A stretch of 64,000 bases of DNA from Candidatus Altimarinota bacterium (GTDB taxonomy: Bacteria > Patescibacteriota > Gracilibacteria > CAIRYL01 > GCA-016699755): NCBI GenBank assembly GCA_963664295.1, contig OY760935.1:896001-960000 (forward strand). The letters run 5' to 3'. Shown one piece after another: positions 1-64,000 of the stretch (its first letter is position 1; every line of letters starts with the position of its first letter). Under the pieces are notes generated by a model. It did no database searches. It was not told where the DNA came from and saw only the letters and a program-made list of their open reading frames with translations. The position numbers and the translations under genes were made by a program.

Positions 1-312
1 AAGCTAAAAAGAGGTGCTCCACAAAAAAGAGGAGTATGTGTGAAAGTAAGAACAATGACACCAAAAAAACCTAACTCTGCCTTGCGTAAAATCGCTCGTG
101 TCCGCCTAACAAACGGCATGGAAGTAAACGCATATATACCAGGTGAAGGCCACAATCTTCAGGAACACAGCGTGGTCATCATCCGTGGAGGAAGAGTAAA
201 AGATCTCCCAGGTGTGAGATATCACGTTGTGCGTGGTGCTCTCGACACAGAAGGTGTAAAAGACAGAAAAAGAGGTCGCTCACTTTATGGCTCTAAAAAG
301 CCAAAATCATAA
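1..312 (+). CDS. rpsL: 30S ribosomal protein S12 (5' end outside window)
   Basis: Frame open from base 1 ([30 protein letters not shown]...[12 protein letters not shown]), all hallmark S12 motifs. Confidence 0.99.
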
Positions 313-338
313 TAAAGAATATTTAATTATCTACTTAT

Positions 339-794
339 ATGGCACAAAAAAAAGCAAATTTTATTCCATCAAACTCAAATCCTTTACAGGAAAAGTTTAT
401 AAATTGCGTCATGCTAGACGGCAAAAAGTCTGTTGCTCGCAAAATTTTTAATGATATGTTGGAGGAAATTAAAAGCAAAGGTCACAAAAAACCTGCTGAA
501 ACATTTGAAAGAGCTATAAAAAATGTAATGCCACAAATCGAAGTAAGACCAAAAAGAGTTGGTGGTGCTATTTATCAAGTACCTGTTGAAGTTAAACCAC
601 ACAGACAACAAACATTAGCTATAAGATGGATATTGGCCGCCACTCGTGGTAAAAAAGGTTCACCAATGTATAAAAAACTGGCTACTGAAATATTAGCCGC
701 AGCCAATGAAGAAGGAGGAGCCTTCAAAAAGCGAGATGACGTTCACAAAATGGCAAAAGCCAACAGAGCATTTGCACATTTCGCCAGGTTTTAA
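339..794 (+). CDS. rpsG: 30S ribosomal protein S7
   Basis: KFINCVMLDGKKS, RVGGAIYQVPVEV, HKMAKANRAFAHF; follows rpsL. Confidence 0.98.
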   Translation: MAQKKANFIPSNSNPLQEKFINCVMLDGKKSVARKIFNDMLEEIKSKGHKKPAETFERAIKNVMPQIEVRPKRVGGAIYQVPVEVKPHRQQTLAIRWILAATRGKKGSPMYKKLATEILAAANEEGGAFKKRDDVHKMAKANRAFAHFARF

Positions 795-797
795 TAT

Positions 798-826
798 AAT
801 TCCAGCCAGAGGCTGGAATTTTTTTT
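798..826 (+). terminator. Rho-independent terminator after rpsG
   Basis: AATTCCAGCC-AGA-GGCTGGAATT stem followed by a T-run. Confidence 0.85.
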
Positions 827-844
827 AACTTTTTTTAAAGAACC

Positions 845-1162
845 ATGGCAAAAACATTTACAGATGACAACTTTCAAGAAGAGGTGCTTAATTCAGATAT
901 TCCTGTTCTTGTTGATTTTTGGGCAGTTTGGTGCGGTCCTTGCCAAATGATGGGTCCTGTTATTGAAAAACTTGCCGAAGAAATGGAAGGCAAGGTTAAA
1001 ATTGGCAAACTAAATGTCGAAGATAGCCCAAATACAGCTACAAAATACGGAATTATGAGCATACCTGCTTTTAAGGTTTTTAAGAACGGTGAGGTGACTC
1101 ACGAGTTTGTTGGCGCTATGAGCGCAGAGGAACTAAAAAATAAACTAGAAGCAGTGCTCTAA
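845..1162 (+). CDS. trxA: Thioredoxin
   Basis: VLVDFWAVWCGPC active site, SIP cis-Pro motif, 105 aa. Confidence 0.97.
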   Translation: MAKTFTDDNFQEEVLNSDIPVLVDFWAVWCGPCQMMGPVIEKLAEEMEGKVKIGKLNVEDSPNTATKYGIMSIPAFKVFKNGEVTHEFVGAMSAEELKNKLEAVL

Positions 1163-1170
1163 AAAAATCC

Positions 1171-1575
1171 TTACAAACTATCCAAAGCCTGATTAGCAAG
1201 CATATCCGCAGTTTTATTAAACTCCCTGCGAACATGTTGATATTTTACAGACTTAAAATCAGCTTCTTTTGAGCGTACCTGATTTAATAAATCCCAAATA
1301 TGCGGGGCTTTTACTTTCCACTCCCCTGTTAATTGTTTTACTAAAAGTTGTGAATCAGAAAAAATATTAACTTCTTTGTTAGTATATTTTTTTGCTAAAT
1401 CTAAGGCAACAATAACAGCCTGATACTCAGCAATATTATTAGTTTTTGTGCCTATATATTCTTGATATCTCTCAAGTTCATTGCCTTCTTGATTGCAAAT
1501 AAAAACACCCACAGAAGATGCTCCAGGATTACCCCTGCAAGCACCATCTGTGTATATATTTACAATATCTTCCAT
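1171..1575 (-). CDS. rnhA: Ribonuclease HI (short, archaeal/actinobacterial-type)
   Basis: YTDGACRGNPG, TNNIAEY, SDSQL, HVRREFNKTADMLAN. Confidence 0.95.
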   Translation of the reverse strand: MEDIVNIYTDGACRGNPGASSVGVFICNQEGNELERYQEYIGTKTNNIAEYQAVIVALDLAKKYTNKEVNIFSDSQLLVKQLTGEWKVKAPHIWDLLNQVRSKEADFKSVKYQHVRREFNKTADMLANQALDSL

Positions 1576-1577
1576 AT

Positions 1578-3707
1578 TTATTTAACCTTAGCAAAAAGGT
1601 CTATTTTACGAGAGATTTTTTTACCAATAAAAACAGCAAGCAATGTTCTGGTGACTGTAATTGCAGTAAACATGGAAATAACAATACCAAGTGCCAATGT
1701 CACTGCAAAACCTTTAATCATCAAAGTCCCAAAGAAAAACAAAATAAGACAAGTAATTAAAGAAGAAATATTGGAATCACGAATAGAAGTCCAAGCTCTT
1801 TCAAAGCCAATAGAAATAGCAGATGAAAAATTCTTCCCATCTCTTAATTCTTCTTTAATTCTTTCAAAAATCAAAATATTTGCGTCAACAGCCATGCCAA
1901 TAGAAAGCACAATACCCGCTACACCTGCCAAAGTCAGCACAATATTAGAAGTTAAAACAATATAAGTAAAAATAGCTAAAAACACAGAAATAAACATAGA
2001 AACAAATTCATTTTTTTCAAAATTACCAAAAGACATAAAGGCAATCGTGCCAACCAATAAAGCAATAAATAATGCTAATAAGGCTGATGGATTTACACTA
2101 ATAACAAAGAAAATCGCAGTAGTATAAACAGATAAAGCCAAAACAGCAATAAGACCTAAAAGCCTATAAGCAAAAATCATCCACAGAGCCAAAATAGCAA
2201 GCCCGATAATACCAGCTTTCACAGAGGCCTCTAAAGCATCTTCGCCTAAACTTGCCTTTAATCTATATTCACCGTCCAAAATAGGAGCGGCCGCAATAGC
2301 GCCTGCCTCTAGCTCATTTTTAAGATTGATTGCCCATTTTTTTGCCTCTAAATAGTTGGTTTCACCGCTACTAATTACAGCAGCACCACCAGTAATAACT
2401 TCATTGATAGTAGGAGCAGAAATAAGTTCACCGCCAACAAAAATTGCTAATGGCTTACCCACATTTCTTCTGGAGATTTCTTCGAATAATTTACCTCCTT
2501 TTCTGTCAAATTGTATAGAAACAACAGAAATACCAGTATTAGGATCAGTGCTAACTTTTGCGCTATGAAAATATTGACCATCAAGTCCAGTACTTTTCCA
2601 AGGATCAAAATTATTAGCACTAAAAAATAATTCATCATAATATAATTTTTCTTCTTGCTTAGTTTCTGTCTTTTTTTGCAGTCTTTCATATGCTGTATCA
2701 ATTTTTTCTTTTGCATTTTCTGTTGTCTTAGCAACAAAAATCTCTTTTACTCCCAAAACTAAATCTTCTTCCTCTTTTGGAAGAATTTTATAAACATGAT
2801 AACCCTCTTCACTTTCTAAAACTTCAGACAAGTCGCCTTCTGCAAGCTCTAAAACTTGACCTTGAATATCTTCAGGCACATCAACAACAAGCTGTTTTTC
2901 GTCGCCTTTTTCAGAAACTTCCGATCGAACAAGATCAAAATCTTCACCAGGTATCTTAATTTCTCTGTCCTCAACTTTTTTCTCTTTAATTTTTACAATT
3001 GAATAACCCTCAATTGGCACAAGAGAGCTTCCTGTCGCCATATAACCCTGATCAAGCTCCAAAACCTGCTCAATCACAACACCAGCTTCTGCGCCCCATA
3101 GTAACTCCGCATTTTCTTGGTCTAGCTGATCCTGAAAATATGATCTTTCTTTTAGGCTAGCTTGAGAGTTGCTGGCTGTAGTTTCTGCAACCACGGCATC
3201 AAAATCACCATCTTTGATTTTTACCAAAACTGCATCAGCATCAGCTTTTACGCTTTCTTTGTCAGCTTCGTCTGCTTCTTCTTTTAATTCTTTAAATTCT
3301 AAATCAACAATTTTTTGCAAATTTTCTCGAGTTTCCTCAGAGTCTAAATCAGCAGTAATATCAACTAAAATATGTTTTTCGTCACCAAAATTAGAAGTTT
3401 GAATACTTAATTCTTTTGTGCCACTCGGATCAGCACGCTGAGCAAGTTTTGATGCCACCTTTTCAACAATTCCATTAAGTTCTGTCTCTGTTTTTCTTTG
3501 GGCTTTAGCGCGATCAAGATCAACTTTAAAATCCAGCTGAATTCCTCCAGCAAGATCAAGACCAAGATCAATATCTTGAGCCAAAAGGTGATTGCGTAGC
3601 TTTTCGCCAGGCACTTTTTCTTTCCAAGAACCAGGCATAGCATAAGCTCCCATTACCAATGTAAAAACAAGAATAAAAACAATCTTTAAGCTAATTAATT
3701 TTTTCAT
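1578..3707 (-). CDS. secD: Protein translocase subunit SecD with inserted parvulin-like domains
   Basis: LGLDLAGG, GKPLAIFVGG...SAPTINE, ASLGEDAL, SIGMAVDANILIFERIKEE, KGFAVTL. Confidence 0.95.
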   Translation of the reverse strand: MKKLISLKIVFILVFTLVMGAYAMPGSWKEKVPGEKLRNHLLAQDIDLGLDLAGGIQLDFKVDLDRAKAQRKTETELNGIVEKVASKLAQRADPSGTKELSIQTSNFGDEKHILVDITADLDSEETRENLQKIVDLEFKELKEEADEADKESVKADADAVLVKIKDGDFDAVVAETTASNSQASLKERSYFQDQLDQENAELLWGAEAGVVIEQVLELDQGYMATGSSLVPIEGYSIVKIKEKKVEDREIKIPGEDFDLVRSEVSEKGDEKQLVVDVPEDIQGQVLELAEGDLSEVLESEEGYHVYKILPKEEEDLVLGVKEIFVAKTTENAKEKIDTAYERLQKKTETKQEEKLYYDELFFSANNFDPWKSTGLDGQYFHSAKVSTDPNTGISVVSIQFDRKGGKLFEEISRRNVGKPLAIFVGGELISAPTINEVITGGAAVISSGETNYLEAKKWAINLKNELEAGAIAAAPILDGEYRLKASLGEDALEASVKAGIIGLAILALWMIFAYRLLGLIAVLALSVYTTAIFFVISVNPSALLALFIALLVGTIAFMSFGNFEKNEFVSMFISVFLAIFTYIVLTSNIVLTLAGVAGIVLSIGMAVDANILIFERIKEELRDGKNFSSAISIGFERAWTSIRDSNISSLITCLILFFFGTLMIKGFAVTLALGIVISMFTAITVTRTLLAVFIGKKISRKIDLFAKVK

Positions 3708-3843
3708 TTGTCCAAAAAATTTTACCTACAGAGTATTGCACTTTTAGCTCTGCTTTGCAACTAAACTTCCTTTTTTCTTAGCTTTTTTGTTGCCTTTTAT
3801 TTTTTCTGTCGTTTTATATAATGAAAGGGCAATAAAAACTTAA

Positions 3844-4398
3844 ATGAGCCCTGAAGAAAAAATTATTCAAAACTGTCAAAATGGCGATCTGGAGCAATTT
3901 TCCAAGCTCTACGATAAATACATAAAAAAAATCTATAATTTTATTTATTTCAAAACACACCATCAAGAAACAGCTGAAGACTTAACAAGCACAACTTTCC
4001 TAAAAGCATTAGAGAACATCAATAAATACAATCCAAAAAAAGGCTCATTTACATCATGGATTTATCAAATAGCACGCAATAATGTAATTGATTTTTATCG
4101 CTCACAAAAAATAACAACTGATATTGAAGATGCCTTTGATTTAAGCGACAAAATCGATATTGCAACTGATACAGATACAAACTTAAAGCTTCAAAAAGTT
4201 AAAAAGTATCTCAAAAAATTAAATTCCACAGAAAGAGAAGTTGTTGTTTTGAAGCTTTGGCAAGACTTATCTCACAAAGAAATTGCAAAAATCATTGGTA
4301 AAAATGAAAAAAATTCAAAAGTAATTCTTTCTCGTGCACTTAAAAAAATCCGAAAAAATGTTTTAATTTCCCTTCTTTTAGTGTTTTTTAGCTCATGA
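3844..4398 (+). CDS. ECF-family RNA polymerase sigma factor
   Basis: AEDLTSTTFLKA, FTSWIYQIARN (region 2), LSHKEIAKIIG (region 4); TGA overlaps next ATG. Confidence 0.93.
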   Translation: MSPEEKIIQNCQNGDLEQFSKLYDKYIKKIYNFIYFKTHHQETAEDLTSTTFLKALENINKYNPKKGSFTSWIYQIARNNVIDFYRSQKITTDIEDAFDLSDKIDIATDTDTNLKLQKVKKYLKKLNSTEREVVVLKLWQDLSHKEIAKIIGKNEKNSKVILSRALKKIRKNVLISLLLVFFSS

Positions 4399-5843
4399 AC
4401 GATAAAATCAAAAAAACCCTGGCAGAAATTTACACTCTTAATCCAGAGCTTAAAAAACATGAAAAAGATTTACTAAAAATAATCAAAGAATTCACTAAAA
4501 ATAAACCAAAAACCAAGTTCACCAAAAAATTTCAAGAAGAATTAAAAGAGCAAATAGAACAAAAAGTCCTTGAAATTAAAGAAAAAAAGGATAACAAAGC
4601 AACATTTAGCCAAATTTTATTTAAAATATTAGCACCAATCACCTACACAGCAGTAGGAGTTGTGCTCACAATTGGAATTTGCCCTTATTTTGACCAAAAA
4701 ACAGAACCAATAAAAGAAACAGAAGCTCAAAAAGAAGAAAAAGTGGAAGCTTTTTCTCGCTCAATAAATATAGAAACAGAAGAATTTGATGACATTGCAT
4801 ATGACGAAACAGAAGTAATCCCAGAAATGGCTGGTTTTGGCGATGGCGGACTGGGTTCAGGTTTTGAAAACTTTAATTTAGTTAGCAACAAAACAAATTC
4901 AGACACCATAGAACCAGCAATGTACCAAGCAAAAGAAATAAAATATACATATAACGAAGACGATATATGGTTACCAAAAGATCCAAATCAAAATATATAT
5001 ATAACAAAAAGTAAATTATCTACAAATTCACCTATTTTAAATATTTTTGCAGATATTCCAGAAATTAATCTTAGTAAATTTACAAACACAACAATTCGTC
5101 ACCTTAGCCTAGCGCAAAATAATCAAAAATTTGGCTATATTATCTCTCTTGATTTTAATTCAGGCATTATTTCTATCAATGAAGATTATGAAAACTGGCC
5201 AAATCCCTTTATAGACTGCGAAGATGAATATTGCTACAAATCTTTACAATTAAAAAAATCAGATATGCCCTCAGAAAGCGAAATAATCACAATTGCTAAT
5301 CAATTTATTAGTGATTATCAAATTGATTTAAATAATTATGGCGAGCCAATTATTGATAACAGCTGGAAGACATATCGCGAAGATTATGCACCGGAAACAA
5401 TCAATATAATTTATCCATTACTAATAAACAACCACTATGTCTATCACCAAAATGGTGCTAATATTGGCATTCAAATAACCATCAATGTACGCTACAAAAA
5501 AGTAGCCTCTGTCTATGGCATAAGAATTGTAAATTTTGATATATACACAAGCAAAAGAGCTGAAAACGCACTAGAGAAAGTGGCAAATGCGCTAAAAAAC
5601 AAAAGAAATAATTATATTGATCCTTATTTGTCTCAAGAAAATATAATAACTGAAGAAGTTGAATTAGTTTCACCAGAATTTTGCTATGTTCTATACAATA
5701 ACTATGAAACACAAAATGAAATTTTTATCCCTGCTATTGCATTCACAGTAAAAAACAAAAAAAACTATATAGATAATAACAAAATTATTGCACCACTTTT
5801 TGAAAATAAAGAAATAATTAACAAAAAAACACTTAAAAACTAG
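4395..5843 (+). CDS. Probable anti-sigma factor, single-pass membrane protein with large extracellular domain
   Basis: ATGA overlap with ECF sigma; ~75-aa N-terminal domain, one TM helix, large C-terminal region. Confidence 0.6.
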   Translation: MNDKIKKTLAEIYTLNPELKKHEKDLLKIIKEFTKNKPKTKFTKKFQEELKEQIEQKVLEIKEKKDNKATFSQILFKILAPITYTAVGVVLTIGICPYFDQKTEPIKETEAQKEEKVEAFSRSINIETEEFDDIAYDETEVIPEMAGFGDGGLGSGFENFNLVSNKTNSDTIEPAMYQAKEIKYTYNEDDIWLPKDPNQNIYITKSKLSTNSPILNIFADIPEINLSKFTNTTIRHLSLAQNNQKFGYIISLDFNSGIISINEDYENWPNPFIDCEDEYCYKSLQLKKSDMPSESEIITIANQFISDYQIDLNNYGEPIIDNSWKTYREDYAPETINIIYPLLINNHYVYHQNGANIGIQITINVRYKKVASVYGIRIVNFDIYTSKRAENALEKVANALKNKRNNYIDPYLSQENIITEEVELVSPEFCYVLYNNYETQNEIFIPAIAFTVKNKKNYIDNNKIIAPLFENKEIINKKTLKN

Positions 5844-5890
5844 CAATTATTTCTAATTAGGGTATATTTCTTATAGTTTTTTAAAAAAAT

Positions 5891-6232
5891 ATGAGTAAAA
5901 AAATCTTTACCCTGGCATTATCTTTAATGCTTGTTGTTTCACTGTCTGCCTGTGGAGCAAAAACAGACAAAGAGCGTTTTAGAGACGCAACTGTAGAAAT
6001 TGCTTGTGATGTTATCAAGCCAAGCTTGGAAAATCTAGAAGCAATGGCTGACCCAGCAAAACTTCAAGAAATTGAAGAAAAAACTCTAGAAATCCTCAAA
6101 AAACATGGCTTTGAAAACCAAGAGGAATATGAACAATTAGGTGAACAATTTGAAACTGACGCAGAATTTAAAAAAGAAGTAGAAGATGCTGCAACAGCAA
6201 AATGTGGCTCACTTGACCCAAGTGCAGAATAA
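5891..6232 (+). CDS. Small lipoprotein of unknown function
   Basis: Signal peptide ending in lipobox LSAC. Confidence 0.75.
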   Translation: MSKKIFTLALSLMLVVSLSACGAKTDKERFRDATVEIACDVIKPSLENLEAMADPAKLQEIEEKTLEILKKHGFENQEEYEQLGEQFETDAEFKKEVEDAATAKCGSLDPSAE

Positions 6233-6239
6233 AAAATCA

Positions 6240-6275
6240 TCAAGGGCTAGAGACTGCTTAGTGCCTAGCCCTTGA
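6240..6275. terminator. Stem-loop after lipoprotein gene (terminator-like)
   Basis: TCAAGGGCTAG / CTAGCCCTTGA 11-bp inverted repeat; no clear U-tract on + strand. Confidence 0.5.
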
Positions 6276-6306
6276 CTAAAAATAAGTTCATACAATGTTC
6301 ATTTTT

Positions 6307-6334
6307 TTGACAAAAAATTTTAATTCTCTATTAT
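6307..6334 (+). promoter_or_regulatory. Sigma70-type promoter for the RSH/PAS operon
   Basis: TTGACA-N16-TATTAT ending 18 nt before ATG 6353. Confidence 0.6.
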
Positions 6335-6352
6335 TTAGGTTATCCCTAAATA

Positions 6353-7282
6353 ATGCTAAATTTATTAAAAAACATTTGTGGCAAAAGTCAAATAAACAAG
6401 TGTGAAGAACTTGTTGAAGAATATCTAAGGTTAAAAAAAATAAAAAACCCTATATTGCCAAAAGAAATTATTGAATATTACTCTTTATTTACAAAGAGTA
6501 AGTATTCTTTGGTGACTGCTTTAATATACAACCCTTTAGAAAAAATAAATAAAAATGATTTAAAAAAAATTAAAGAAATTTTTGAAGAACCAGTTTATAA
6601 AAATGTTTTATTGCTAGACTCTCTGCACAAGCAAAAAAATATAAACACTGACAATGTTGATATATTAGCTTTATTTTTGATTGGCTATAAATTTATTTTG
6701 GAAAACAACAAAAAAATTAGCCAAAAAGAAGCTAAATATGCTTTAAAAATACTTGAAAGTACAGATATTTTTAAATTACGTGAGGAACTAGAAGATCAAT
6801 TCTTCTCCATTATTGAACCAGAGATTTTTCAAAAATATGAAGATATTTTATATATAAACAATAGTGCTTATAAAAAATATGAAAACAAAGTTGGTAAAAT
6901 ATTACAAAAAACCATAAAAAACGCAGGTATTAAAGCAAAATTTGAATCAAGAATTAAAACTATCTACAGTACACATCAAAAAATAATCAATAAAAATATA
7001 TTCCTGTCTCAGGTTTTAGATTTAATTGGCTTTCGCGTTATTGTAAAAAACATAAGTGATTGCTATCGAATTATGGAAATTATTCTTTCGCTCGTACCAA
7101 TATTAAACAGTAAAATAAAAGATTACATAGCTCTTCCAAAAGAAAATGGTTATCAAAGTATACATTTAATAGCCCTTTTTGATGATCACCCTGTAGAAAT
7201 ACAAATTAGAACAAACAAAATGCACCACCATGCTCAATACGGCAATGCTGCGCATCGTTTTTACAAAAATTATGAAAAATAA
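6353..7282 (+). CDS. RelA/SpoT-family (p)ppGpp synthetase, N-terminal module only, degenerate HD domain
   Basis: ESRIKTIYS, DLIGFRV, KDYIALPKENGYQSIH, VEIQIRT, AAHRFYK; ends right after the SYNTH domain. Confidence 0.9.
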   Translation: MLNLLKNICGKSQINKCEELVEEYLRLKKIKNPILPKEIIEYYSLFTKSKYSLVTALIYNPLEKINKNDLKKIKEIFEEPVYKNVLLLDSLHKQKNINTDNVDILALFLIGYKFILENNKKISQKEAKYALKILESTDIFKLREELEDQFFSIIEPEIFQKYEDILYINNSAYKKYENKVGKILQKTIKNAGIKAKFESRIKTIYSTHQKIINKNIFLSQVLDLIGFRVIVKNISDCYRIMEIILSLVPILNSKIKDYIALPKENGYQSIHLIALFDDHPVEIQIRTNKMHHHAQYGNAAHRFYKNYEK

Positions 7283-9641
7283 CGATTGGCCACTGCAGGA
7301 AAAAAACTTCAAAGATCTTGTACAAAAAGTGCAAGAGGGTATTTTAATGGTCTCTGGTGATGGTGACTTAATTTATGTAAATCCCTATGCTATAAAAATG
7401 CTAGGCTATAAAAAAAATGAAATAATTAAAAAAAATGCTTGGGATGTAATTTACCCCAATGAAGTTCAAAAAATTAAAAATATTTACAATAGAAGAATTG
7501 AGGGTAAATCAGCACCAAGAAGATATGAAACAATTTTAAAGAAAAAAGATAAAAGCAAACTCTATGTAGAATTTAATGTTATTTTAACTTCATGGGAAAA
7601 TAAAAAAGTGAGCTTAGTTGTTTTTCGCGATATTAGTCAACAAAAAGAAGCAGAAAAAAAAGCAAAAAAAACCACAAAATTTCCACAAGAAAATCCTTTT
7701 CCTGTTATGGAAGTAGCAAAAGACGGCGTGGTTCTTTATGCAAATAGCGTAAGTAAGCCTATTTTGAAAAAATGGAAAACAAAAATGGGTAGTCCTTTAC
7801 CAGAAGAGTGGATAAAAAAAATAAAAAAAATTATTAAAAATAAAAAAAGTGAAGATTTTGAAATTGAAGCGGGAAAATCAACATTTGCCTTAACTTTTAG
7901 CCCTGTTGATAAAGAAAAAATAAATATTTATGGTGCAAATATTACAAAAAGTAAAAACACTGAAAAAACACTAAAAAATACTCTTAAAAAGCTTTCTTCA
8001 TATATCAAAAATATGCCTTTGGGCTATATTGAGTGGGATAAAAATCTAAATATTATTGATTGGAATCCGACAGCAGAAAAAATTTTTAAATATAAAAAAA
8101 CAGAAATAATCAATAAAAATTCATATAATTTACTGTTTCCAGAAAAAAACAAAGATTATGCATATAATTTTTTTAATGCAATTGTTGAGAATAAAAAATC
8201 TAATTCATTCACAGTGGATTGCATCAACAAAGCTGATAAAAATATTTTATGTCAATGGTTCAACACCCCACTAATTGAAAATAATAAAGTTATTGGCATA
8301 ACCTCAATTGTTAGGGATATCACCGAACATAAACAAAAAGAAGAACAATTAAAAGTTCTGTCTTCTGCTATTAAACAAACTGATGAAGGCGTAGTTATTG
8401 TAGATATTGATAACAATGTACTCTTTGCAAATCAGTCTTTTTTGGATATGCATGGGTATCAATCTAAAGAAATCATAAATAAGCATGTGGATATTTTTTA
8501 TCCCCCAATGAACACCAAAGATATTCGCAGAGTAAATAAATTGATTATGAAAAATGGACATTTTTATGAAGAAGCAATAGCTAAACATAAAAATGGAAAA
8601 TTTTTTCCAATTTCGCTCAATATAACACTTTTTTATAATGAAATTGGAACTCCTGTTGGAAAAATAGCAACAATTCGAGATATTACAAAAGAAAAAAAGG
8701 CTAAAGAAGAAAGAAAAGAAAGCGCATTAAAAATAAAAAAATCTAAACAACAATGGGAAAAAACAGTAAATAGTCTTCCTCATGTTATTTTATTGGTTAA
8801 TAAAAACGGTGAAATTTTACAAGCAAATAATGTTCCTGAAAAATGGAACTTGGTAAAAAAGAAAAATATTAAAAGAATGAAAGTTGAAAATGTTTTATGT
8901 CCCAAGGGAAAATGTGATTGTAATGCAAAAAAAATCTGGCTTCAAAAATGGGAAAAGCTAAAAAAAGGCGAAATAATTGATTTTAAAATAGATCACCCAT
9001 ACCTTAAAAAAACTCTTTATTTACAAGCACAGCCTATTGCAGATCACAAGAAATTAGCTAAAGACGACGACTTTGCTGTTGTGGCAATATACGACATAAC
9101 AAAAGAAGAAATGGCTAATAAAAAAATCTTTGATCTCTATAAACATCTTGGTCTTATCAACCGTCGTATATCAATAATTACAGATCTTAATAAGGATGGT
9201 CTTACAAAAGACGAAAAAGAAATTCTTCATAAAATCATTAAATCTGCAAAAGATATTTCACAGGCCGATGCTTGTTTGCTTTATAAATACAACAAACAAG
9301 ATCACCAGCTTTCTTTCTTAATGTCTAGTCGCAAAGTCGTTAATCCAAAACAATTTGAGTTAATTAAAACAGTAAAAATTGATGATTACCCTTCATTAAA
9401 CGAATTATTTACAAAAAAACAAAGAATTCAAGGTTTAAGCAAGGATTATAAAATAGCCAAGCTTGACTTAGAAAATAAAGCAAAAGCTTTTGTTTTATTT
9501 CCCATAATGCAAAAATCTGAGATAGTTGGGGTGCTTTTTCTTGGCTTTAAAAATAAGGATCAAATAACAACTCAAGATTTAAGTTTTTATAACCTTTTTG
9601 TTAATCAAATTAGTTTCTTGCTAGACATGCGATTAAATTAA
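7272..9641 (+). CDS. Multi-PAS plus C-terminal GAF sensor protein with no output domain
   Basis: PAS signatures (IYVNPYAIKMLGY, LYAN, DWNPTAEKIFKY, LFANQSFLDMHGY, ILQANN; RDIS/RDIT/YDIT closers) and a GAF-like end (FPIMQKSEIVGVLFLG). Likely start ATG 7272 overlaps the upstream stop. Confidence 0.85.
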   Translation: MKNNDWPLQEKNFKDLVQKVQEGILMVSGDGDLIYVNPYAIKMLGYKKNEIIKKNAWDVIYPNEVQKIKNIYNRRIEGKSAPRRYETILKKKDKSKLYVEFNVILTSWENKKVSLVVFRDISQQKEAEKKAKKTTKFPQENPFPVMEVAKDGVVLYANSVSKPILKKWKTKMGSPLPEEWIKKIKKIIKNKKSEDFEIEAGKSTFALTFSPVDKEKINIYGANITKSKNTEKTLKNTLKKLSSYIKNMPLGYIEWDKNLNIIDWNPTAEKIFKYKKTEIINKNSYNLLFPEKNKDYAYNFFNAIVENKKSNSFTVDCINKADKNILCQWFNTPLIENNKVIGITSIVRDITEHKQKEEQLKVLSSAIKQTDEGVVIVDIDNNVLFANQSFLDMHGYQSKEIINKHVDIFYPPMNTKDIRRVNKLIMKNGHFYEEAIAKHKNGKFFPISLNITLFYNEIGTPVGKIATIRDITKEKKAKEERKESALKIKKSKQQWEKTVNSLPHVILLVNKNGEILQANNVPEKWNLVKKKNIKRMKVENVLCPKGKCDCNAKKIWLQKWEKLKKGEIIDFKIDHPYLKKTLYLQAQPIADHKKLAKDDDFAVVAIYDITKEEMANKKIFDLYKHLGLINRRISIITDLNKDGLTKDEKEILHKIIKSAKDISQADACLLYKYNKQDHQLSFLMSSRKVVNPKQFELIKTVKIDDYPSLNELFTKKQRIQGLSKDYKIAKLDLENKAKAFVLFPIMQKSEIVGVLFLGFKNKDQITTQDLSFYNLFVNQISFLLDMRLN

Positions 9642-9705
9642 GTTAAACATATTATTGTAATAAATCTATAATTTAATACGCAAAAAATCTCAAAATGTTA
9701 CAAAA

Positions 9706-10446
9706 ATGAAAAAAATTATTTTGTATTTACTTGCTGGTGCTGGATTAATTGGAGTTTCTGTCTTACTTTATTATTTTCATTATTTAATTTTTAATGATCC
9801 TCATCATATTTTTATTTATATGCTGGGCGATATGGCCTTTGTGCCAATTGAGGTCTTAATGGTGACCCTAATTATTGATCGCTTATTGCAAAATCGTGAA
9901 AAAAAATTGATATTACAAAAATTAAATATGGTGATTGGGGTCTTTTTTAGCGAACTTGGCACAGAACTTTTGATATATTTATCTGATTCTGATCCTAATT
10001 TAGACAAAATCAAAAAAGATCTCATCATAACCAACGAATGGACAGAAAAAGAATTTAAAAAAACAGAAAAAAGCCTGAAAAATCGTGAATACAAAATTCA
10101 TATTGAAAAAATTGACTTAGAAAGGCTAGAAAGCTTACTTTTAAATAAAAGAAGGCTTTTGATTAAAATCCTTGAAAATCCAATCTTATTAGAACATGAA
10201 AGTTTTACTGAACTTTTGAAATCTGTTTTTCATTTACAAGAAGAACTTTCTGCACGCAGGCAACTCAATGAATTAAATACAGCTGACAAAACACACTTAA
10301 AGGGTGATATTGAAAGGGTTTATGGGCACTTGGTTTTTGAATGGATTGAATACATGAAGCATTTAAAAAATGAATATCCTTACTTGTTTTCTTTTGCCAT
10401 GCGCACTAATCCATTTGATGAAACTGCAGAAATTGAATTTAAATAA
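9706..10446 (+). CDS. Membrane protein of unknown function (two N-terminal TM helices)
   Basis: 246-aa ORF with hydrophobic N-terminus and soluble C-terminal domain. Confidence 0.7.
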   Translation: MKKIILYLLAGAGLIGVSVLLYYFHYLIFNDPHHIFIYMLGDMAFVPIEVLMVTLIIDRLLQNREKKLILQKLNMVIGVFFSELGTELLIYLSDSDPNLDKIKKDLIITNEWTEKEFKKTEKSLKNREYKIHIEKIDLERLESLLLNKRRLLIKILENPILLEHESFTELLKSVFHLQEELSARRQLNELNTADKTHLKGDIERVYGHLVFEWIEYMKHLKNEYPYLFSFAMRTNPFDETAEIEFK

Positions 10447-10447
10447 A

Positions 10448-10477
10448 CAAAAAGAGCGCCAATTGGCGCTCTTTTTG
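10448..10477. terminator. Bidirectional terminator
   Basis: Perfect palindrome CAAAAAGAGCGCCAATTGGCGCTCTTTTTG between convergent genes. Confidence 0.9.
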
Positions 10478-10505
10478 CGGTTTAATTTAATATTTCAGGC
10501 TGTAA

Positions 10506-11252
10506 TCAAATTATTTCATAGCTAACATTAAGGTTTACAGAAACCTCAACATCACCTGGGAGAATTGTATTTCCTTCCATAATTACACCTCCTTTACCAT
10601 ACATTGCACTACTATCATAATAAGCATAATCACTGCTTATTTCCTGCACCTGAAAAACTCCTCCTAAACGAAAATCAAAAATACTTGCTAGCTTCTCTGC
10701 TTTTTCGCGAGCATTTTTTGCAGCTTCTTTGCGTGCTTGATTATAGGCAGACTCTTTATTTTCTAATGTATATTGAACATTATTAATACTGCTTACGCCT
10801 TTTTCAGTAAGCTCATCCAAAACAGCAGAAACTTGCCCTAGATCATTTATTTTTACCTCTAAGGTATGATTTGCATAATAACCCATTAAAACCTTGTTGC
10901 CATTGTCTCTATAATCATAACGAGGGTTAATGTTGTACCAAGTTGTTTTAATGTTGTCCTCATCAATACCCATTTCTTTCAAAGCATTGATGATATTTTG
11001 CACTTGTTTTTTGTTTTTACTCTGAGCTTCGGCAGATGTTTTTGCTTCTGTTTCAACTCCCACGTTAATAATTGCCATGTCTGGCTCAACGGAAACTTGA
11101 CCAACTCCATTTACATACACTGTTCTGGTTTCATTGGTGGCTTGACCAGCAGAAGCTGGAGCTGAATTTGGGACTAATGCACAAAGAATAATCCCTACTA
11201 CCAAGAAAGGTAGTGTTTTTGATAAGCTTAATCGCTTAATGATTGTTTTCAT
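10506..11252 (-). CDS. SIMPL (DUF541) domain exported protein
   Basis: VYVNGVGQVSVEPDMA, IKTTWYNINPRYDY, AAKNAREKAEKLA, PGDVEVSVNLNVSY. Confidence 0.9.
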   Translation of the reverse strand: MKTIIKRLSLSKTLPFLVVGIILCALVPNSAPASAGQATNETRTVYVNGVGQVSVEPDMAIINVGVETEAKTSAEAQSKNKKQVQNIINALKEMGIDEDNIKTTWYNINPRYDYRDNGNKVLMGYYANHTLEVKINDLGQVSAVLDELTEKGVSSINNVQYTLENKESAYNQARKEAAKNAREKAEKLASIFDFRLGGVFQVQEISSDYAYYDSSAMYGKGGVIMEGNTILPGDVEVSVNLNVSYEII

Positions 11253-11412
11253 TTTTATTTAAAAAAAATTAAAAAATTATTATTTCATAATTTATAACGA
11301 TATTTTTTCAATTTAGTAACAAATTTTATTTTTTTGTGTTTTAAAAACAAGACTTTTTATTGATTTTTAGCGGAAATTCTGCTATTATGTATTGAATAAA
11401 ATAAATATAAAA

Positions 11413-12639
11413 ATGAATGTTTTAGTTCTTGGTTGGGAATACCCACCATTTCACTCTGGTGGACTAGGGGTAGCGTCAAAAAATCTGACTGCAGGTCTAG
11501 CGTTAAATCCTGGCTTAAAACTTCATTTTGCCTTACCTGCTTTTGTTTATGACAAAGTTAATGGTCAATCTGGACACAACGAATTTGATTTAGTAAAAAA
11601 TAAAAATAAAAACATAAAAATTAAAAAAATAGCGTCCACAATTAATTCGCCATATTTAAACGAAATAAATTATCAAGAATTCTTAGAAGCAATTAATCTT
11701 CCGCAAAATGTTAAAGAAATTTATGGTAAAAATCTTTTTGAAGAAATAGAGCGTTATGCGCTAGAAATGGAAAACTTTGTTAATAATAAAAAATATGATC
11801 TTGTACATGCACATGACTGGATTACTTTTGAAGCGGGAATAAAAATAAAAAATAAACAAAACATACCCTTAATCGCCCATGTACATGCCACAGAATATGA
11901 TCGTACTGGTGGTAATCCTGCTGAAAACATCTACCAAAAAGAACGCAGAGGTATGGAAAAAGCAAACAAAATAATTGCTGTTAGCAATTACACAAAAGAA
12001 ATAATTAAAAAAGAATACGGAATACCAGAACATAAAATAAATGTTGTACATAATGGTGTTGAGACAAGCTATAAAAATACTCAAAAAAAAGAAAGAAATC
12101 CTCACGAACGAAAAACTGTATTATTTTTAGGTCGCTTAACTCTACAAAAAGGTCCTGATTGGTTTATTCATATTGCCAAAAAAGTTTTGGAGCAAAAAAA
12201 AGATGTTGATTTTTTAATTGCTGGTGAGGGAGAAATGATGCCTAGGCTTGTTAAAGATGTAATTGAAAACGAGCTTAAAGATCATGTTCATTTTTTAGGT
12301 TTTGTTGGTGAAAAGGAGCGCGAAAAAGCTTTTAGAAATTCTGATGCTTATATTCTTAGCTCTGTTTCTGAGCCTTTTGGTCTTTCTGCGGTAGAGGCGG
12401 CTCAAAGAGGAGTGCCCGTTGCTCTTAGTAAACAATCTGGAGTACGAGAAGTGCTTTACCATTCTTTACAAGCTGATTTTTGGGATATTGATAAAATGGC
12501 AAATAATATTTTAGCTATCCTAGAATATCCTGCACTTTCAAAAACTCTTGCCAACAAAGCAACTAATAGCCTTGTGCATTTGACCTGGGAAAATCAGGCA
12601 AAAATTGTTAATAATATTTACTGTGAACTAAAAAAATAA
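11413..12639 (+). CDS. GT4 glycosyltransferase, glycogen synthase-type
   Basis: LGWEYPPFHSGGLG, HAHDW, HVHATEYDR, SVSEPFGL; ATG 11413 preferred as start. Confidence 0.92.
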   Translation: MNVLVLGWEYPPFHSGGLGVASKNLTAGLALNPGLKLHFALPAFVYDKVNGQSGHNEFDLVKNKNKNIKIKKIASTINSPYLNEINYQEFLEAINLPQNVKEIYGKNLFEEIERYALEMENFVNNKKYDLVHAHDWITFEAGIKIKNKQNIPLIAHVHATEYDRTGGNPAENIYQKERRGMEKANKIIAVSNYTKEIIKKEYGIPEHKINVVHNGVETSYKNTQKKERNPHERKTVLFLGRLTLQKGPDWFIHIAKKVLEQKKDVDFLIAGEGEMMPRLVKDVIENELKDHVHFLGFVGEKEREKAFRNSDAYILSSVSEPFGLSAVEAAQRGVPVALSKQSGVREVLYHSLQADFWDIDKMANNILAILEYPALSKTLANKATNSLVHLTWENQAKIVNNIYCELKK

Positions 12640-13947
12640 ATGAAAAACAATAATCAAAAATCGGTTTGTCTTTATTTTCAGGTTCACCAGCCTTACAGGC
12701 TTAGTGAGTGTTCTTTTTTTTGTGATCAAATTGATGATTTTTTTATTGGTCCAAAGGGTTATAAAAACGAGGACATTTTTAACAAAGTAGCTGATAAATG
12801 TTATTTGCCTGCCACTAGCCTTTTATTAGATTTAGTAAAAAAATATCCTGATTTTAAAATTGCCTTTTCTTTGTCTGGTGTTTTTTTGGAACAATGTGAA
12901 CAATATTCTAAAAAAGGTTCAAAAATCATAAAATTATTTCAAAAATTAGCAAAAACAGGCCAGGTGGAGTTTTTAGCAGAAACTTATTATCATTCTTTGG
13001 CCTTTTTATATTCTAAATTTGAATTTGCTGAACAAATTAAGCTACATCAAAAAAAAATAAAAAAACTTTTTGGCATAACACCAAAAATTTTTAGAAATAC
13101 TGAGCTAATTTACAGTAATCAAATTGCTGAATTTATTCGCCAAATGGGCTTTAAGGGTATGTTGGCAGAAGGTTGGGATACTCATTTAAAAATGAAAAGT
13201 CCTAATCACCTACGAATTGCTAAAAAAATATTTTTAGAAGAAAAAAAATTTAAAATTGCCGAAAAATATCGCATTAGGAAAAAAATTGAGGAAGAACTAC
13301 CTGTGCTCTTAAAAAATTATAAATTGTCTGACGATATTGCTTTTAGATTTAGTAATACATCTTGGAATGAACACCCTCTTTTTATTGAAAAATTTGCTCA
13401 CTGGCTCACGCATGCAGAGGGTGAAACAATAAATTTATTTATGGACTATGAAACTATTGGCGAGCACCAATGGGAAGAAACAGGTATTTTTGATTTTTTT
13501 AAAGCACTTCCAAAAGAATTAAAAAATAATAATATTGGTTTTCACACGCCATCCGAAGCAATTAAAAAATTAAAGCCAATTGATGAATATGATGTTCATA
13601 ATTATCTTTCTTGGGCTGATTCTGAACGAGATATTTCTGCCTGGGCAGAAAATGATATCCAAAAATCTGCCCTGGAAGAATTATTAAATATGGAAAAAGC
13701 ATTAAATCCTTATTTAAAATCTCGCAAGCCAGAAATTAAAAAAATAATTGATAATTTTCGTAAAATGCAAACCTCTGACCATCTTTATTATATGTGTACC
13801 AAATACTGGAATGACGGTGATGTTCATAAATACTTTTCTCCTTACGAATCACCTTATGAGGCTTATATAAACTTTATGAACAACTTGAGACTCTTAAAGA
13901 AAAATTTAGAAAAAAATATAAATTTAAAAAACAAAAAAAATGCCTAA
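12640..13947 (+). CDS. GH57 alpha-amylase family protein
   Basis: YFQVHQPYRL, ETYYHSL, FRNTEL, LFMDYETIGEH, SWAD, QTSDH. Confidence 0.95.
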   Translation: MKNNNQKSVCLYFQVHQPYRLSECSFFCDQIDDFFIGPKGYKNEDIFNKVADKCYLPATSLLLDLVKKYPDFKIAFSLSGVFLEQCEQYSKKGSKIIKLFQKLAKTGQVEFLAETYYHSLAFLYSKFEFAEQIKLHQKKIKKLFGITPKIFRNTELIYSNQIAEFIRQMGFKGMLAEGWDTHLKMKSPNHLRIAKKIFLEEKKFKIAEKYRIRKKIEEELPVLLKNYKLSDDIAFRFSNTSWNEHPLFIEKFAHWLTHAEGETINLFMDYETIGEHQWEETGIFDFFKALPKELKNNNIGFHTPSEAIKKLKPIDEYDVHNYLSWADSERDISAWAENDIQKSALEELLNMEKALNPYLKSRKPEIKKIIDNFRKMQTSDHLYYMCTKYWNDGDVHKYFSPYESPYEAYINFMNNLRLLKKNLEKNINLKNKKNA

Positions 13948-15913
13948 ATCAATTGTATTTGGAAATGGCGGTATGTTGATCAATCTTGATAAAAATCTCT
14001 TAATGCGTGATTTTTATTTTCCTTATGTTGGCATGGAAGATCACACAACCTATGGTAATTATCATCTGGTTGGATTTTATGTCGAAGGTAAGTTTTCATG
14101 GCTTAATGACGGAACTTGGGATATCGATATTACTTATCATCAAGATACTTTAATTGGAAACTCTGTAGCAACAAATAAAAAATTAGGAATTTCTGTTTTG
14201 TTTGAAGATTTTGTTTACACCACGCAAAATACTTTTTTTAGAAAAATGACTATCAATAATCTTGCTAATAAAGAGCGAGAAATAAGGGTCTTTTTTTCTC
14301 ATAACTTTTTTATTTACGGAGACAAACTGCAAGATACTGCTCAATATGAACCAAAGCTTAATGCTGTTTTGAATTATAGTAGAAATAGATATTTTTTAGT
14401 TAATGGTTGCTGGGAATATGGCGAAGGGATGAGTCAATATACTGTTGGAAAAAATAATTTTAATGCACTTTTGGGCACATACAAAGACGCAGAAGACGGT
14501 GAACTTTCTCAAAATCCTATTGAACAGGGATCAGTTGATTCTACTATTGGTTTTTCTGAAAAAATACCTGCACAAGACTCAAAAATTCTTTATTTTTGGC
14601 TTTGTGCAAATACTTCTTATGAGGAAACCAGAAGAGCAAATAAAAAAATCTTTGAACTAACTCCTGGTATAATTTATGAACACACAAAAAACTTTTGGAA
14701 AAATTGGGTTAATAAAGAAAATATAGACTTTTCTGACTTGCCAACCGAGGTTATCAATCTCTATAAACGAAGTTTGTTAATTATTCGTACACAAATTGAC
14801 AATGGCGGAGCTATTATTGCAGCTAACGACACAGACATTATGCAATTTAATCGTGATACATATAGCTATATGTGGCCTCGAGATGGCGCTTTTGTTGCCA
14901 TGGCTCTTGCTGAAGCTGGTTACCCTAATTTATGTGAAAATTTCTTTGATTTTTGTGCTGATATTCTTACAAAAGAAGGTTATGTATTAAATAAGTACCA
15001 CCCTGATAAATCAACTGGTTCTTCTTGGCATCCAAAATTCAAAAACGGCGAAGTACAACTGCCAATCCAAGAAGATGAAACTGCCTTAATCTTACTTGCT
15101 ATTGAGAAATATTATAAAAAATATCACGACATTGATGTTATACAGAACTTATTTAATAAATTAGTTTTAAAAATTGGTGATTGGTTAAGTTTTTATACTG
15201 ATGAAACAACTGACCTACCTCTACCTTCTTATGATCCCTGGGAAAGAATTCGGGGTGTTCACACCTATACTGCTAGTACTGTTTATGCTGGCTTGAAATC
15301 TGCTTCTTTTTTAGCAGAAACAACAGGACACATGAGATCGGCAAAAATTTATGAACTAAAAGCAGAAAGAATTAAAAAGGCAATTTTAAAATACTTATAC
15401 TCTGAGGAAGATGGGCGTTTTTTGCGTAGTGTGACAATAAAAAATAACAAAATTATTGAAAAAAACAATATTGTTGATGCTAGTATTTCTCATATTTGGA
15501 CCATGGGAGTACTGCCTCCTGATGACTATCGCGTGCGCCAAACCATGGAAGCAATAAATATTCACCTAACTATCAATACAAAAATTGGTGGGCTCGCAAG
15601 ATACACTGAAGATGATTATCATTATGATTTTAAAAAACTTAATTTTAAAGAAGTGACTGGCAACCCTTGGGTTATCACTACTCTTTGGGAAGCTGACTAT
15701 CAAATAGAAAATGCTAAACGAAAAAAAGACTTACAAACTCCTTTGAAAACTTTAATTTGGGCAACAAAAATGACAAATCCTGCTGGGATTTTACCTGAAC
15801 AAATGCACCCCTTAACCGGTGCGCCACTTTCTGTTGCTCCTTTGACTTGGTCGCATGCTACTTTTGTTGCTACTGTTTTAAAGTATTTAAAAAAACTAAA
15901 AGAATTATCATGA
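13940..15913 (+). CDS. GH15 glucoamylase/glucan 1,4-alpha-glucosidase
   Basis: YSYMWPRDG, IQEDET, YDPWE, LPEQ, PLTWSHA. Confidence 0.95.
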   Translation: MPKSIVFGNGGMLINLDKNLLMRDFYFPYVGMEDHTTYGNYHLVGFYVEGKFSWLNDGTWDIDITYHQDTLIGNSVATNKKLGISVLFEDFVYTTQNTFFRKMTINNLANKEREIRVFFSHNFFIYGDKLQDTAQYEPKLNAVLNYSRNRYFLVNGCWEYGEGMSQYTVGKNNFNALLGTYKDAEDGELSQNPIEQGSVDSTIGFSEKIPAQDSKILYFWLCANTSYEETRRANKKIFELTPGIIYEHTKNFWKNWVNKENIDFSDLPTEVINLYKRSLLIIRTQIDNGGAIIAANDTDIMQFNRDTYSYMWPRDGAFVAMALAEAGYPNLCENFFDFCADILTKEGYVLNKYHPDKSTGSSWHPKFKNGEVQLPIQEDETALILLAIEKYYKKYHDIDVIQNLFNKLVLKIGDWLSFYTDETTDLPLPSYDPWERIRGVHTYTASTVYAGLKSASFLAETTGHMRSAKIYELKAERIKKAILKYLYSEEDGRFLRSVTIKNNKIIEKNNIVDASISHIWTMGVLPPDDYRVRQTMEAINIHLTINTKIGGLARYTEDDYHYDFKKLNFKEVTGNPWVITTLWEADYQIENAKRKKDLQTPLKTLIWATKMTNPAGILPEQMHPLTGAPLSVAPLTWSHATFVATVLKYLKKLKELS

Positions 15914-16791
15914 ATTTTATTGGTATAGACATTGGTGGCTCAAAAATTTTTATTTGTAAAGCTGACAAAAACGGTGAATTTGTAAAAAACACTACAATTC
16001 CTACAGAAGCAAACAAAGGCCATAAACAAATAATAGAAAAGCTCACAAAACAAATAAATACAATAAAAGATAAAAATACAAAAGCAGTGGGCATTGCTTG
16101 GGCTGGATTTGTTGACAACAAAAAAGGAGTTATTTCTAAATCTCCTAACATTGCTGGTTTTGAAAATTTTCCAATTAAAAAAAGCTTGGAAAAAACTGTT
16201 AATTTGCCTATTTTTGTTGAAAATGATGCTCGATTATTTGCCTTGGGTGAAGCATTAGCAAGTAAAAAATGCTATTCCCCTTTCTTGGGAATTATCTTAG
16301 GAACTGGTGTTGGCAGTGGAATTATTAAAAATAATCAAATTTTTAGAGGTTTTGATGGTTTTGCTGGTGAAATTGGTCATGTTTTTATTGATAAAAATGG
16401 CAAAATTGAGGCTGAAGATTTATTTTCTGCTCATGGGTTAAAAAATCATCTTAAAAAAAATAAATTATCAGAAAAAATTGAAAAATCTATTCTAAAATGG
16501 CAAGAAAAACAAAAAAAAGAATTTATAGTAATAGATAAATGGTTAAATTATTTTTCTTTTTGGCTTTCAGGTCTTATTTTAACTTTTAACCCGGAAAAAA
16601 TTGTTTTTGGTGGCGGAATTGGCACAGAAATAATGCCTTTTTTTATAAAAAATTTATCAGAAAAAACAAAAAATACACTGAATAAAAGAGGATATTTTCC
16701 AACAATAAACTTAAGTTGTTCAAAATTAAAAAATGCTGGCGCAAAAGGCGCTGTTTTTTTTGCTATTCAAGAATTTAAAAAGAAAAAATGA
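15910..16791 (+). CDS. ROK-family sugar kinase (glucokinase-like)
   Basis: IGIDIGG, ENDA, LGTGVGSG, AGEIGH; ATGA overlap with GH15 gene. Confidence 0.92.
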   Translation: MNFIGIDIGGSKIFICKADKNGEFVKNTTIPTEANKGHKQIIEKLTKQINTIKDKNTKAVGIAWAGFVDNKKGVISKSPNIAGFENFPIKKSLEKTVNLPIFVENDARLFALGEALASKKCYSPFLGIILGTGVGSGIIKNNQIFRGFDGFAGEIGHVFIDKNGKIEAEDLFSAHGLKNHLKKNKLSEKIEKSILKWQEKQKKEFIVIDKWLNYFSFWLSGLILTFNPEKIVFGGGIGTEIMPFFIKNLSEKTKNTLNKRGYFPTINLSCSKLKNAGAKGAVFFAIQEFKKKK

Positions 16792-18437
16792 AAAAACTTT
16801 CCAAAAAAATAGCTTATTTTTCCATGGAATTTGCTTTTAGTAATAAAATTCCGAATTATGCGGGAGGACTTGGTGTTTTAGCGGCTGATGCTATGCATTC
16901 TATTGCTGATCTTAATGCTAATGTGGTTGGGGTTAGTCTTTTGTATCATCAAGATGATGACCCAAAAAAGGCTTTTAATCCTGATAAAATAATGAAAAAA
17001 CGCAAAGAAAAAATTATTGTAATTATTGAGGATAGAGAAGTTAAAGTTGCAATTTGGCAAATGGATATTAAATCTCAAGATGGCAAAAATAGTGTGCCTG
17101 TTTTTTTCTTGAGTACAAATTTACCAGAAAATCCTCGTTGGGATAGAGATTTAACAAAAAATCTCTATGCTTCTGATGAATACACTCGTATTGGGCAAGA
17201 GGTTATTTTGGGCATTGGCGGGGTTCGTGCTTTGCGCACTATGGGTTATGATGTCGATATTTACCATATGAATGAGGGTCATTCTGCATTTTTGACCTTA
17301 GAAAATCTACGCAAAAATCATTATGATGAAAATGCTGTAAAAAATATTTGTACTTTTACAACTCATACACCTGTTGGGGCAGGTCATGATTATTTTAATT
17401 ATAATTTAGTCTATAAAACTATTAACAAAATGGTGCCAGTAAATATTAAAAATCTGGCAACAGAAAAAATGCTTGGCATGACACAATTAGCCTTAAATCT
17501 TAGCAAAAAAACCAATAGTGTTTCTGAAAAACATCGTGAAGTTTGCAAAAAAATGTTTCCTGATTACGAATTTGAAAATGTCACTAATGGTATTTACCAT
17601 CCTCGTTGGATTGGTGAGCACATAAAAAAACTTTTTGATAAAAATTTAAAAGGCTGGGAAAAAAATACAAATTTATTTAAACAAATTTCTAAAAAAATAC
17701 CTGATAAAGAGCTTGTTTCTGCTCGCAAAAATGAAAAAAAAGAGTTTGTGCAATGGATAAATGAAAATAAAGAATTTTTTCCTTTTGAGCCAACTAAAGA
17801 GGATTTATTTAACGAAGATACTTTGACTCTTGTTTTTGCCCGCAGGTTTGTGCCTTATAAAAGACCTGATTTGATTTTTAAAAAAATAGATCAACTTCGA
17901 AAAATTGGCTATAAAAAACTGCAACTTGTTTTTTCTGGTCGTTGCCATCCTGCAGATCATTTTTGTAATAACTTAAAAGCAATGATTGGTGAACATGCTC
18001 GCAATTTGCGAGGACAAATTAAGGTTGCTATTTTACCTGATTACAATCTTGATATTGCCAAAAGGCTGGTCAAAGGTGCTGATGTTTGGCTAAATAATCC
18101 AGTTTGTCCACAAGAAGCTAGTGGCACAAGTGGCATGAAAGCGGGACTTAATGGTCTTTTAAATCTTTCTATTTTAGATGGTTGGTGGATTGAGGGCTTT
18201 AAAATGAAACCAAAAAGTGGCTGGGGTTTTGGACAAAATTCTGAGGATTATCACCTTAAAGATCGAGATGAAGAAGATGCAAAAGAGCTTTTAAAAAACC
18301 TGGAAGACGTGATTGATTGTTATTATAATCGAAAAAGTGAATGGACAAAAAGAATGAAAGAGGCAATAAGCCTACTTTCATTCTTTAATACAAACCGAAT
18401 GATTGAAGAATATTACGAAAAAATCTGGAATAAATAA
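16788..18437 (+). CDS. glgP: Alpha-glucan phosphorylase (GT35)
   Basis: YFSMEF, YAGGLGVLA, HMNEGH, FARRFVPYKR, EASGTSGMKA (PLP lysine). Confidence 0.95.
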   Translation: MKKLSKKIAYFSMEFAFSNKIPNYAGGLGVLAADAMHSIADLNANVVGVSLLYHQDDDPKKAFNPDKIMKKRKEKIIVIIEDREVKVAIWQMDIKSQDGKNSVPVFFLSTNLPENPRWDRDLTKNLYASDEYTRIGQEVILGIGGVRALRTMGYDVDIYHMNEGHSAFLTLENLRKNHYDENAVKNICTFTTHTPVGAGHDYFNYNLVYKTINKMVPVNIKNLATEKMLGMTQLALNLSKKTNSVSEKHREVCKKMFPDYEFENVTNGIYHPRWIGEHIKKLFDKNLKGWEKNTNLFKQISKKIPDKELVSARKNEKKEFVQWINENKEFFPFEPTKEDLFNEDTLTLVFARRFVPYKRPDLIFKKIDQLRKIGYKKLQLVFSGRCHPADHFCNNLKAMIGEHARNLRGQIKVAILPDYNLDIAKRLVKGADVWLNNPVCPQEASGTSGMKAGLNGLLNLSILDGWWIEGFKMKPKSGWGFGQNSEDYHLKDRDEEDAKELLKNLEDVIDCYYNRKSEWTKRMKEAISLLSFFNTNRMIEEYYEKIWNK

Positions 18438-20927
18438 TTATTTCTTTTTTCGTTTAGCAATTATAATGATTGCCAATAAAAGCACACAGAACCCTGATGC
18501 AATTGCAATAATCATGTATTGATCTTCTGTTATGTTTAATGATGTTGTGTTTTCTGTTATTGCATCACCTTTTAGCTCTGCTTTTTCTTCTTCTGTAATA
18601 AATCCTGCTACCTCTGGTTCTAATTCTTCAATTTTTGCTTTTGTCTCTTGTATATCTTGATCAAGATTTTCTACTATTGTTTTTAATTCTTCGTTATCTG
18701 GTTCTAATTCCAGCATTAAATCTCCTATTTCTTTTAAGTCTGCAAAAATTCCGTAAGTTCCAGCTGTTGCATAGTATTCACTTAATTTTTCTGCATCTGC
18801 AATTTCGTCTGCCAATGCAACAGGAAGAACAAATGAAGAGCTTGCCACTTTGTGATTATATGGTTCTCCCATAGCAATACCAACTGCCTTATTTACGCTT
18901 TGGGTCACCTCTCTTGTTAATACTCCGTAGGTTTCAAACCATGTATAAATTACTTTATTGTTAAAATAAGCAGCTTTTGCTATGTCATAAACTTTTTGCG
19001 CACCTTCTACTAATTTTCCATAAGCTGTTGTGTAGCTAATTGCATTACCAATTGTATCAAAACCAAATTGTACATAGGCTTTTGTCATTGTTGTGTTGTA
19101 TTCAATTTCGTGTGCTTCAAGATATTTATCCATCAATTCAACAAAATTATCTTTTGCTATTCCAAGTTCGGTGCCACCAAAAGCTGGATCAAAGTTGTTT
19201 GTTGTTATCTGTGAGGCAATAGTTGCCAACATTGCGTTTGCTTCTGTTTTGTACTGATCCATAAAGTATTCTGTCACTTTTTTCTCAACTGAAAGAGCTC
19301 CTTTTAAAGCATCTTCTCCTGGATTTTTAACATTTGTTTCATGCAAACTTTCTGCGTCAGGAATAATGCTAGTAAACATGCCTACTAAAGCATCTGCGTC
19401 AAAACTTGGAGCATAGGTTTTGATTGCACCTTTGAGCATATTGCTTAATTTGCCAACAAATTTTCCTGAGAAAGCACTTAATTTTTCAGTCACTTTTTTA
19501 ACAGCTTCTTTGTTTGCGTATTTGCCTTTTAATCCACTGGAAATTTTGTCAGTCAAAGCTGTGATTGGATCTAAAAGACTAATTACATCACCAATTTGGG
19601 TATCAATTGCTTTTCCTATATTTGCGGCTGCATCATCAGCAAGCTCGCCACCTTTACTAATAAAGAAACAGGCATAAGCTGTTCTGCGTAAACCAGAAAT
19701 TGCTTTAGCTGCCTCATCGTCATCTTCTGTTTTTGCTAATTTTTCTGCGAAATTATTAATAAATTCACTTACTGTTGCATTGCCTGCATTTATTGGAGCT
19801 GAACTAGCTGTGCCGTAGTGATCCTGAGCGTCTTTTTGGTATTTTTTTACTTCCTCTGTTAACTCAAGAACTACTTCCACTTCTGTCACTTCATCACCAT
19901 CAGGAGCGTCATCTTTTTCTAGCTCTGCTACACCTTCTGCGTTTGTTTTTTCACCAACTATTTCACCTTGTATTAAAACTGTTGCTCCTTGCACTGGCAC
20001 CTTTGTTCCTCCTGATTCAGTGACAACTTTTACATTTGCATTTTTTGAAGCAAAAACAACAACATCATCGTTTTCTACGAAGCCTTTTTTGTTTACTATA
20101 AAAGGATCGCCAACCGCAAGGGCAATTGGAAATGTTGTATAAGCTTTTTCTTCTTCTGAATTTATATAAAAAACTGCTAAAAAATCTTCTGATTTTATTG
20201 TGTTCTCATTTCTTAGATCTGGAGTTTTATATTTTACTGTATAACCATTTTTTTCGTCTCCTTCTGTGCTTATTATTGTGCCTGCTGTATAGCCCATTGA
20301 GCTATTTACTTTAAATTCTTCCACTTTTTTTGACCCACCTGATTCAGCATCAAGTAGTGTGACTTTAAATTCTACTTCTGTTTGTCCATCTGCAAAAAGT
20401 GGCAAAACTTCTTCGTACTCTACTTTTAACTCTACTTCTGGAACTTCTATACAAGCACGCTCTGCTTTGTCCCACCTAAAATATTTTGGGCAAAAACAGC
20501 CATTATCATCACTATACATAACACGCAAATCACCTGAACAAAGATTTTCAATATGTTCACAACGTTTTTCATCAACCAAAACATGAGGCCTATTACAAAT
20601 AACACAACCATCTGCGGCTGTGTCCCAATAGGCATTGTCTCTATTGTTGATACAAACATCCCATTCTGATTTTCTGCATCTATCAACATATTGGTTATAT
20701 AGCCCTACCACATAATTAGTTGCTGTACTTTGATCCATGCCAACTGAATCACAATAAGATTCAATATTATGCCAAGCACACTTACAATACTGGAAAGCAA
20801 TCTGCTTACCACAAAAATCGTTTTTTATATCTGGAATTTGAAACTTGTAAAACTCAACTTCTGCCTTTGCTGTAAAGGTTGAGCAAAAGAAAAATGAAAT
20901 TAATATTAAATTTTTTAGAATTTTCAT
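18438..20927 (-). CDS. Large exported, C-terminally anchored Cys-rich surface protein
   Basis: Signal peptide (TAKA), Cys-rich N-terminus, Ig-like ADG segment, long helical region, C-terminal TM plus KRKKK. Confidence 0.75.
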   Translation of the reverse strand: MKILKNLILISFFFCSTFTAKAEVEFYKFQIPDIKNDFCGKQIAFQYCKCAWHNIESYCDSVGMDQSTATNYVVGLYNQYVDRCRKSEWDVCINNRDNAYWDTAADGCVICNRPHVLVDEKRCEHIENLCSGDLRVMYSDDNGCFCPKYFRWDKAERACIEVPEVELKVEYEEVLPLFADGQTEVEFKVTLLDAESGGSKKVEEFKVNSSMGYTAGTIISTEGDEKNGYTVKYKTPDLRNENTIKSEDFLAVFYINSEEEKAYTTFPIALAVGDPFIVNKKGFVENDDVVVFASKNANVKVVTESGGTKVPVQGATVLIQGEIVGEKTNAEGVAELEKDDAPDGDEVTEVEVVLELTEEVKKYQKDAQDHYGTASSAPINAGNATVSEFINNFAEKLAKTEDDDEAAKAISGLRRTAYACFFISKGGELADDAAANIGKAIDTQIGDVISLLDPITALTDKISSGLKGKYANKEAVKKVTEKLSAFSGKFVGKLSNMLKGAIKTYAPSFDADALVGMFTSIIPDAESLHETNVKNPGEDALKGALSVEKKVTEYFMDQYKTEANAMLATIASQITTNNFDPAFGGTELGIAKDNFVELMDKYLEAHEIEYNTTMTKAYVQFGFDTIGNAISYTTAYGKLVEGAQKVYDIAKAAYFNNKVIYTWFETYGVLTREVTQSVNKAVGIAMGEPYNHKVASSSFVLPVALADEIADAEKLSEYYATAGTYGIFADLKEIGDLMLELEPDNEELKTIVENLDQDIQETKAKIEELEPEVAGFITEEEKAELKGDAITENTTSLNITEDQYMIIAIASGFCVLLLAIIIIAKRKKK

Positions 20928-20998
20928 TTGTAAAAACAATAAAATTAAACATATTATAGACCTTGTCTTGATTATTGTAAAAATTATTTTAAAACCCT

Positions 20999-23254
20999 AT
21001 GAAAAATTTTCTTCGTTTTACTTTGGCAATTTGTCTTTTTGCTTTATCAATCAATTTGGTAAATGCTGAAGACAAGATATTGTCCGCAACAGTTAGAATT
21101 ATTTCTTTCTCTCTTACGGAAAATAATCATGTAATTGAAAAATCCATTGCCTCTGGTACGGTTATTTCCAGAGATGGCCTAATTTTGACCAATCATCATG
21201 TTGTCACAGATCAATATGATGAAAATTATGATGCTTTTGCTATCTGTTTGGTTTTTGATGAACAAGAAAAACCTGAATGTATTTATACTGCAAACCTAAT
21301 TGCAAAAGATAAAAGCCTTGATATTGCTCTCTTGCAAGTTAATGAACGGGATATTTATGGTGAATTTATTGCTCTAATGCCTCATTTAACATATAAAGAC
21401 GCAAAATTACCTAATGTTAGTGATGATCTAGAAATTGTTGGTTTTCCTGGCATTGGTGGCGATACAATTACAAAAACAGAAGGGCAAGTTAGTGGTTTTG
21501 ATGACAAAGAAGGCATAAAACAAATTAAAACTGATGCTGTTATTAGTACTGGTAACTCTGGCGGTACTGCTATTTGTAATGGTGAATTTATTGGTGTTCC
21601 TTCTTATTTAAAATCTTATTACAGCACTTTGGGTTATGTTGTGCCTTTGACAGAAATTAACCCTTGGTTGAAAAAAAATATCAACAAAGATCCTCAAAAA
21701 GACCAATTTGTTAATGATTTATTAGAAACATTACTTGTCCAAAAACATCAAGCTGAAAAAAATCGTAAACACACTTCAGTTCTTTTTCCTTTCTATGAAA
21801 TAGAAATACCAGAACCTTGGAAAATTGATTTTATCAATGATGCTAATTTGGAATTTTATAACACTGTACAAGGTGCTGAAATTGGCATGAGCATAGCTGT
21901 AAACAATGCTTCTTTTGAGATTAATGATGATTTTATTGATTTTATTTTGAAAAAAATTGAAAAAAATTATCATCGCTATACAAATTACAAAAGAGAAGAA
22001 TATGAGCTTGATGGCAAAGACGGCCTCATGATTACTTATGATTCTGGCAATGACAGATATTATTACATCATGATCAATATTGATAATGCTATTTTGAATA
22101 TCACCTATAATATTTCTCTTGAAAACAAAGAAGAAACAGAAGAAGCAATAGCTGAGATATTAAATAGTTTTAAATTTGTTGACGGTGAAAATAATTTAAG
22201 CAAAGACACTCAATTTTATGAACAAACTAATCCTGATGTAAGCCTAAAAACTTTTGGCGATATTTTTGTAAGCCCTATTTATGACAGCACTATTGAAAAT
22301 GTAGTTGTTTACTTTGAAAACCCTCAGTCTTTTGAACAAGCTGCTTATCTTGCTTATTATCATTTAAGTAAGGATTACTGGGACTTAACAAAAGAAGAAA
22401 TTCTTGAAAAAGAAATTAAATATCAATACGGAAAACTATTAAACAAATACGATGATATTGTTATTGATGGACTAGAAGGTTTTGCTTATACACACAGCTT
22501 TAAAGGTGATGATTTTAATCAAACACGCAAAAGAACTGTTGTTAATGTGTTTACGGATAAAAAATATTTTGAATTTGTTTATGAAGACTTAGAAGAAAAT
22601 TATAATAAAAACATTGATGACTTCCTAAGAACTCTTGAATCTTTTGAATATGACGGAGAAGAGAACTTAGAAAATAAAGGTGAATACAATATTCCTAAGT
22701 TCAAAACTTATTATGAAGATATCAATAATTATATTTATGAAGAAAAAATCAATGCTCTTGCTAGTAAAAATATTCTACAAATTGAAGGCAGATATTACTA
22801 TCCAGAATATAAAGTTTATCGTATGGATGCATTGAAAACTATTATAAATAGTAAAATTTTTATTGATGACGGCAGAAAATCAACTGAAACAGAGGACGCA
22901 ATCAGTAATGAAAACACAACATCTGTTTTTACAGATATAGTAAGTCCGAGGGAGCATCAAATATTAAATTACGCTCTTAAGAATGGCATTATTTCATCTG
23001 CAGACAAGTTTAGACCAAATACAGGATTAACACTGGCCGAAGCTTTAAAAATGCTTTGCAAAGCCTATGAGCTACCTGTCTGGGATCCTCCTTATAAAAA
23101 TCAAATAGAATGGTATCTTCCTTATCTTTATAAAGCGCACGACCTTGGCGTTATTCCTTTTGGGGTTGAGCATGATGATGTTCTAACTCGCGGTCAATTT
23201 GCCTATCTGATTTATAGATTTGTGAGTACTGTGGGCGAAAGAAGTGATATTTAA
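20999..23254 (+). CDS. Exported trypsin-like serine protease with C-terminal SLH domains
   Basis: LTNHHV / DIALL / GNSGG triad; SLH-like motifs VYRMDAL, LTLAEALKML, LTRGQFA. Confidence 0.88.
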   Translation: MKNFLRFTLAICLFALSINLVNAEDKILSATVRIISFSLTENNHVIEKSIASGTVISRDGLILTNHHVVTDQYDENYDAFAICLVFDEQEKPECIYTANLIAKDKSLDIALLQVNERDIYGEFIALMPHLTYKDAKLPNVSDDLEIVGFPGIGGDTITKTEGQVSGFDDKEGIKQIKTDAVISTGNSGGTAICNGEFIGVPSYLKSYYSTLGYVVPLTEINPWLKKNINKDPQKDQFVNDLLETLLVQKHQAEKNRKHTSVLFPFYEIEIPEPWKIDFINDANLEFYNTVQGAEIGMSIAVNNASFEINDDFIDFILKKIEKNYHRYTNYKREEYELDGKDGLMITYDSGNDRYYYIMINIDNAILNITYNISLENKEETEEAIAEILNSFKFVDGENNLSKDTQFYEQTNPDVSLKTFGDIFVSPIYDSTIENVVVYFENPQSFEQAAYLAYYHLSKDYWDLTKEEILEKEIKYQYGKLLNKYDDIVIDGLEGFAYTHSFKGDDFNQTRKRTVVNVFTDKKYFEFVYEDLEENYNKNIDDFLRTLESFEYDGEENLENKGEYNIPKFKTYYEDINNYIYEEKINALASKNILQIEGRYYYPEYKVYRMDALKTIINSKIFIDDGRKSTETEDAISNENTTSVFTDIVSPREHQILNYALKNGIISSADKFRPNTGLTLAEALKMLCKAYELPVWDPPYKNQIEWYLPYLYKAHDLGVIPFGVEHDDVLTRGQFAYLIYRFVSTVGERSDI

Positions 23255-23273
23255 AAATTTTAATTAGTACAAA

Positions 23274-23308
23274 AAAATAAGCCGAGCATATTTTGCTCGG
23301 CTTATTTT
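23274..23308. terminator. Bidirectional terminator
   Basis: AAAATAAGCCGAGCA-TATTT-TGCTCGGCTTATTTT between convergent genes. Confidence 0.9.
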
Positions 23309-23326
23309 AGTCTGTGGGGAATAGAA

Positions 23327-25219
23327 TTAGAATGTTGGTAAAGCTGTGTAGATTACGTTAGCTGAGTAGATACCAGCAACTGTTTGGTAGTCAACGTATA
23401 GAATGTAGTAGATTGTGTGATCTTGTGAGTTTGTGTTTGATGCAAAACCTACACCACTTGCTGTACCGTTGTATAGTGATAGATCTGATGATGAAGCTTG
23501 GAATGTTCCTGTTCCATTTGCTGACTCAATGTCTGATTTTAGACCTGCTTTGTCTTTTGTTTCATCATCGTTATAAGCTACATAACTGAATGTGTTTGGA
23601 GTGTATGATGCACCATCGTAAACACTACCTGTGTTGATGTTGTGTGTACCGTTTTTTAGAGTAGCGTTAGTATCTGAGTCTTGAAGTTGTGCTTGGATTT
23701 TATAACCATTAGCAGCATTAGTTTTAACGTTAAGTAGTGTTTTTTGAGAATAGTCTTCACCGTTATTAACAGAAGGATCAACATTTAGGTTAACACTAGT
23801 GTCATCAAGAGTCATAATTAGAGCTTCTTGAACTGTGGCTGTGATGGTGACAGTTGAATCTGTAATAAGCGCATATCCAATACCTGTACCAATTGTAGTA
23901 CCTTCATCATCTTTGCTCATAATTTGAATGCCATATTGACCTGCTAAAGAAGGATTTTGATCAATTACATTTGTTGTAAGAGAAAGAACAATTTCGCTAT
24001 TAGCTGCTATTGTGCTAGGAGCAACAATAGTCAGAACTTTGCTTGTTAAATCAGCTGTCACTACTGTAAGAGTTGAGCCATCATCTGTAAGAGTAAGCTC
24101 ACCAGTAGCATCGGCAATATCGCCCATTGTGAATTCTTCTGGGAAAGTCACTACGATTTCACCACCAGCTGGAATATCAGCACCATTTGTAAATTCAAAT
24201 ACAGATGAAACAGCTGTTGCATCCATTGCAGTATTAGATAATGTAACATCTGTCACATTGATAGCATCAGAAGCTAAAGTAGCTTCAATTGTCGCAGTTG
24301 GACTCGCTGTGTCTTGAAGTGTGTAAGTACCTTCTGATTCATTGTAGTAATTAACATCAAATGTATATGTGCTAGCTGTAGCTGGGTTATTGTCAATGAT
24401 TGTGTTGTCTAACACAACATGTAAGCTGTTGTTTTGTGCAACAGCAGATGTGAAGTCAATTGTCATTGTCATAGTACCTGCATTATCTGCAACAGCTACT
24501 GAGTCAAGAGCAACTTCATCAAGTCCATTAAAAACAGTAGTGTTAGAAGATGCATCAGCAACAGCGCCTACTGTAAACTCAGAAGGAAATTCGATTTCTA
24601 ATCTTCGAGTAGTACTGGTAGCTGTATTGTTGAAATAAAAATCTGATCCAACAGAAGCAGAATTTGTGTAGTAATTGCTTAATGCCATTTGTGGATAAGC
24701 ACCCAAAATTGTAACATCAGCACTACCTGTTGATTCATCTGAACCATTATCACCCTGATCAATAGCAAAGCTTATTGTTTGATCACCAGCTGAAGAAGGA
24801 TTTGTGTCTATGATTGTAGTATCACAAACAACTTCTACTTCAGCACCAATAGCGATTGATGGATTAGGATCACCTGAACCAAGAACAATAGTAAGAACAT
24901 TGCTAGTCAGATCAGCACTAGAAATTGCTGTCACTTCTGAGCCATCATCATACAATGTACAAGCACCAGTAGCATCAGCCACATCACCTGCTGTAAAGGC
25001 ACCAGGAAGAGTAATTTTAATAGCATCTCCTGTTGTTGCTGTCACGTCAGTCGTGAAGGTAAATTTTGATGCAACTGCTGTTGCACTAGTAGCATAGCTA
25101 CCAAGTTCAACTGCTCCGTTCGTTAGAGCGGCTTTTGCGCCAGGTACGACAAGCACAGTTGCTAAAAGTGCAACAGTGGCAAAAAGCGTACTTAGCTTTC
25201 TGAAAATTTTGTTTTTCAT
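23327..25219 (-). CDS. Acidic Ala/Thr/Ser-rich secreted beta-sandwich repeat protein (candidate major surface protein)
   Basis: Signal peptide (GAKA); three ~140-aa internal repeats (e.g. TIIDTNPSSAG / TIIDNNPATAS / NVIDQNPSLAG); distinct C-terminal domain. Confidence 0.75.
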   Translation of the reverse strand: MKNKIFRKLSTLFATVALLATVLVVPGAKAALTNGAVELGSYATSATAVASKFTFTTDVTATTGDAIKITLPGAFTAGDVADATGACTLYDDGSEVTAISSADLTSNVLTIVLGSGDPNPSIAIGAEVEVVCDTTIIDTNPSSAGDQTISFAIDQGDNGSDESTGSADVTILGAYPQMALSNYYTNSASVGSDFYFNNTATSTTRRLEIEFPSEFTVGAVADASSNTTVFNGLDEVALDSVAVADNAGTMTMTIDFTSAVAQNNSLHVVLDNTIIDNNPATASTYTFDVNYYNESEGTYTLQDTASPTATIEATLASDAINVTDVTLSNTAMDATAVSSVFEFTNGADIPAGGEIVVTFPEEFTMGDIADATGELTLTDDGSTLTVVTADLTSKVLTIVAPSTIAANSEIVLSLTTNVIDQNPSLAGQYGIQIMSKDDEGTTIGTGIGYALITDSTVTITATVQEALIMTLDDTSVNLNVDPSVNNGEDYSQKTLLNVKTNAANGYKIQAQLQDSDTNATLKNGTHNINTGSVYDGASYTPNTFSYVAYNDDETKDKAGLKSDIESANGTGTFQASSSDLSLYNGTASGVGFASNTNSQDHTIYYILYVDYQTVAGIYSANVIYTALPTF

Positions 25220-25245
25220 TTTTATTTTATTAAAAAATCATAATA

Positions 25246-25274
25246 ATTATACAATATAAAAATATAAATGTCAA
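25246..25274 (-). promoter_or_regulatory. Perfect consensus sigma70 promoter
   Basis: TTGACA-N17-TATAAT on the minus strand, 26 nt upstream of ATG 25219. Confidence 0.85.
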
Positions 25275-25282
25275 ATATAATT

Positions 25283-25861
25283 TTAATTTAATAAATCAAC
25301 TTTTCCTGTTTCAAGATCATAAAAAGCACCCTGGATCATAACTTCACCTGAATTTAATACCTTGTTTAGGACTGGCTTTGTGTTTTTTAGGGTATCTATT
25401 AAAATTCTTACATTTTCTTTAATGGCATTATCAAGTAAATCTCCTTCTTTTACTTTTGCTTTAATAACAGCAGACCTTGCTGTTTCAACCAAAGCAGAAA
25501 GATGGTGGTGTTCATCATCTCCTCCCATTGCGGCTGCAAAAACGCCACAATGAGAATGACCAAGTACTACTATTAATTTTATATCAAGATGTTCAACTGC
25601 ATATTCAATACTGCCAACACAGACATTATCAACTGTGTTTCCTGCCACACGCACAACAAATAAATCACCAAGACCTTGGTCAAAAATAATTTCCGGCACA
25701 ATGCGAGAATCAGAACAGCCAATAACCAAAGCAAAAGGAGTTTGTTTCGGGCTTATTTCTTTTACTCTTTCTGGAGAATGATTGGGTTTAATTGAATTAC
25801 CTTCAAAAAAACGCTGATTTCCTTCGAGAAGTCGCTGAAGGGCTTCTTTGGCTGAGATCAT
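25283..25861 (-). CDS. Beta-class carbonic anhydrase
   Basis: GCSDSR, VRVAGN, GHSHCG zinc ligands. Confidence 0.96.
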   Translation of the reverse strand: MISAKEALQRLLEGNQRFFEGNSIKPNHSPERVKEISPKQTPFALVIGCSDSRIVPEIIFDQGLGDLFVVRVAGNTVDNVCVGSIEYAVEHLDIKLIVVLGHSHCGVFAAAMGGDDEHHHLSALVETARSAVIKAKVKEGDLLDNAIKENVRILIDTLKNTKPVLNKVLNSGEVMIQGAFYDLETGKVDLLN

Positions 25862-25905
25862 CTAAATAAATAAAATCAAAATGATTTTATCAAAAAATAC
25901 TAATC

Positions 25906-26463
25906 TCAAAAAGGATATTTAGCAGGAGTCAATTCTTTACTAAAAATTTCCTGCCTACTTAGTGAAGCAAATAAAATTTCTCTTATTTTTTCAGCAATAT
26001 CAATAAGTTGATCAGCCAACTTATTTATCTTTTTTTCAAGCTTACTGTCGCAAAAATGCGTAATGCAAACAATTGGCCTTCTTGCTTCTTGAATAAGACA
26101 ACCGATTTGCGGATCCAAAAAACAACAATAAGGACATTTTTCAGATTGATCTTCTATTAGTCTCATTATTTTTTCTTCTTCTGCTTGAGAAATTTCAAAA
26201 AGCATAATTGCAAGATCAACCTTATGTATTAGAAATTCTTGTGTTTCAATTTCACAACAAGCACCCTGACAGTTAATACATTTCTTTTGATGATTACCTT
26301 CTTTTGCAATTTGGGCTATTTGTTTTTCTATTGTTTCAACTTCTTGCATTATTGCTCTCATTTGCATGTTTTCTGAAAACGAAAAACCACTTATTGCTTT
26401 TTTAACAACTTCTGCCTTTTTTGCCACATTTGATTTATCGCACTTTGTAAAGCCTAAAAACAC
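25906..26463 (-). CDS. YkgJ-like CxxCxxCC cysteine-cluster protein, paralog 1 (start uncertain)
   Basis: CINCQGACC...YCCFLDPQIGCLI..RRPIVCITHFC. Confidence 0.75.
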   Translation of the reverse strand: MFLGFTKCDKSNVAKKAEVVKKAISGFSFSENMQMRAIMQEVETIEKQIAQIAKEGNHQKKCINCQGACCEIETQEFLIHKVDLAIMLFEISQAEEEKIMRLIEDQSEKCPYCCFLDPQIGCLIQEARRPIVCITHFCDSKLEKKINKLADQLIDIAEKIREILFASLSRQEIFSKELTPAKYPF

Positions 26464-26522
26464 ACTTTTTTTTAAAAGGAAGATATCCTAACAGAAAAAC
26501 AAAATTTTGCAACAATTATATC

Positions 26523-26627
26523 TTAAGTAAGCTCTAGTTTTCTGTGATATACGTTTTCTAAAATATTACTAATTTTCATGTAGGCTTCACTGAGCATGCT
26601 TGCTAAATGGCTAGCTTTATCTGCCAA
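26523..26627 (-). pseudogene. C-terminal remnant of a third YkgJ-like paralog
   Basis: Translates LADKASHLASMLSEAYMKISNILENVYHRKLELT*; 11/24 identical by hand to the C-terminal helix of 26637..27128. Confidence 0.6.
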
Positions 26628-26636
26628 ATAAAAAAA

Positions 26637-27128
26637 CTACCTCCCCTCAAGGATTAATAAAATATCTATATAGATCGCTCTCAACTTACTTACTAAAACA
26701 GATGTTATATCAACAAGATCGGTTGTGCAAAAAAATGTTTTACAGACTAATGGCCTGCGCACATCAGAGATAATACAGCCAATTTGCGGATCTAAAAAAC
26801 AACAATATTCTTGTTTTGGATCAAATTCCTCAATAGTAGTAAGAATTTTTTCCTTTTCCACAATGCTAATCTCAAACAAAACCACATAAAGATCAGCTAT
26901 GTCTATATGGCTTTCTGGCATTCTTGCAACACAACAAGACTCTTTGCAAATAGTGCATTTTTCTTGAAGACCAAAATTTAGCATGATTTCATTTATGCGT
27001 TTTTGTATGCTTTCAATTTCTTCTAACAACTTACTGAGCTCTTCTTTTTTTTCTTTAGACAATCTTTTTTCCGCTTGCTTTAAGGTATTAAGATTAATTT
27101 TTATGTTTGAACTTAATGCTTCAGACAT
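26637..27128 (-). CDS. YkgJ-like CxxCxxCC cysteine-cluster protein, paralog 2
   Basis: CTICKESCC...YCCFLDPQIGCII..RRPLVCKTFFC. Confidence 0.78.
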   Translation of the reverse strand: MSEALSSNIKINLNTLKQAEKRLSKEKKEELSKLLEEIESIQKRINEIMLNFGLQEKCTICKESCCVARMPESHIDIADLYVVLFEISIVEKEKILTTIEEFDPKQEYCCFLDPQIGCIISDVRRPLVCKTFFCTTDLVDITSVLVSKLRAIYIDILLILEGR

Positions 27129-27187
27129 TGCAATAACATAATGGTCATATACTGTACCACAAAAATATATATTTACAAGATGTTAAA

Positions 27188-28441
27188 CTATGTGCTTCTT
27201 AGCGCAACAATTGGATCCATTTTTGCTGCTTTTTTTGCTGGAGCATAGCCAAAAACAATACCCAAAAACACTGAAATACCAAAAGCCAGCTCAATACTAT
27301 TTGCTTGTAAAATAAACGGCCACTCAAAACCTAAAACACCGGCCACAAAACTAACTAACCAAGAAATACCTATGCCAATTAAGGCTCCTACAATTCCTCC
27401 AATCACTGAAACCACTACTGCTTCTGCTAAAAATTGAAAACGAATTGCAAATGGTTTTGCTCCAACTGCTTTTTTCAACCCTATCTCTTTTGTGCGCTCT
27501 GTGACAGCCACATACATAACATTCATAATTCCCACGCCACCAACTACTAAAGAAATAAATGCAATAGAAAGCAAAAGCAAAGATATGCCATATGTGACAG
27601 TATCTATAATTTCCATGGATTCTTCCATAGTTTGTACTGTGAAATCATCTTTTTCTGGATCACGAATATTATGACTTCTTCTTAATTTTCTTTCGATTAA
27701 ACTTACTGTTTGGGAAGTAAGGCGAGTATCTTCAAGTTTTACCATTATGTTTGTCACATAATCTGTACCTAAGATTTTTTTCTGGGCAGTTCGCACAGGA
27801 AGATAAATCATGTCGTCCATGTCCATAAAAAACTGCATACCTCGCTCTTCCATTATTCCTATTACTTTAAAATTTTGTTGTTTTATTTTTACTTGTTGAC
27901 CAATTGCATTCATACCACCAAATAGATCCTCTTTTATTCCTTTTCCTAAGATTACAACTTGTTGCAGTGCTTTATCTTCCTTTTCTGTAAAAAATCTTCC
28001 TTCTTCAATTGTTACATTTTCCATTGCTGGATATTCGTAGGTACTTGCCCAAAAAATTGATGTTTTTTCTTTATTTTTATAGATTATTTTTTCTTGCCCC
28101 ATACTCAAAGCATAGGTTTCTTGAACATTAAAAATATCTTTTATATCTTCAGAGTCTTGTATTTTCATTGTTGTCACCTGCACTCCACTTGCTAATGCTG
28201 TTGCTGTATTTGCATCTTTTTCTCTTTTGCTACCACTGGTGGGCACACGCACTTCAACATAGACCATATCTGCTGTCACTGTTGAAAGTTGCTTCAAAAC
28301 AAAAGCCCGAATACCAGCTCCCACAGACAAAACAATAATTACAATCGCAGTTCCCACAATAATACCTAAAGCAGTAAGAATTGATCTTAATTTATTTTCT
28401 TTTAAGGCCCGCAATGACATCTTAAAAACTCCCAAGTACAT
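27188..28441 (-). CDS. MacB/FtsX-family ABC transporter permease
   Basis: RSILTALGIIVG, EGRFFT, VGGVGIMNVM, ERTKEIGLKKAVGA. Confidence 0.95.
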   Translation of the reverse strand: MYLGVFKMSLRALKENKLRSILTALGIIVGTAIVIIVLSVGAGIRAFVLKQLSTVTADMVYVEVRVPTSGSKREKDANTATALASGVQVTTMKIQDSEDIKDIFNVQETYALSMGQEKIIYKNKEKTSIFWASTYEYPAMENVTIEEGRFFTEKEDKALQQVVILGKGIKEDLFGGMNAIGQQVKIKQQNFKVIGIMEERGMQFFMDMDDMIYLPVRTAQKKILGTDYVTNIMVKLEDTRLTSQTVSLIERKLRRSHNIRDPEKDDFTVQTMEESMEIIDTVTYGISLLLLSIAFISLVVGGVGIMNVMYVAVTERTKEIGLKKAVGAKPFAIRFQFLAEAVVVSVIGGIVGALIGIGISWLVSFVAGVLGFEWPFILQANSIELAFGISVFLGIVFGYAPAKKAAKMDPIVALRST

Positions 28442-29682
28442 TATTCGTATCTTAAAGCATCAATAGGGTTGAGGTGTGCTGCCTTACGTGCAGGATAAAT
28501 ACCAAAAACAACACCAATTAAAACAGAAACAGAAAAAGAAACAACAATCGCTAAGGGCGTAATAACAAAATCCCAATCATAATCAAGATAATTCGCAATC
28601 ACTGCGACAAGATAAGACAAAACAACACCACCAATAATTCCCATTGAACCACCTAAGCCTGTCATTACTAAAGCCTCAAGAATAAATTGATTTTTTATTT
28701 GTTTTGGCGTAGCACCAATAGCCTTTTTTAACCCTATTTCACGAGTGCGTTCTTTGACGCTCATTAGCATAATATTGGTAATACCAATACCACCAACCAC
28801 CAAAGAAACTGCAGCAATTGCAGCGAGAAAAAGCCTAATTCCATCAGTAACAGACTTAAAAATGTCCAAAGCTTTGCTTAATGTGCTTATTGTAAAATCA
28901 TCGTCATCATCGCCTGGTCGAATACCGTGTCGATATCGTAATGTATTTTTTATTCTCTGCACCACTAAATCAACATTTTCTTCTTTATCAACTTTTAATC
29001 TGATTATACCAACATGATGCACACCAAGAAGTATTTTTTGTGATGTTGCTAGTGGCACAAAAATTTGATTATCTGGATTGTTAATCATCGTTGAGCCTTT
29101 GCGCTCCAAAACTCCAATTATTGTAAAACTTTGATCTTTTATGCGAATTTTTTTACCAATTGGATCAGAAAGAGGAAAAAACTCTTCTTTCATTTCAATT
29201 CCCAAAACTGCCAATCTGGCTCCTGATCTTTCTTCTTGCTCTGTAAAAAATCGTCCTTCCGCAATTTGGTGATTGTGCACTGCTGTATAGCCTGATGTCA
29301 CTCCACTAAAATTAATTCCTACGGATTTATTGCCATAAACAGCATCACCAGCACCATTGGAAAATGCAACCATTGCTTCAATATTGGGCAATTTTTCCAA
29401 TGCTTTTGCATCTTCATAAGTTAAGGTTGTAATCACCATTCCAAAGGCAGAGGCTGGTGGACCACCATCTTCGTCACCACCGCCAGGAATTACAGCCACA
29501 AGATTTGTTCCTATTTTTTGAATTGAACCAGTAATCAAACTTTGCGCACCTGCTCCAATCGACATAATCGCAATCACAGATCCCACACCAATAATAATTC
29601 CTAACATTGTTAAAAAAGCACGCATTTTGTTTTCAAAAATGCCACCCAAAGCAAGCCGGATCACCAAAAGTGTGCCTTTCAT
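28441..29682 (-). CDS. MacB/FtsX-family ABC transporter permease
   Basis: RAFLTMLGIIIG, VGGIGITNIM, ERTREIGLKKAIGA, LNPIDALRYE. Confidence 0.95.
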   Translation of the reverse strand: MKGTLLVIRLALGGIFENKMRAFLTMLGIIIGVGSVIAIMSIGAGAQSLITGSIQKIGTNLVAVIPGGGDEDGGPPASAFGMVITTLTYEDAKALEKLPNIEAMVAFSNGAGDAVYGNKSVGINFSGVTSGYTAVHNHQIAEGRFFTEQEERSGARLAVLGIEMKEEFFPLSDPIGKKIRIKDQSFTIIGVLERKGSTMINNPDNQIFVPLATSQKILLGVHHVGIIRLKVDKEENVDLVVQRIKNTLRYRHGIRPGDDDDDFTISTLSKALDIFKSVTDGIRLFLAAIAAVSLVVGGIGITNIMLMSVKERTREIGLKKAIGATPKQIKNQFILEALVMTGLGGSMGIIGGVVLSYLVAVIANYLDYDWDFVITPLAIVVSFSVSVLIGVVFGIYPARKAAHLNPIDALRYE

Positions 29683-30392
29683 TTTTTGTGCTTATTTATT
29701 TTATCTTCAAGGACTAACCCGTCTTTAATTACAATAATTCTATCTGTGTATTCTGCAACTTCTGGGTCATGGGTCACCATAATTATTGTTTTTCCTTGCT
29801 TATTTAGTTCACAAAATATTTTCATCACCTCTTCTCCTGATTTTGTGTCCAAATTTCCTGTTGGCTCATCTGCAAAAATAACTTTTGGCTCATTCACAAG
29901 AGCTCTAGCTATTGATACTCTTTGTTGCTGACCACCTGATAATTCATTTGGCTTATGGTGAACACGTTCACCCAAACCGACTGCTTCTAAAGATTTCAAT
30001 GCTTTTTGATCTTGCTCAGCTGAGCTTGTATGAGCATAAATCATTGGCAATTTCACATTATCCAAAGCAGATAGTTTTGGAAGCAAATAAAATTGCTGAA
30101 AAACAAAACCTATTTTTTTGTTACGAATTTCCGCTAAAGCTTCTTCGTCAAAATCCTCTACTTTTATGCTATCAAAATAATATTCACCAGCTGTGGGGCT
30201 GTCTAAAAATCCCATCAAATTCATCAATGTTGATTTACCTGAACCAGAAGGACCCATAATAGCAACGAATTCTCCTTTTTGAATTTCTAAAGAAACTCCT
30301 TTTAAAACTTTTGTTTCAACTGTGCCAACATGATAGGTTTTTTCAATATTTTTAACCCTTATTAAGCTCATATTTTTATTGTTTTTTTTCAT
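29679..30392 (-). CDS. ABC transporter ATP-binding protein (LolD/MacB-type)
   Basis: GPSGSGKST, LSGGQQQR, FADEPTGNLD. Confidence 0.97.
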   Translation of the reverse strand: MKKNNKNMSLIRVKNIEKTYHVGTVETKVLKGVSLEIQKGEFVAIMGPSGSGKSTLMNLMGFLDSPTAGEYYFDSIKVEDFDEEALAEIRNKKIGFVFQQFYLLPKLSALDNVKLPMIYAHTSSAEQDQKALKSLEAVGLGERVHHKPNELSGGQQQRVSIARALVNEPKVIFADEPTGNLDTKSGEEVMKIFCELNKQGKTIIMVTHDPEVAEYTDRIIVIKDGLVLEDKINKHKK

Positions 30393-32283
30393 ACAAAATC
30401 ACCTCTTCTCCTTCTGTTAAACCGCTCATAACCTCTAAAGAGTCTTCACCCTCAAGCCCTACTGCGACTTTTTTTTCTTTTTTTTCACCATTTTCCAAAA
30501 CAAAAACTAAGCTATTTTCATCTTCATAATTTATTGCCTCTGGAGGCAAAGTAAGTACATTTTCTCTTTGATCCGCCAAAATATCCATGTCTGCCGTCAT
30601 GCCAGATTTCACATCAACTGGCTCTTCTTCAAATAAAACCGTAGTTTGGTAATAAATCACACCCTGCACTACTGTTTCTGCTGGATCAACTTCCAATACT
30701 TTTGCTTTAAAATGTTGATCCAAAGGAAAAGCATCAAGGGTCAAATCAACATTATCTTCTGGGCTAACACCAACAATATCAGTTTCTGAAATATTTGCTT
30801 TAATATGTAATTGGTCTGTCATCATTACAATAATATTTTGACTACTTAAAACATTTTCACCAACATCAGCATTAACATCAGTCACAATGCCATCAACTGG
30901 CGCACGAATAACCATATCTTCATAATTTTTTACAGCCTGATTATATGTAGCCTGCGCTTGCGCAACGCCTGCCTTCAAAGAAGCAACATCAACTTCCCTG
31001 GGCTTAGCAATCAAGCTTTCATGACTTGCTTTTGTTTGCTCTAATCTTACTTTATTTATTTCTATTTCCATTTCTACTGCATCCAAAAGAGTTTGATTTT
31101 CAACTTTTGTTGTTTCTAGGTTTTTTTGAGCTGTCTTGAGACTATTTTTTGCTCTATCTATAGTAGAAACTGCGGTGTCTACCTCTTTTGTTCCTCCTAT
31201 TTCTGCTGTGGCGATTTCTAATTTTGCATTTTCAATAGACTGCTGAGTCAATTCAACAGAATTAATATTACTTGTTAATGATGATTTTTCTGTAATTATT
31301 TTTGTTTTTAGTGTTTCTACTTCTGTGGCAGGCAATTGGCTATTTTCAACAGAATTATCAAGTAAATAATAAACTTGATCCATTAAATCCTTTGTTTCTG
31401 TTAATACAGTTTTTGCATTTTGTAATAAAAGCACTGCCTCTTCATTGCTCCAATTATTTTGCAAATTTTCATAATTATTCTTAAATTTTTTATAATTTGT
31501 TTTATTTAATATAAACATATTTTTGGCTGTATTTTTCGCTGGCCAATCTTTTACTCCAATTAAGCTTTTATAGTTATTATCAATTTTTGCATCAACTCCC
31601 AAAACTGAATCTGCTGATGTTATTGCGCTTTCTAGTGCATTTAAATTGTTTAACAAAGCTGTATGAGTATTTTTATAGCCATCATCAAGTTTTTTTTGGG
31701 CTTTTTCCAAGCTATTTTCACTAGATGAACTAGAGCTATCACCTTGTTTCAAGCTATTTTCAAGCTCTATTTCTGCATTTTCCACTACTAATTCTGCTTG
31801 TTGCAGTTTTTCTTGATTTGATTTTTTGGTGTTTTCTAATTTTTTATATGAATTTGCTAAATTAACTTCTGCTTCTTGAATTTTTGCTTCTGAAATGCGT
31901 ACTTCTTCATCACTTGGTCCAGCATATTTTAAATTTAAATTAGCCTGCGCTTGCGCAAGAGCTGCTTTTGCCTGCGAAATACTAATTAAAGATAAATCGC
32001 CATCAAGACTAGCAAGCACATCATCTTTTTTTACAATTTGACCAACCTCTACAGGAATTTCAGCAACTTTTCCTGAATGTTGAAACTGTAATTCTATTTT
32101 TTTCTCTGATTCTACTGTGCCATTCACAGAAATAATCTTTTCTACTTTTCCATATTCCACAAAAGCTGTAATGTATTCTGTTTTTTCCTCTTTATCATTA
32201 AAAAAATACCAAAGACCACCAACTAAGGCGATAATGAGTATAATTTTCCAACTAAAAATTATCTTTCTAAGTTTAATTTTCAT
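30376..32283 (-). CDS. MacA/HlyD-type membrane fusion protein with very long coiled coil
   Basis: N-terminal TM, split lipoyl-like motifs (SGKVAEIPVEVGQ...IRAPVDGIV), upstream of ABC genes. Confidence 0.9.
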   Translation of the reverse strand: MKIKLRKIIFSWKIILIIALVGGLWYFFNDKEEKTEYITAFVEYGKVEKIISVNGTVESEKKIELQFQHSGKVAEIPVEVGQIVKKDDVLASLDGDLSLISISQAKAALAQAQANLNLKYAGPSDEEVRISEAKIQEAEVNLANSYKKLENTKKSNQEKLQQAELVVENAEIELENSLKQGDSSSSSSENSLEKAQKKLDDGYKNTHTALLNNLNALESAITSADSVLGVDAKIDNNYKSLIGVKDWPAKNTAKNMFILNKTNYKKFKNNYENLQNNWSNEEAVLLLQNAKTVLTETKDLMDQVYYLLDNSVENSQLPATEVETLKTKIITEKSSLTSNINSVELTQQSIENAKLEIATAEIGGTKEVDTAVSTIDRAKNSLKTAQKNLETTKVENQTLLDAVEMEIEINKVRLEQTKASHESLIAKPREVDVASLKAGVAQAQATYNQAVKNYEDMVIRAPVDGIVTDVNADVGENVLSSQNIIVMMTDQLHIKANISETDIVGVSPEDNVDLTLDAFPLDQHFKAKVLEVDPAETVVQGVIYYQTTVLFEEEPVDVKSGMTADMDILADQRENVLTLPPEAINYEDENSLVFVLENGEKKEKKVAVGLEGEDSLEVMSGLTEGEEVILYEKKQ

Positions 32284-32334
32284 TTTTATTTTATTTATTC
32301 TTAATATAATACCATTTTATATACAAAAAAACAA

Positions 32335-32359
32335 CAAAAAAGCGCTAACAATAGCGCTT
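32335..32359 (-). terminator. Rho-independent terminator
   Basis: Minus strand AAGCGCTA-TTGT-TAGCGCTT followed by T-run. Confidence 0.7.
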
Positions 32360-32386
32360 CTTAATAGTTCTGTTTATCAACTAATT

Positions 32387-32797
32387 TTATTCTTCCATAA
32401 CTCCCGCCAAAGCTTCACCGGTTTCACCAACAACATCTTCCACAGGCTCATTGGGTGGTTGAATATATTTTTCGCACATTAGCCCCAGCAAACCTTGAAG
32501 GAATTTGCTCATATTGTGATGGTGACTATAAAATGGCATTTCACCTATAATAGCAATAAGCTCTTCATGTCCCAAAACAGGCAACAATTCCAAGGCTTTT
32601 TGTATAATTTTCTCTTCAGCATCATTCATAATCCTTTCAGCCTCAGCATTAGCTTCTTTAAACTCATCACCAGACTTACCTTGTGTAAGACGATTTGCCT
32701 CTAGCCTTCTTGCTAGCTGGTCTTCAATAAAATTTTCAAAAGATTCTGCGGTAATTTTTTCAGAGCTTTCTTTTGCCTTATTCATGTCTTTTTTCAA
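32387..32797 (-). CDS. Hypothetical protein
   Basis: 136-aa acidic helical ORF followed by a terminator. Confidence 0.6.
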   Translation of the reverse strand: MKKDMNKAKESSEKITAESFENFIEDQLARRLEANRLTQGKSGDEFKEANAEAERIMNDAEEKIIQKALELLPVLGHEELIAIIGEMPFYSHHHNMSKFLQGLLGLMCEKYIQPPNEPVEDVVGETGEALAGVMEE

Positions 32798-32829
32798 AAA
32801 ACTAATTTATTTATATTATAAATAAAATT

Positions 32830-33135
32830 TTATTTTTTGTCAAACTTTAAAATTTCTACAATTTCTTTATTGGGCATTTCTTTGAACTCAACTCCTTTTT
32901 GATTTAATGCTGATTGCATTTTTTCTCCTATTTTGCCAGCAATAAATAAATCAACTTGCTTTTCAGCAAACATATAAGCAACGGAAAAACCCGCACCTCC
33001 GCCATGCAAAAAAGGATTTTTAATAACCTCCAATAATTCACCATTTTCAAAAATAAGATAATATGGTGACCTGCCTGCATTTTCCGCAATCTCAGAATTG
33101 ATTGTTTTATTTTTTGTTGCTATTGCTATTTTCAT
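32830..33135 (-). CDS. NifB/NifX-family (dinitrogenase FeMo-cofactor-like) domain protein
   Basis: MKIAIA...GRSPYYLI..GGGAG..IAGKIG. Confidence 0.85.
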   Translation of the reverse strand: MKIAIATKNKTINSEIAENAGRSPYYLIFENGELLEVIKNPFLHGGGAGFSVAYMFAEKQVDLFIAGKIGEKMQSALNQKGVEFKEMPNKEIVEILKFDKK

Positions 33136-33637
33136 TATTTAATAATTTATTGATTAAAAAACCTTGTATTATTGAAGCAAAAATCATTACCAAACACAAA
33201 ATTAAAACATATTTACCACCAAAATAAAAAATTGCTACTGGCAAAATAGGCAATTTAATTGCTCTATTGTACAAAAAACAAGCAATTAAACCATTATTTA
33301 GCCCCTTTTTTCTTAAATCAGCCAAAAGCGGATACCACATATATATTGGACCTGTAGACAATATGCCTCCAGTTATTGCAAATAACCACTTTTTCAGTCC
33401 TTTTCCCTGAAAATGAGTAATTAAAAATTGCGGACTTATAAAATAATTAACAAAAATCATTAAGACAAAGACTAAAATAAAACTAGGAATTATTTTAATT
33501 AAAATTTCCAAAAAAAGACTTGAGCTAGTGAAAAATACCTCTTGTTTAAAAATAAAAAACAAAAAATAAGCCAATAAAACAGTAAATAAAAAATAAAAGC
33601 CAAATGATAATTTTTTTAATTTTTCTTTTATGTCCAT
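33107..33637 (-). CDS. Predicted permease (DUF318-like)
   Basis: GILSTGPIYMWYPLL, YNRAIKLP; probable ATG at 33637. Confidence 0.8.
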   Translation of the reverse strand: MDIKEKLKKLSFGFYFLFTVLLAYFLFFIFKQEVFFTSSSLFLEILIKIIPSFILVFVLMIFVNYFISPQFLITHFQGKGLKKWLFAITGGILSTGPIYMWYPLLADLRKKGLNNGLIACFLYNRAIKLPILPVAIFYFGGKYVLILCLVMIFASIIQGFLINKLLNNENSNSNKK

Positions 33638-34038
33638 TGCAAGATTAAAATAGTAATTATGGCTACTATAATAGAAAGAAAAAAAGCAGTAATATTTCTT
33701 AGAATGGCAAATTTTTTCTTTAAAATTAAAATTTCTGCTGGCAATTGAACAAAGCCAACGGTCACCCAAGAGACCAAAAAAGCAGTCACTACCAAGAGAC
33801 TAACACCTTGCTCCCTAAGTTCACCACCTATAACATAACTGGTAATCGGATTGCCCGCTGCAATACTGCCAACAAAACCACCCACAAAAGAATCTAAAAA
33901 AATATTACCACTAAATAATTCCGCATAAATTGATTTCGGAATTAAGCTATACAGCAGGCTTAAAAGTAAAATTGTTCCCAAAATAATAGGAAGTGTGCTC
34001 CACATGGCTTTTGCTGATTTTAAAATAGCTTGTTTCAT
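33628..34038 (-). CDS. Predicted permease (DUF318-like)
   Basis: GSIAAGNPITSY, SWVTVGFVQLPAE. Confidence 0.8.
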   Translation of the reverse strand: MKQAILKSAKAMWSTLPIILGTILLLSLLYSLIPKSIYAELFSGNIFLDSFVGGFVGSIAAGNPITSYVIGGELREQGVSLLVVTAFLVSWVTVGFVQLPAEILILKKKFAILRNITAFFLSIIVAIITILILQWT

Positions 34039-34050
34039 GCTTAATTCCTA

Positions 34051-35388
34051 TTACATTTTTGTCAATGCGGACTGAGCCGCACTTATCAAAGGATAAGTTG
34101 TAGGCGCAGAAGTTAAAAGAGGGTGAGAGGCAATTTGCAAAGTATCAAAATTATAGACAGTGGTCTCTTTTTGAATAGCCAAGGCTAAAATATTTACCAT
34201 TTCACCAACACTTTCAGGTCCTATAATTTGTCCGCCCAATAATTTGCCAGAATTACGCTCAAAAATAAGCTTTGTTTTAATTTTTTGAGTATTGGGCAAA
34301 TGACCAGGGTGATGATTAGGCGCTTCTGCTTCGCCAACAACTAGATCATACCCCTCAGCCTGACAAGTTTCTTTGCTTAAGCCAGCAATACCAATAGCTA
34401 AATTGCCAATAAAAGTCGAAAAGCTTGCTAATGTACCCTTGTTTTTAAGTAAATTTTCTCTCTTATATAAATTGGCTGCTGCTATCCTTGCTTCGTGACA
34501 AGCTGTAGAAGCCAACATAATAGGGATATTTTTTTGAGTCACCAGGCAAGTTGTTTCCGAGCAATCACCTACAGCAAAAACATCTTTTAGGCTAGTCTCC
34601 ATGTATTCATTAACTTTTATTCCATTATAATTACCTAATTCTACGCCAGCTTCTTTTGCTAAGTCTGTATTTGGTATTGCCCCAATTGACAAAATAACCA
34701 AATCAGCAGGAATTTTTTTATTTTTAATTTTTACAAACTCAATCTTGTCATTCCCACCAATTTCTTCCACCTCAGTATTCGTGTAAATTTCTACACCTTT
34801 GCTTTTGAGTTCCTCTGCAATAGGCAAAGCAAAATCTTCATCAAAAGTTCTGCTTAAACAATAATCAGATCTTTCCACAACACTAACCCTCAAGCCTTTA
34901 ATACTACTTAATTCTTCTGCAAATTCTACCCCAATAAAACCCCCGCCAATAATAACAATATTTTTTGATGCCAAAACCGCCTCTCGCAATTGCCTTAAAT
35001 AATCAAAATCTTTTTCAATATGCCATACACCATTTTTTTCAGCGCCTTTAATAGGTGCTATTGTTGACTTAGCGCCTGTTGCTAAAATTAATTTTTCATA
35101 AGCTATTTCTTCGCCATTGTCCAAAGAAACACTTTTTTTAGATGGATTAATTTTTATTGCTTTATTGATCAAAGAGTGAATATTATTTGCATCTAAAGAC
35201 CCATAAGGCATTACATTTTTTTCCACAGAGTCCAAGCGGTGAAAAACATAAGGAATACCACAAGGTATAACTCCTTTTTGTTTTTCTCTAATTAAAGTTA
35301 TTTTTTTGTTTAAATTATTTTTCCTAGCAGTGAGACCAGCAATAATTCCAGCTGGACCACCACCAATAATCAAAATGTCTGTTTTCAT
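34051..35388 (-). CDS. FAD-dependent pyridine nucleotide-disulfide oxidoreductase (NADH oxidase/CoA-disulfide reductase-like)
   Basis: IIGGGPAG, PCGIPY single redox Cys, LATGA, IGGGFIG, FAVGD, HPLL. Confidence 0.92.
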   Translation of the reverse strand: MKTDILIIGGGPAGIIAGLTARKNNLNKKITLIREKQKGVIPCGIPYVFHRLDSVEKNVMPYGSLDANNIHSLINKAIKINPSKKSVSLDNGEEIAYEKLILATGAKSTIAPIKGAEKNGVWHIEKDFDYLRQLREAVLASKNIVIIGGGFIGVEFAEELSSIKGLRVSVVERSDYCLSRTFDEDFALPIAEELKSKGVEIYTNTEVEEIGGNDKIEFVKIKNKKIPADLVILSIGAIPNTDLAKEAGVELGNYNGIKVNEYMETSLKDVFAVGDCSETTCLVTQKNIPIMLASTACHEARIAAANLYKRENLLKNKGTLASFSTFIGNLAIGIAGLSKETCQAEGYDLVVGEAEAPNHHPGHLPNTQKIKTKLIFERNSGKLLGGQIIGPESVGEMVNILALAIQKETTVYNFDTLQIASHPLLTSAPTTYPLISAAQSALTKM

Positions 35389-35479
35389 AATATTTTATTT
35401 TATTTTAGAACATTTCGAATAATATACCCTTTATGGGAATTAGACAAAAAAACAACTTATTTATTAAGTTCTAAATACA

Positions 35480-35512
35480 AAAAACTCATGTCTCGCTTTG
35501 CTCAACATGAGA
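35480..35512 (-). terminator. Terminator downstream of tRNA-Asn
   Basis: CTCATGT...ACATGAG stem followed by T-run on the minus strand. Confidence 0.65.
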
Positions 35513-35521
35513 ACATTTTAT

Positions 35522-35596
35522 TGGCTCCTCGAGCTGGATTCGAACCAGCGACCTACCGGTTAACAGCCGGTTGCTCTACCGCTGAGCTATCGAGGA
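35522..35596 (-). tRNA. tRNA-Asn(GTT), CCA encoded
   Basis: TCCTCGATAGCTCAGCGGTAGAGCAACCGGCTGTTAACCGGTAGGTCGCTGGTTCGAATCCAGCTCGAGGAGCCA folds into a cloverleaf, anticodon GTT. Confidence 0.98.
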
Positions 35597-36757
35597 TTAT
35601 TCAATTTTTTCAAGAACAAAAATCTCTCTTCCTACATACTGATCCTTCCTGCGAAAGAGTAAGCTCCCTCTCTCTGTTGCGCCTGAAAAATCCGTTCTAT
35701 TTTTCCAGAATTTATTAAGAATATCAAGAGCATTTTCTAAAAAATACAATCTTCCGTGCTTACCTTGCCAAAAAGGTAAAGCAATTACTGCTTTTTTGCC
35801 TGTAAAATTCTTATGAAAAACACTTAAAAAATTCTCCAAAATAAATTCTGTGTCTTGTTTTGCCTTTGCTAAATCGCTTTCTGTTAATGGTCCATGAAAA
35901 ATAGGACCCAAATATGTTTCGGCGCAAACCGCTTCTGCTTGCACTTTTTTGTCCAAAGCCTTGCTAGCATCTGCTGGAAAAATATTAAACTCTTCCTGTG
36001 GATAAAAATATTCCAAATTTTTTAATGAAGCCTCAATCATTTTGTCTTCAATATCACTACCTATTGGTTTTGTGCCCATTCTCTGCGCTTCTACTAATAT
36101 TGTGCCTGTGCCACAAAATGGATCCCAGATTTTTTTGGGTAATTTTCCTTTTTCTGCTGTTAAATTCAATAAGATCATGGCTAATTTTGGTGGCAACATG
36201 CCAACTTTCATGTCTCTTGCTGGTTTTTTAAAGTCTCTTTTGGCAAGCTCTTCTACATTTTGTGTTGCGACTGTCTCGCCTACAAAATATTGCTCTCCTT
36301 TGCGAATTATTATTATTTCTGAACCTTTTTTTGCTAACAACTCTTCTTTGTGTAATGTACCTGCATCTAGATTTTTGAAATTTCTATTTATAAAACGCGT
36401 GGATAATTTTTTTAATTTCAAACTTTTCTTAACTTCATTCAAAATTTTTCTATTTTCATTAAAAGAAAAACAGCTTATTCCAAAAATAATTCTTTGATTT
36501 GAGTATTTTTTTGTTAAAAATGTACTTATTTTTGTAATTAAATTGTCATAAGACTTTGTTGTAAACAAAAGCTCTGCTATGCGGATTGATCCACCTAATC
36601 TATCTATAAATTCTTGTGGTTTTTTCTCTTCTGCGTGTTCATATATAAAAAATGATTGTGAAATTACTTCTTTTTTTTGAAAATTTGCTAAAATGTTTTC
36701 TAGCTCTGCTTGAGAAAGAAATGGGTGATTTCCAAATTGATAAATATATTTTTTCAC
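35597..36757 (-). CDS. SAM-dependent RNA methyltransferase (Trm11/UPF0020-like)
   Basis: GMLPPKLA, WDPFCGTGT, GSDI; probable GTG start at 36757. Confidence 0.8.
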   Translation of the reverse strand: MKKYIYQFGNHPFLSQAELENILANFQKKEVISQSFFIYEHAEEKKPQEFIDRLGGSIRIAELLFTTKSYDNLITKISTFLTKKYSNQRIIFGISCFSFNENRKILNEVKKSLKLKKLSTRFINRNFKNLDAGTLHKEELLAKKGSEIIIIRKGEQYFVGETVATQNVEELAKRDFKKPARDMKVGMLPPKLAMILLNLTAEKGKLPKKIWDPFCGTGTILVEAQRMGTKPIGSDIEDKMIEASLKNLEYFYPQEEFNIFPADASKALDKKVQAEAVCAETYLGPIFHGPLTESDLAKAKQDTEFILENFLSVFHKNFTGKKAVIALPFWQGKHGRLYFLENALDILNKFWKNRTDFSGATERGSLLFRRKDQYVGREIFVLEKIE

Positions 36758-36760
36758 TTT

Positions 36761-37237
36761 TTGAAAAAGAAAATTAAAATCGACTGGCAAAAAATTTTTT
36801 TCTTTAGCTCACTTGTAATTAGTTTTGCTTTGGGCATTTTTGCAGGCATTACTATAGAACAATTTGACAAAATTGAAAATAGACAGCCTATAGAAATAGT
36901 GCCACAAAATCATGAAAAAATCCCGTTAATTAATTTTCTTAAAATAGAAAATGGGGTTATGTATGGCAAAACCGGTGAAAAAGAGGTGCGTTTTATTGTT
37001 GGTGAAGACAGTATTTTTGGCAGTAATGGTGGCGAATTTCAGTTTCCTGTTGATGAAATTTTGCCAATGTTAAAATCCCTGCCTGCTCCTGATGATATGC
37101 AATTTGTGGCCTCTAAAAGAGGCAAAAGATATTGGCCACTTGATGCTCCGCAGGCTTTTTTACTAGCTCCACAAAATAGAATATTTTTCAAAACTCCTGA
37201 AGAAGCTGAGGAGCAAGGATATAAAAAAGGTGAATAA
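36761..37237 (+). CDS. Membrane-anchored protein with Ada-metal-binding-like C-terminal domain
   Basis: N-terminal TM; FVASKRGKRYW...NRIFFKTPEEAEEQGY (no Cys ligands); probable TTG start at 36761. Confidence 0.65.
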   Translation: MKKKIKIDWQKIFFFSSLVISFALGIFAGITIEQFDKIENRQPIEIVPQNHEKIPLINFLKIENGVMYGKTGEKEVRFIVGEDSIFGSNGGEFQFPVDEILPMLKSLPAPDDMQFVASKRGKRYWPLDAPQAFLLAPQNRIFFKTPEEAEEQGYKKGE

Positions 37238-37243
37238 AAACTA

Positions 37244-37272
37244 TTGACAAAAAATAAGTTTTATTTTATTTT
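37244..37272 (+). promoter_or_regulatory. Possible sigma70 promoter
   Basis: TTGACA-N17-TATTTT upstream of ATG 37302. Confidence 0.5.
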
Positions 37273-37301
37273 ATGGTACTTTTTGTTTTATTAAATAAAA
37301 A

Positions 37302-39464
37302 ATGGCTAAATTGGAAAGAAAGATGGGATTTGCGGAAAAGGGTGAAGAATACATACGGCGTCTTGAGAGCACTAATTTTAAAAACCCCAATATTATTGGG
37401 GCATTAAAAACAAAAATTAACGATCCTCTTGAGCCACGCAATACAGATGGCTCTTTACAATATCCTGATCAAATAGCACCAGGCACTTTTTTACACTTTT
37501 TAAGTGAATTACAAAAAAATTTAAAATATCTGGGCTTTGATCAGCCTCATGAAAGACAGAACATCATTACATTTTTTATAAAATTAAGAACTGATATTGA
37601 AAATGGTGTAGCAATTGATGGTGCAAGACTAAAAAGAGCTCTAGATCTTGGCCTTCATCATTTCAAAGGCATAAATCTTTCAGGTGTCACAGTAGGATCA
37701 AGACTGGAGGGTGTTGACATGCGTAATGCTGTCATTAGGAATAGTCAAATAAACGCTGGTATTCATACCAGCAATTTAAGAGGGTCAAAAATAGAAGAAG
37801 GTACTACAATTAGAGGCTCTATTGATCATACACCGATAGGCTCAGTGAATGATGTGACGATAGAGGGCAATTTAATTGGTAGCAGTATTAAATCTGTACA
37901 AAATTTAACTGCTAAAAAAATACAAAATTGTGTAATTAAAGCTGGAAAAAATATAACTGCTACAAAAATAATAAATAACCGCACTGGCACATTAAATAAT
38001 GTTAAATGTGATTTACTCAAAGGAAACGCCACAACTGGTAACTTGCAAAATATTACAGCAACAGAAAACATAGAAGGCAATACAGTAACGCCTGTACAGC
38101 GAGGTGATGTTTTAATGGGCGGTTTCATCAACAGAGCAACAGCAAAAAATATTCAAGGTAATGCTACGCGAGGCATTAAGCAATCCACAGCAGATAAAAT
38201 AACTGGCAATACAGGCGTAGAGGAAGTTAGTGGCTGTAAAGCTGAAGAAATTAGTGGGCATACTGGCAAAAAACTTGTCATCAAGGGTAATACAACAAAA
38301 AAAATATCTAATAATCAGTGTCATACAATATCTAATAATTTTGCACAGGAAATGAGTGATAATGTGGCACTAAGAATTTCCGGCAATGTTGTTTTAGAAA
38401 AATATCTAGAAATTGCCAAAAAGGCTAAAGAGTTAGATGAACCATTTTTAGAATTTTTGCACAATTTATTACTTGCAAATGGGACTGTTGCTTTTGTCGA
38501 CAAAAAAGCTTTAATCGATATGCTTAAGGATGTTGATAAAAATCGAGAAGCCCTAGAAAAATTGTCAAATATGGACAATGTGATTAGATTTATATTTGAT
38601 TTTGCACTCATAGCAATCAATATGAGCATGAAAAATGCTATATCAAGAGCAGAATTTATTGAGGAGGAAGAAATTAAATGCGTAGTTAGACTTTCTGAGT
38701 TAGAAGAAGAAATAAGCTCATTAAAAAAAGAAATAGAAAAAACAGAGGAAGACAGCGCAGAATATCAAGAACTAACAGGCTTAATAACAAAAAAAACCCA
38801 AGAAGAAGGGGGCGTAAAAGGTCTTATTTATGAAACCTTGCCAAAGAAAAAGGCTAATAACGAAACAGCGCAGGCACGGCTCCAAGGGGAGCTTGATGAA
38901 ATTAAGATATTATCTGATTTATTTAAAAAGCCTGACCTCTTGTCTATGCCAGATATTGCAGAATGGCTAAAAAAATCAAACTATATGCCTAGCGCAATAA
39001 TGATTGTTGACAAAATTCCTGATGATAAAGATCTTTATGATATAGATGAAATTAGAGAACAAATTCTAGGCATTGATGCTGAGGGAGAAAAAATTGACCC
39101 AGAAACAAAACTCGGAAACTTTAAGGGCAACAAGGCAATAGAAATTCAAAGAAATGTACTAGGTGATGTTGGCAATGTTAAAGCTCGTTCTATTAAAGAA
39201 AACATTGTCACTGGTAGTTTTCAAAACATTCATGCTCAAAAAATAGACAGCAATGTTGTTCCTGAAATACGCGATTGCATAGCAAGCTTGTTTACAAACA
39301 ATAGACATCTAGATTTTGCACTTAGCGACCTAAGACCAGAAGATATTAGTGGCAACAAAACAGTAGACGGAAAAGATGATGATGTTCTTAACATCATTGT
39401 TCCTGGTTATTCTGAAATGACTCCAGAAGAAAAAGCTTATTTATTGGAACAATTTAATTCTTAA
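37302..39464 (+). CDS. Hypothetical beta-solenoid repeat protein with coiled-coil insertion
   Basis: 720-aa ORF; pentapeptide-like then ~8-residue IxxNxA repeats; central helical/coiled-coil block. Confidence 0.75.
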   Translation: MAKLERKMGFAEKGEEYIRRLESTNFKNPNIIGALKTKINDPLEPRNTDGSLQYPDQIAPGTFLHFLSELQKNLKYLGFDQPHERQNIITFFIKLRTDIENGVAIDGARLKRALDLGLHHFKGINLSGVTVGSRLEGVDMRNAVIRNSQINAGIHTSNLRGSKIEEGTTIRGSIDHTPIGSVNDVTIEGNLIGSSIKSVQNLTAKKIQNCVIKAGKNITATKIINNRTGTLNNVKCDLLKGNATTGNLQNITATENIEGNTVTPVQRGDVLMGGFINRATAKNIQGNATRGIKQSTADKITGNTGVEEVSGCKAEEISGHTGKKLVIKGNTTKKISNNQCHTISNNFAQEMSDNVALRISGNVVLEKYLEIAKKAKELDEPFLEFLHNLLLANGTVAFVDKKALIDMLKDVDKNREALEKLSNMDNVIRFIFDFALIAINMSMKNAISRAEFIEEEEIKCVVRLSELEEEISSLKKEIEKTEEDSAEYQELTGLITKKTQEEGGVKGLIYETLPKKKANNETAQARLQGELDEIKILSDLFKKPDLLSMPDIAEWLKKSNYMPSAIMIVDKIPDDKDLYDIDEIREQILGIDAEGEKIDPETKLGNFKGNKAIEIQRNVLGDVGNVKARSIKENIVTGSFQNIHAQKIDSNVVPEIRDCIASLFTNNRHLDFALSDLRPEDISGNKTVDGKDDDVLNIIVPGYSEMTPEEKAYLLEQFNS

Positions 39465-40480
39465 AATTGTTTTAAAAACCTTAAATCATTCTCAAAAAAT
39501 AAACGCAAATCATCAATCTGATACTTAACCATAATAATTCTTTCAATCCCACAACCAAAAGCAAAACCACACCATTCTTTTGGATCAAGTCCTGCGTTTT
39601 TAAGTACATTTGGATGAACCATGCCAGCACCTGCTATTTCTAAATAACCAGTTGCCTTACAAACCTTACAGCCCTCTTCGCCTCCCTTGCATTGTACACA
39701 AGTGGCATCAACTTCGATTGACGGCTCTGTAAAAGGAAAAAAGCTCAAACGAAAACGCAAATCAACCTCACCGCCTAAAATTTCAGATAGTGCTGTTTTA
39801 AGAACCCATTTTAAATTTGCCAAAGAAACATTTTTATCCACCATCAAACCTTCAAATTGATGAAACATTGGCGAATGAGTTGCGTCTGAGTCTTTTCTGA
39901 AAGTTTTTCCTGGAGCAATAATTCTTAAAGGTGGTTTATTGTTTTCCATGTATCTAATTTGCATGTTAGAAGTTTGTGTTCTAAGCACATGCTCATCAAG
40001 ATTTTTAAGCCAAAAGGTGTCTTGCATTTCCCTTGCTGGATGATCCGGCGGAACATTAAGAGCAGTAAAATTGTGCCATTCATCATCAATTTCTGGACCA
40101 TAAACAGAGGTAAAACCCAAACGCCCAAAAACACTTTCGATATTGCGTATCATTGCAGAAACAGGGTGTAATCTACCTCTGGAAACTGCCTTAGATGGCG
40201 CAGTAATATCAAAAAAACTACCTTCTCCTTTTTCAGCAGTGTCTAATTCTTCATATTTATCAAAAATCTTTGCTTCAAGATTTTTACGCAATTTATTACC
40301 TTCAGAACCAACAATGCGCTTATCTTCTGGTGATAGGTTAGGAATTTCACGCAATAACAAAGGCAATTGACCTTTTCTGCCTAAAAATTTAATTTCTACT
40401 TCGCGTAGATCGTCTTTGGTTTTGGCTTTTTTGATAGCGTCTTCTGCTTGTTTGCCAATTTCTAATATTTTTTCTTTCAT
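39461..40480 (-). CDS. pheS: Phenylalanyl-tRNA synthetase alpha subunit
   Basis: HPAREMQDTF, LRTQTS, DATHSPMFHQFEG, FFPFTEPS, GFAFGCGIER. Confidence 0.98.
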   Translation of the reverse strand: MKEKILEIGKQAEDAIKKAKTKDDLREVEIKFLGRKGQLPLLLREIPNLSPEDKRIVGSEGNKLRKNLEAKIFDKYEELDTAEKGEGSFFDITAPSKAVSRGRLHPVSAMIRNIESVFGRLGFTSVYGPEIDDEWHNFTALNVPPDHPAREMQDTFWLKNLDEHVLRTQTSNMQIRYMENNKPPLRIIAPGKTFRKDSDATHSPMFHQFEGLMVDKNVSLANLKWVLKTALSEILGGEVDLRFRLSFFPFTEPSIEVDATCVQCKGGEEGCKVCKATGYLEIAGAGMVHPNVLKNAGLDPKEWCGFAFGCGIERIIMVKYQIDDLRLFFENDLRFLKQF

Positions 40481-40525
40481 AAAAAAATTCTGGCTTATTT
40501 TGCGCTTTTTTGCAAGACTTTCAGC

Positions 40526-41224
40526 ATGAAATTATTTTTATCACAAGCTTGGCAAATCACAGATGAGCAATATAAAAAGCTGGAATTGCTAAATAAATTG
40601 TTTCAAGAGGAAAATAAAAAAATAAACCTCTCTGCTATTCGTGAAGAAAATCAAATTTGGGAAAAACATTTCTATGATTCACTTTTAGCTGCTGAGTTTT
40701 TTCAAAATTCACAAAAAATTATTGATCTTGGCTCTGGTGGAGGTTTTCCTTTGTTAATTTTGGCAATTATTTTTCCAGAAAAAAACTTTTTTGGACTTGA
40801 GTCAGTGGGCAAAAAATGTCTTGCTATGGAAAAATTTGCCAAAAAACTAAAACTTAAAAATGTAAAAATTATTTGCGATCGCGCAGAAAACATCGGACAA
40901 GACAAAAATTTTCGTGAACAATTTGACACCGTCACCGCAAGGGCTTTCACAGCTCATAATTCCTTATTAGAACTTGCACTTCCTTTATTAAAAATAGGCG
41001 GAAAAATAATTTCCTTCCGAGGACCAAATCACACAGAAGATGAAATAAAAATCACTCAAAAAATGGGCGCAAAAATTAAAAAAATGAGTAAAAAAAATCT
41101 TCCCTCAGGCGACAAAAGAGAATTTTGGATTATTGAAAAAACAAAAAAAACCGAAAAAAAATTCCCGCGAAAAATAGGCATTCCACAAAAAAAACCTTTA
41201 AAATTAAGCGACTTTAGGCCATAA
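40526..41224 (+). CDS. rsmG: 16S rRNA m7G527 methyltransferase
   Basis: NLSAI, KHFYDSL, DLGSGGGFP, RAE, TARA, FPRKIGIP. Confidence 0.95.
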   Translation: MKLFLSQAWQITDEQYKKLELLNKLFQEENKKINLSAIREENQIWEKHFYDSLLAAEFFQNSQKIIDLGSGGGFPLLILAIIFPEKNFFGLESVGKKCLAMEKFAKKLKLKNVKIICDRAENIGQDKNFREQFDTVTARAFTAHNSLLELALPLLKIGGKIISFRGPNHTEDEIKITQKMGAKIKKMSKKNLPSGDKREFWIIEKTKKTEKKFPRKIGIPQKKPLKLSDFRP

Positions 41225-42548
41225 GAAAACGCAAGTGAATATCTTTTTCTTTTTGCGCTTTTGCCAAAAAAGCCTCAGAAACACCTGTTCGTAAAATGTG
41301 TCTTTTTTCCAAGCGACAGAAGATTTTTAATTTTACTTTTATTCCTTTTGGATCAAGTTCCACAAAAATTTGTGGTCTTATTGTGGTTTCGTTTAATCCA
41401 AATTTATTTGAAAGTGAGGGTAAGTTTTTACTAATTTCTTCTAAGTCTGCACCTGCTTGTTCCTCAGCAGCGTTCATGAGAATTTTTTTTGCTTTTTCAA
41501 CATTAGAATCACCATCAAGCATAAAATCTATAACTACCCATGTGTATCTATACATAGCGGAAAAATTGCGCAATTTATCTTGAAAAATAATTTTATTTGG
41601 CACAGAAAGGACCTTTCCTGTTGGGCCTCTTTCGCCTGTTTCTCGCAAAATAGTATGAATTAAATGAATATCTTTGACCCAACCTCTTGCTCCCCCGATT
41701 TCAACCAAATCACCAACTTTATAGCCATGCTTCATGCCTATAAAAAACCAAGCCAAAAAAGAAGAAATAACATCGCGCACAGCAAAAGCCAAACCAGTAC
41801 CAAGCAAGGCTAAAAATGGTAAAAATGCTGCAAATTGCGAAAACAAAGCAGTAAAAATAGTAATTGCAACAATGGAATAAACTACAATGTTAATAATGCG
41901 AAATAAAACCTCTTTGCGCTTGCTGGTCAAATGATCACCATGATTAGTAATTGCTTTTTTAGTAATTCTACCAGACACTAAAACCAACAAAAGAACACCA
42001 AAATACAATCCCCAACGAGTCATTGTGCTCACAAATTCCTCCCAGGCAATTTCTTTTGTCTTTTCTATATTTGATCTCAAAACAGTAATTTCTTGCTCCT
42101 TTTTTGCAATCTCATTTTTATTACTCAAATTAGCCTGATCTTTTTGCTCTTCAAGTGTAGTAATTTCTGCTTCCACAATGGTTATTTTTTCAGCTAATTG
42201 CTTTTCTTGCTCTTGTAGCTCTTTTATTTTTTCTGATGGATAAGGAGTTTCTTTTTTGGCGCTTACAATATCTTCTTGCGACTTAATTATTTCCTCATTT
42301 AACCTAGCCAATTCTTCCAATTGAACATCAAGTTGATTTTGATATTCATTAACAAAATCGTCTTTTAAGAATTTAAGATCTATTTCTGCATTAACAAGCT
42401 TACTTTTTAAGTTATTTATTTCGCTATACATTTCTATAAAAGACTTGCCCTCAAGATCAAGAGAATTATTGTCTTCTGCTTTTGCTTGCAGCGGAGTAAA
42501 AGCAAACAAAAATATAAAGGCCAAAATAAATAATTTTTTCTTTAACAT
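41214..42548 (-). CDS. MscS-family mechanosensitive channel with extracellular coiled coil
   Basis: GLAFAVRDVISS, YKVGDLVEIG, VPNK; signal peptide plus coiled coil at N-terminus. Confidence 0.9.
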   Translation of the reverse strand: MLKKKLFILAFIFLFAFTPLQAKAEDNNSLDLEGKSFIEMYSEINNLKSKLVNAEIDLKFLKDDFVNEYQNQLDVQLEELARLNEEIIKSQEDIVSAKKETPYPSEKIKELQEQEKQLAEKITIVEAEITTLEEQKDQANLSNKNEIAKKEQEITVLRSNIEKTKEIAWEEFVSTMTRWGLYFGVLLLVLVSGRITKKAITNHGDHLTSKRKEVLFRIINIVVYSIVAITIFTALFSQFAAFLPFLALLGTGLAFAVRDVISSFLAWFFIGMKHGYKVGDLVEIGGARGWVKDIHLIHTILRETGERGPTGKVLSVPNKIIFQDKLRNFSAMYRYTWVVIDFMLDGDSNVEKAKKILMNAAEEQAGADLEEISKNLPSLSNKFGLNETTIRPQIFVELDPKGIKVKLKIFCRLEKRHILRTGVSEAFLAKAQKEKDIHLRFLMA

Positions 42549-42554
42549 TAATTG

Positions 42555-43061
42555 TTATTTAAAAATAGTGTTCCCTTTAGTATCAACAGCAACTAGTGCA
42601 GGAAAATCTTCAATTTCAAGCTCATAAACTGCTTCCGGACCTAATTCTTTAAATGCTATTAACTGAGCTTTTTTTATTTTTTGTGCCAATAACGCAGCCA
42701 CACCACCAGTAATTGAGAATAAGATTGTACCATATTTTTTAAATAAAGGTAAATATTTTTTGTCTATTTGCCCTTTTCCCAAAAGGCCAACAACGCCTTT
42801 TTTAAAAATATCCTCAAAGTATTCGCTCATTCTGCTACTTGTTGTTGGACCAAGAGAGCCAGACGTTTTTCCTTTTGGAGTTGGACTTGGTCCGCAAAAA
42901 AATAAAAAATTATTATTTAGGTCAAAAGTTAATTTTTTACTTGTGTTAATTTTTTTTAAAGTTGAGTCTCGAACTGTAAAAACTACACCTGACAATAAAA
43001 CATTTTCTCCTGTTTTTAGTTTTTTAATTTCATCTATATTTTTTAAGTTGAGCTTTTTCAC
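42555..43061 (-). CDS. Class I fumarate hydratase/tartrate dehydratase beta subunit
   Basis: GPTTSSRM, LGKG, GGVAALLA, LGPEAVYELEIEDFP..VDTKGN. Confidence 0.9.
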   Translation of the reverse strand: MKKLNLKNIDEIKKLKTGENVLLSGVVFTVRDSTLKKINTSKKLTFDLNNNFLFFCGPSPTPKGKTSGSLGPTTSSRMSEYFEDIFKKGVVGLLGKGQIDKKYLPLFKKYGTILFSITGGVAALLAQKIKKAQLIAFKELGPEAVYELEIEDFPALVAVDTKGNTIFK

Positions 43062-43165
43062 ATTTTAATTTTGCCATATTTTTGCTGTATTTACCATTAT
43101 TTATTAGGTTTGATTTAAAAAAAATAATATGCAAAAATTGCTCCACTAATAGCTTTTTTAATTAT

Positions 43166-44746
43166 ATGACTAAAAAATATTTAAAATTTTCTTTATCAAT
43201 CTTGTTTGCCACTATTTTTTTAAGTGGTTGCCAAATTCTTTCTTTAAAAAACCGCGTCGGTGAAAACTACGAACACACAGAAGAAAAAAAACAAGTTATA
43301 GAAAAAGAAGGAATAATCGCACCTAAGCAAGTTTCTTTGTTTGAGGAAGGCACCCATGTTCTTACAGACCAAAACGGTGAAGTTCTTTATATATTAAAAA
43401 GTAAAGTCGAGGATTTAAAAAAATATGAAAATAAAACTGTTTTAATCAAAGGTGAGTTAAATAAAAACCTTGAAACAGAAAAAGATGACATTATTGATGT
43501 TTTAACTATAGGCATTATAAATGAAAATACAACGGAGGATGAATCTCGTTCAAAAATTTTCGAAATTAACGATGCCGGAGTAAGAATAGTGCTAACAGAA
43601 GAGTGGTTATATAAAAAAGAGGACGATATTTGGAATTTTTTCACAGAAAATGTAGAAAAATCACCAATTAAAATGGAAATTTTTTCCAGCACTAGCGAAT
43701 CAGGGCAAGTAGCAATCACAGAAATGGAAGAGGGCACAGAAATTACTGTGGCTGGCGAACGGGCTTTTCGCGTACTCAATGGCAACAAAATAAATGTTTT
43801 TATTATCAAAAACGGCAATATTCTGCTCTTTAAATTTGACCCTCAAGAAGATGAAATATCTGAAAAATTAATATTTTTAGATCTTTTAACCAATCTTGAA
43901 TGGCTAGAAGGTGAAGTTGAAAATATTACAAAAAAAGACCCAACAATTGATTGTGGCGGAGAAGAAAACAGTCTTTGTCCAGTTGGCTACAGATGCGAAC
44001 TAGAAAGCACAAATGAAAACTCAAAAGGAACTTGTGTTGCTGTTGATGAAGCCCCAGAGCCAAAAAAAGAATGTCCTCACAAAACTAAAGCATGTCCAGA
44101 TGGTACGATTTTAGAAGTTAATCTAGAAACTTGCACTTTTGCAGAATGCCCGCAAGCACCAATAACAAAAGAGGAAGAGCCTGTTTCAACAAATAATAGT
44201 CAAGCAAGTTCAACAGAAACCCCAAATCCCGAGCCAGAAACAACAACAGAAGAGCCAGAAGAAGCAAGATCAAGCCACGAAACCGTGGAAATGGAAGTGA
44301 TCATTGATAATTCTGACACAGAAGAAGAGAACACAACAGAAAATAATAACCCCGAGGAAGAAAATGAAAACGAAAACAAAGAAGACCGAGAAATTCGCGC
44401 ACCTGGAGAAACTTATTCAACAATAGAAAATAAACACTTTTCTTTTAATGTTGATTATCCTGTTAATTATTACTGGCGTCATTTTGGTGCAACTGGCGAA
44501 TCAGTTTCGTTCATGGGTTTTTCAGATATAGAAATGGAAACCATTGAAGACGCTGTAATTCTTGTGGAAATTCGCAAAGGCGCAATAGCAGACACATCAG
44601 AAACCGCCAGAGGAGAGGACGCTATTATTCTTGTTCCCCGTGATGAAGAAACCCATTTTCGTGTAATTGGCAACAAAGAATATAAAGCAAATTTATGGAA
44701 AATTGCTCAATCCATTGAAATTATAGATGAAAATGTGCAAGAATAA
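43166..44746 (+). CDS. Lipoprotein with Cys-rich modules and acidic linker
   Basis: Lipobox FLSGC after ATG 43166; CGG..CPVGYRC and CPHKTKACPDG..C..AECP motifs. Confidence 0.78.
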   Translation: MTKKYLKFSLSILFATIFLSGCQILSLKNRVGENYEHTEEKKQVIEKEGIIAPKQVSLFEEGTHVLTDQNGEVLYILKSKVEDLKKYENKTVLIKGELNKNLETEKDDIIDVLTIGIINENTTEDESRSKIFEINDAGVRIVLTEEWLYKKEDDIWNFFTENVEKSPIKMEIFSSTSESGQVAITEMEEGTEITVAGERAFRVLNGNKINVFIIKNGNILLFKFDPQEDEISEKLIFLDLLTNLEWLEGEVENITKKDPTIDCGGEENSLCPVGYRCELESTNENSKGTCVAVDEAPEPKKECPHKTKACPDGTILEVNLETCTFAECPQAPITKEEEPVSTNNSQASSTETPNPEPETTTEEPEEARSSHETVEMEVIIDNSDTEEENTTENNNPEEENENENKEDREIRAPGETYSTIENKHFSFNVDYPVNYYWRHFGATGESVSFMGFSDIEMETIEDAVILVEIRKGAIADTSETARGEDAIILVPRDEETHFRVIGNKEYKANLWKIAQSIEIIDENVQE

Positions 44747-44767
44747 TCTTGCTTTTAAAAATAAATC

Positions 44768-45262
44768 ATGAAAAAACTTTTTAAATTCCTACTAGGCTTA
44801 ACAGCTGGGATTTCTTTGGGATTTCTTTTTGCACCTAAAAAAGGCAAAGAATTAAGAGAAAACATTGCAAAATCTGATCATAAATTTCAAGTATTTGGCA
44901 ATGCCCTGAAACAAGCCTCTAAAGACGCCTCTAAAGAAATTAAAAAATTAGTGGACTCAAAAGAGGTTCAGAAACTAATCAAAGCAGGCAAAGAACAAGC
45001 TGATGAGCTAATTGGCGTGCTAATGGAAAAAGGCGATGAGCTTTCTCTAAAAGCTAAAAAGGAATTTGCTGACATACTTGATAAAGCCTCAGATAAGGCA
45101 GAAGAAGCAAAAACAACTATCAAAAAAAAGGTTAATACAGCAAAAAAAAGTGTTAAAAAAACTGCAACCAAGGCTAAAAAAAATGTTAAAAAAGCAGTCA
45201 AAAAAACAACAAATAAAGCAAAAAGCACTGCTAAAAAAGCTACTAAAAAAATTAAAAAATAG
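44768..45262 (+). CDS. YtxH-domain protein with Lys/Ala/Thr-rich tail
   Basis: GFLFAPKKGKELR (YtxH) then KKAVKK-type repeats. Confidence 0.85.
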   Translation: MKKLFKFLLGLTAGISLGFLFAPKKGKELRENIAKSDHKFQVFGNALKQASKDASKEIKKLVDSKEVQKLIKAGKEQADELIGVLMEKGDELSLKAKKEFADILDKASDKAEEAKTTIKKKVNTAKKSVKKTATKAKKNVKKAVKKTTNKAKSTAKKATKKIKK

Positions 45263-45293
45263 TTTTATTGCAAAAATAAAATTATCTTAATTG

Positions 45294-45347
45294 CCCTTCC
45301 GGCATTTAAACTAGTGCTTATAATTTCTTTGCGAATAATGCCGTTAA
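45294..45347. repeat. Intergenic structured repeat, copy 1
   Basis: Shares CCCTTCCGGCA and TTCTTTGCGAATAATGCCGTTAA with 52550..52604. Confidence 0.85.
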
Positions 45348-45430
45348 AAAAATCAACTGAGCTATTCGGGAGTCTTTTTTGACTGCAAAAAAAATAAGGC
45401 CACCTTATTTATATAACCAAATAAGCTTGC

Positions 45431-48400
45431 TTAAATCTCCCCAATCTCAACTCCCCAATAATAATATTTAATAATCTCTTCATAGGTTTTACCTTCCTCT
45501 GCCATTTTTTGTGCACCATATCCCGAAAGACCAACACCATGCCCCTTGCGCTCCATACCCTCACACCAAGGATCATCAACCGACTTTAAATAATCTGCAC
45601 TCCAACCCCAATTTGCTTCTGCAGGTGTTAATGTGCGACCATCGCTTTGAGTAAAATAAGGGGTTTTTACTAATTTATCCTTATATTTCACAGCCAATCC
45701 ACTAGTTTCTTCCACAGCATCAAGCCAATTACCAGCCCTTTCTGTAAAAGAATAACCTAAATATTTTTGAAACTCAGCAGGTGAATCACTACCATCAAAA
45801 GGCGCACCAGCAAATTTTGTGTTTTCTGGTTGTAAATAAAAATAGGCATAAGAGCGAGCCAAAATTGCCATTACTTTTTTCTTTTCAAAATGCGTACCTG
45901 AAGCAACTTCTGCCACCCCCTTTAAATAATCTTCAAAAGACAATTCATTGATAATTGTAAACTTGCTATCATAGACTCTTGCTTCCAGCATGCCTTTAAA
46001 TCTATTATCATTAATTGATTGATCAGATGTCCAAGCCGGATAACGCTCCCAATTTTCAATTTCTAAAACGCTATTTGAAGCAGTAGGTTTAATTTTAACC
46101 ACTAAATAATCTCTGGCATTTTTATCTACAAAAATTTTATTACCATTTTTTTTAAGAGTTATTGTATCACCCGCAGAAAGTGTAAATATTTTTTCATTAT
46201 CTGCAATTACCTCCACCTGGCCGGTTGAACTTATTTTTGCTTCATTTTCCGGAAAACTAAGACGAATTCTAATATCTTCTTCTATTGCACTCGTTGTACT
46301 TTTTTCTTTTTCCTTGCTTGTTGTGCTTGTCACTTCATTTGTATTTCTGCGTTTTAATCTTTCTGGAACCTCATCCTTAGAAACCACAAACCAATAAACT
46401 GTTGGTGCTATTTTCTGGCTCATTCCTCGCAATAAAAATACAAATTTAAAATTACCAGCATATTCAGGAGTAAATGAGTAAGTAAAATTTGCTTCTTCAC
46501 CTGGCTCAACTTGTTCACCTTTGAATTTAATTTTTTGAGACTTCATGCCTGTGCCATAAACAAAAAGCTCAATATCTTCTTTTTCCCAAACAACATTACC
46601 TGTGTTTTTAAATTTTAAGCTCAAACTTGATTTTGAGTCTGTTTCTACATAAGTCACTATTTTGTCATCACCATAATAACCTGCTTCAATATGTGGATCC
46701 TGTATTTCTAATACTTGATTAAAAGTTGGCGCTCCGGGCATATTGCCATCATCAACAAGCAGTCTAAAAAATAAAACTTGCTTTCCTGGTTTGTCATAAG
46801 GAGCAAGTGAAAAGTTAAATTTTCCAGTTTTACCAGGAGCTACATTAAAATCCGAAGTAGCAACAACCTCTTCTCTGTTTCTACCAGAAAACACTGACAA
46901 AGAAACATGGTCTTTTTTCCACAAAGTATTACCTGTATTTTTTAGTTTTATACTGCCGGAAATTCTTTTTCCTGGATATGGATACTCTGGCAAAAGGGTT
47001 AATTCTTCCGTTTCTGCTCCCCAAGAAGGAGTTTCCACTTCAACTGGCTGAACCACACTACCAGAGTTTATTTTTTTACTATTTACCACAGGGGTAAATT
47101 CTAAAGTAAACAATCCGCCCCGATAGTCAGTTTCAATTTCCACATCAAAACTTGCAACTTCGCCAGGCTTAACCTTAGCTTCATTCATTTTTGCCGCTAC
47201 ATACGAACGACCTTTAATTGCAGGGTTAACTGATACCCCTCCTGTGCGTGGCTGAAAAACATAAAGCCAAGTGCTACGATCCCAAATAACATTACCAGTA
47301 TTTTTAAACTTAAGAGTGATCTCCTGTTTATCACCTGCGCTCATCTCTAAAAGGCTTATTTTTTGTGCCAACTCAGCCGCATACTTAAAACTTTTAGTAA
47401 TAATTATTTCTTCTGCATTTTCTATTGCTTTTCTAATATCAGGCAAAAGTGAATACATATTCTCACCAGGACAAGCTGTTGCCCGCAAGTCTCTATGCCC
47501 TACTAAATTGGACAAACTTTTGCCATGAAATTCTTCTGTTGCTGTTAAATCTAGTTCATATGTCAGCGCTAATTGTGGCAATAATTTTTGTAATGCTTTT
47601 ATTTGAGCGTCTGTTGGCTCTGTTTCTTGAAAATTACCCATCAAAGAAACACCAATAGTGCCAACATTATTACAATAAACATGTCCACCAATCACATAGT
47701 CACCACCAGCACGCCCCTCATAGATATTTCCATAAGGATCAATTATAAAATGGTAACCAATGTCTCCCCAGCCTTTTGAGTTCGCATGATAAGAATAAAT
47801 ACCACGCAAAACCTCCTTTGGACTGCGTCCATTTTGTACATTATTCTCTGCAGTATGATGAATAACCACTTTGAAAATTCTTTTTGAATACTGATATGGC
47901 CAGCGAAGACTTTTTCCGCCATCAGTTTTTTTAATATAATCAATTTCAAATTCTTCAGGATGCACATCTTTGATTACACCGCACTCTTTTGCTCTTTCAT
48001 AAGCAGATCCTCCTGCTTCTTTTTCCGAAACATCTTCGGTCACAACTTCATCATCAACAAAACGAAAATCTTCGTCAGCGCCCCATTCTGAACGAGAAAT
48101 TACCTCTAAATTGCCAATTTTTCGCACAGGGCCAGCTAAAAAAACTGGATTTATCTCATCGCTCGTATTATAAAAATGAACATTTATAAAATCTGGCGCA
48201 TTGCCATCATCTATACGAATACGGAGTTTTTTTGCTGTATCTTCTTGCACAAAATAAAGCTCGGAAAAAGCACTTTCGTGGTCATGGTCTGCTTCAATCT
48301 CATACCAAAGAGGATCTTGATCGCTTTGCGCAAAAACCTCTGTTTCAATAGGCATTTCCAAAGAAAAACTAGTAAATTCATGCTCAATTTCAATATATTC

Positions 48401-48520
48401 CCTAGTATTTACAGGTATTTTTTGTGACCAAAAATTTGGCTTTTCTTCTGCATTAGCGAAAAAGGGGCAATAAAACAACAAACTTATTGCCAAAAGCCCT
48501 ATTTTAAAAACTTTTTTCAA
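45431..48520 (-). CDS. Exported N-acetylmuramoyl-L-alanine amidase (Amidase_2) - Ig-like x3 - SpoIID/LytB fusion
   Basis: IHHTA, GWGDIGYHF, GHRD..TACPG; three KNTGNxxW Ig repeats; EDYLKGVAE, ARSYA, FQKY, GHGVGLS..GA. Confidence 0.9.
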   Translation of the reverse strand: MKKVFKIGLLAISLLFYCPFFANAEEKPNFWSQKIPVNTREYIEIEHEFTSFSLEMPIETEVFAQSDQDPLWYEIEADHDHESAFSELYFVQEDTAKKLRIRIDDGNAPDFINVHFYNTSDEINPVFLAGPVRKIGNLEVISRSEWGADEDFRFVDDEVVTEDVSEKEAGGSAYERAKECGVIKDVHPEEFEIDYIKKTDGGKSLRWPYQYSKRIFKVVIHHTAENNVQNGRSPKEVLRGIYSYHANSKGWGDIGYHFIIDPYGNIYEGRAGGDYVIGGHVYCNNVGTIGVSLMGNFQETEPTDAQIKALQKLLPQLALTYELDLTATEEFHGKSLSNLVGHRDLRATACPGENMYSLLPDIRKAIENAEEIIITKSFKYAAELAQKISLLEMSAGDKQEITLKFKNTGNVIWDRSTWLYVFQPRTGGVSVNPAIKGRSYVAAKMNEAKVKPGEVASFDVEIETDYRGGLFTLEFTPVVNSKKINSGSVVQPVEVETPSWGAETEELTLLPEYPYPGKRISGSIKLKNTGNTLWKKDHVSLSVFSGRNREEVVATSDFNVAPGKTGKFNFSLAPYDKPGKQVLFFRLLVDDGNMPGAPTFNQVLEIQDPHIEAGYYGDDKIVTYVETDSKSSLSLKFKNTGNVVWEKEDIELFVYGTGMKSQKIKFKGEQVEPGEEANFTYSFTPEYAGNFKFVFLLRGMSQKIAPTVYWFVVSKDEVPERLKRRNTNEVTSTTSKEKEKSTTSAIEEDIRIRLSFPENEAKISSTGQVEVIADNEKIFTLSAGDTITLKKNGNKIFVDKNARDYLVVKIKPTASNSVLEIENWERYPAWTSDQSINDNRFKGMLEARVYDSKFTIINELSFEDYLKGVAEVASGTHFEKKKVMAILARSYAYFYLQPENTKFAGAPFDGSDSPAEFQKYLGYSFTERAGNWLDAVEETSGLAVKYKDKLVKTPYFTQSDGRTLTPAEANWGWSADYLKSVDDPWCEGMERKGHGVGLSGYGAQKMAEEGKTYEEIIKYYYWGVEIGEI

Positions 48521-48552
48521 GTAAAAATAAATAATTTTGTTTTAATAAAAGA

Positions 48553-48762
48553 TTATTTTTTAACTTTTGCCATTCTTTCTTGGAATTTCTGTACTCTACC
48601 TTCTGTATCCACTAATTTTTGTTTACCAGTAAAAAAAGGATGACATTGTGAACAAATTTCAGTGTGAATTTCCTTCATAGTAGAACCTGTGGTTTTAGTG
48701 GCACCACAAGCGCAAATAATTTTTGCATCATCGTGATATGTTGGGTGAATTCCTTGTTTCAT
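48553..48762 (-). CDS. rpmE: 50S ribosomal protein L31 (Zn-binding type)
   Basis: [28 protein letters not shown]. Confidence 0.97.
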
Positions 48763-48881
48763 ATTCTCAAACTAAAGCCAGAAGATTTTGCCAAAAAAAT
48801 TAAAAAAAAGCAAATCTTTTTCAAAAAATTTGACTTTCTGCGCAAATAATTGCAGACTTATTTAGAATTATTCTGATTATT

Positions 48882-50402
48882 ATGCGACTTAAACGAAAGA
48901 ATAAATTACTCCCTTTAGTCGTTCTTCTGGGGTCAATAGGCATTATTGCCGGCGGTGTTTTTGCTTTCTCACTGTTTTTTTCAGCTGATGATGGCGTTGC
49001 CCGCACTGCAAACCTAAGCTCTAGCGACGAAACAAGGGCAGAAGTAAAACTTTCTGGAGAACAATCTTGGAACGAGGTTATTGATATAGCTCTTTACGAA
49101 GGAGACACTGTGCGTAGCAAAAGCTCAAATTCAATCAAAATCACTTTTCACGATAATACTGTTGTTTACTTAGACAAAAATACCAATGTTTTAATCAAAA
49201 AAGCCCGAGGTTATGAAGACAATTCAACCTTAGTGGAAATTGATGTTGAACAAGGAAGAATTTGGGTCTCTGTTGAGCGCAAACTTAATCCTTTGTCCAA
49301 AGTTGTTGTCAATTCTCCATTAACAAATTTACAAGCAGAAACAAGTCATGCGGAATTTTCTTTTTCACAGGGGCAAGTTGCTGTAATTGAAGGAAACAAA
49401 GTTTTTGTTTCTATTCCTTCAAACAGCAAAGATGTAGCCAGCTTTTCTCGCTCTTTAGGTGCTGGTCAAATGCTTTCTCTGACCAACGAAGATCTTGAAA
49501 AAATTAAAAAAGGCTTTGAAGGACCACTAGAAGAAATGATTTCAGAAAAATTTATAAGTTCTGACTGGTACAAAATGCACAAAGAAAACAAACTAGTTAT
49601 CACTGAGGAAGATGAAAGTGATGCTGATACTGAGGCCGAAACTGACGATAATGAAACTACAACAGAAGAAGACGAGGACAATACTCCTGCAATAGCAGGT
49701 GAATTAAAAATAACTTCACCCAATAATGGCATTGATTACACATCTAAAACAACAGAAATTACCCTCGAAGGCACAGCAAGCTCAGATGTTGCCAAAGTTA
49801 TTGTTGATGATTGGGAATTGCAAAAATTTGAACAAGGAAACACAACTTGGAGCTATAAAATCTCTCAACAATTTGATAACCATGGCAAGCCAGGAGAAAA
49901 AATCACTTATCTTGCAGAAGCTTTTGATAAAAATGGCAAATTAGTGGCAACTGACTCCATTGCAATCACATTTGATTATGATGAAGAAGATTTAGAAAAC
50001 TTAGAAGAAGAAACCACAGAAGAAAACGAGGAACTCGAAGAAGGCACCGTGGAAAATGCAAACTTTAAAATCACAGATCCAAGCACAGAAGATACCTATA
50101 AAACATCTGATGCAGAAATCATAGTCAAAGGCATAGCCCCAACAAATACAGCAAAAATCACTGTATCAGATTACAAGCTTCAAGCCTATCAAGCAGGTGC
50201 AGGTGAGTGGTCATACAAAATCAAAGAAGATTTTGGCAACAGGCCAGAAGCTGGCTCAAGCCTAACTTACACTGCTCGTGCATATGATGCAGACGACAAA
50301 CTGATCGGCTCTGACTCTATTACAATTGAAATAGAAGAAGGCACTACTAATAGCACAGAAGAAACTCCTACCACTAGTGTTTCTGGCGAAATTTCCAGAT
50401 AA
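48882..50402 (+). CDS. FecR-domain membrane protein with two Ig-like repeats
   Basis: N-terminal TM; LYEGDTVRS..FHDNTVVYLDKNT..GRIWV; repeats ELQKFEQGNTTWSYKI / KLQAYQAGAGEWSYKI. Confidence 0.78.
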   Translation: MRLKRKNKLLPLVVLLGSIGIIAGGVFAFSLFFSADDGVARTANLSSSDETRAEVKLSGEQSWNEVIDIALYEGDTVRSKSSNSIKITFHDNTVVYLDKNTNVLIKKARGYEDNSTLVEIDVEQGRIWVSVERKLNPLSKVVVNSPLTNLQAETSHAEFSFSQGQVAVIEGNKVFVSIPSNSKDVASFSRSLGAGQMLSLTNEDLEKIKKGFEGPLEEMISEKFISSDWYKMHKENKLVITEEDESDADTEAETDDNETTTEEDEDNTPAIAGELKITSPNNGIDYTSKTTEITLEGTASSDVAKVIVDDWELQKFEQGNTTWSYKISQQFDNHGKPGEKITYLAEAFDKNGKLVATDSIAITFDYDEEDLENLEEETTEENEELEEGTVENANFKITDPSTEDTYKTSDAEIIVKGIAPTNTAKITVSDYKLQAYQAGAGEWSYKIKEDFGNRPEAGSSLTYTARAYDADDKLIGSDSITIEIEEGTTNSTEETPTTSVSGEISR

Positions 50403-50405
50403 ATC

Positions 50406-52490
<2,085 letters not shown>

Positions 52491-52549
52491 CTAAATTTTA
52501 ACACAAAAAAATATTAAATATTCTATTAAATTTTAATTTAATAGACCTA

Positions 52550-52604
52550 CCCTTCCGGCACTTTAATTTTTTGTTTATAAATTCTTTGCGAATAATGCCG
52601 TTAA
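52550..52604. repeat. Intergenic structured repeat, copy 2
   Basis: Same orientation and conserved blocks as 45294..45347. Confidence 0.85.
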
Positions 52605-52741
52605 GAAAATTCAGTCATTATTTGCAACCACAATTAAACAAATTTATAATCCATACTAAGCCAGCTTCCCAAAAAATAATTTCAAGGATCCTAGGGCTTG
52701 AAAAAGCATTTTTTAGAAAATTCAAATTTTAATATACTTTT

Positions 52742-53113
52742 TTACGAAGCTAAAGCCAATTTGGCTTCATCAATCGTAAAATGAGTTTCAATAATCTTAG
52801 TCACCCCCACAACCTCAAGAATGTCCAAAACATTCTCAGGAATTCTTGCAAGTACCATTTTTCCACCTTTTTCTGTAATTTTGCGGAAAAAATCCAAAAA
52901 ATAACCAATACCTTTAGAGTTAATAAAGGCAACATTTTGAAAATCAATCAAATAACTAGTTCCTTCAGGATTTTCGTCAATTTTTTGATAAAAAATCTCA
53001 GCAATACGATCAACATTAGCCTCGTCCAAATGCCCATTAATTTCAACTAACTGAATCTTATCTTCAGGACCTTGCACTGTAATTGCCTCTGCTGTTAGGG
53101 TTGTTTCCGCCAT
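52742..53113 (-). CDS. STAS-domain anti-sigma factor antagonist
   Basis: INGHLD, IDFQNVAFINSKGIG, VLDILEVVG. Confidence 0.9.
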   Translation of the reverse strand: MAETTLTAEAITVQGPEDKIQLVEINGHLDEANVDRIAEIFYQKIDENPEGTSYLIDFQNVAFINSKGIGYFLDFFRKITEKGGKMVLARIPENVLDILEVVGVTKIIETHFTIDEAKLALAS

Positions 53114-53125
53114 TTTTAACTAAAA

Positions 53126-53626
53126 TTAAATATTATCTTGATTATTAAAGTACTTAATTACTCTTGTTCTAACTCCGCCACTTTCTAAATCTTCAAAATG
53201 AATTTCGTCGGTTAATGGAGCAACAATATGAGAAAGACCTCTACCTCTAATTGTTAATAATTGAGTAGGATCCATTGCTCTTTTTTCTGCCAACAATTTA
53301 TTTAATTGTTCTGCTGTTTTTGGTTCTGGGCCTGTGCCAGTATCTTCAACAGCAACCTCAATTTTATAATTTTTTGTAATAGAAAACCAAAGAGTAATGT
53401 CTTTTCCTGCGCTAGAACCATGCTCAATAGCATTATTACAAAGCTCATCTACAACACTTTGAAAACGAAAAGCCCATTGATCTGTAAATCCGCTCATATT
53501 TTTAATAGCATCTAAGGTAAAATCTCTAATACCAGACATAAAATATGCATTTGTTGGGAAAATAATGGTTATTTTCGTTGGTTGGTTTTCGCTCGGATTT
53601 TGTATTGGCTCTGTATTTAGCTCCAT
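53126..53626 (-). CDS. RsbW/SpoIIAB-like anti-sigma Ser kinase (HATPase_c_2)
   Basis: DELCNNAIEHG, VEDTGTG, RGRGL; adjacent to STAS gene. Confidence 0.88.
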   Translation of the reverse strand: MELNTEPIQNPSENQPTKITIIFPTNAYFMSGIRDFTLDAIKNMSGFTDQWAFRFQSVVDELCNNAIEHGSSAGKDITLWFSITKNYKIEVAVEDTGTGPEPKTAEQLNKLLAEKRAMDPTQLLTIRGRGLSHIVAPLTDEIHFEDLESGGVRTRVIKYFNNQDNI

Positions 53627-53691
53627 TTTTATCAATTTATCACAAAATTATACCACAATATTTCAATAAAAACAAGCATTTAACCCTAAAT

Positions 53692-53715
53692 AAAAACCCG
53701 CCTTGTATAGGCGGG
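53692..53715 (-). terminator. Rho-independent terminator after rpsJ
   Basis: Minus strand CCCGCCT-ATACA-AGGCGGG-TTTTT. Confidence 0.85.
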
Positions 53716-53744
53716 CTTAATTGCGAATAAATAAATTATAAATC

Positions 53745-54065
53745 TTATCCTAACATTTTAATCTCTACCTCAACACCTGCTGGCAAAGAAAGATTTTGCA
53801 AAGCATCAATAGTCTGAGGAGTGGTTTCTGTAAAATCTATAAGTCTTTTATGGGTACGAATTTCAAACTGCTCTCTAGAATCCTTGTGAACAAAAGTAGA
53901 TTTATTCAAAGTCAATTTTTTAATCTTTACCGGTAGAGGCACAGGACCTGCAACAAGTGCGCCTGTTCTCTCTGCACTTTCAATAATTGTTTTTGCCGCT
54001 TCATCAAGGACCGTATGATCAAAAGATATAAGCGTAATTCTAATTTTCTGACTAACAGCGTTCAT
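53745..54065 (-). CDS. rpsJ: 30S ribosomal protein S10
   Basis: [44 protein letters not shown]. Confidence 0.98.
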
Positions 54066-54070
54066 AATAT

Positions 54071-55264
54071 TTATTTAATAATTTTAGTTACAACACCAGC
54101 ACCAACAGTGCGTCCGCCTTCACGAACAGCAAATTTAGTACCTTCATCAAGAGCAATAGGACAACCAAGTGTGACATTCATTTTAATATCATCACCAGGC
54201 ATAACCATTTCAACACCATCAGGCAATTGAATCTCACCTGTCACATCTGTTGTACGAATGTAGAATTGTGGTTTATATCCTTTAAAGAATGGAGTGTGGC
54301 GTCCACCTTCCTCTTTAGAAAGAACATAAATCTGAGCTTCAAATTCAGTATGAGGAGTGATTGTTCCTGGTTTTGCAAGAACTTGTCCTCTTTCAATTTC
54401 TTCGCGCTCAATACCGCGTAAAAGAGCACCGATATTATCACCGGCTTGTCCTTGATCAAGCATTTTCTTGAACATTTCAACACCAGTCACAACAACTTTG
54501 CGTGTTTCTTTGATACCAACGATTTCAATTTCATCGTTAACTTTAACAATACCCTGATCAACACGACCTGTGGCAACAGTACCACGACCTTTAATAGAGA
54601 AAACATCCTCAACAGGCATCAAGAATGGTTTATCAAGGTCACGAACTGGCTCAGGAATATAAGAATCAAGATAACCTGCAAGCTCAAGAATAGGAGCAGT
54701 AGCAGCTTCATCGTCTTGATTTTCAATAGCTTTCAAAGCAGAACCACGAACAATAGGTACATCATCACCAGGGAATTCGTATTTACTTAAAAGTTCACGA
54801 ACTTCCATTTCAACAAGATCCAAAAGCTCTGGATCATCAACTTGATCAGTTTTGTTCATGAAAACCACAATCGCAGGCACATTAACCTGACGAGCAAGCA
54901 AAATATGCTCACGAGTTTGTGGCATTGGTCCATCTGCAGCAGATACAACCAAAATAGCACCGTCCATCTGAGCAGCGCCAGTGATCATGTTTTTAACATA
55001 ATCGGCATGTCCTGGACAATCCACGTGTGCGTAGTGTCGTGTTTCAGTCTCATATTCAACATGAGAAGTGTTAATTGTAATACCTCTTGCTTTCTCTTCT
55101 GGAGCATTATCAATTTGTTCAAAGCTTTTAGCAGTGTTCAAACCACCAAATTTCTTTGCCAAAGTCATTGTAATAGCAGCTGTGAGAGTAGTCTTACCAT
55201 GGTCAACGTGACCAATAGTACCAACGTTCACATGAGGTTTATCGCGTGTAAAAACATCAGCCAT
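54071..55264 (-). CDS. tuf: Elongation factor Tu
   Basis: [36 protein letters not shown]. Confidence 0.99.
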
Positions 55265-55297
55265 TTTTCGTAAAAAAATCTTAAAAAAAGCTACAGC

Positions 55298-55326
55298 ATT
55301 TTAGCTGTCTATAATGGGAATGTCAA
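55298..55326 (-). promoter_or_regulatory. Sigma70 promoter of tuf-rpsJ
   Basis: TTGACA-N17-TAAAAT on the minus strand. Confidence 0.75.
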
Positions 55327-55366
55327 ACTTTTTTATTATTATACATAATTATTTGCAATAAACTTC

Positions 55367-55395
55367 TTGACAATATTATTATTTTATACTAAAAT
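55367..55395 (+). promoter_or_regulatory. Sigma70 promoter divergent from tuf
   Basis: TTGACA-N17-TAAAAT; the ORF-track TTG start is this -35 box. Confidence 0.75.
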
Positions 55396-55417
55396 CTGTA
55401 TCCTTTCTTATAAAAAT

Positions 55418-57010
55418 ATGTCACCTAAGAAAAAAATTATCACAATTATTATTTTAGCTGTTCTCTTTCTTGCAACGGCCTATGTTTGCTTTTTAAACAA
55501 AGAGCTTGTTTACAAGATAGAATTTGCCAATAACACTGAAAACTCTGACACGAAAATAACTGGTTTAGTAGAAAAATTTGAAATTACTGAAAAAAATGAC
55601 ACTCTATATAAAGTGAGCAATTGGACAATGGTAAATGATGAAGTTGAGATTAAAATAAAAGCACCGAAAAATATTGAAGAATTTACCAATTTAACAATTG
55701 CAACTAGTTTTCAAAATTTTGATAACCCAACTTTAGAGGCAGGAATAAAAAAAGAGGTCGACATAAGTGTTGGCGAGCCTGTTTATGATTGGCAATATTC
55801 TTTTTTAGACAATCAATATCTCAATGAGTTTCAAAAATATATGGGAAAAGGCTGGTCTTCGCTCATGGATGCAGAAAAAGGCTTAATGCTTTTTCAAAAA
55901 CAACATAATTACGAAACAATAGAAGATTTTCTTACAAATCCACCAAAAAAACTAGAAACAACAACAGTGCAAACTGATGATTTTGGAAATAAAAAATTAG
56001 TTAAAAAAGATATAGCCCAAACAGCAACTGTAAATTATAAATTAAACCAAAAAATTGATCCCAACAGCCTTATTACTGAACTTACCGAAGAAGAACTAAT
56101 AACAAAAAATATTCTTAATGCTAGAAAAAATTTCACCAATATCAATCAATCCTTTCGTGGTGGATTTTTTCTCTATACCTACTTTGACAATACGAAACAG
56201 AAAAACCTTGAACTAAGCTTTTTAAAGCAAGATTTAAACTTCAAAAGCAACGAAGATCTTTATGAAATCAAAGTTTACAATGAGGAAGACGACTTGGTTT
56301 ACTACACAGTTCTAGATGATGATGGAATTGTGGATAATTCGGAGGTAATCAACATCCAAGCCTACAAACAAACAATTCCTCTAAAAGAGACTGGGGCATA
56401 TATTGTTAAATTTTCAAATCCAACCTATGACAGCATGATTCGCAATATCAACATCAACTCAGACAAAGTCATGCTTAATGATTTTGCTTCTATCGACTTT
56501 GAAGGATTTGGCGTACGCAACCTGATCACAAAGCCCATGAACCTTTTTGCAATGAAAGGGTTTATAACAATCTACCCAGAGCACTCCAACGCAAGTCAAG
56601 ATGTGGTTATTAACGGTCTTGTTTATAATGTAGATTATGCAAACAGAAGCCTAACTGGGGCTTTTAACCTTGAAGCAGAAATTAATGAAATCACAACTAG
56701 CAAAAATGACGCTCGCATTTATCACAATGATAATCCTGTAGCCGTAGAAAAAGAGGGTTTATTTGAAATTAATCCCAACGCAACAGTTGACTTTAAGCCA
56801 ATTGGGGATGTTAATGTAAATTATGTAATAGCCAAATATCAAACACCTGAAATTGACGGCGAACAACAATACAACAAAACAATTTTTGATATGGAAAATA
56901 TTTATGTCGATGAAGATGGCTACATAAACTTAAGACTAAGAGCCAATGGCCTTACAGGTTATGGCAATGAAATTACCATCAATTCTCTTGAAGTTAAATT
57001 AAGTAAATAA
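55418..57010 (+). CDS. Membrane-anchored extracellular hypothetical protein
   Basis: MSPKKK plus TM helix, then beta-rich domains; stop overlaps next ATG. Confidence 0.7.
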   Translation: MSPKKKIITIIILAVLFLATAYVCFLNKELVYKIEFANNTENSDTKITGLVEKFEITEKNDTLYKVSNWTMVNDEVEIKIKAPKNIEEFTNLTIATSFQNFDNPTLEAGIKKEVDISVGEPVYDWQYSFLDNQYLNEFQKYMGKGWSSLMDAEKGLMLFQKQHNYETIEDFLTNPPKKLETTTVQTDDFGNKKLVKKDIAQTATVNYKLNQKIDPNSLITELTEEELITKNILNARKNFTNINQSFRGGFFLYTYFDNTKQKNLELSFLKQDLNFKSNEDLYEIKVYNEEDDLVYYTVLDDDGIVDNSEVINIQAYKQTIPLKETGAYIVKFSNPTYDSMIRNININSDKVMLNDFASIDFEGFGVRNLITKPMNLFAMKGFITIYPEHSNASQDVVINGLVYNVDYANRSLTGAFNLEAEINEITTSKNDARIYHNDNPVAVEKEGLFEINPNATVDFKPIGDVNVNYVIAKYQTPEIDGEQQYNKTIFDMENIYVDEDGYINLRLRANGLTGYGNEITINSLEVKLSK

Positions 57011-58884
57011 TGCTTATTTTTATTCCCGCAATTTTGGCCTTATTGCTAAAGAATGTCTTTTTCATAGGCATTCTTTTGCTCTTAACAATACTAAGCTATG
57101 AATACTTTCACGCTCAAGCTAATAAAAAAACATTTCAATTCGCAAAATTTATCTTTTTGTTAGGTGGTTTTGTGTTAGTAGTCAGCAATATTTGTTCATT
57201 TTTTATAGAATTTGGATACGAAGCAAAAGAGCCTTTTATAAAAATTTTTTCTTTTTTAGACTTAATTAAACTAAAAATTTTAATTTTAGTGCTTTTTTCT
57301 GCTTTTATTGCTTGGCGCAATGCAGACAAAAAAACAGGTTTTAATATTAAGTTAAATAAAACTCAATTTTATATTATTTTTGGAACTATTTTATTGATTG
57401 GTTTTTTTCTCAGAACATGGAACTTAAACGACCTTGCCCCTTTTAAAGATGAATTTAGTCATCTTCTTAGTCCTCGCAACATACACAATGGCAACCCCAT
57501 GTTTGAAATGAGAGGCTATTTCATTAACTATCTTAATTTAGCTTTATTTAAATTATTTAATATTGATCCCAACAATCTTTTTGCTGATTACACAAAGGTT
57601 TTATTTTTAATCAGAATGCCTTCTGTAGTCGTTGGCACTATTACTATTTTTATTTTTTATAAAATTGGCAATAAATATAATCAATTAACTGGCTTAATTT
57701 TAGCTTTTTTATTGGCAATTTTCCCATTACACATCGCATTAAGCAAAATGAGTCGCGAATATGTATGGTTTTTTCTAATTTTTGCTCTCGATATTCTTTT
57801 CGCACAAAAAATACTTAAAGAATTACCAAAAACTAAAGAAATTAAAAATTTAATCAAAAAAAATAAGGCAATAATGGCATTTTTTCTTATACAAGTAATA
57901 GATGCATTTTTAATAGAACCTGATTCGACCTTAAAATTAATTGTTTTTATGTTTGGTAGTTTGTTTTTAGTGGCCAGCTCTTTTTATTATTATCGCAATC
58001 CCAAAAAAATATTCAGCAAAAATAGCTTATCTATAATAATTACAGCTATTTTAAGCCTGACTTTGCTTATTTATAAATTTCACAACCATATTGGTTTTGA
58101 CTTTAGTCAACGCTATTTCGATATTATGACAAACGCAAATCAAAGCCATTTTTTTGCTAATTATTTTGCGCTATTTCCACTATTTTTTATTATTATTTCC
58201 TTAGCTGGCTTTATATTAAGCTATAAACAAAATAAGACCAAAAAATTAACAGTGTCTTTTTTTGCTATATTTTTAATTAGCAATCTTGTCTTTTTTGCTT
58301 ATCTTTTTAATCGTTACATACAAATTCGCTACACCTACACATTTTTTATTCCTTATTTAATTTTGATAAGCACTGGATTTTACACAATTTTTTATTTTTT
58401 AAAAAAATACCTTAATATTCCTGTTTTTATCACAGGAATATTAACATTTTTTACATTATTAAGCCCTTACAACATAATATATGCAGGCAAATTCAACGAA
58501 AACAACGCTTGGAGCAGGGTCACCGAACACTACAATCAAGAAATAACAAGTTTTTTAGGATTTTTTATAGAACAAAAAATCGCACAAGAAACACCAGTAA
58601 TAACAAGTTATCCCAATATGATTGGTGCTTTCACAAAGGCTGAAAATATTTTATTTTACGACATCAAAACAGGCGAAAAGCGTTTTGATTTAATACACAA
58701 CACAATACAGAACTATGATCAAGGCTGGATCGTTCTTGATTGGCGCAGAAATGGTCTTTGGGCAAAAGGTTTGCCAAAAAAAGATTTCTATACCAACGGC
58801 ATATATGTTGAAAAAGTCACAGAAGTGGACAAATTCACTGTTTATAGATGGAATAAAAACATTGACCTCAAAACCAGTCAATAA
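57010..58884 (+). CDS. GT-C fold glycosyltransferase (ArnT/PMT_2-like)
   Basis: Multiple TM helices; GFFLRTWNL..PFKDEF, RMPSVVVG, SKMSREY. Confidence 0.78.
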   Translation: MLIFIPAILALLLKNVFFIGILLLLTILSYEYFHAQANKKTFQFAKFIFLLGGFVLVVSNICSFFIEFGYEAKEPFIKIFSFLDLIKLKILILVLFSAFIAWRNADKKTGFNIKLNKTQFYIIFGTILLIGFFLRTWNLNDLAPFKDEFSHLLSPRNIHNGNPMFEMRGYFINYLNLALFKLFNIDPNNLFADYTKVLFLIRMPSVVVGTITIFIFYKIGNKYNQLTGLILAFLLAIFPLHIALSKMSREYVWFFLIFALDILFAQKILKELPKTKEIKNLIKKNKAIMAFFLIQVIDAFLIEPDSTLKLIVFMFGSLFLVASSFYYYRNPKKIFSKNSLSIIITAILSLTLLIYKFHNHIGFDFSQRYFDIMTNANQSHFFANYFALFPLFFIIISLAGFILSYKQNKTKKLTVSFFAIFLISNLVFFAYLFNRYIQIRYTYTFFIPYLILISTGFYTIFYFLKKYLNIPVFITGILTFFTLLSPYNIIYAGKFNENNAWSRVTEHYNQEITSFLGFFIEQKIAQETPVITSYPNMIGAFTKAENILFYDIKTGEKRFDLIHNTIQNYDQGWIVLDWRRNGLWAKGLPKKDFYTNGIYVEKVTEVDKFTVYRWNKNIDLKTSQ

Positions 58885-58914
58885 AATAGTTACCATTCTT
58901 TATTGTCACAAAAC

Positions 58915-59865
58915 TTAATTCTTAAGTTTTTTTGTTTTATAAAATAAAAAAATCAATCCACCAAATAAACTATTAAAAATCACCAAAATAAATTGAGTAA
59001 TTTGCACAGTCAAAATATCAACAGTTAAAATCCCAACCAAAGGATAAAAAGTGATACCTGCCCACTCTCGCACGCCAATGCCATTAAAAGAAATTGGCAA
59101 AAACATCAATAAAATAATAATTGGATGAACAACAAAAAACAAAAAAGCAGGAATATAAATTCCCAGCGATTTTGCCACACAAATCATAATCAATATATTT
59201 AAGAAATTAAAAACAACAGAAAACAAAAATGCCAACAAAAAAAGCTTTTTATTAGAACCTGTGCTTGCAAAAGAATTTAAAACTTGCTCAATAGTAATAA
59301 AACGCTTACCTAAAACTCTTTCTAGAAATAATTTTAAAAAATTAAACTTTTGTGAAATTAAATAAAAAATAACAACTAAAAAGAAAAGGCTATACAAAAT
59401 CCATAAAATTGGCTCAATCGCAGTATTGCGGAAAAAAGAAAATTTAAATAAATAAAAAAACAAAGAAATAAAAATTAAGGAAACAACCCCCATAATGCGC
59501 TCAACTAAGATAGAAGTTGTTGTGTCCAATTTTTTTCCTGTTTCTTTGTACAAATAAACTCCTCTCATGGCGTCTCCTCCAATAGAACCCAGCAAAAACA
59601 TATTAAAAAATATACCAATATAATAAATCTGAAATGCCCGCCAAAAACTCAGGCTAACTCCTTGGTTTCTAAGTAAAAATATCCACCTAAAAGAAGAGGT
59701 CGCAACTGCAAAAATGGCTACTAAAAACCCAAATAAAAGCCAGTTAATATTTGTTTTTGCAATATTTTGCAAAATTGGCTGAATATCTATTTTTTGAAAC
59801 AAAAAATAAATCAAAACAACTGCAATTGCTAATCTAAAAATAATTTTTAAGTTTTTATTTTTCAT
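58915..59865 (-). CDS. Lysylphosphatidylglycerol-synthase TM / flippase-like membrane protein (UPF0104)
   Basis: RWIFLL, FFNMFLLGSIGGD, VER, PISFNGIGVRE. Confidence 0.85.
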   Translation of the reverse strand: MKNKNLKIIFRLAIAVVLIYFLFQKIDIQPILQNIAKTNINWLLFGFLVAIFAVATSSFRWIFLLRNQGVSLSFWRAFQIYYIGIFFNMFLLGSIGGDAMRGVYLYKETGKKLDTTTSILVERIMGVVSLIFISLFFYLFKFSFFRNTAIEPILWILYSLFFLVVIFYLISQKFNFLKLFLERVLGKRFITIEQVLNSFASTGSNKKLFLLAFLFSVVFNFLNILIMICVAKSLGIYIPAFLFFVVHPIIILLMFLPISFNGIGVREWAGITFYPLVGILTVDILTVQITQFILVIFNSLFGGLIFLFYKTKKLKN

Positions 59866-60457
59866 TACGCTTTTTAATAATTTTTGCAGGAACACCAACA
59901 GCTACAGAAAAAGGTGGAATATCTTTATTCACCACAGCATTCGCCCCAATAACACTTCCTTTGCCAATTTTTACGCCACTGATAATGGTGACACCAGCAC
60001 CAATCCAACAACCATCTTCAATAATTGTTTTACCTGTTTTTTTAAGTGGCTTTTTCCCTAGCAAATCACTATTGTCTGGCATTTCATGGTTTACAACAAC
60101 TCTGGCATGCGTAGCAATAGCGACACTCTCGCCAATTTCCAAGCCACCATGTCCATCCAAAATACAATAAGGGTTCACAGTGCTATCTTTGCCTATTTTT
60201 ATGTATTCACCACGAGTATTTAGAACACATCCTTGATTTATGTGTACATTTTTTCCAATTTCTATGCCAATTTTATAACTAGAAAATGCTTTCAAAATAC
60301 TACCTTCAATAATTACTCCCTTATAAATTTTGATTTTCCAAAAAGCATATAATTTTGACTTAACATCAATATAAGCAAGACTAAATAAGCTCAAAAAAGG
60401 ATTGAGCACAAAAGAAGGAATTGCTTTATTAAGAAAAAATTTAATTTTTTTAAGCAT
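59855..60457 (-). CDS. Hexapeptide-repeat acyltransferase
   Basis: IEDGCWIGAGVTIISGVKIGKGSVIGANAVV..VGVPAK. Confidence 0.92.
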   Translation of the reverse strand: MLKKIKFFLNKAIPSFVLNPFLSLFSLAYIDVKSKLYAFWKIKIYKGVIIEGSILKAFSSYKIGIEIGKNVHINQGCVLNTRGEYIKIGKDSTVNPYCILDGHGGLEIGESVAIATHARVVVNHEMPDNSDLLGKKPLKKTGKTIIEDGCWIGAGVTIISGVKIGKGSVIGANAVVNKDIPPFSVAVGVPAKIIKKRNEK

Positions 60458-60460
60458 TTT

Positions 60461-61576
60461 TTAAAATAATTTACTAAATTTTTTGGCAAGTTCCCGCCAG
60501 CTCATTTTTTCTGCTTTTTGGCGTGAATTTTTTCCCATTGTAAGGATTTTTTGTGGATTTTTCAAAAATTCTTTTATTTTTTTAGATAATTCATCTGCAC
60601 TTTCTATGCCAACAATAAATCCATTTTCTTTGTCTTGAACTAGCTCCTTACTACCACCTGTGTCACTCACAACACAAGGTAAACCTGATGCCATGCCTTC
60701 CAAAACCGCATTGCTCATGCCTTCATTTTTTGAAGACAAAACAAAAATATCTGCTTTTGCATATTTTTTTGCTATTTTTTGCTTATTTTTAATTATTCCG
60801 GTTAGATCCAAGTCTACTTTTAATTTTTTTGCCAAATTTATTAAATTTTCTTTTTCTGGTCCATCGCCAATAATTTGCACAATTACATCAAGACCTTCAC
60901 AAGCTTGAATTAAAAGTGAAAAATTTTTACGCTCAACCAACCTGCCAACAGAAATAATGATTGGTTTTTTGTTCTTTTTTTCTAGATCAGGCTTAAAAAA
61001 ATCAGTATCTACGCCGTTATAAATTAAGCCAATTTCTTGTTTTGGCGCTGTCTTGTGTGCCAACTCTCGCAAACCATCAGAATTAGCAATGACTTGCTTG
61101 GCATTTTTCCAAATAATTGGTGAAAGCCAAGAAAAAATAAATTTATCCAACTTTTGCCAGCGTTTTTCATAAAAAGGCACATCTGAACCGCGCAAAAGCA
61201 CAATATAGGGCACTTTATATAATTTATTTAAAGCATATCCCAAAAAACCAGCGGGCAAACCACTCCAGCACAAAATTCCATCATATTTTTTTTGCTTAAT
61301 TAATTTTCGTGATTGAAAAAAGGCTTTCCAACTATATTTAATTAAGTCAAAAATAGTCTGGAAATGAATATTTTTGCCTTTTTTGCTAATATCCAAATAA
61401 TAAATTTCACTATTTTTATTAAATTTTTCCTGTTTTTTTTGATTTTCCGACGCAGTCACGAGATCAATTTGTAAATCAGGATAGGCTTCTAGCTCTTTGA
61501 GTGCAAAAAAATTAGCATTAGCCTGCCCCCCGCCCAAGGGCGGAAACTCATTGTTTAGCATTAAAATCTTTTTCAT
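60461..61576 (-). CDS. GT4 glycosyltransferase
   Basis: NEFPPLGGG, YNGVD, VGRLVERK, EGMSNAVLEGMASG. Confidence 0.93.
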   Translation of the reverse strand: MKKILMLNNEFPPLGGGQANANFFALKELEAYPDLQIDLVTASENQKKQEKFNKNSEIYYLDISKKGKNIHFQTIFDLIKYSWKAFFQSRKLIKQKKYDGILCWSGLPAGFLGYALNKLYKVPYIVLLRGSDVPFYEKRWQKLDKFIFSWLSPIIWKNAKQVIANSDGLRELAHKTAPKQEIGLIYNGVDTDFFKPDLEKKNKKPIIISVGRLVERKNFSLLIQACEGLDVIVQIIGDGPEKENLINLAKKLKVDLDLTGIIKNKQKIAKKYAKADIFVLSSKNEGMSNAVLEGMASGLPCVVSDTGGSKELVQDKENGFIVGIESADELSKKIKEFLKNPQKILTMGKNSRQKAEKMSWRELAKKFSKLF

Positions 61577-61596
61577 CAGCACTCTTAAAGTTCTTT

Positions 61597-61625
61597 ATTT
61601 TAAAATAAAAAAAATAAATTGTCAA
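61597..61625 (-). promoter_or_regulatory. Sigma70 promoter for GT4-acyltransferase-flippase genes
   Basis: TTGACA-N17-TAAAAT on the minus strand. Confidence 0.65.
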
Positions 61626-61676
61626 ATATAAATAAATTCAACAATATATTTAATATATCTATTTTTTAACTAATTT

Positions 61677-62615
61677 TTAATCAAAATTAATTTCTTCAGC
61701 AATAACATATAAATGCCTTTTACGAACATCATCGTAAATCCTGCCAATATATTCGCCCAAAATCCACAAAAATATAAATTGCAAGCCCATAAAACCGGCA
61801 ATAACAACAGTAAGCCACTTGAAAAGTGGATATTCTACATCAAAAAACAAGGCATCTATTGCCATGTAAATAAAAAATAAAATTGAAACAAAAATAGTAA
61901 TAAGCCCAATAACAAAACCTAACTTTAATGGCAAAAAAGAAAAATTTAAAATTCCGTCCATAGCTAAACGGAACATTTTTTTAATTGTGTATTGAGTTTC
62001 ACCATAAACCCTATTTGGGCGCTCAAAATCAACAAAACCATACTTAAAACCAAGCCAAGCAACCATGCCACGCAAATACCTTGCTTGCTCGTTCATTGTT
62101 AACAAATAATCAAGAACTTTGCGATCAATCAAGCGAAAATCGCCAACATTACGAGGAATTTCCACAGAAGAAAACTTAGAAAGTAATTTATAATAAATTT
62201 GAGCAGTGTGTTTTTTTAGAAATCCATCTTTGCGAGTTTTTCTGCGAGCATAAACAATTTTACAACCGTCTTTCCATTTTTGTATCATCTTGGGAATTAC
62301 TTCCGGTGGATCTTGAAGATCACAATCCATACTAACAATAATGTCCCCTTTGGCATATTTTAGACCAGCAGTAAGCGCGGCCTGATGACCAAAATTACGA
62401 CTTAGTGCTAAAACTTTTATCTTTGGATATTTTTTTGCTAATTCTTTAATTTCCAACAAGGTATAGTCCCTACTACCATCGTCAATTAAAATAATTTCAT
62501 AATCAAAATTATGAAGATCTTTTTTAAGAACCTTAATAAGCTCTTCATAAAAAACTGTTATATTTTTTTCTTCGTTATATGCTGGTGCAATAATGGAAAT
62601 TAATTTTTTATTCAT
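61677..62615 (-). CDS. GT2 polyprenyl-phosphate glycosyltransferase (GtrB/ArnC-like)
   Basis: PAYNEE, DDGSRD, SRNFGHQAA, MDCDLQDPP, two C-terminal TMs, GEYIGRIY. Confidence 0.93.
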   Translation of the reverse strand: MNKKLISIIAPAYNEEKNITVFYEELIKVLKKDLHNFDYEIILIDDGSRDYTLLEIKELAKKYPKIKVLALSRNFGHQAALTAGLKYAKGDIIVSMDCDLQDPPEVIPKMIQKWKDGCKIVYARRKTRKDGFLKKHTAQIYYKLLSKFSSVEIPRNVGDFRLIDRKVLDYLLTMNEQARYLRGMVAWLGFKYGFVDFERPNRVYGETQYTIKKMFRLAMDGILNFSFLPLKLGFVIGLITIFVSILFFIYMAIDALFFDVEYPLFKWLTVVIAGFMGLQFIFLWILGEYIGRIYDDVRKRHLYVIAEEINFD

Positions 62616-63537
62616 TTGTTTTTAAAGTTGATTTAATCATTTCTTGTAAATTTTTTTTAACTTGCCACCCTAAAGTTGTCTCAGCTTTTTTTGAGCTAGC
62701 AACAAGGCGCGCTGGATCACCAGCTCGACGTGGAGCAAGTTCTTTTGAAATCTTTTTGTCCAATTGTTTTTCAAACTCCTCAATAATTTCATTAACAGTA
62801 TAGCCTGTATTTGTGCCCAAGTTAAAAATATCTGAACCTTCTTGTTTCATAGCAAGAATATGCGCCTCTATTAAGTCCTCCAAATGAACATAATCTCTAA
62901 TACATGTGCCATCATGGGTTTCGTAATCATTACCAAAAATTTGTAATTTATCTTTTTTGCCACTTAAAACATCCATAACAACCGGAAAAAGATTACTTGA
63001 ACTCCGTTCTTGATATTTCAATCCAAGGTCACCAACAACATTAAAATAGCGCAAAGAAGAATAAGTAATCCCATGAATACTACTATACCAATCAATAAGC
63101 TCCTCGCATTTTAATTTAGTAAAACCATAATAATTACAAGGATTAAGTGGGTGCTTTTCATCAATTGGCAAATACTGAGGGTGTCCATATACTGCGGCAG
63201 AGGAAGAAAAAATAATTTTTGGAATTTTATGTCGCACCATAGCATCAAGTACATTAATCATGCCTGTTATATTCCTAGAATATTTTGTGGCATTAAGCAT
63301 AGACTCACCTGCGAATTTATGTGCTGCAAAATGAAAAACACAATCATAATGCTGATCTATTGCGTTTTTGTCTTCTGCTATGTCTTTTTGAAAAAATTTT
63401 GCTTTTTCATCTATATATTTTTTATCTCCTGTTGATAAATCATCTATTACAGTGACTGAAAAACCCTGATCACACAGCACTTTTACACAAGCAGAACCTA
63501 TATACCCTGCCCCGCCTAATACTAAAATTTTTTTCAT
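62608..63537 (-). CDS. galE: UDP-glucose 4-epimerase
   Basis: GGAGYIGS, FSSSAAVYG, YGFTK, RYFNV, DGTCIRDYVH, RRAGDP; ATG 63537. Confidence 0.95.
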   Translation of the reverse strand: MKKILVLGGAGYIGSACVKVLCDQGFSVTVIDDLSTGDKKYIDEKAKFFQKDIAEDKNAIDQHYDCVFHFAAHKFAGESMLNATKYSRNITGMINVLDAMVRHKIPKIIFSSSAAVYGHPQYLPIDEKHPLNPCNYYGFTKLKCEELIDWYSSIHGITYSSLRYFNVVGDLGLKYQERSSSNLFPVVMDVLSGKKDKLQIFGNDYETHDGTCIRDYVHLEDLIEAHILAMKQEGSDIFNLGTNTGYTVNEIIEEFEKQLDKKISKELAPRRAGDPARLVASSKKAETTLGWQVKKNLQEMIKSTLKTNE

Positions 63538-63743
63538 CAAATAATTATAACAAATTATGCAAAAAAGCTCAAGAAAAAGACCAAAAAGCAATAAAATCGG
63601 TCGGACTAGGCGAACAATGCGCAGATTGTTTAACGTAGGTCTATAGTTTTAAAAAAACCAGGAGGAGGCGAGCTAAGCGCACATTATAGAGCAAAAAAAT
63701 AAAATCGACGCAATAGTATGCAGACTATTTTTTATTAAAAATT

Positions 63744-63775
63744 AAAAAAGCTGATCAGTCCCCTAGCTGATCAGC
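63744..63775 (-). terminator. Terminator after histidine kinase gene
   Basis: Minus strand GCTGATCAG-CTAGGGGA-CTGATCAGC-TTTTTT. Confidence 0.75.
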
Positions 63776-63819
63776 CATATTAGCAATATACAAGGTTAAA
63801 ATGAACTGGGGATGAAAAA

Positions 63820-64000
63820 TTAACCTTCAATTAGGGGTAAAACAACAATAAAACTACTGCCTTTGCCCAAGGTGCTACTTACCTCCACTCTTCCTCCATG
63901 ATTTTTGACAATTTTTTTTACCAAACTAAGACCCAAGCCAGAGCCTCTTATTTTTTTGTTTTTTTGTGCAGGTGAGCGCCAAAAGTCCTGAAAAATTTTT
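63820..64000 (-). CDS. Sensor histidine kinase, C-terminal HATPase end (5' part outside window; not in ORF track)
   Basis: Hand translation KIFQDFWRS...[42 protein letters not shown]. Confidence 0.92.

Follow-up and report, generated by a model that had tools for sequence, protein, structure and literature searches.

The locus described here raises the question of what a Rel-type synthetase, stripped of hydrolase activity and of the regulatory C-terminus, is doing beside a sensor that carries no output domain of its own. In the window, by which we mean the whole stretch of 64,000 nucleotides that was analysed, the following features bear on this question:

6307..6334, + strand: sigma-70-like promoter candidate for the two-gene unit, 11/12 consensus with a 16-nt spacer, a consensus match only
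6353..7282, + strand: type I short RelA/SpoT homologue (RSH), 309 aa, consisting of pseudo-hydrolase, linker and intact synthetase, with TGS, ZFD and ACT/RRM absent
6458..6763, + strand: pseudo-hydrolase region, about aa 36-137, a predicted HD fold with the catalytic residues gone
6947..7276, + strand: synthetase domain, aa 199-308, with the full set of catalytic motifs
7272..9641, + strand: output-less sensor, 789 aa, in 11-nt overlap with the enzyme gene
7302..8690, + strand: input region of three clear PAS domains (aa about 11-124, 244-353 and 365-473) and one barely recognisable slot between the first two
8760..9101, + strand: degenerate PAS-like domain, aa about 497-610, weak at 15.7 bits (22 bits in the homologue P0127)
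9117..9638, + strand: terminal module of long helix, GAF fold and last helix, defining the family and putatively binding the partner
9644..9672, + strand: promoter-like site of the next gene, 10/12 consensus, likely marking the end of the two-gene unit

The first protein is a RelA/SpoT homologue that is hydrolase-dead, has its synthetase motifs intact and lacks the regulatory C-terminus. Pfam recognises RelA_SpoT (PF04607) at aa 199-308 (111 bits, E 4e-32) and finds no match to HD_4, TGS or ACT, in keeping with the initial annotation, which had the protein stopping before TGS/ACT. Its further reading, that all synthetase motifs are kept and the HD motif is replaced, agrees with the alignment: the catalytic residues R200, K202, K210, D223, R228, Y267, E282, Q284, R286 and H301 are retained in 30/30 sequences, while the His-Asp position of the hydrolase corresponds to Y59-N60, the pair being retained in 0/29 family members and the remaining hydrolase residues likewise missing. 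The AF2 model (pLDDT 87) superposes along its full length on 7OIW and 8ACU (TM 0.71-0.75), that is, on the Rel N-terminal HD and SYNTH fold; 8ACU ranks second in the fold search and first in a PDB sequence search, in which long Rels were the best of 21 matches at E<=0.01. Because its synthetase is closest to that of long Rel, and judging from the motifs, the enzyme probably makes (p)ppGpp. It has the make-up of a small alarmone synthetase (a synthetase, no active HD and no C-terminal domains), yet retains the pseudo-HD fold, unlike single-domain members of that group; the catalytic HD residues of long bifunctional Rel/SpoT are lacking, as are, with the end at 309 aa, the TGS, ZFD and ACT/RRM of long Rel/RelA. 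What does not stand is the earlier term Rel 'fragment', as 28 homologues of 296-321 aa form a stable family rather than a recent truncation. A homologue search in Atlas returned generic RSH clusters for the enzyme and generic GAF clusters for the sensor. Contigs from sequencing runs cover only short parts of the enzyme gene and the junction.

The sensor was initially described as about five PAS domains and a GAF, of which the GAF (aa 646-785, the C-terminus following a few residues beyond) and three PAS domains are clear, the latter scoring 75-86 bits and being called by Pfam as well; another PAS (aa 497-566) is weak, at 15.7 bits vs at most 3.1 for shuffles, and the fifth slot is weakly visible in the homologue P0127 only (9.7 bits). 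Starting from an ATG further upstream, at 7230, the protein would have 803 aa; the start of P0127, the closest homologue, is in register with 7272. The tandem CBS domains for c-di-AMP that distinguish DarB/CbpB are missing, PAS and GAF being the only domains present. As had been claimed, kinase, GGDEF and EAL domains are absent from the sensor, and C-terminal HisKA/HATPase, GGDEF, EAL or HD-GYP domains occur in 0/12 and 0/30 scanned orthologous sensors. Recent truncation was rejected, since 136/137 homologues stop within 40 residues of the same helix-GAF module; a frameshifted kinase, for whose remainder the initial annotation saw no room, was rejected too (a different gene, which does not recur beside the other sensors examined, begins 64 nt downstream); and a split kinase was rejected because the only HisKA match and the only response regulator of the genome lie ~55 kb away, neither with PAS_9. 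Across the family, inputs vary (PAS, GAF, MASE3, HAMP) ahead of the constant terminal module. The best conserved part of this module is the long helix (0.63), with Y623, L626, G627, N630 and R631, and the least conserved is the region about the GAF pocket (0.32); in the last helix, Q768, E/D769 and F772 are conserved. In a fold search with the module the PtsP GAF ranks first, at 16% identity and with many other GAFs nearly as close, among them the cAMP-bound GAF of Lcd1 and those of PDEs. Searching the phylum with the sensor alignment mostly returned generic PAS, and 6 matches outside the host genome reach the terminal module.

Are the two genes kept together? Their 11-nt overlap, noted from the outset, follows from the reading frames at 6353-7282 and 7272-9641, and the linkage recurs in relatives: of the 21 short enzymes of two clades in 401 class genomes, 19 adjoin a sensor (type I, 4/4; type II, 14/14, plus G641), counts that are non-independent events, the genomes being related. 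All 19 loci have the genes in the same orientation, overlapping or within 29 nt, and in the control a sensor stood beside an ordinary Rel in 0/160 loci, which came from scans with alignment A1, dominated by ordinary Rel and containing no short-family member. Overlapping reading frames of 15 and 11 codons, against 4 in the best of 210 controls, point to two further pairs, and family-derived enzymes with no sensor nearby occur in G022 and G337. Pairing enzymes with sensors by the length of their contigs yielded just the G004 pair, known already, and cluster look-ups yielded 0 adjacent accessions. Since gene order is inverted in G036 and the flanking genes differ among type I loci, the pair is kept as a unit. 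Each enzyme clade has its own group of sensors, namely sensor clade I for enzyme clade I and one subclade of sensor clade II for enzyme clade II; type II enzymes retain TGS as sole C-terminal domain. The two enzyme types are not sister in free trees, a single origin being compatible (AU p 0.59), and the pair is spread patchily across families. Fusions of enzyme and sensor were found neither in the best 120 longer matches (weak evidence) nor in 158 sensor-search matches. We regard a conserved two-gene unit, composed of a hydrolase-dead Rel synthetase without C-terminus and an output-less PAS/GAF sensor, as confirmed. The sigma70 promoter proposed upstream of it fared less well: the site at 6307-6334 is there and is the best of 21 promoter-like sites, yet it counts as a consensus match, because the total lies below the shuffled mean of 25.5.

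The sensor family, however, is wider than the pairing. Around 27 of the 47 sensors of the class, for each of which the surrounding DNA was retrieved, there is no adjacent synthetase, the same applies to 6/6 examined from other classes, and the L311 sensor locus (translation table 11) has no enzyme; five lone-sensor genomes that were checked contain a single RSH each, never of the short type. The initial annotation saw in the sensor a replacement in trans for the lost C-terminus, with which the conserved linkage agrees; given the enzyme-less sensors, it is not simply that missing part. Of the refuting conditions that the annotation had named, two were examined and neither came true, the genes being linked in relatives and the orthologous sensors being devoid of kinase and cyclase domains. 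The complete 1.2-Mb host genome encodes two distinct versions of the pair, type I and type II, and the 6 PAS_9 matches found genome-wide all fall within the two enzyme-adjacent sensors, with GGDEF and EAL domains at 0 each. Apart from the pairs it encodes a full-length Rel (714 aa), for which the initial annotation had advised a search, and two small hydrolases.

That the sensor contacts the enzyme with its terminal helix-GAF module, and acts in trans as a gate on (p)ppGpp synthesis, is a proposal to which we would give an even chance, reasoning from the sequences. The linkage, the matching clades, the confinement of PAS_9 to the two paired sensors, the conservation of the long helix and the DarB precedent speak for it; the enzyme-less sensors, the two lone enzymes, the lack of fusions among the matches searched and a further conserved neighbour of clade II sensors speak against it. 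Enzyme and sensor would be co-produced from a single transcript and then form a complex; a cue detected by the PAS array would shift the long helix and change the state of the enzyme, which would produce (p)ppGpp, and the alarmone would be removed by the housekeeping Rel and the two small hydrolases. As to direction, we lean modestly towards a brake lifted by the signal rather than a DarB-like activation, because no internal restraint is left in the enzyme. A bolder and rather doubtful extension makes the helix-GAF a general Rel-docking module, through which more than 100 output-less sensors of Patescibacteria would feed PAS, GAF, MASE3 or HAMP inputs directly into (p)ppGpp synthesis. Sensors with an adjacent short enzyme would use it as a dedicated, insulated partner, which would give the present host two channels in parallel, and lone sensors would act on the housekeeping Rel.

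Of the competing readings, the one that survives best, improbable as we hold it to be, has the sensor acting on another target, which may be some other protein or, for the sensors of clade II, the convergent methyltransferase-like/GATase protein, with the enzyme co-transcribed for a shared response and unbound. The many sensors without adjacent enzyme and the existence of enzymes standing alone favour it, and the methyltransferase-like/GATase gene is a rival partner because it, too, is conserved beside clade II sensors (16 loci, 5 of them enzyme-less). This gene has, however, no tblastn match in the host genome and is absent at every type I locus, and two enzyme clades each adjoin the matching sensor clade with genes overlapping or nearly touching.

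Somewhat less probable is a reversed flow, with the terminal GAF receiving the alarmone of the enzyme and the sensor being a downstream effector, lone sensors reading the alarmone of the housekeeping Rel. Such a reading would account for lone sensors without any protein contact, and nucleotide-binding GAFs do appear among the fold matches; nevertheless, the pocket side is the least conserved region of the module, the sensor has no output domain to act through, and the enzyme would stay unregulated.

We consider it less likely again that the locus is a toxin-antitoxin or anti-phage module, with the enzyme as toxin and the sensor as infection-detecting antitoxin. The initial annotation had pointed to toxSAS, and the analogy fits in the two-gene layout only: FaRel, FaRel2, PhRel, PhRel2 and CapRel are likewise synthetase-only RSH in conserved, often overlapping two-gene units, according to the sections available of PMC7229694 and PMC11782079. 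The patchy distribution over families, the rarity of the lone enzyme and the low GC of the two genes (among 549 long ORFs they fall within the bottom 1% and 4%) would also suit such a module. Other observations speak against it. The nearest relative of the synthetase is long Rel, and the 21 PDB sequence matches include 0 toxSAS structures, the divergent toxSYNTH of FaRel2, CapRel and Tas1 being looked for among them; the enzyme has a pseudo-HD and a long-Rel-like synthetase, and its partner is a sensor of 417-1127 aa, whereas toxSAS antitoxins, in the same sections, are Tis1, pZFD or a hydrolase. The viral contigs examined contained no member of the short-enzyme family (0 in 48 viral loci), the only PADLOC match (PDC-S33) is partial, covering 146/349 profile positions, and metabolic-type inputs and numerous lone sensors are better suited to signalling. 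Finally, a chance neighbourhood of two decayed genes, one a shortened rel and the other a shortened sensor kinase, might be suspected since the usual relatives of each protein carry domains missing here, a reading of negligible probability that conserved lengths and linkage already refute (the narrow size range of the 28 homologues, the shared ending of the sensors, the recurrence of the pair at 19 loci and the intact synthetase motifs).

Returning to gating in trans as the preferred reading, parts of it have precedents. RelA also has a dead hydrolase domain (HD), and in the plant Ca2+-activated RSH an EF-hand is fused to the catalytic region. With RelA and RelP/RelQ the present enzyme has in common that it is a monofunctional synthetase, with RelP/RelQ also the synthetase core; it differs from RelA in lacking the C-terminal ribosome-sensing region and from RelP/RelQ in its HD-like N-terminal domain (TM about 0.35 by query). 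The plant enzyme resembles the pair in having a sensory module in place of the usual regulatory C-terminus, but as a cis fusion, with Ca2+ as input, in eukaryotes. The closest likeness is to DarB and Rel of Bacillus subtilis, where, in the available parts of the accounts, a sensor-only protein binds the N-terminal region of Rel in trans, a ribosome-free control of (p)ppGpp (PMC7900238; PMC9848473; PDB 8ACU), whereas for the present pair we infer the binding. DarB receives c-di-AMP through CBS domains, and its target is the housekeeping bifunctional Rel; here a PAS/GAF sensor with swappable inputs faces a dedicated hydrolase-dead enzyme. DarB binds the synthetase domain and stimulates it, for which Y279 is required (PMC9848473, as far as available), and the invariant Y238 of the 309-aa enzyme family aligns with this residue, a match that does not discriminate, as the Tyr is also found in long Rels and is Phe in type II. 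In PTS-Ntr of alphaproteobacteria, too, a protein working in trans relays a metabolic cue, sensed by a GAF, to (p)ppGpp (excerpts of PMC6606846), though through a phosphorelay ending on long Rel, while the present sensor has no phosphotransfer domain. For the small alarmone synthetases 30 subfamilies have been named, and the rows listed of the accompanying genome table include 0 entries for Peregrinibacteria/Gracilibacteria and at least 1 for Saccharibacteria (PMC7229694, in part).

In the literature searched on the module and the enzyme families, a search outside of which most subscription journals lay, no description of the enzyme-sensor pair was found. To our knowledge, (p)ppGpp is otherwise controlled through the ribosome, through a few dedicated proteins acting on the housekeeping Rel, or through antitoxins. 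Direct switching of the enzyme by the sensor, if true, would be an unreported growth control in tiny host-dependent bacteria, and modular sensors with swappable inputs and dedicated synthetases would form an extra layer of (p)ppGpp control. A switchable PAS-to-ppGpp module is also a potentially useful tool. Every PAS domain detected in the 1.2-Mb genome adjoins an alarmone synthetase, and should the docking reading be true, these proteins would represent a split class of one-component signalling that has an alarmone as its output and serves these minimal cells as their main sensory route. Modular sensors paired with dedicated synthetases would also offer a testable answer to the question of how genome-reduced CPR bacteria couple their surroundings to growth arrest.

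The two genes lie on the forward strand of the window, their reading frames overlapping by 11 nt:

6353-7282, + strand: enzyme ORF, 309 aa, RelA_SpoT domain at aa 199-308
7272-9641, + strand: sensor ORF, 789 aa, PAS domains, then GAF at aa 646-785, then the end of the protein

Searches of the 309-aa enzyme for HD, TGS and ACT domains gave no match. Of the about five PAS domains that the initial annotation assigned to the sensor, three are clear and a fourth is weak, the fifth slot being weakly seen in the nearest homologue only. The sigma70 promoter proposed upstream of the enzyme stands as a consensus match only (promoter-like site at 6307-6334, 11/12); a second such site (10/12) follows directly 3' of the sensor, and the count of promoter-like sites in the region is not above that in shuffled versions. 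The stretch that separates the promoter from the lipoprotein gene 5' of it holds a perfect inverted repeat (10-bp arms, 14-nt loop; 6241-6274), at which the terminator scan made no call. Downstream, the gene of a 246-aa membrane-anchored protein (9706-10446; own promoter-like site, no match in Pfam or NCBIfam), which is not kept beside other sensors, is followed by a strong two-way terminator (10447-10478). At 3844-5843, an ECF-type sigma factor gene overlaps the gene for a 482-aa single-pass membrane protein, likely an anti-sigma factor; a similar layout occurs in locus L027, where a short RSH lies about 6 kb away.

We refer to the 309-aa enzyme and its tight homologue group as type I. Among the best 120 of 530 matches inspected (3952 candidates), 28 homologues of 296-321 aa (E <=1.2e-43), carrying RelA_SpoT only, are separated from ordinary Rels by a gap in the ranking. 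The claimed loss of the HD motif extends through the family, the His-Asp pair being kept in none of 29 aligned members; the long Rels used for comparison were chosen for the HD dipeptide, so that their HD column is not independent. The SYNTH motifs are indeed intact, with R200, K202, K210, D223, R228, Y267, E282, Q284, R286 and H301 present in 30/30. The AlphaFold2 model (pLDDT 87) matches whole Rel N-terminal regions with TM 0.71-0.75 (7OIW, 8ACU), and the best PDB sequence matches are long Rels. Type I is a stable family in which the hydrolase is dead and the synthetase likely active.

The source genome (a single 1.215-Mb contig, 100% complete) encodes three RSH synthetases: a separate full-length Rel of 714 aa with intact HD, as had been thought worth checking, the type I enzyme, and a 381-aa enzyme with synthetase and TGS, lacking HD, which together with its relatives we call type II. 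Three further features of this genome, all outside the window, are relevant here:

C1:483699-486375 (L028:5700-8376): second pair, 381-aa enzyme overlapping a 524-aa sensor
C1:846956-847648: stand-alone HD_4 protein, 230 aa, His-Asp motif, small alarmone hydrolase-like
C1:60323-60877: stand-alone HD_4 protein, 184 aa, His-Asp motif, small alarmone hydrolase-like

The 524-aa sensor (PAS-PAS-PAS-GAF) also lacks an output domain, and its last 190 residues are homologous to those of the type I sensor. The TGS motif DFAYxIHT keeps its His, a residue with a role in tRNA binding, in 14/14 type II enzymes. All six PAS_9 matches of the genome fall inside the two enzyme-adjacent sensors; GGDEF and EAL domains gave no match, HisKA and response regulator one each. 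Since two stand-alone HD_4 proteins with His-Asp motifs exist, the cell is likely able to remove alarmone; the gene of the smaller one lies directly 3' of grpE, near hrcA.

Sensors of this family share a terminal module, a helix plus GAF at the C-terminus, found in 137 of 158 sensor-search proteins examined (including the best 150 of 626 representatives that a profile search gave at E <=1e-10, some representatives being fragments); the remaining 21 are mostly generic poly-GAF proteins. The protein ends within 40 residues of the module in 136 of the 137 (44 residues in one), and within 0-56 residues in 53 sensors read from genome DNA. None of the 158 carries a synthetase domain, and Pfam analysis of 30 members found the inputs PAS, GAF, MASE3 and HAMP and zero output domains. 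In the model (44-residue helix plus GAF, pLDDT 92), conservation peaks on the long helix (Y623, L626, G627, N630 and R631 at 90-99%). Because the end is constant, the input variable and the helix surface conserved, we infer that the module is the sensor's output, working through protein contact. One group of lone sensors (f77, L399-L403) combines an unrecognised N-terminal domain with PAS and the terminal module, and keeps its position directly upstream of a gene which, from its motif, we take to be RNase HII-like.

Linkage of the two genes recurs in relatives. In 401 genomes of the class Gracilibacteria, all four type I enzymes at E <=1e-60, a cut-off below which diverged members may have escaped detection, are adjacent to a sensor; in the phylum sample, 1/401 genomes scored, the source genome itself. 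All 14 type II enzymes (E <=3e-144) in the class genomes are also sensor-adjacent, and the same holds for a diverged type II enzyme of G641, translated with genetic code table 25. No sensor lies within the 14-17 kb surveyed around two diverged enzymes derived from the family (G022, G337). Thus 19 of 21 short enzymes stand beside a sensor, counts which are not independent events because the genomes are related. From the sensor side, 47 matches in 44 of the 401 genomes comprise 19 co-oriented with a short enzyme (overlapping or gap <=29 nt), one divergent from a 459-aa RSH and 27 with no enzyme alongside, three of these with <1.4 kb of upstream DNA; gene order is reversed in G036. The terminal module is found at 0/160 ordinary Rel loci (one weak internal GAF match) and, among 53 further RSH loci of the class, many of which span just 3-4 kb, at a single one in G032. 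The sensor there, a HAMP-PAS membrane protein whose terminal module is of a distant form (L268:3301-6090, G032:C10), lies divergent, 54 nt from the 459-aa RSH, possibly a third pairing. A test for overlapping frames picked up the three type I pairs already known and pointed to two more, P0010/P0175 (15 codons) and P0011/P0169 (11 codons), the best of 210 controls reaching four codons. Since the enzymes of these two additional pairs group with one labelled Paceibacterota by its source, the pairing seems to reach beyond the class.

In trees made by a quick method from about 200 columns, type I and type II enzymes each form one group (SH-aLRT 97-100); they are not sisters in free trees, but the AU test does not reject one common origin (p 0.59). 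The sensors form two clades (support 100), one holding all four type I partners, the other a 19-member subclade (96) that includes the 15 type II partners. Other variants were also met: Gracilibacteria RSH paralogues of 760-1150 aa (L250-L257, L259; G041, G036, G053, G017, G034, G008, G056, G016, G010), whose synthetase has diverged and whose C-termini are hydrophobic and membrane-like, form one tree group, and P0331, a Rel of 682 aa in which CheW and receiver domains come after HD, synthetase and TGS (precomputed Pfam), may be a chimera, as it comes from one 3.6-kb contig.

Our favoured reading, to which we give about an even chance, is that the sensor replaces the lost regulatory region, binding the enzyme and so gating (p)ppGpp synthesis. 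RSH enzymes truncated at the C-terminus tend toward constitutive activity and type I has no hydrolase, for which reason we lean slightly towards a brake over an activator. The nearest parallel to this is DarB, which, according to PMC7900238 and PMC9848473, binds the Bacillus subtilis Rel synthetase domain and stimulates synthesis; the key residue Y279 given there (PMC9848473) aligns with the invariant Y238 of type I, a position at which long Rels also have Tyr and type II has Phe. In those DarB-defining tests that could be run, however, the pair differs from DarB-Rel.

Lone sensors are the main fact that gating leaves unexplained: each of the five such genomes tested has a single RSH (reading frame 502-794 aa), and a lone sensor either acts on this Rel or has another target. 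That the sensor's target is something other than the enzyme is a lesser possibility, for which one neighbour should be noted:

L032:9615-13469, L301:5773-8508, L311:1752-5069 and 13 more loci: methyltransferase-like/GATase gene beside clade II sensors

It flanks 16 clade II loci, mostly convergently, five of them lacking an enzyme. Its product evolves fast, reaches 1550 aa, carries a class I GATase domain at the C-terminus and is split in some loci; the source genome has no match. It is unlikely that the sensor is an alarmone receptor, and conservation of the module is lowest around the pocket side. A toxSAS-like toxin or defence module is more doubtful still: both genes are GC-poor and the layout is that of a toxSAS operon, but the pair departs from it in the defining tests that could be run, and no toxSAS structure occurs among the enzyme's 21 PDB sequence matches. 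That both genes are decay products is scarcely credible.

The rows listed in the genome table of PMC7229694 include no Peregrinibacteria or Gracilibacteria, and in its supplements, as searched, PAS proteins occur only here and there, as neighbours of RelP, CapRel and RelV. Neither the supplements searched nor the literature searched yielded a description of the enzyme-sensor pair, which is real and conserved and has apparently not been described.
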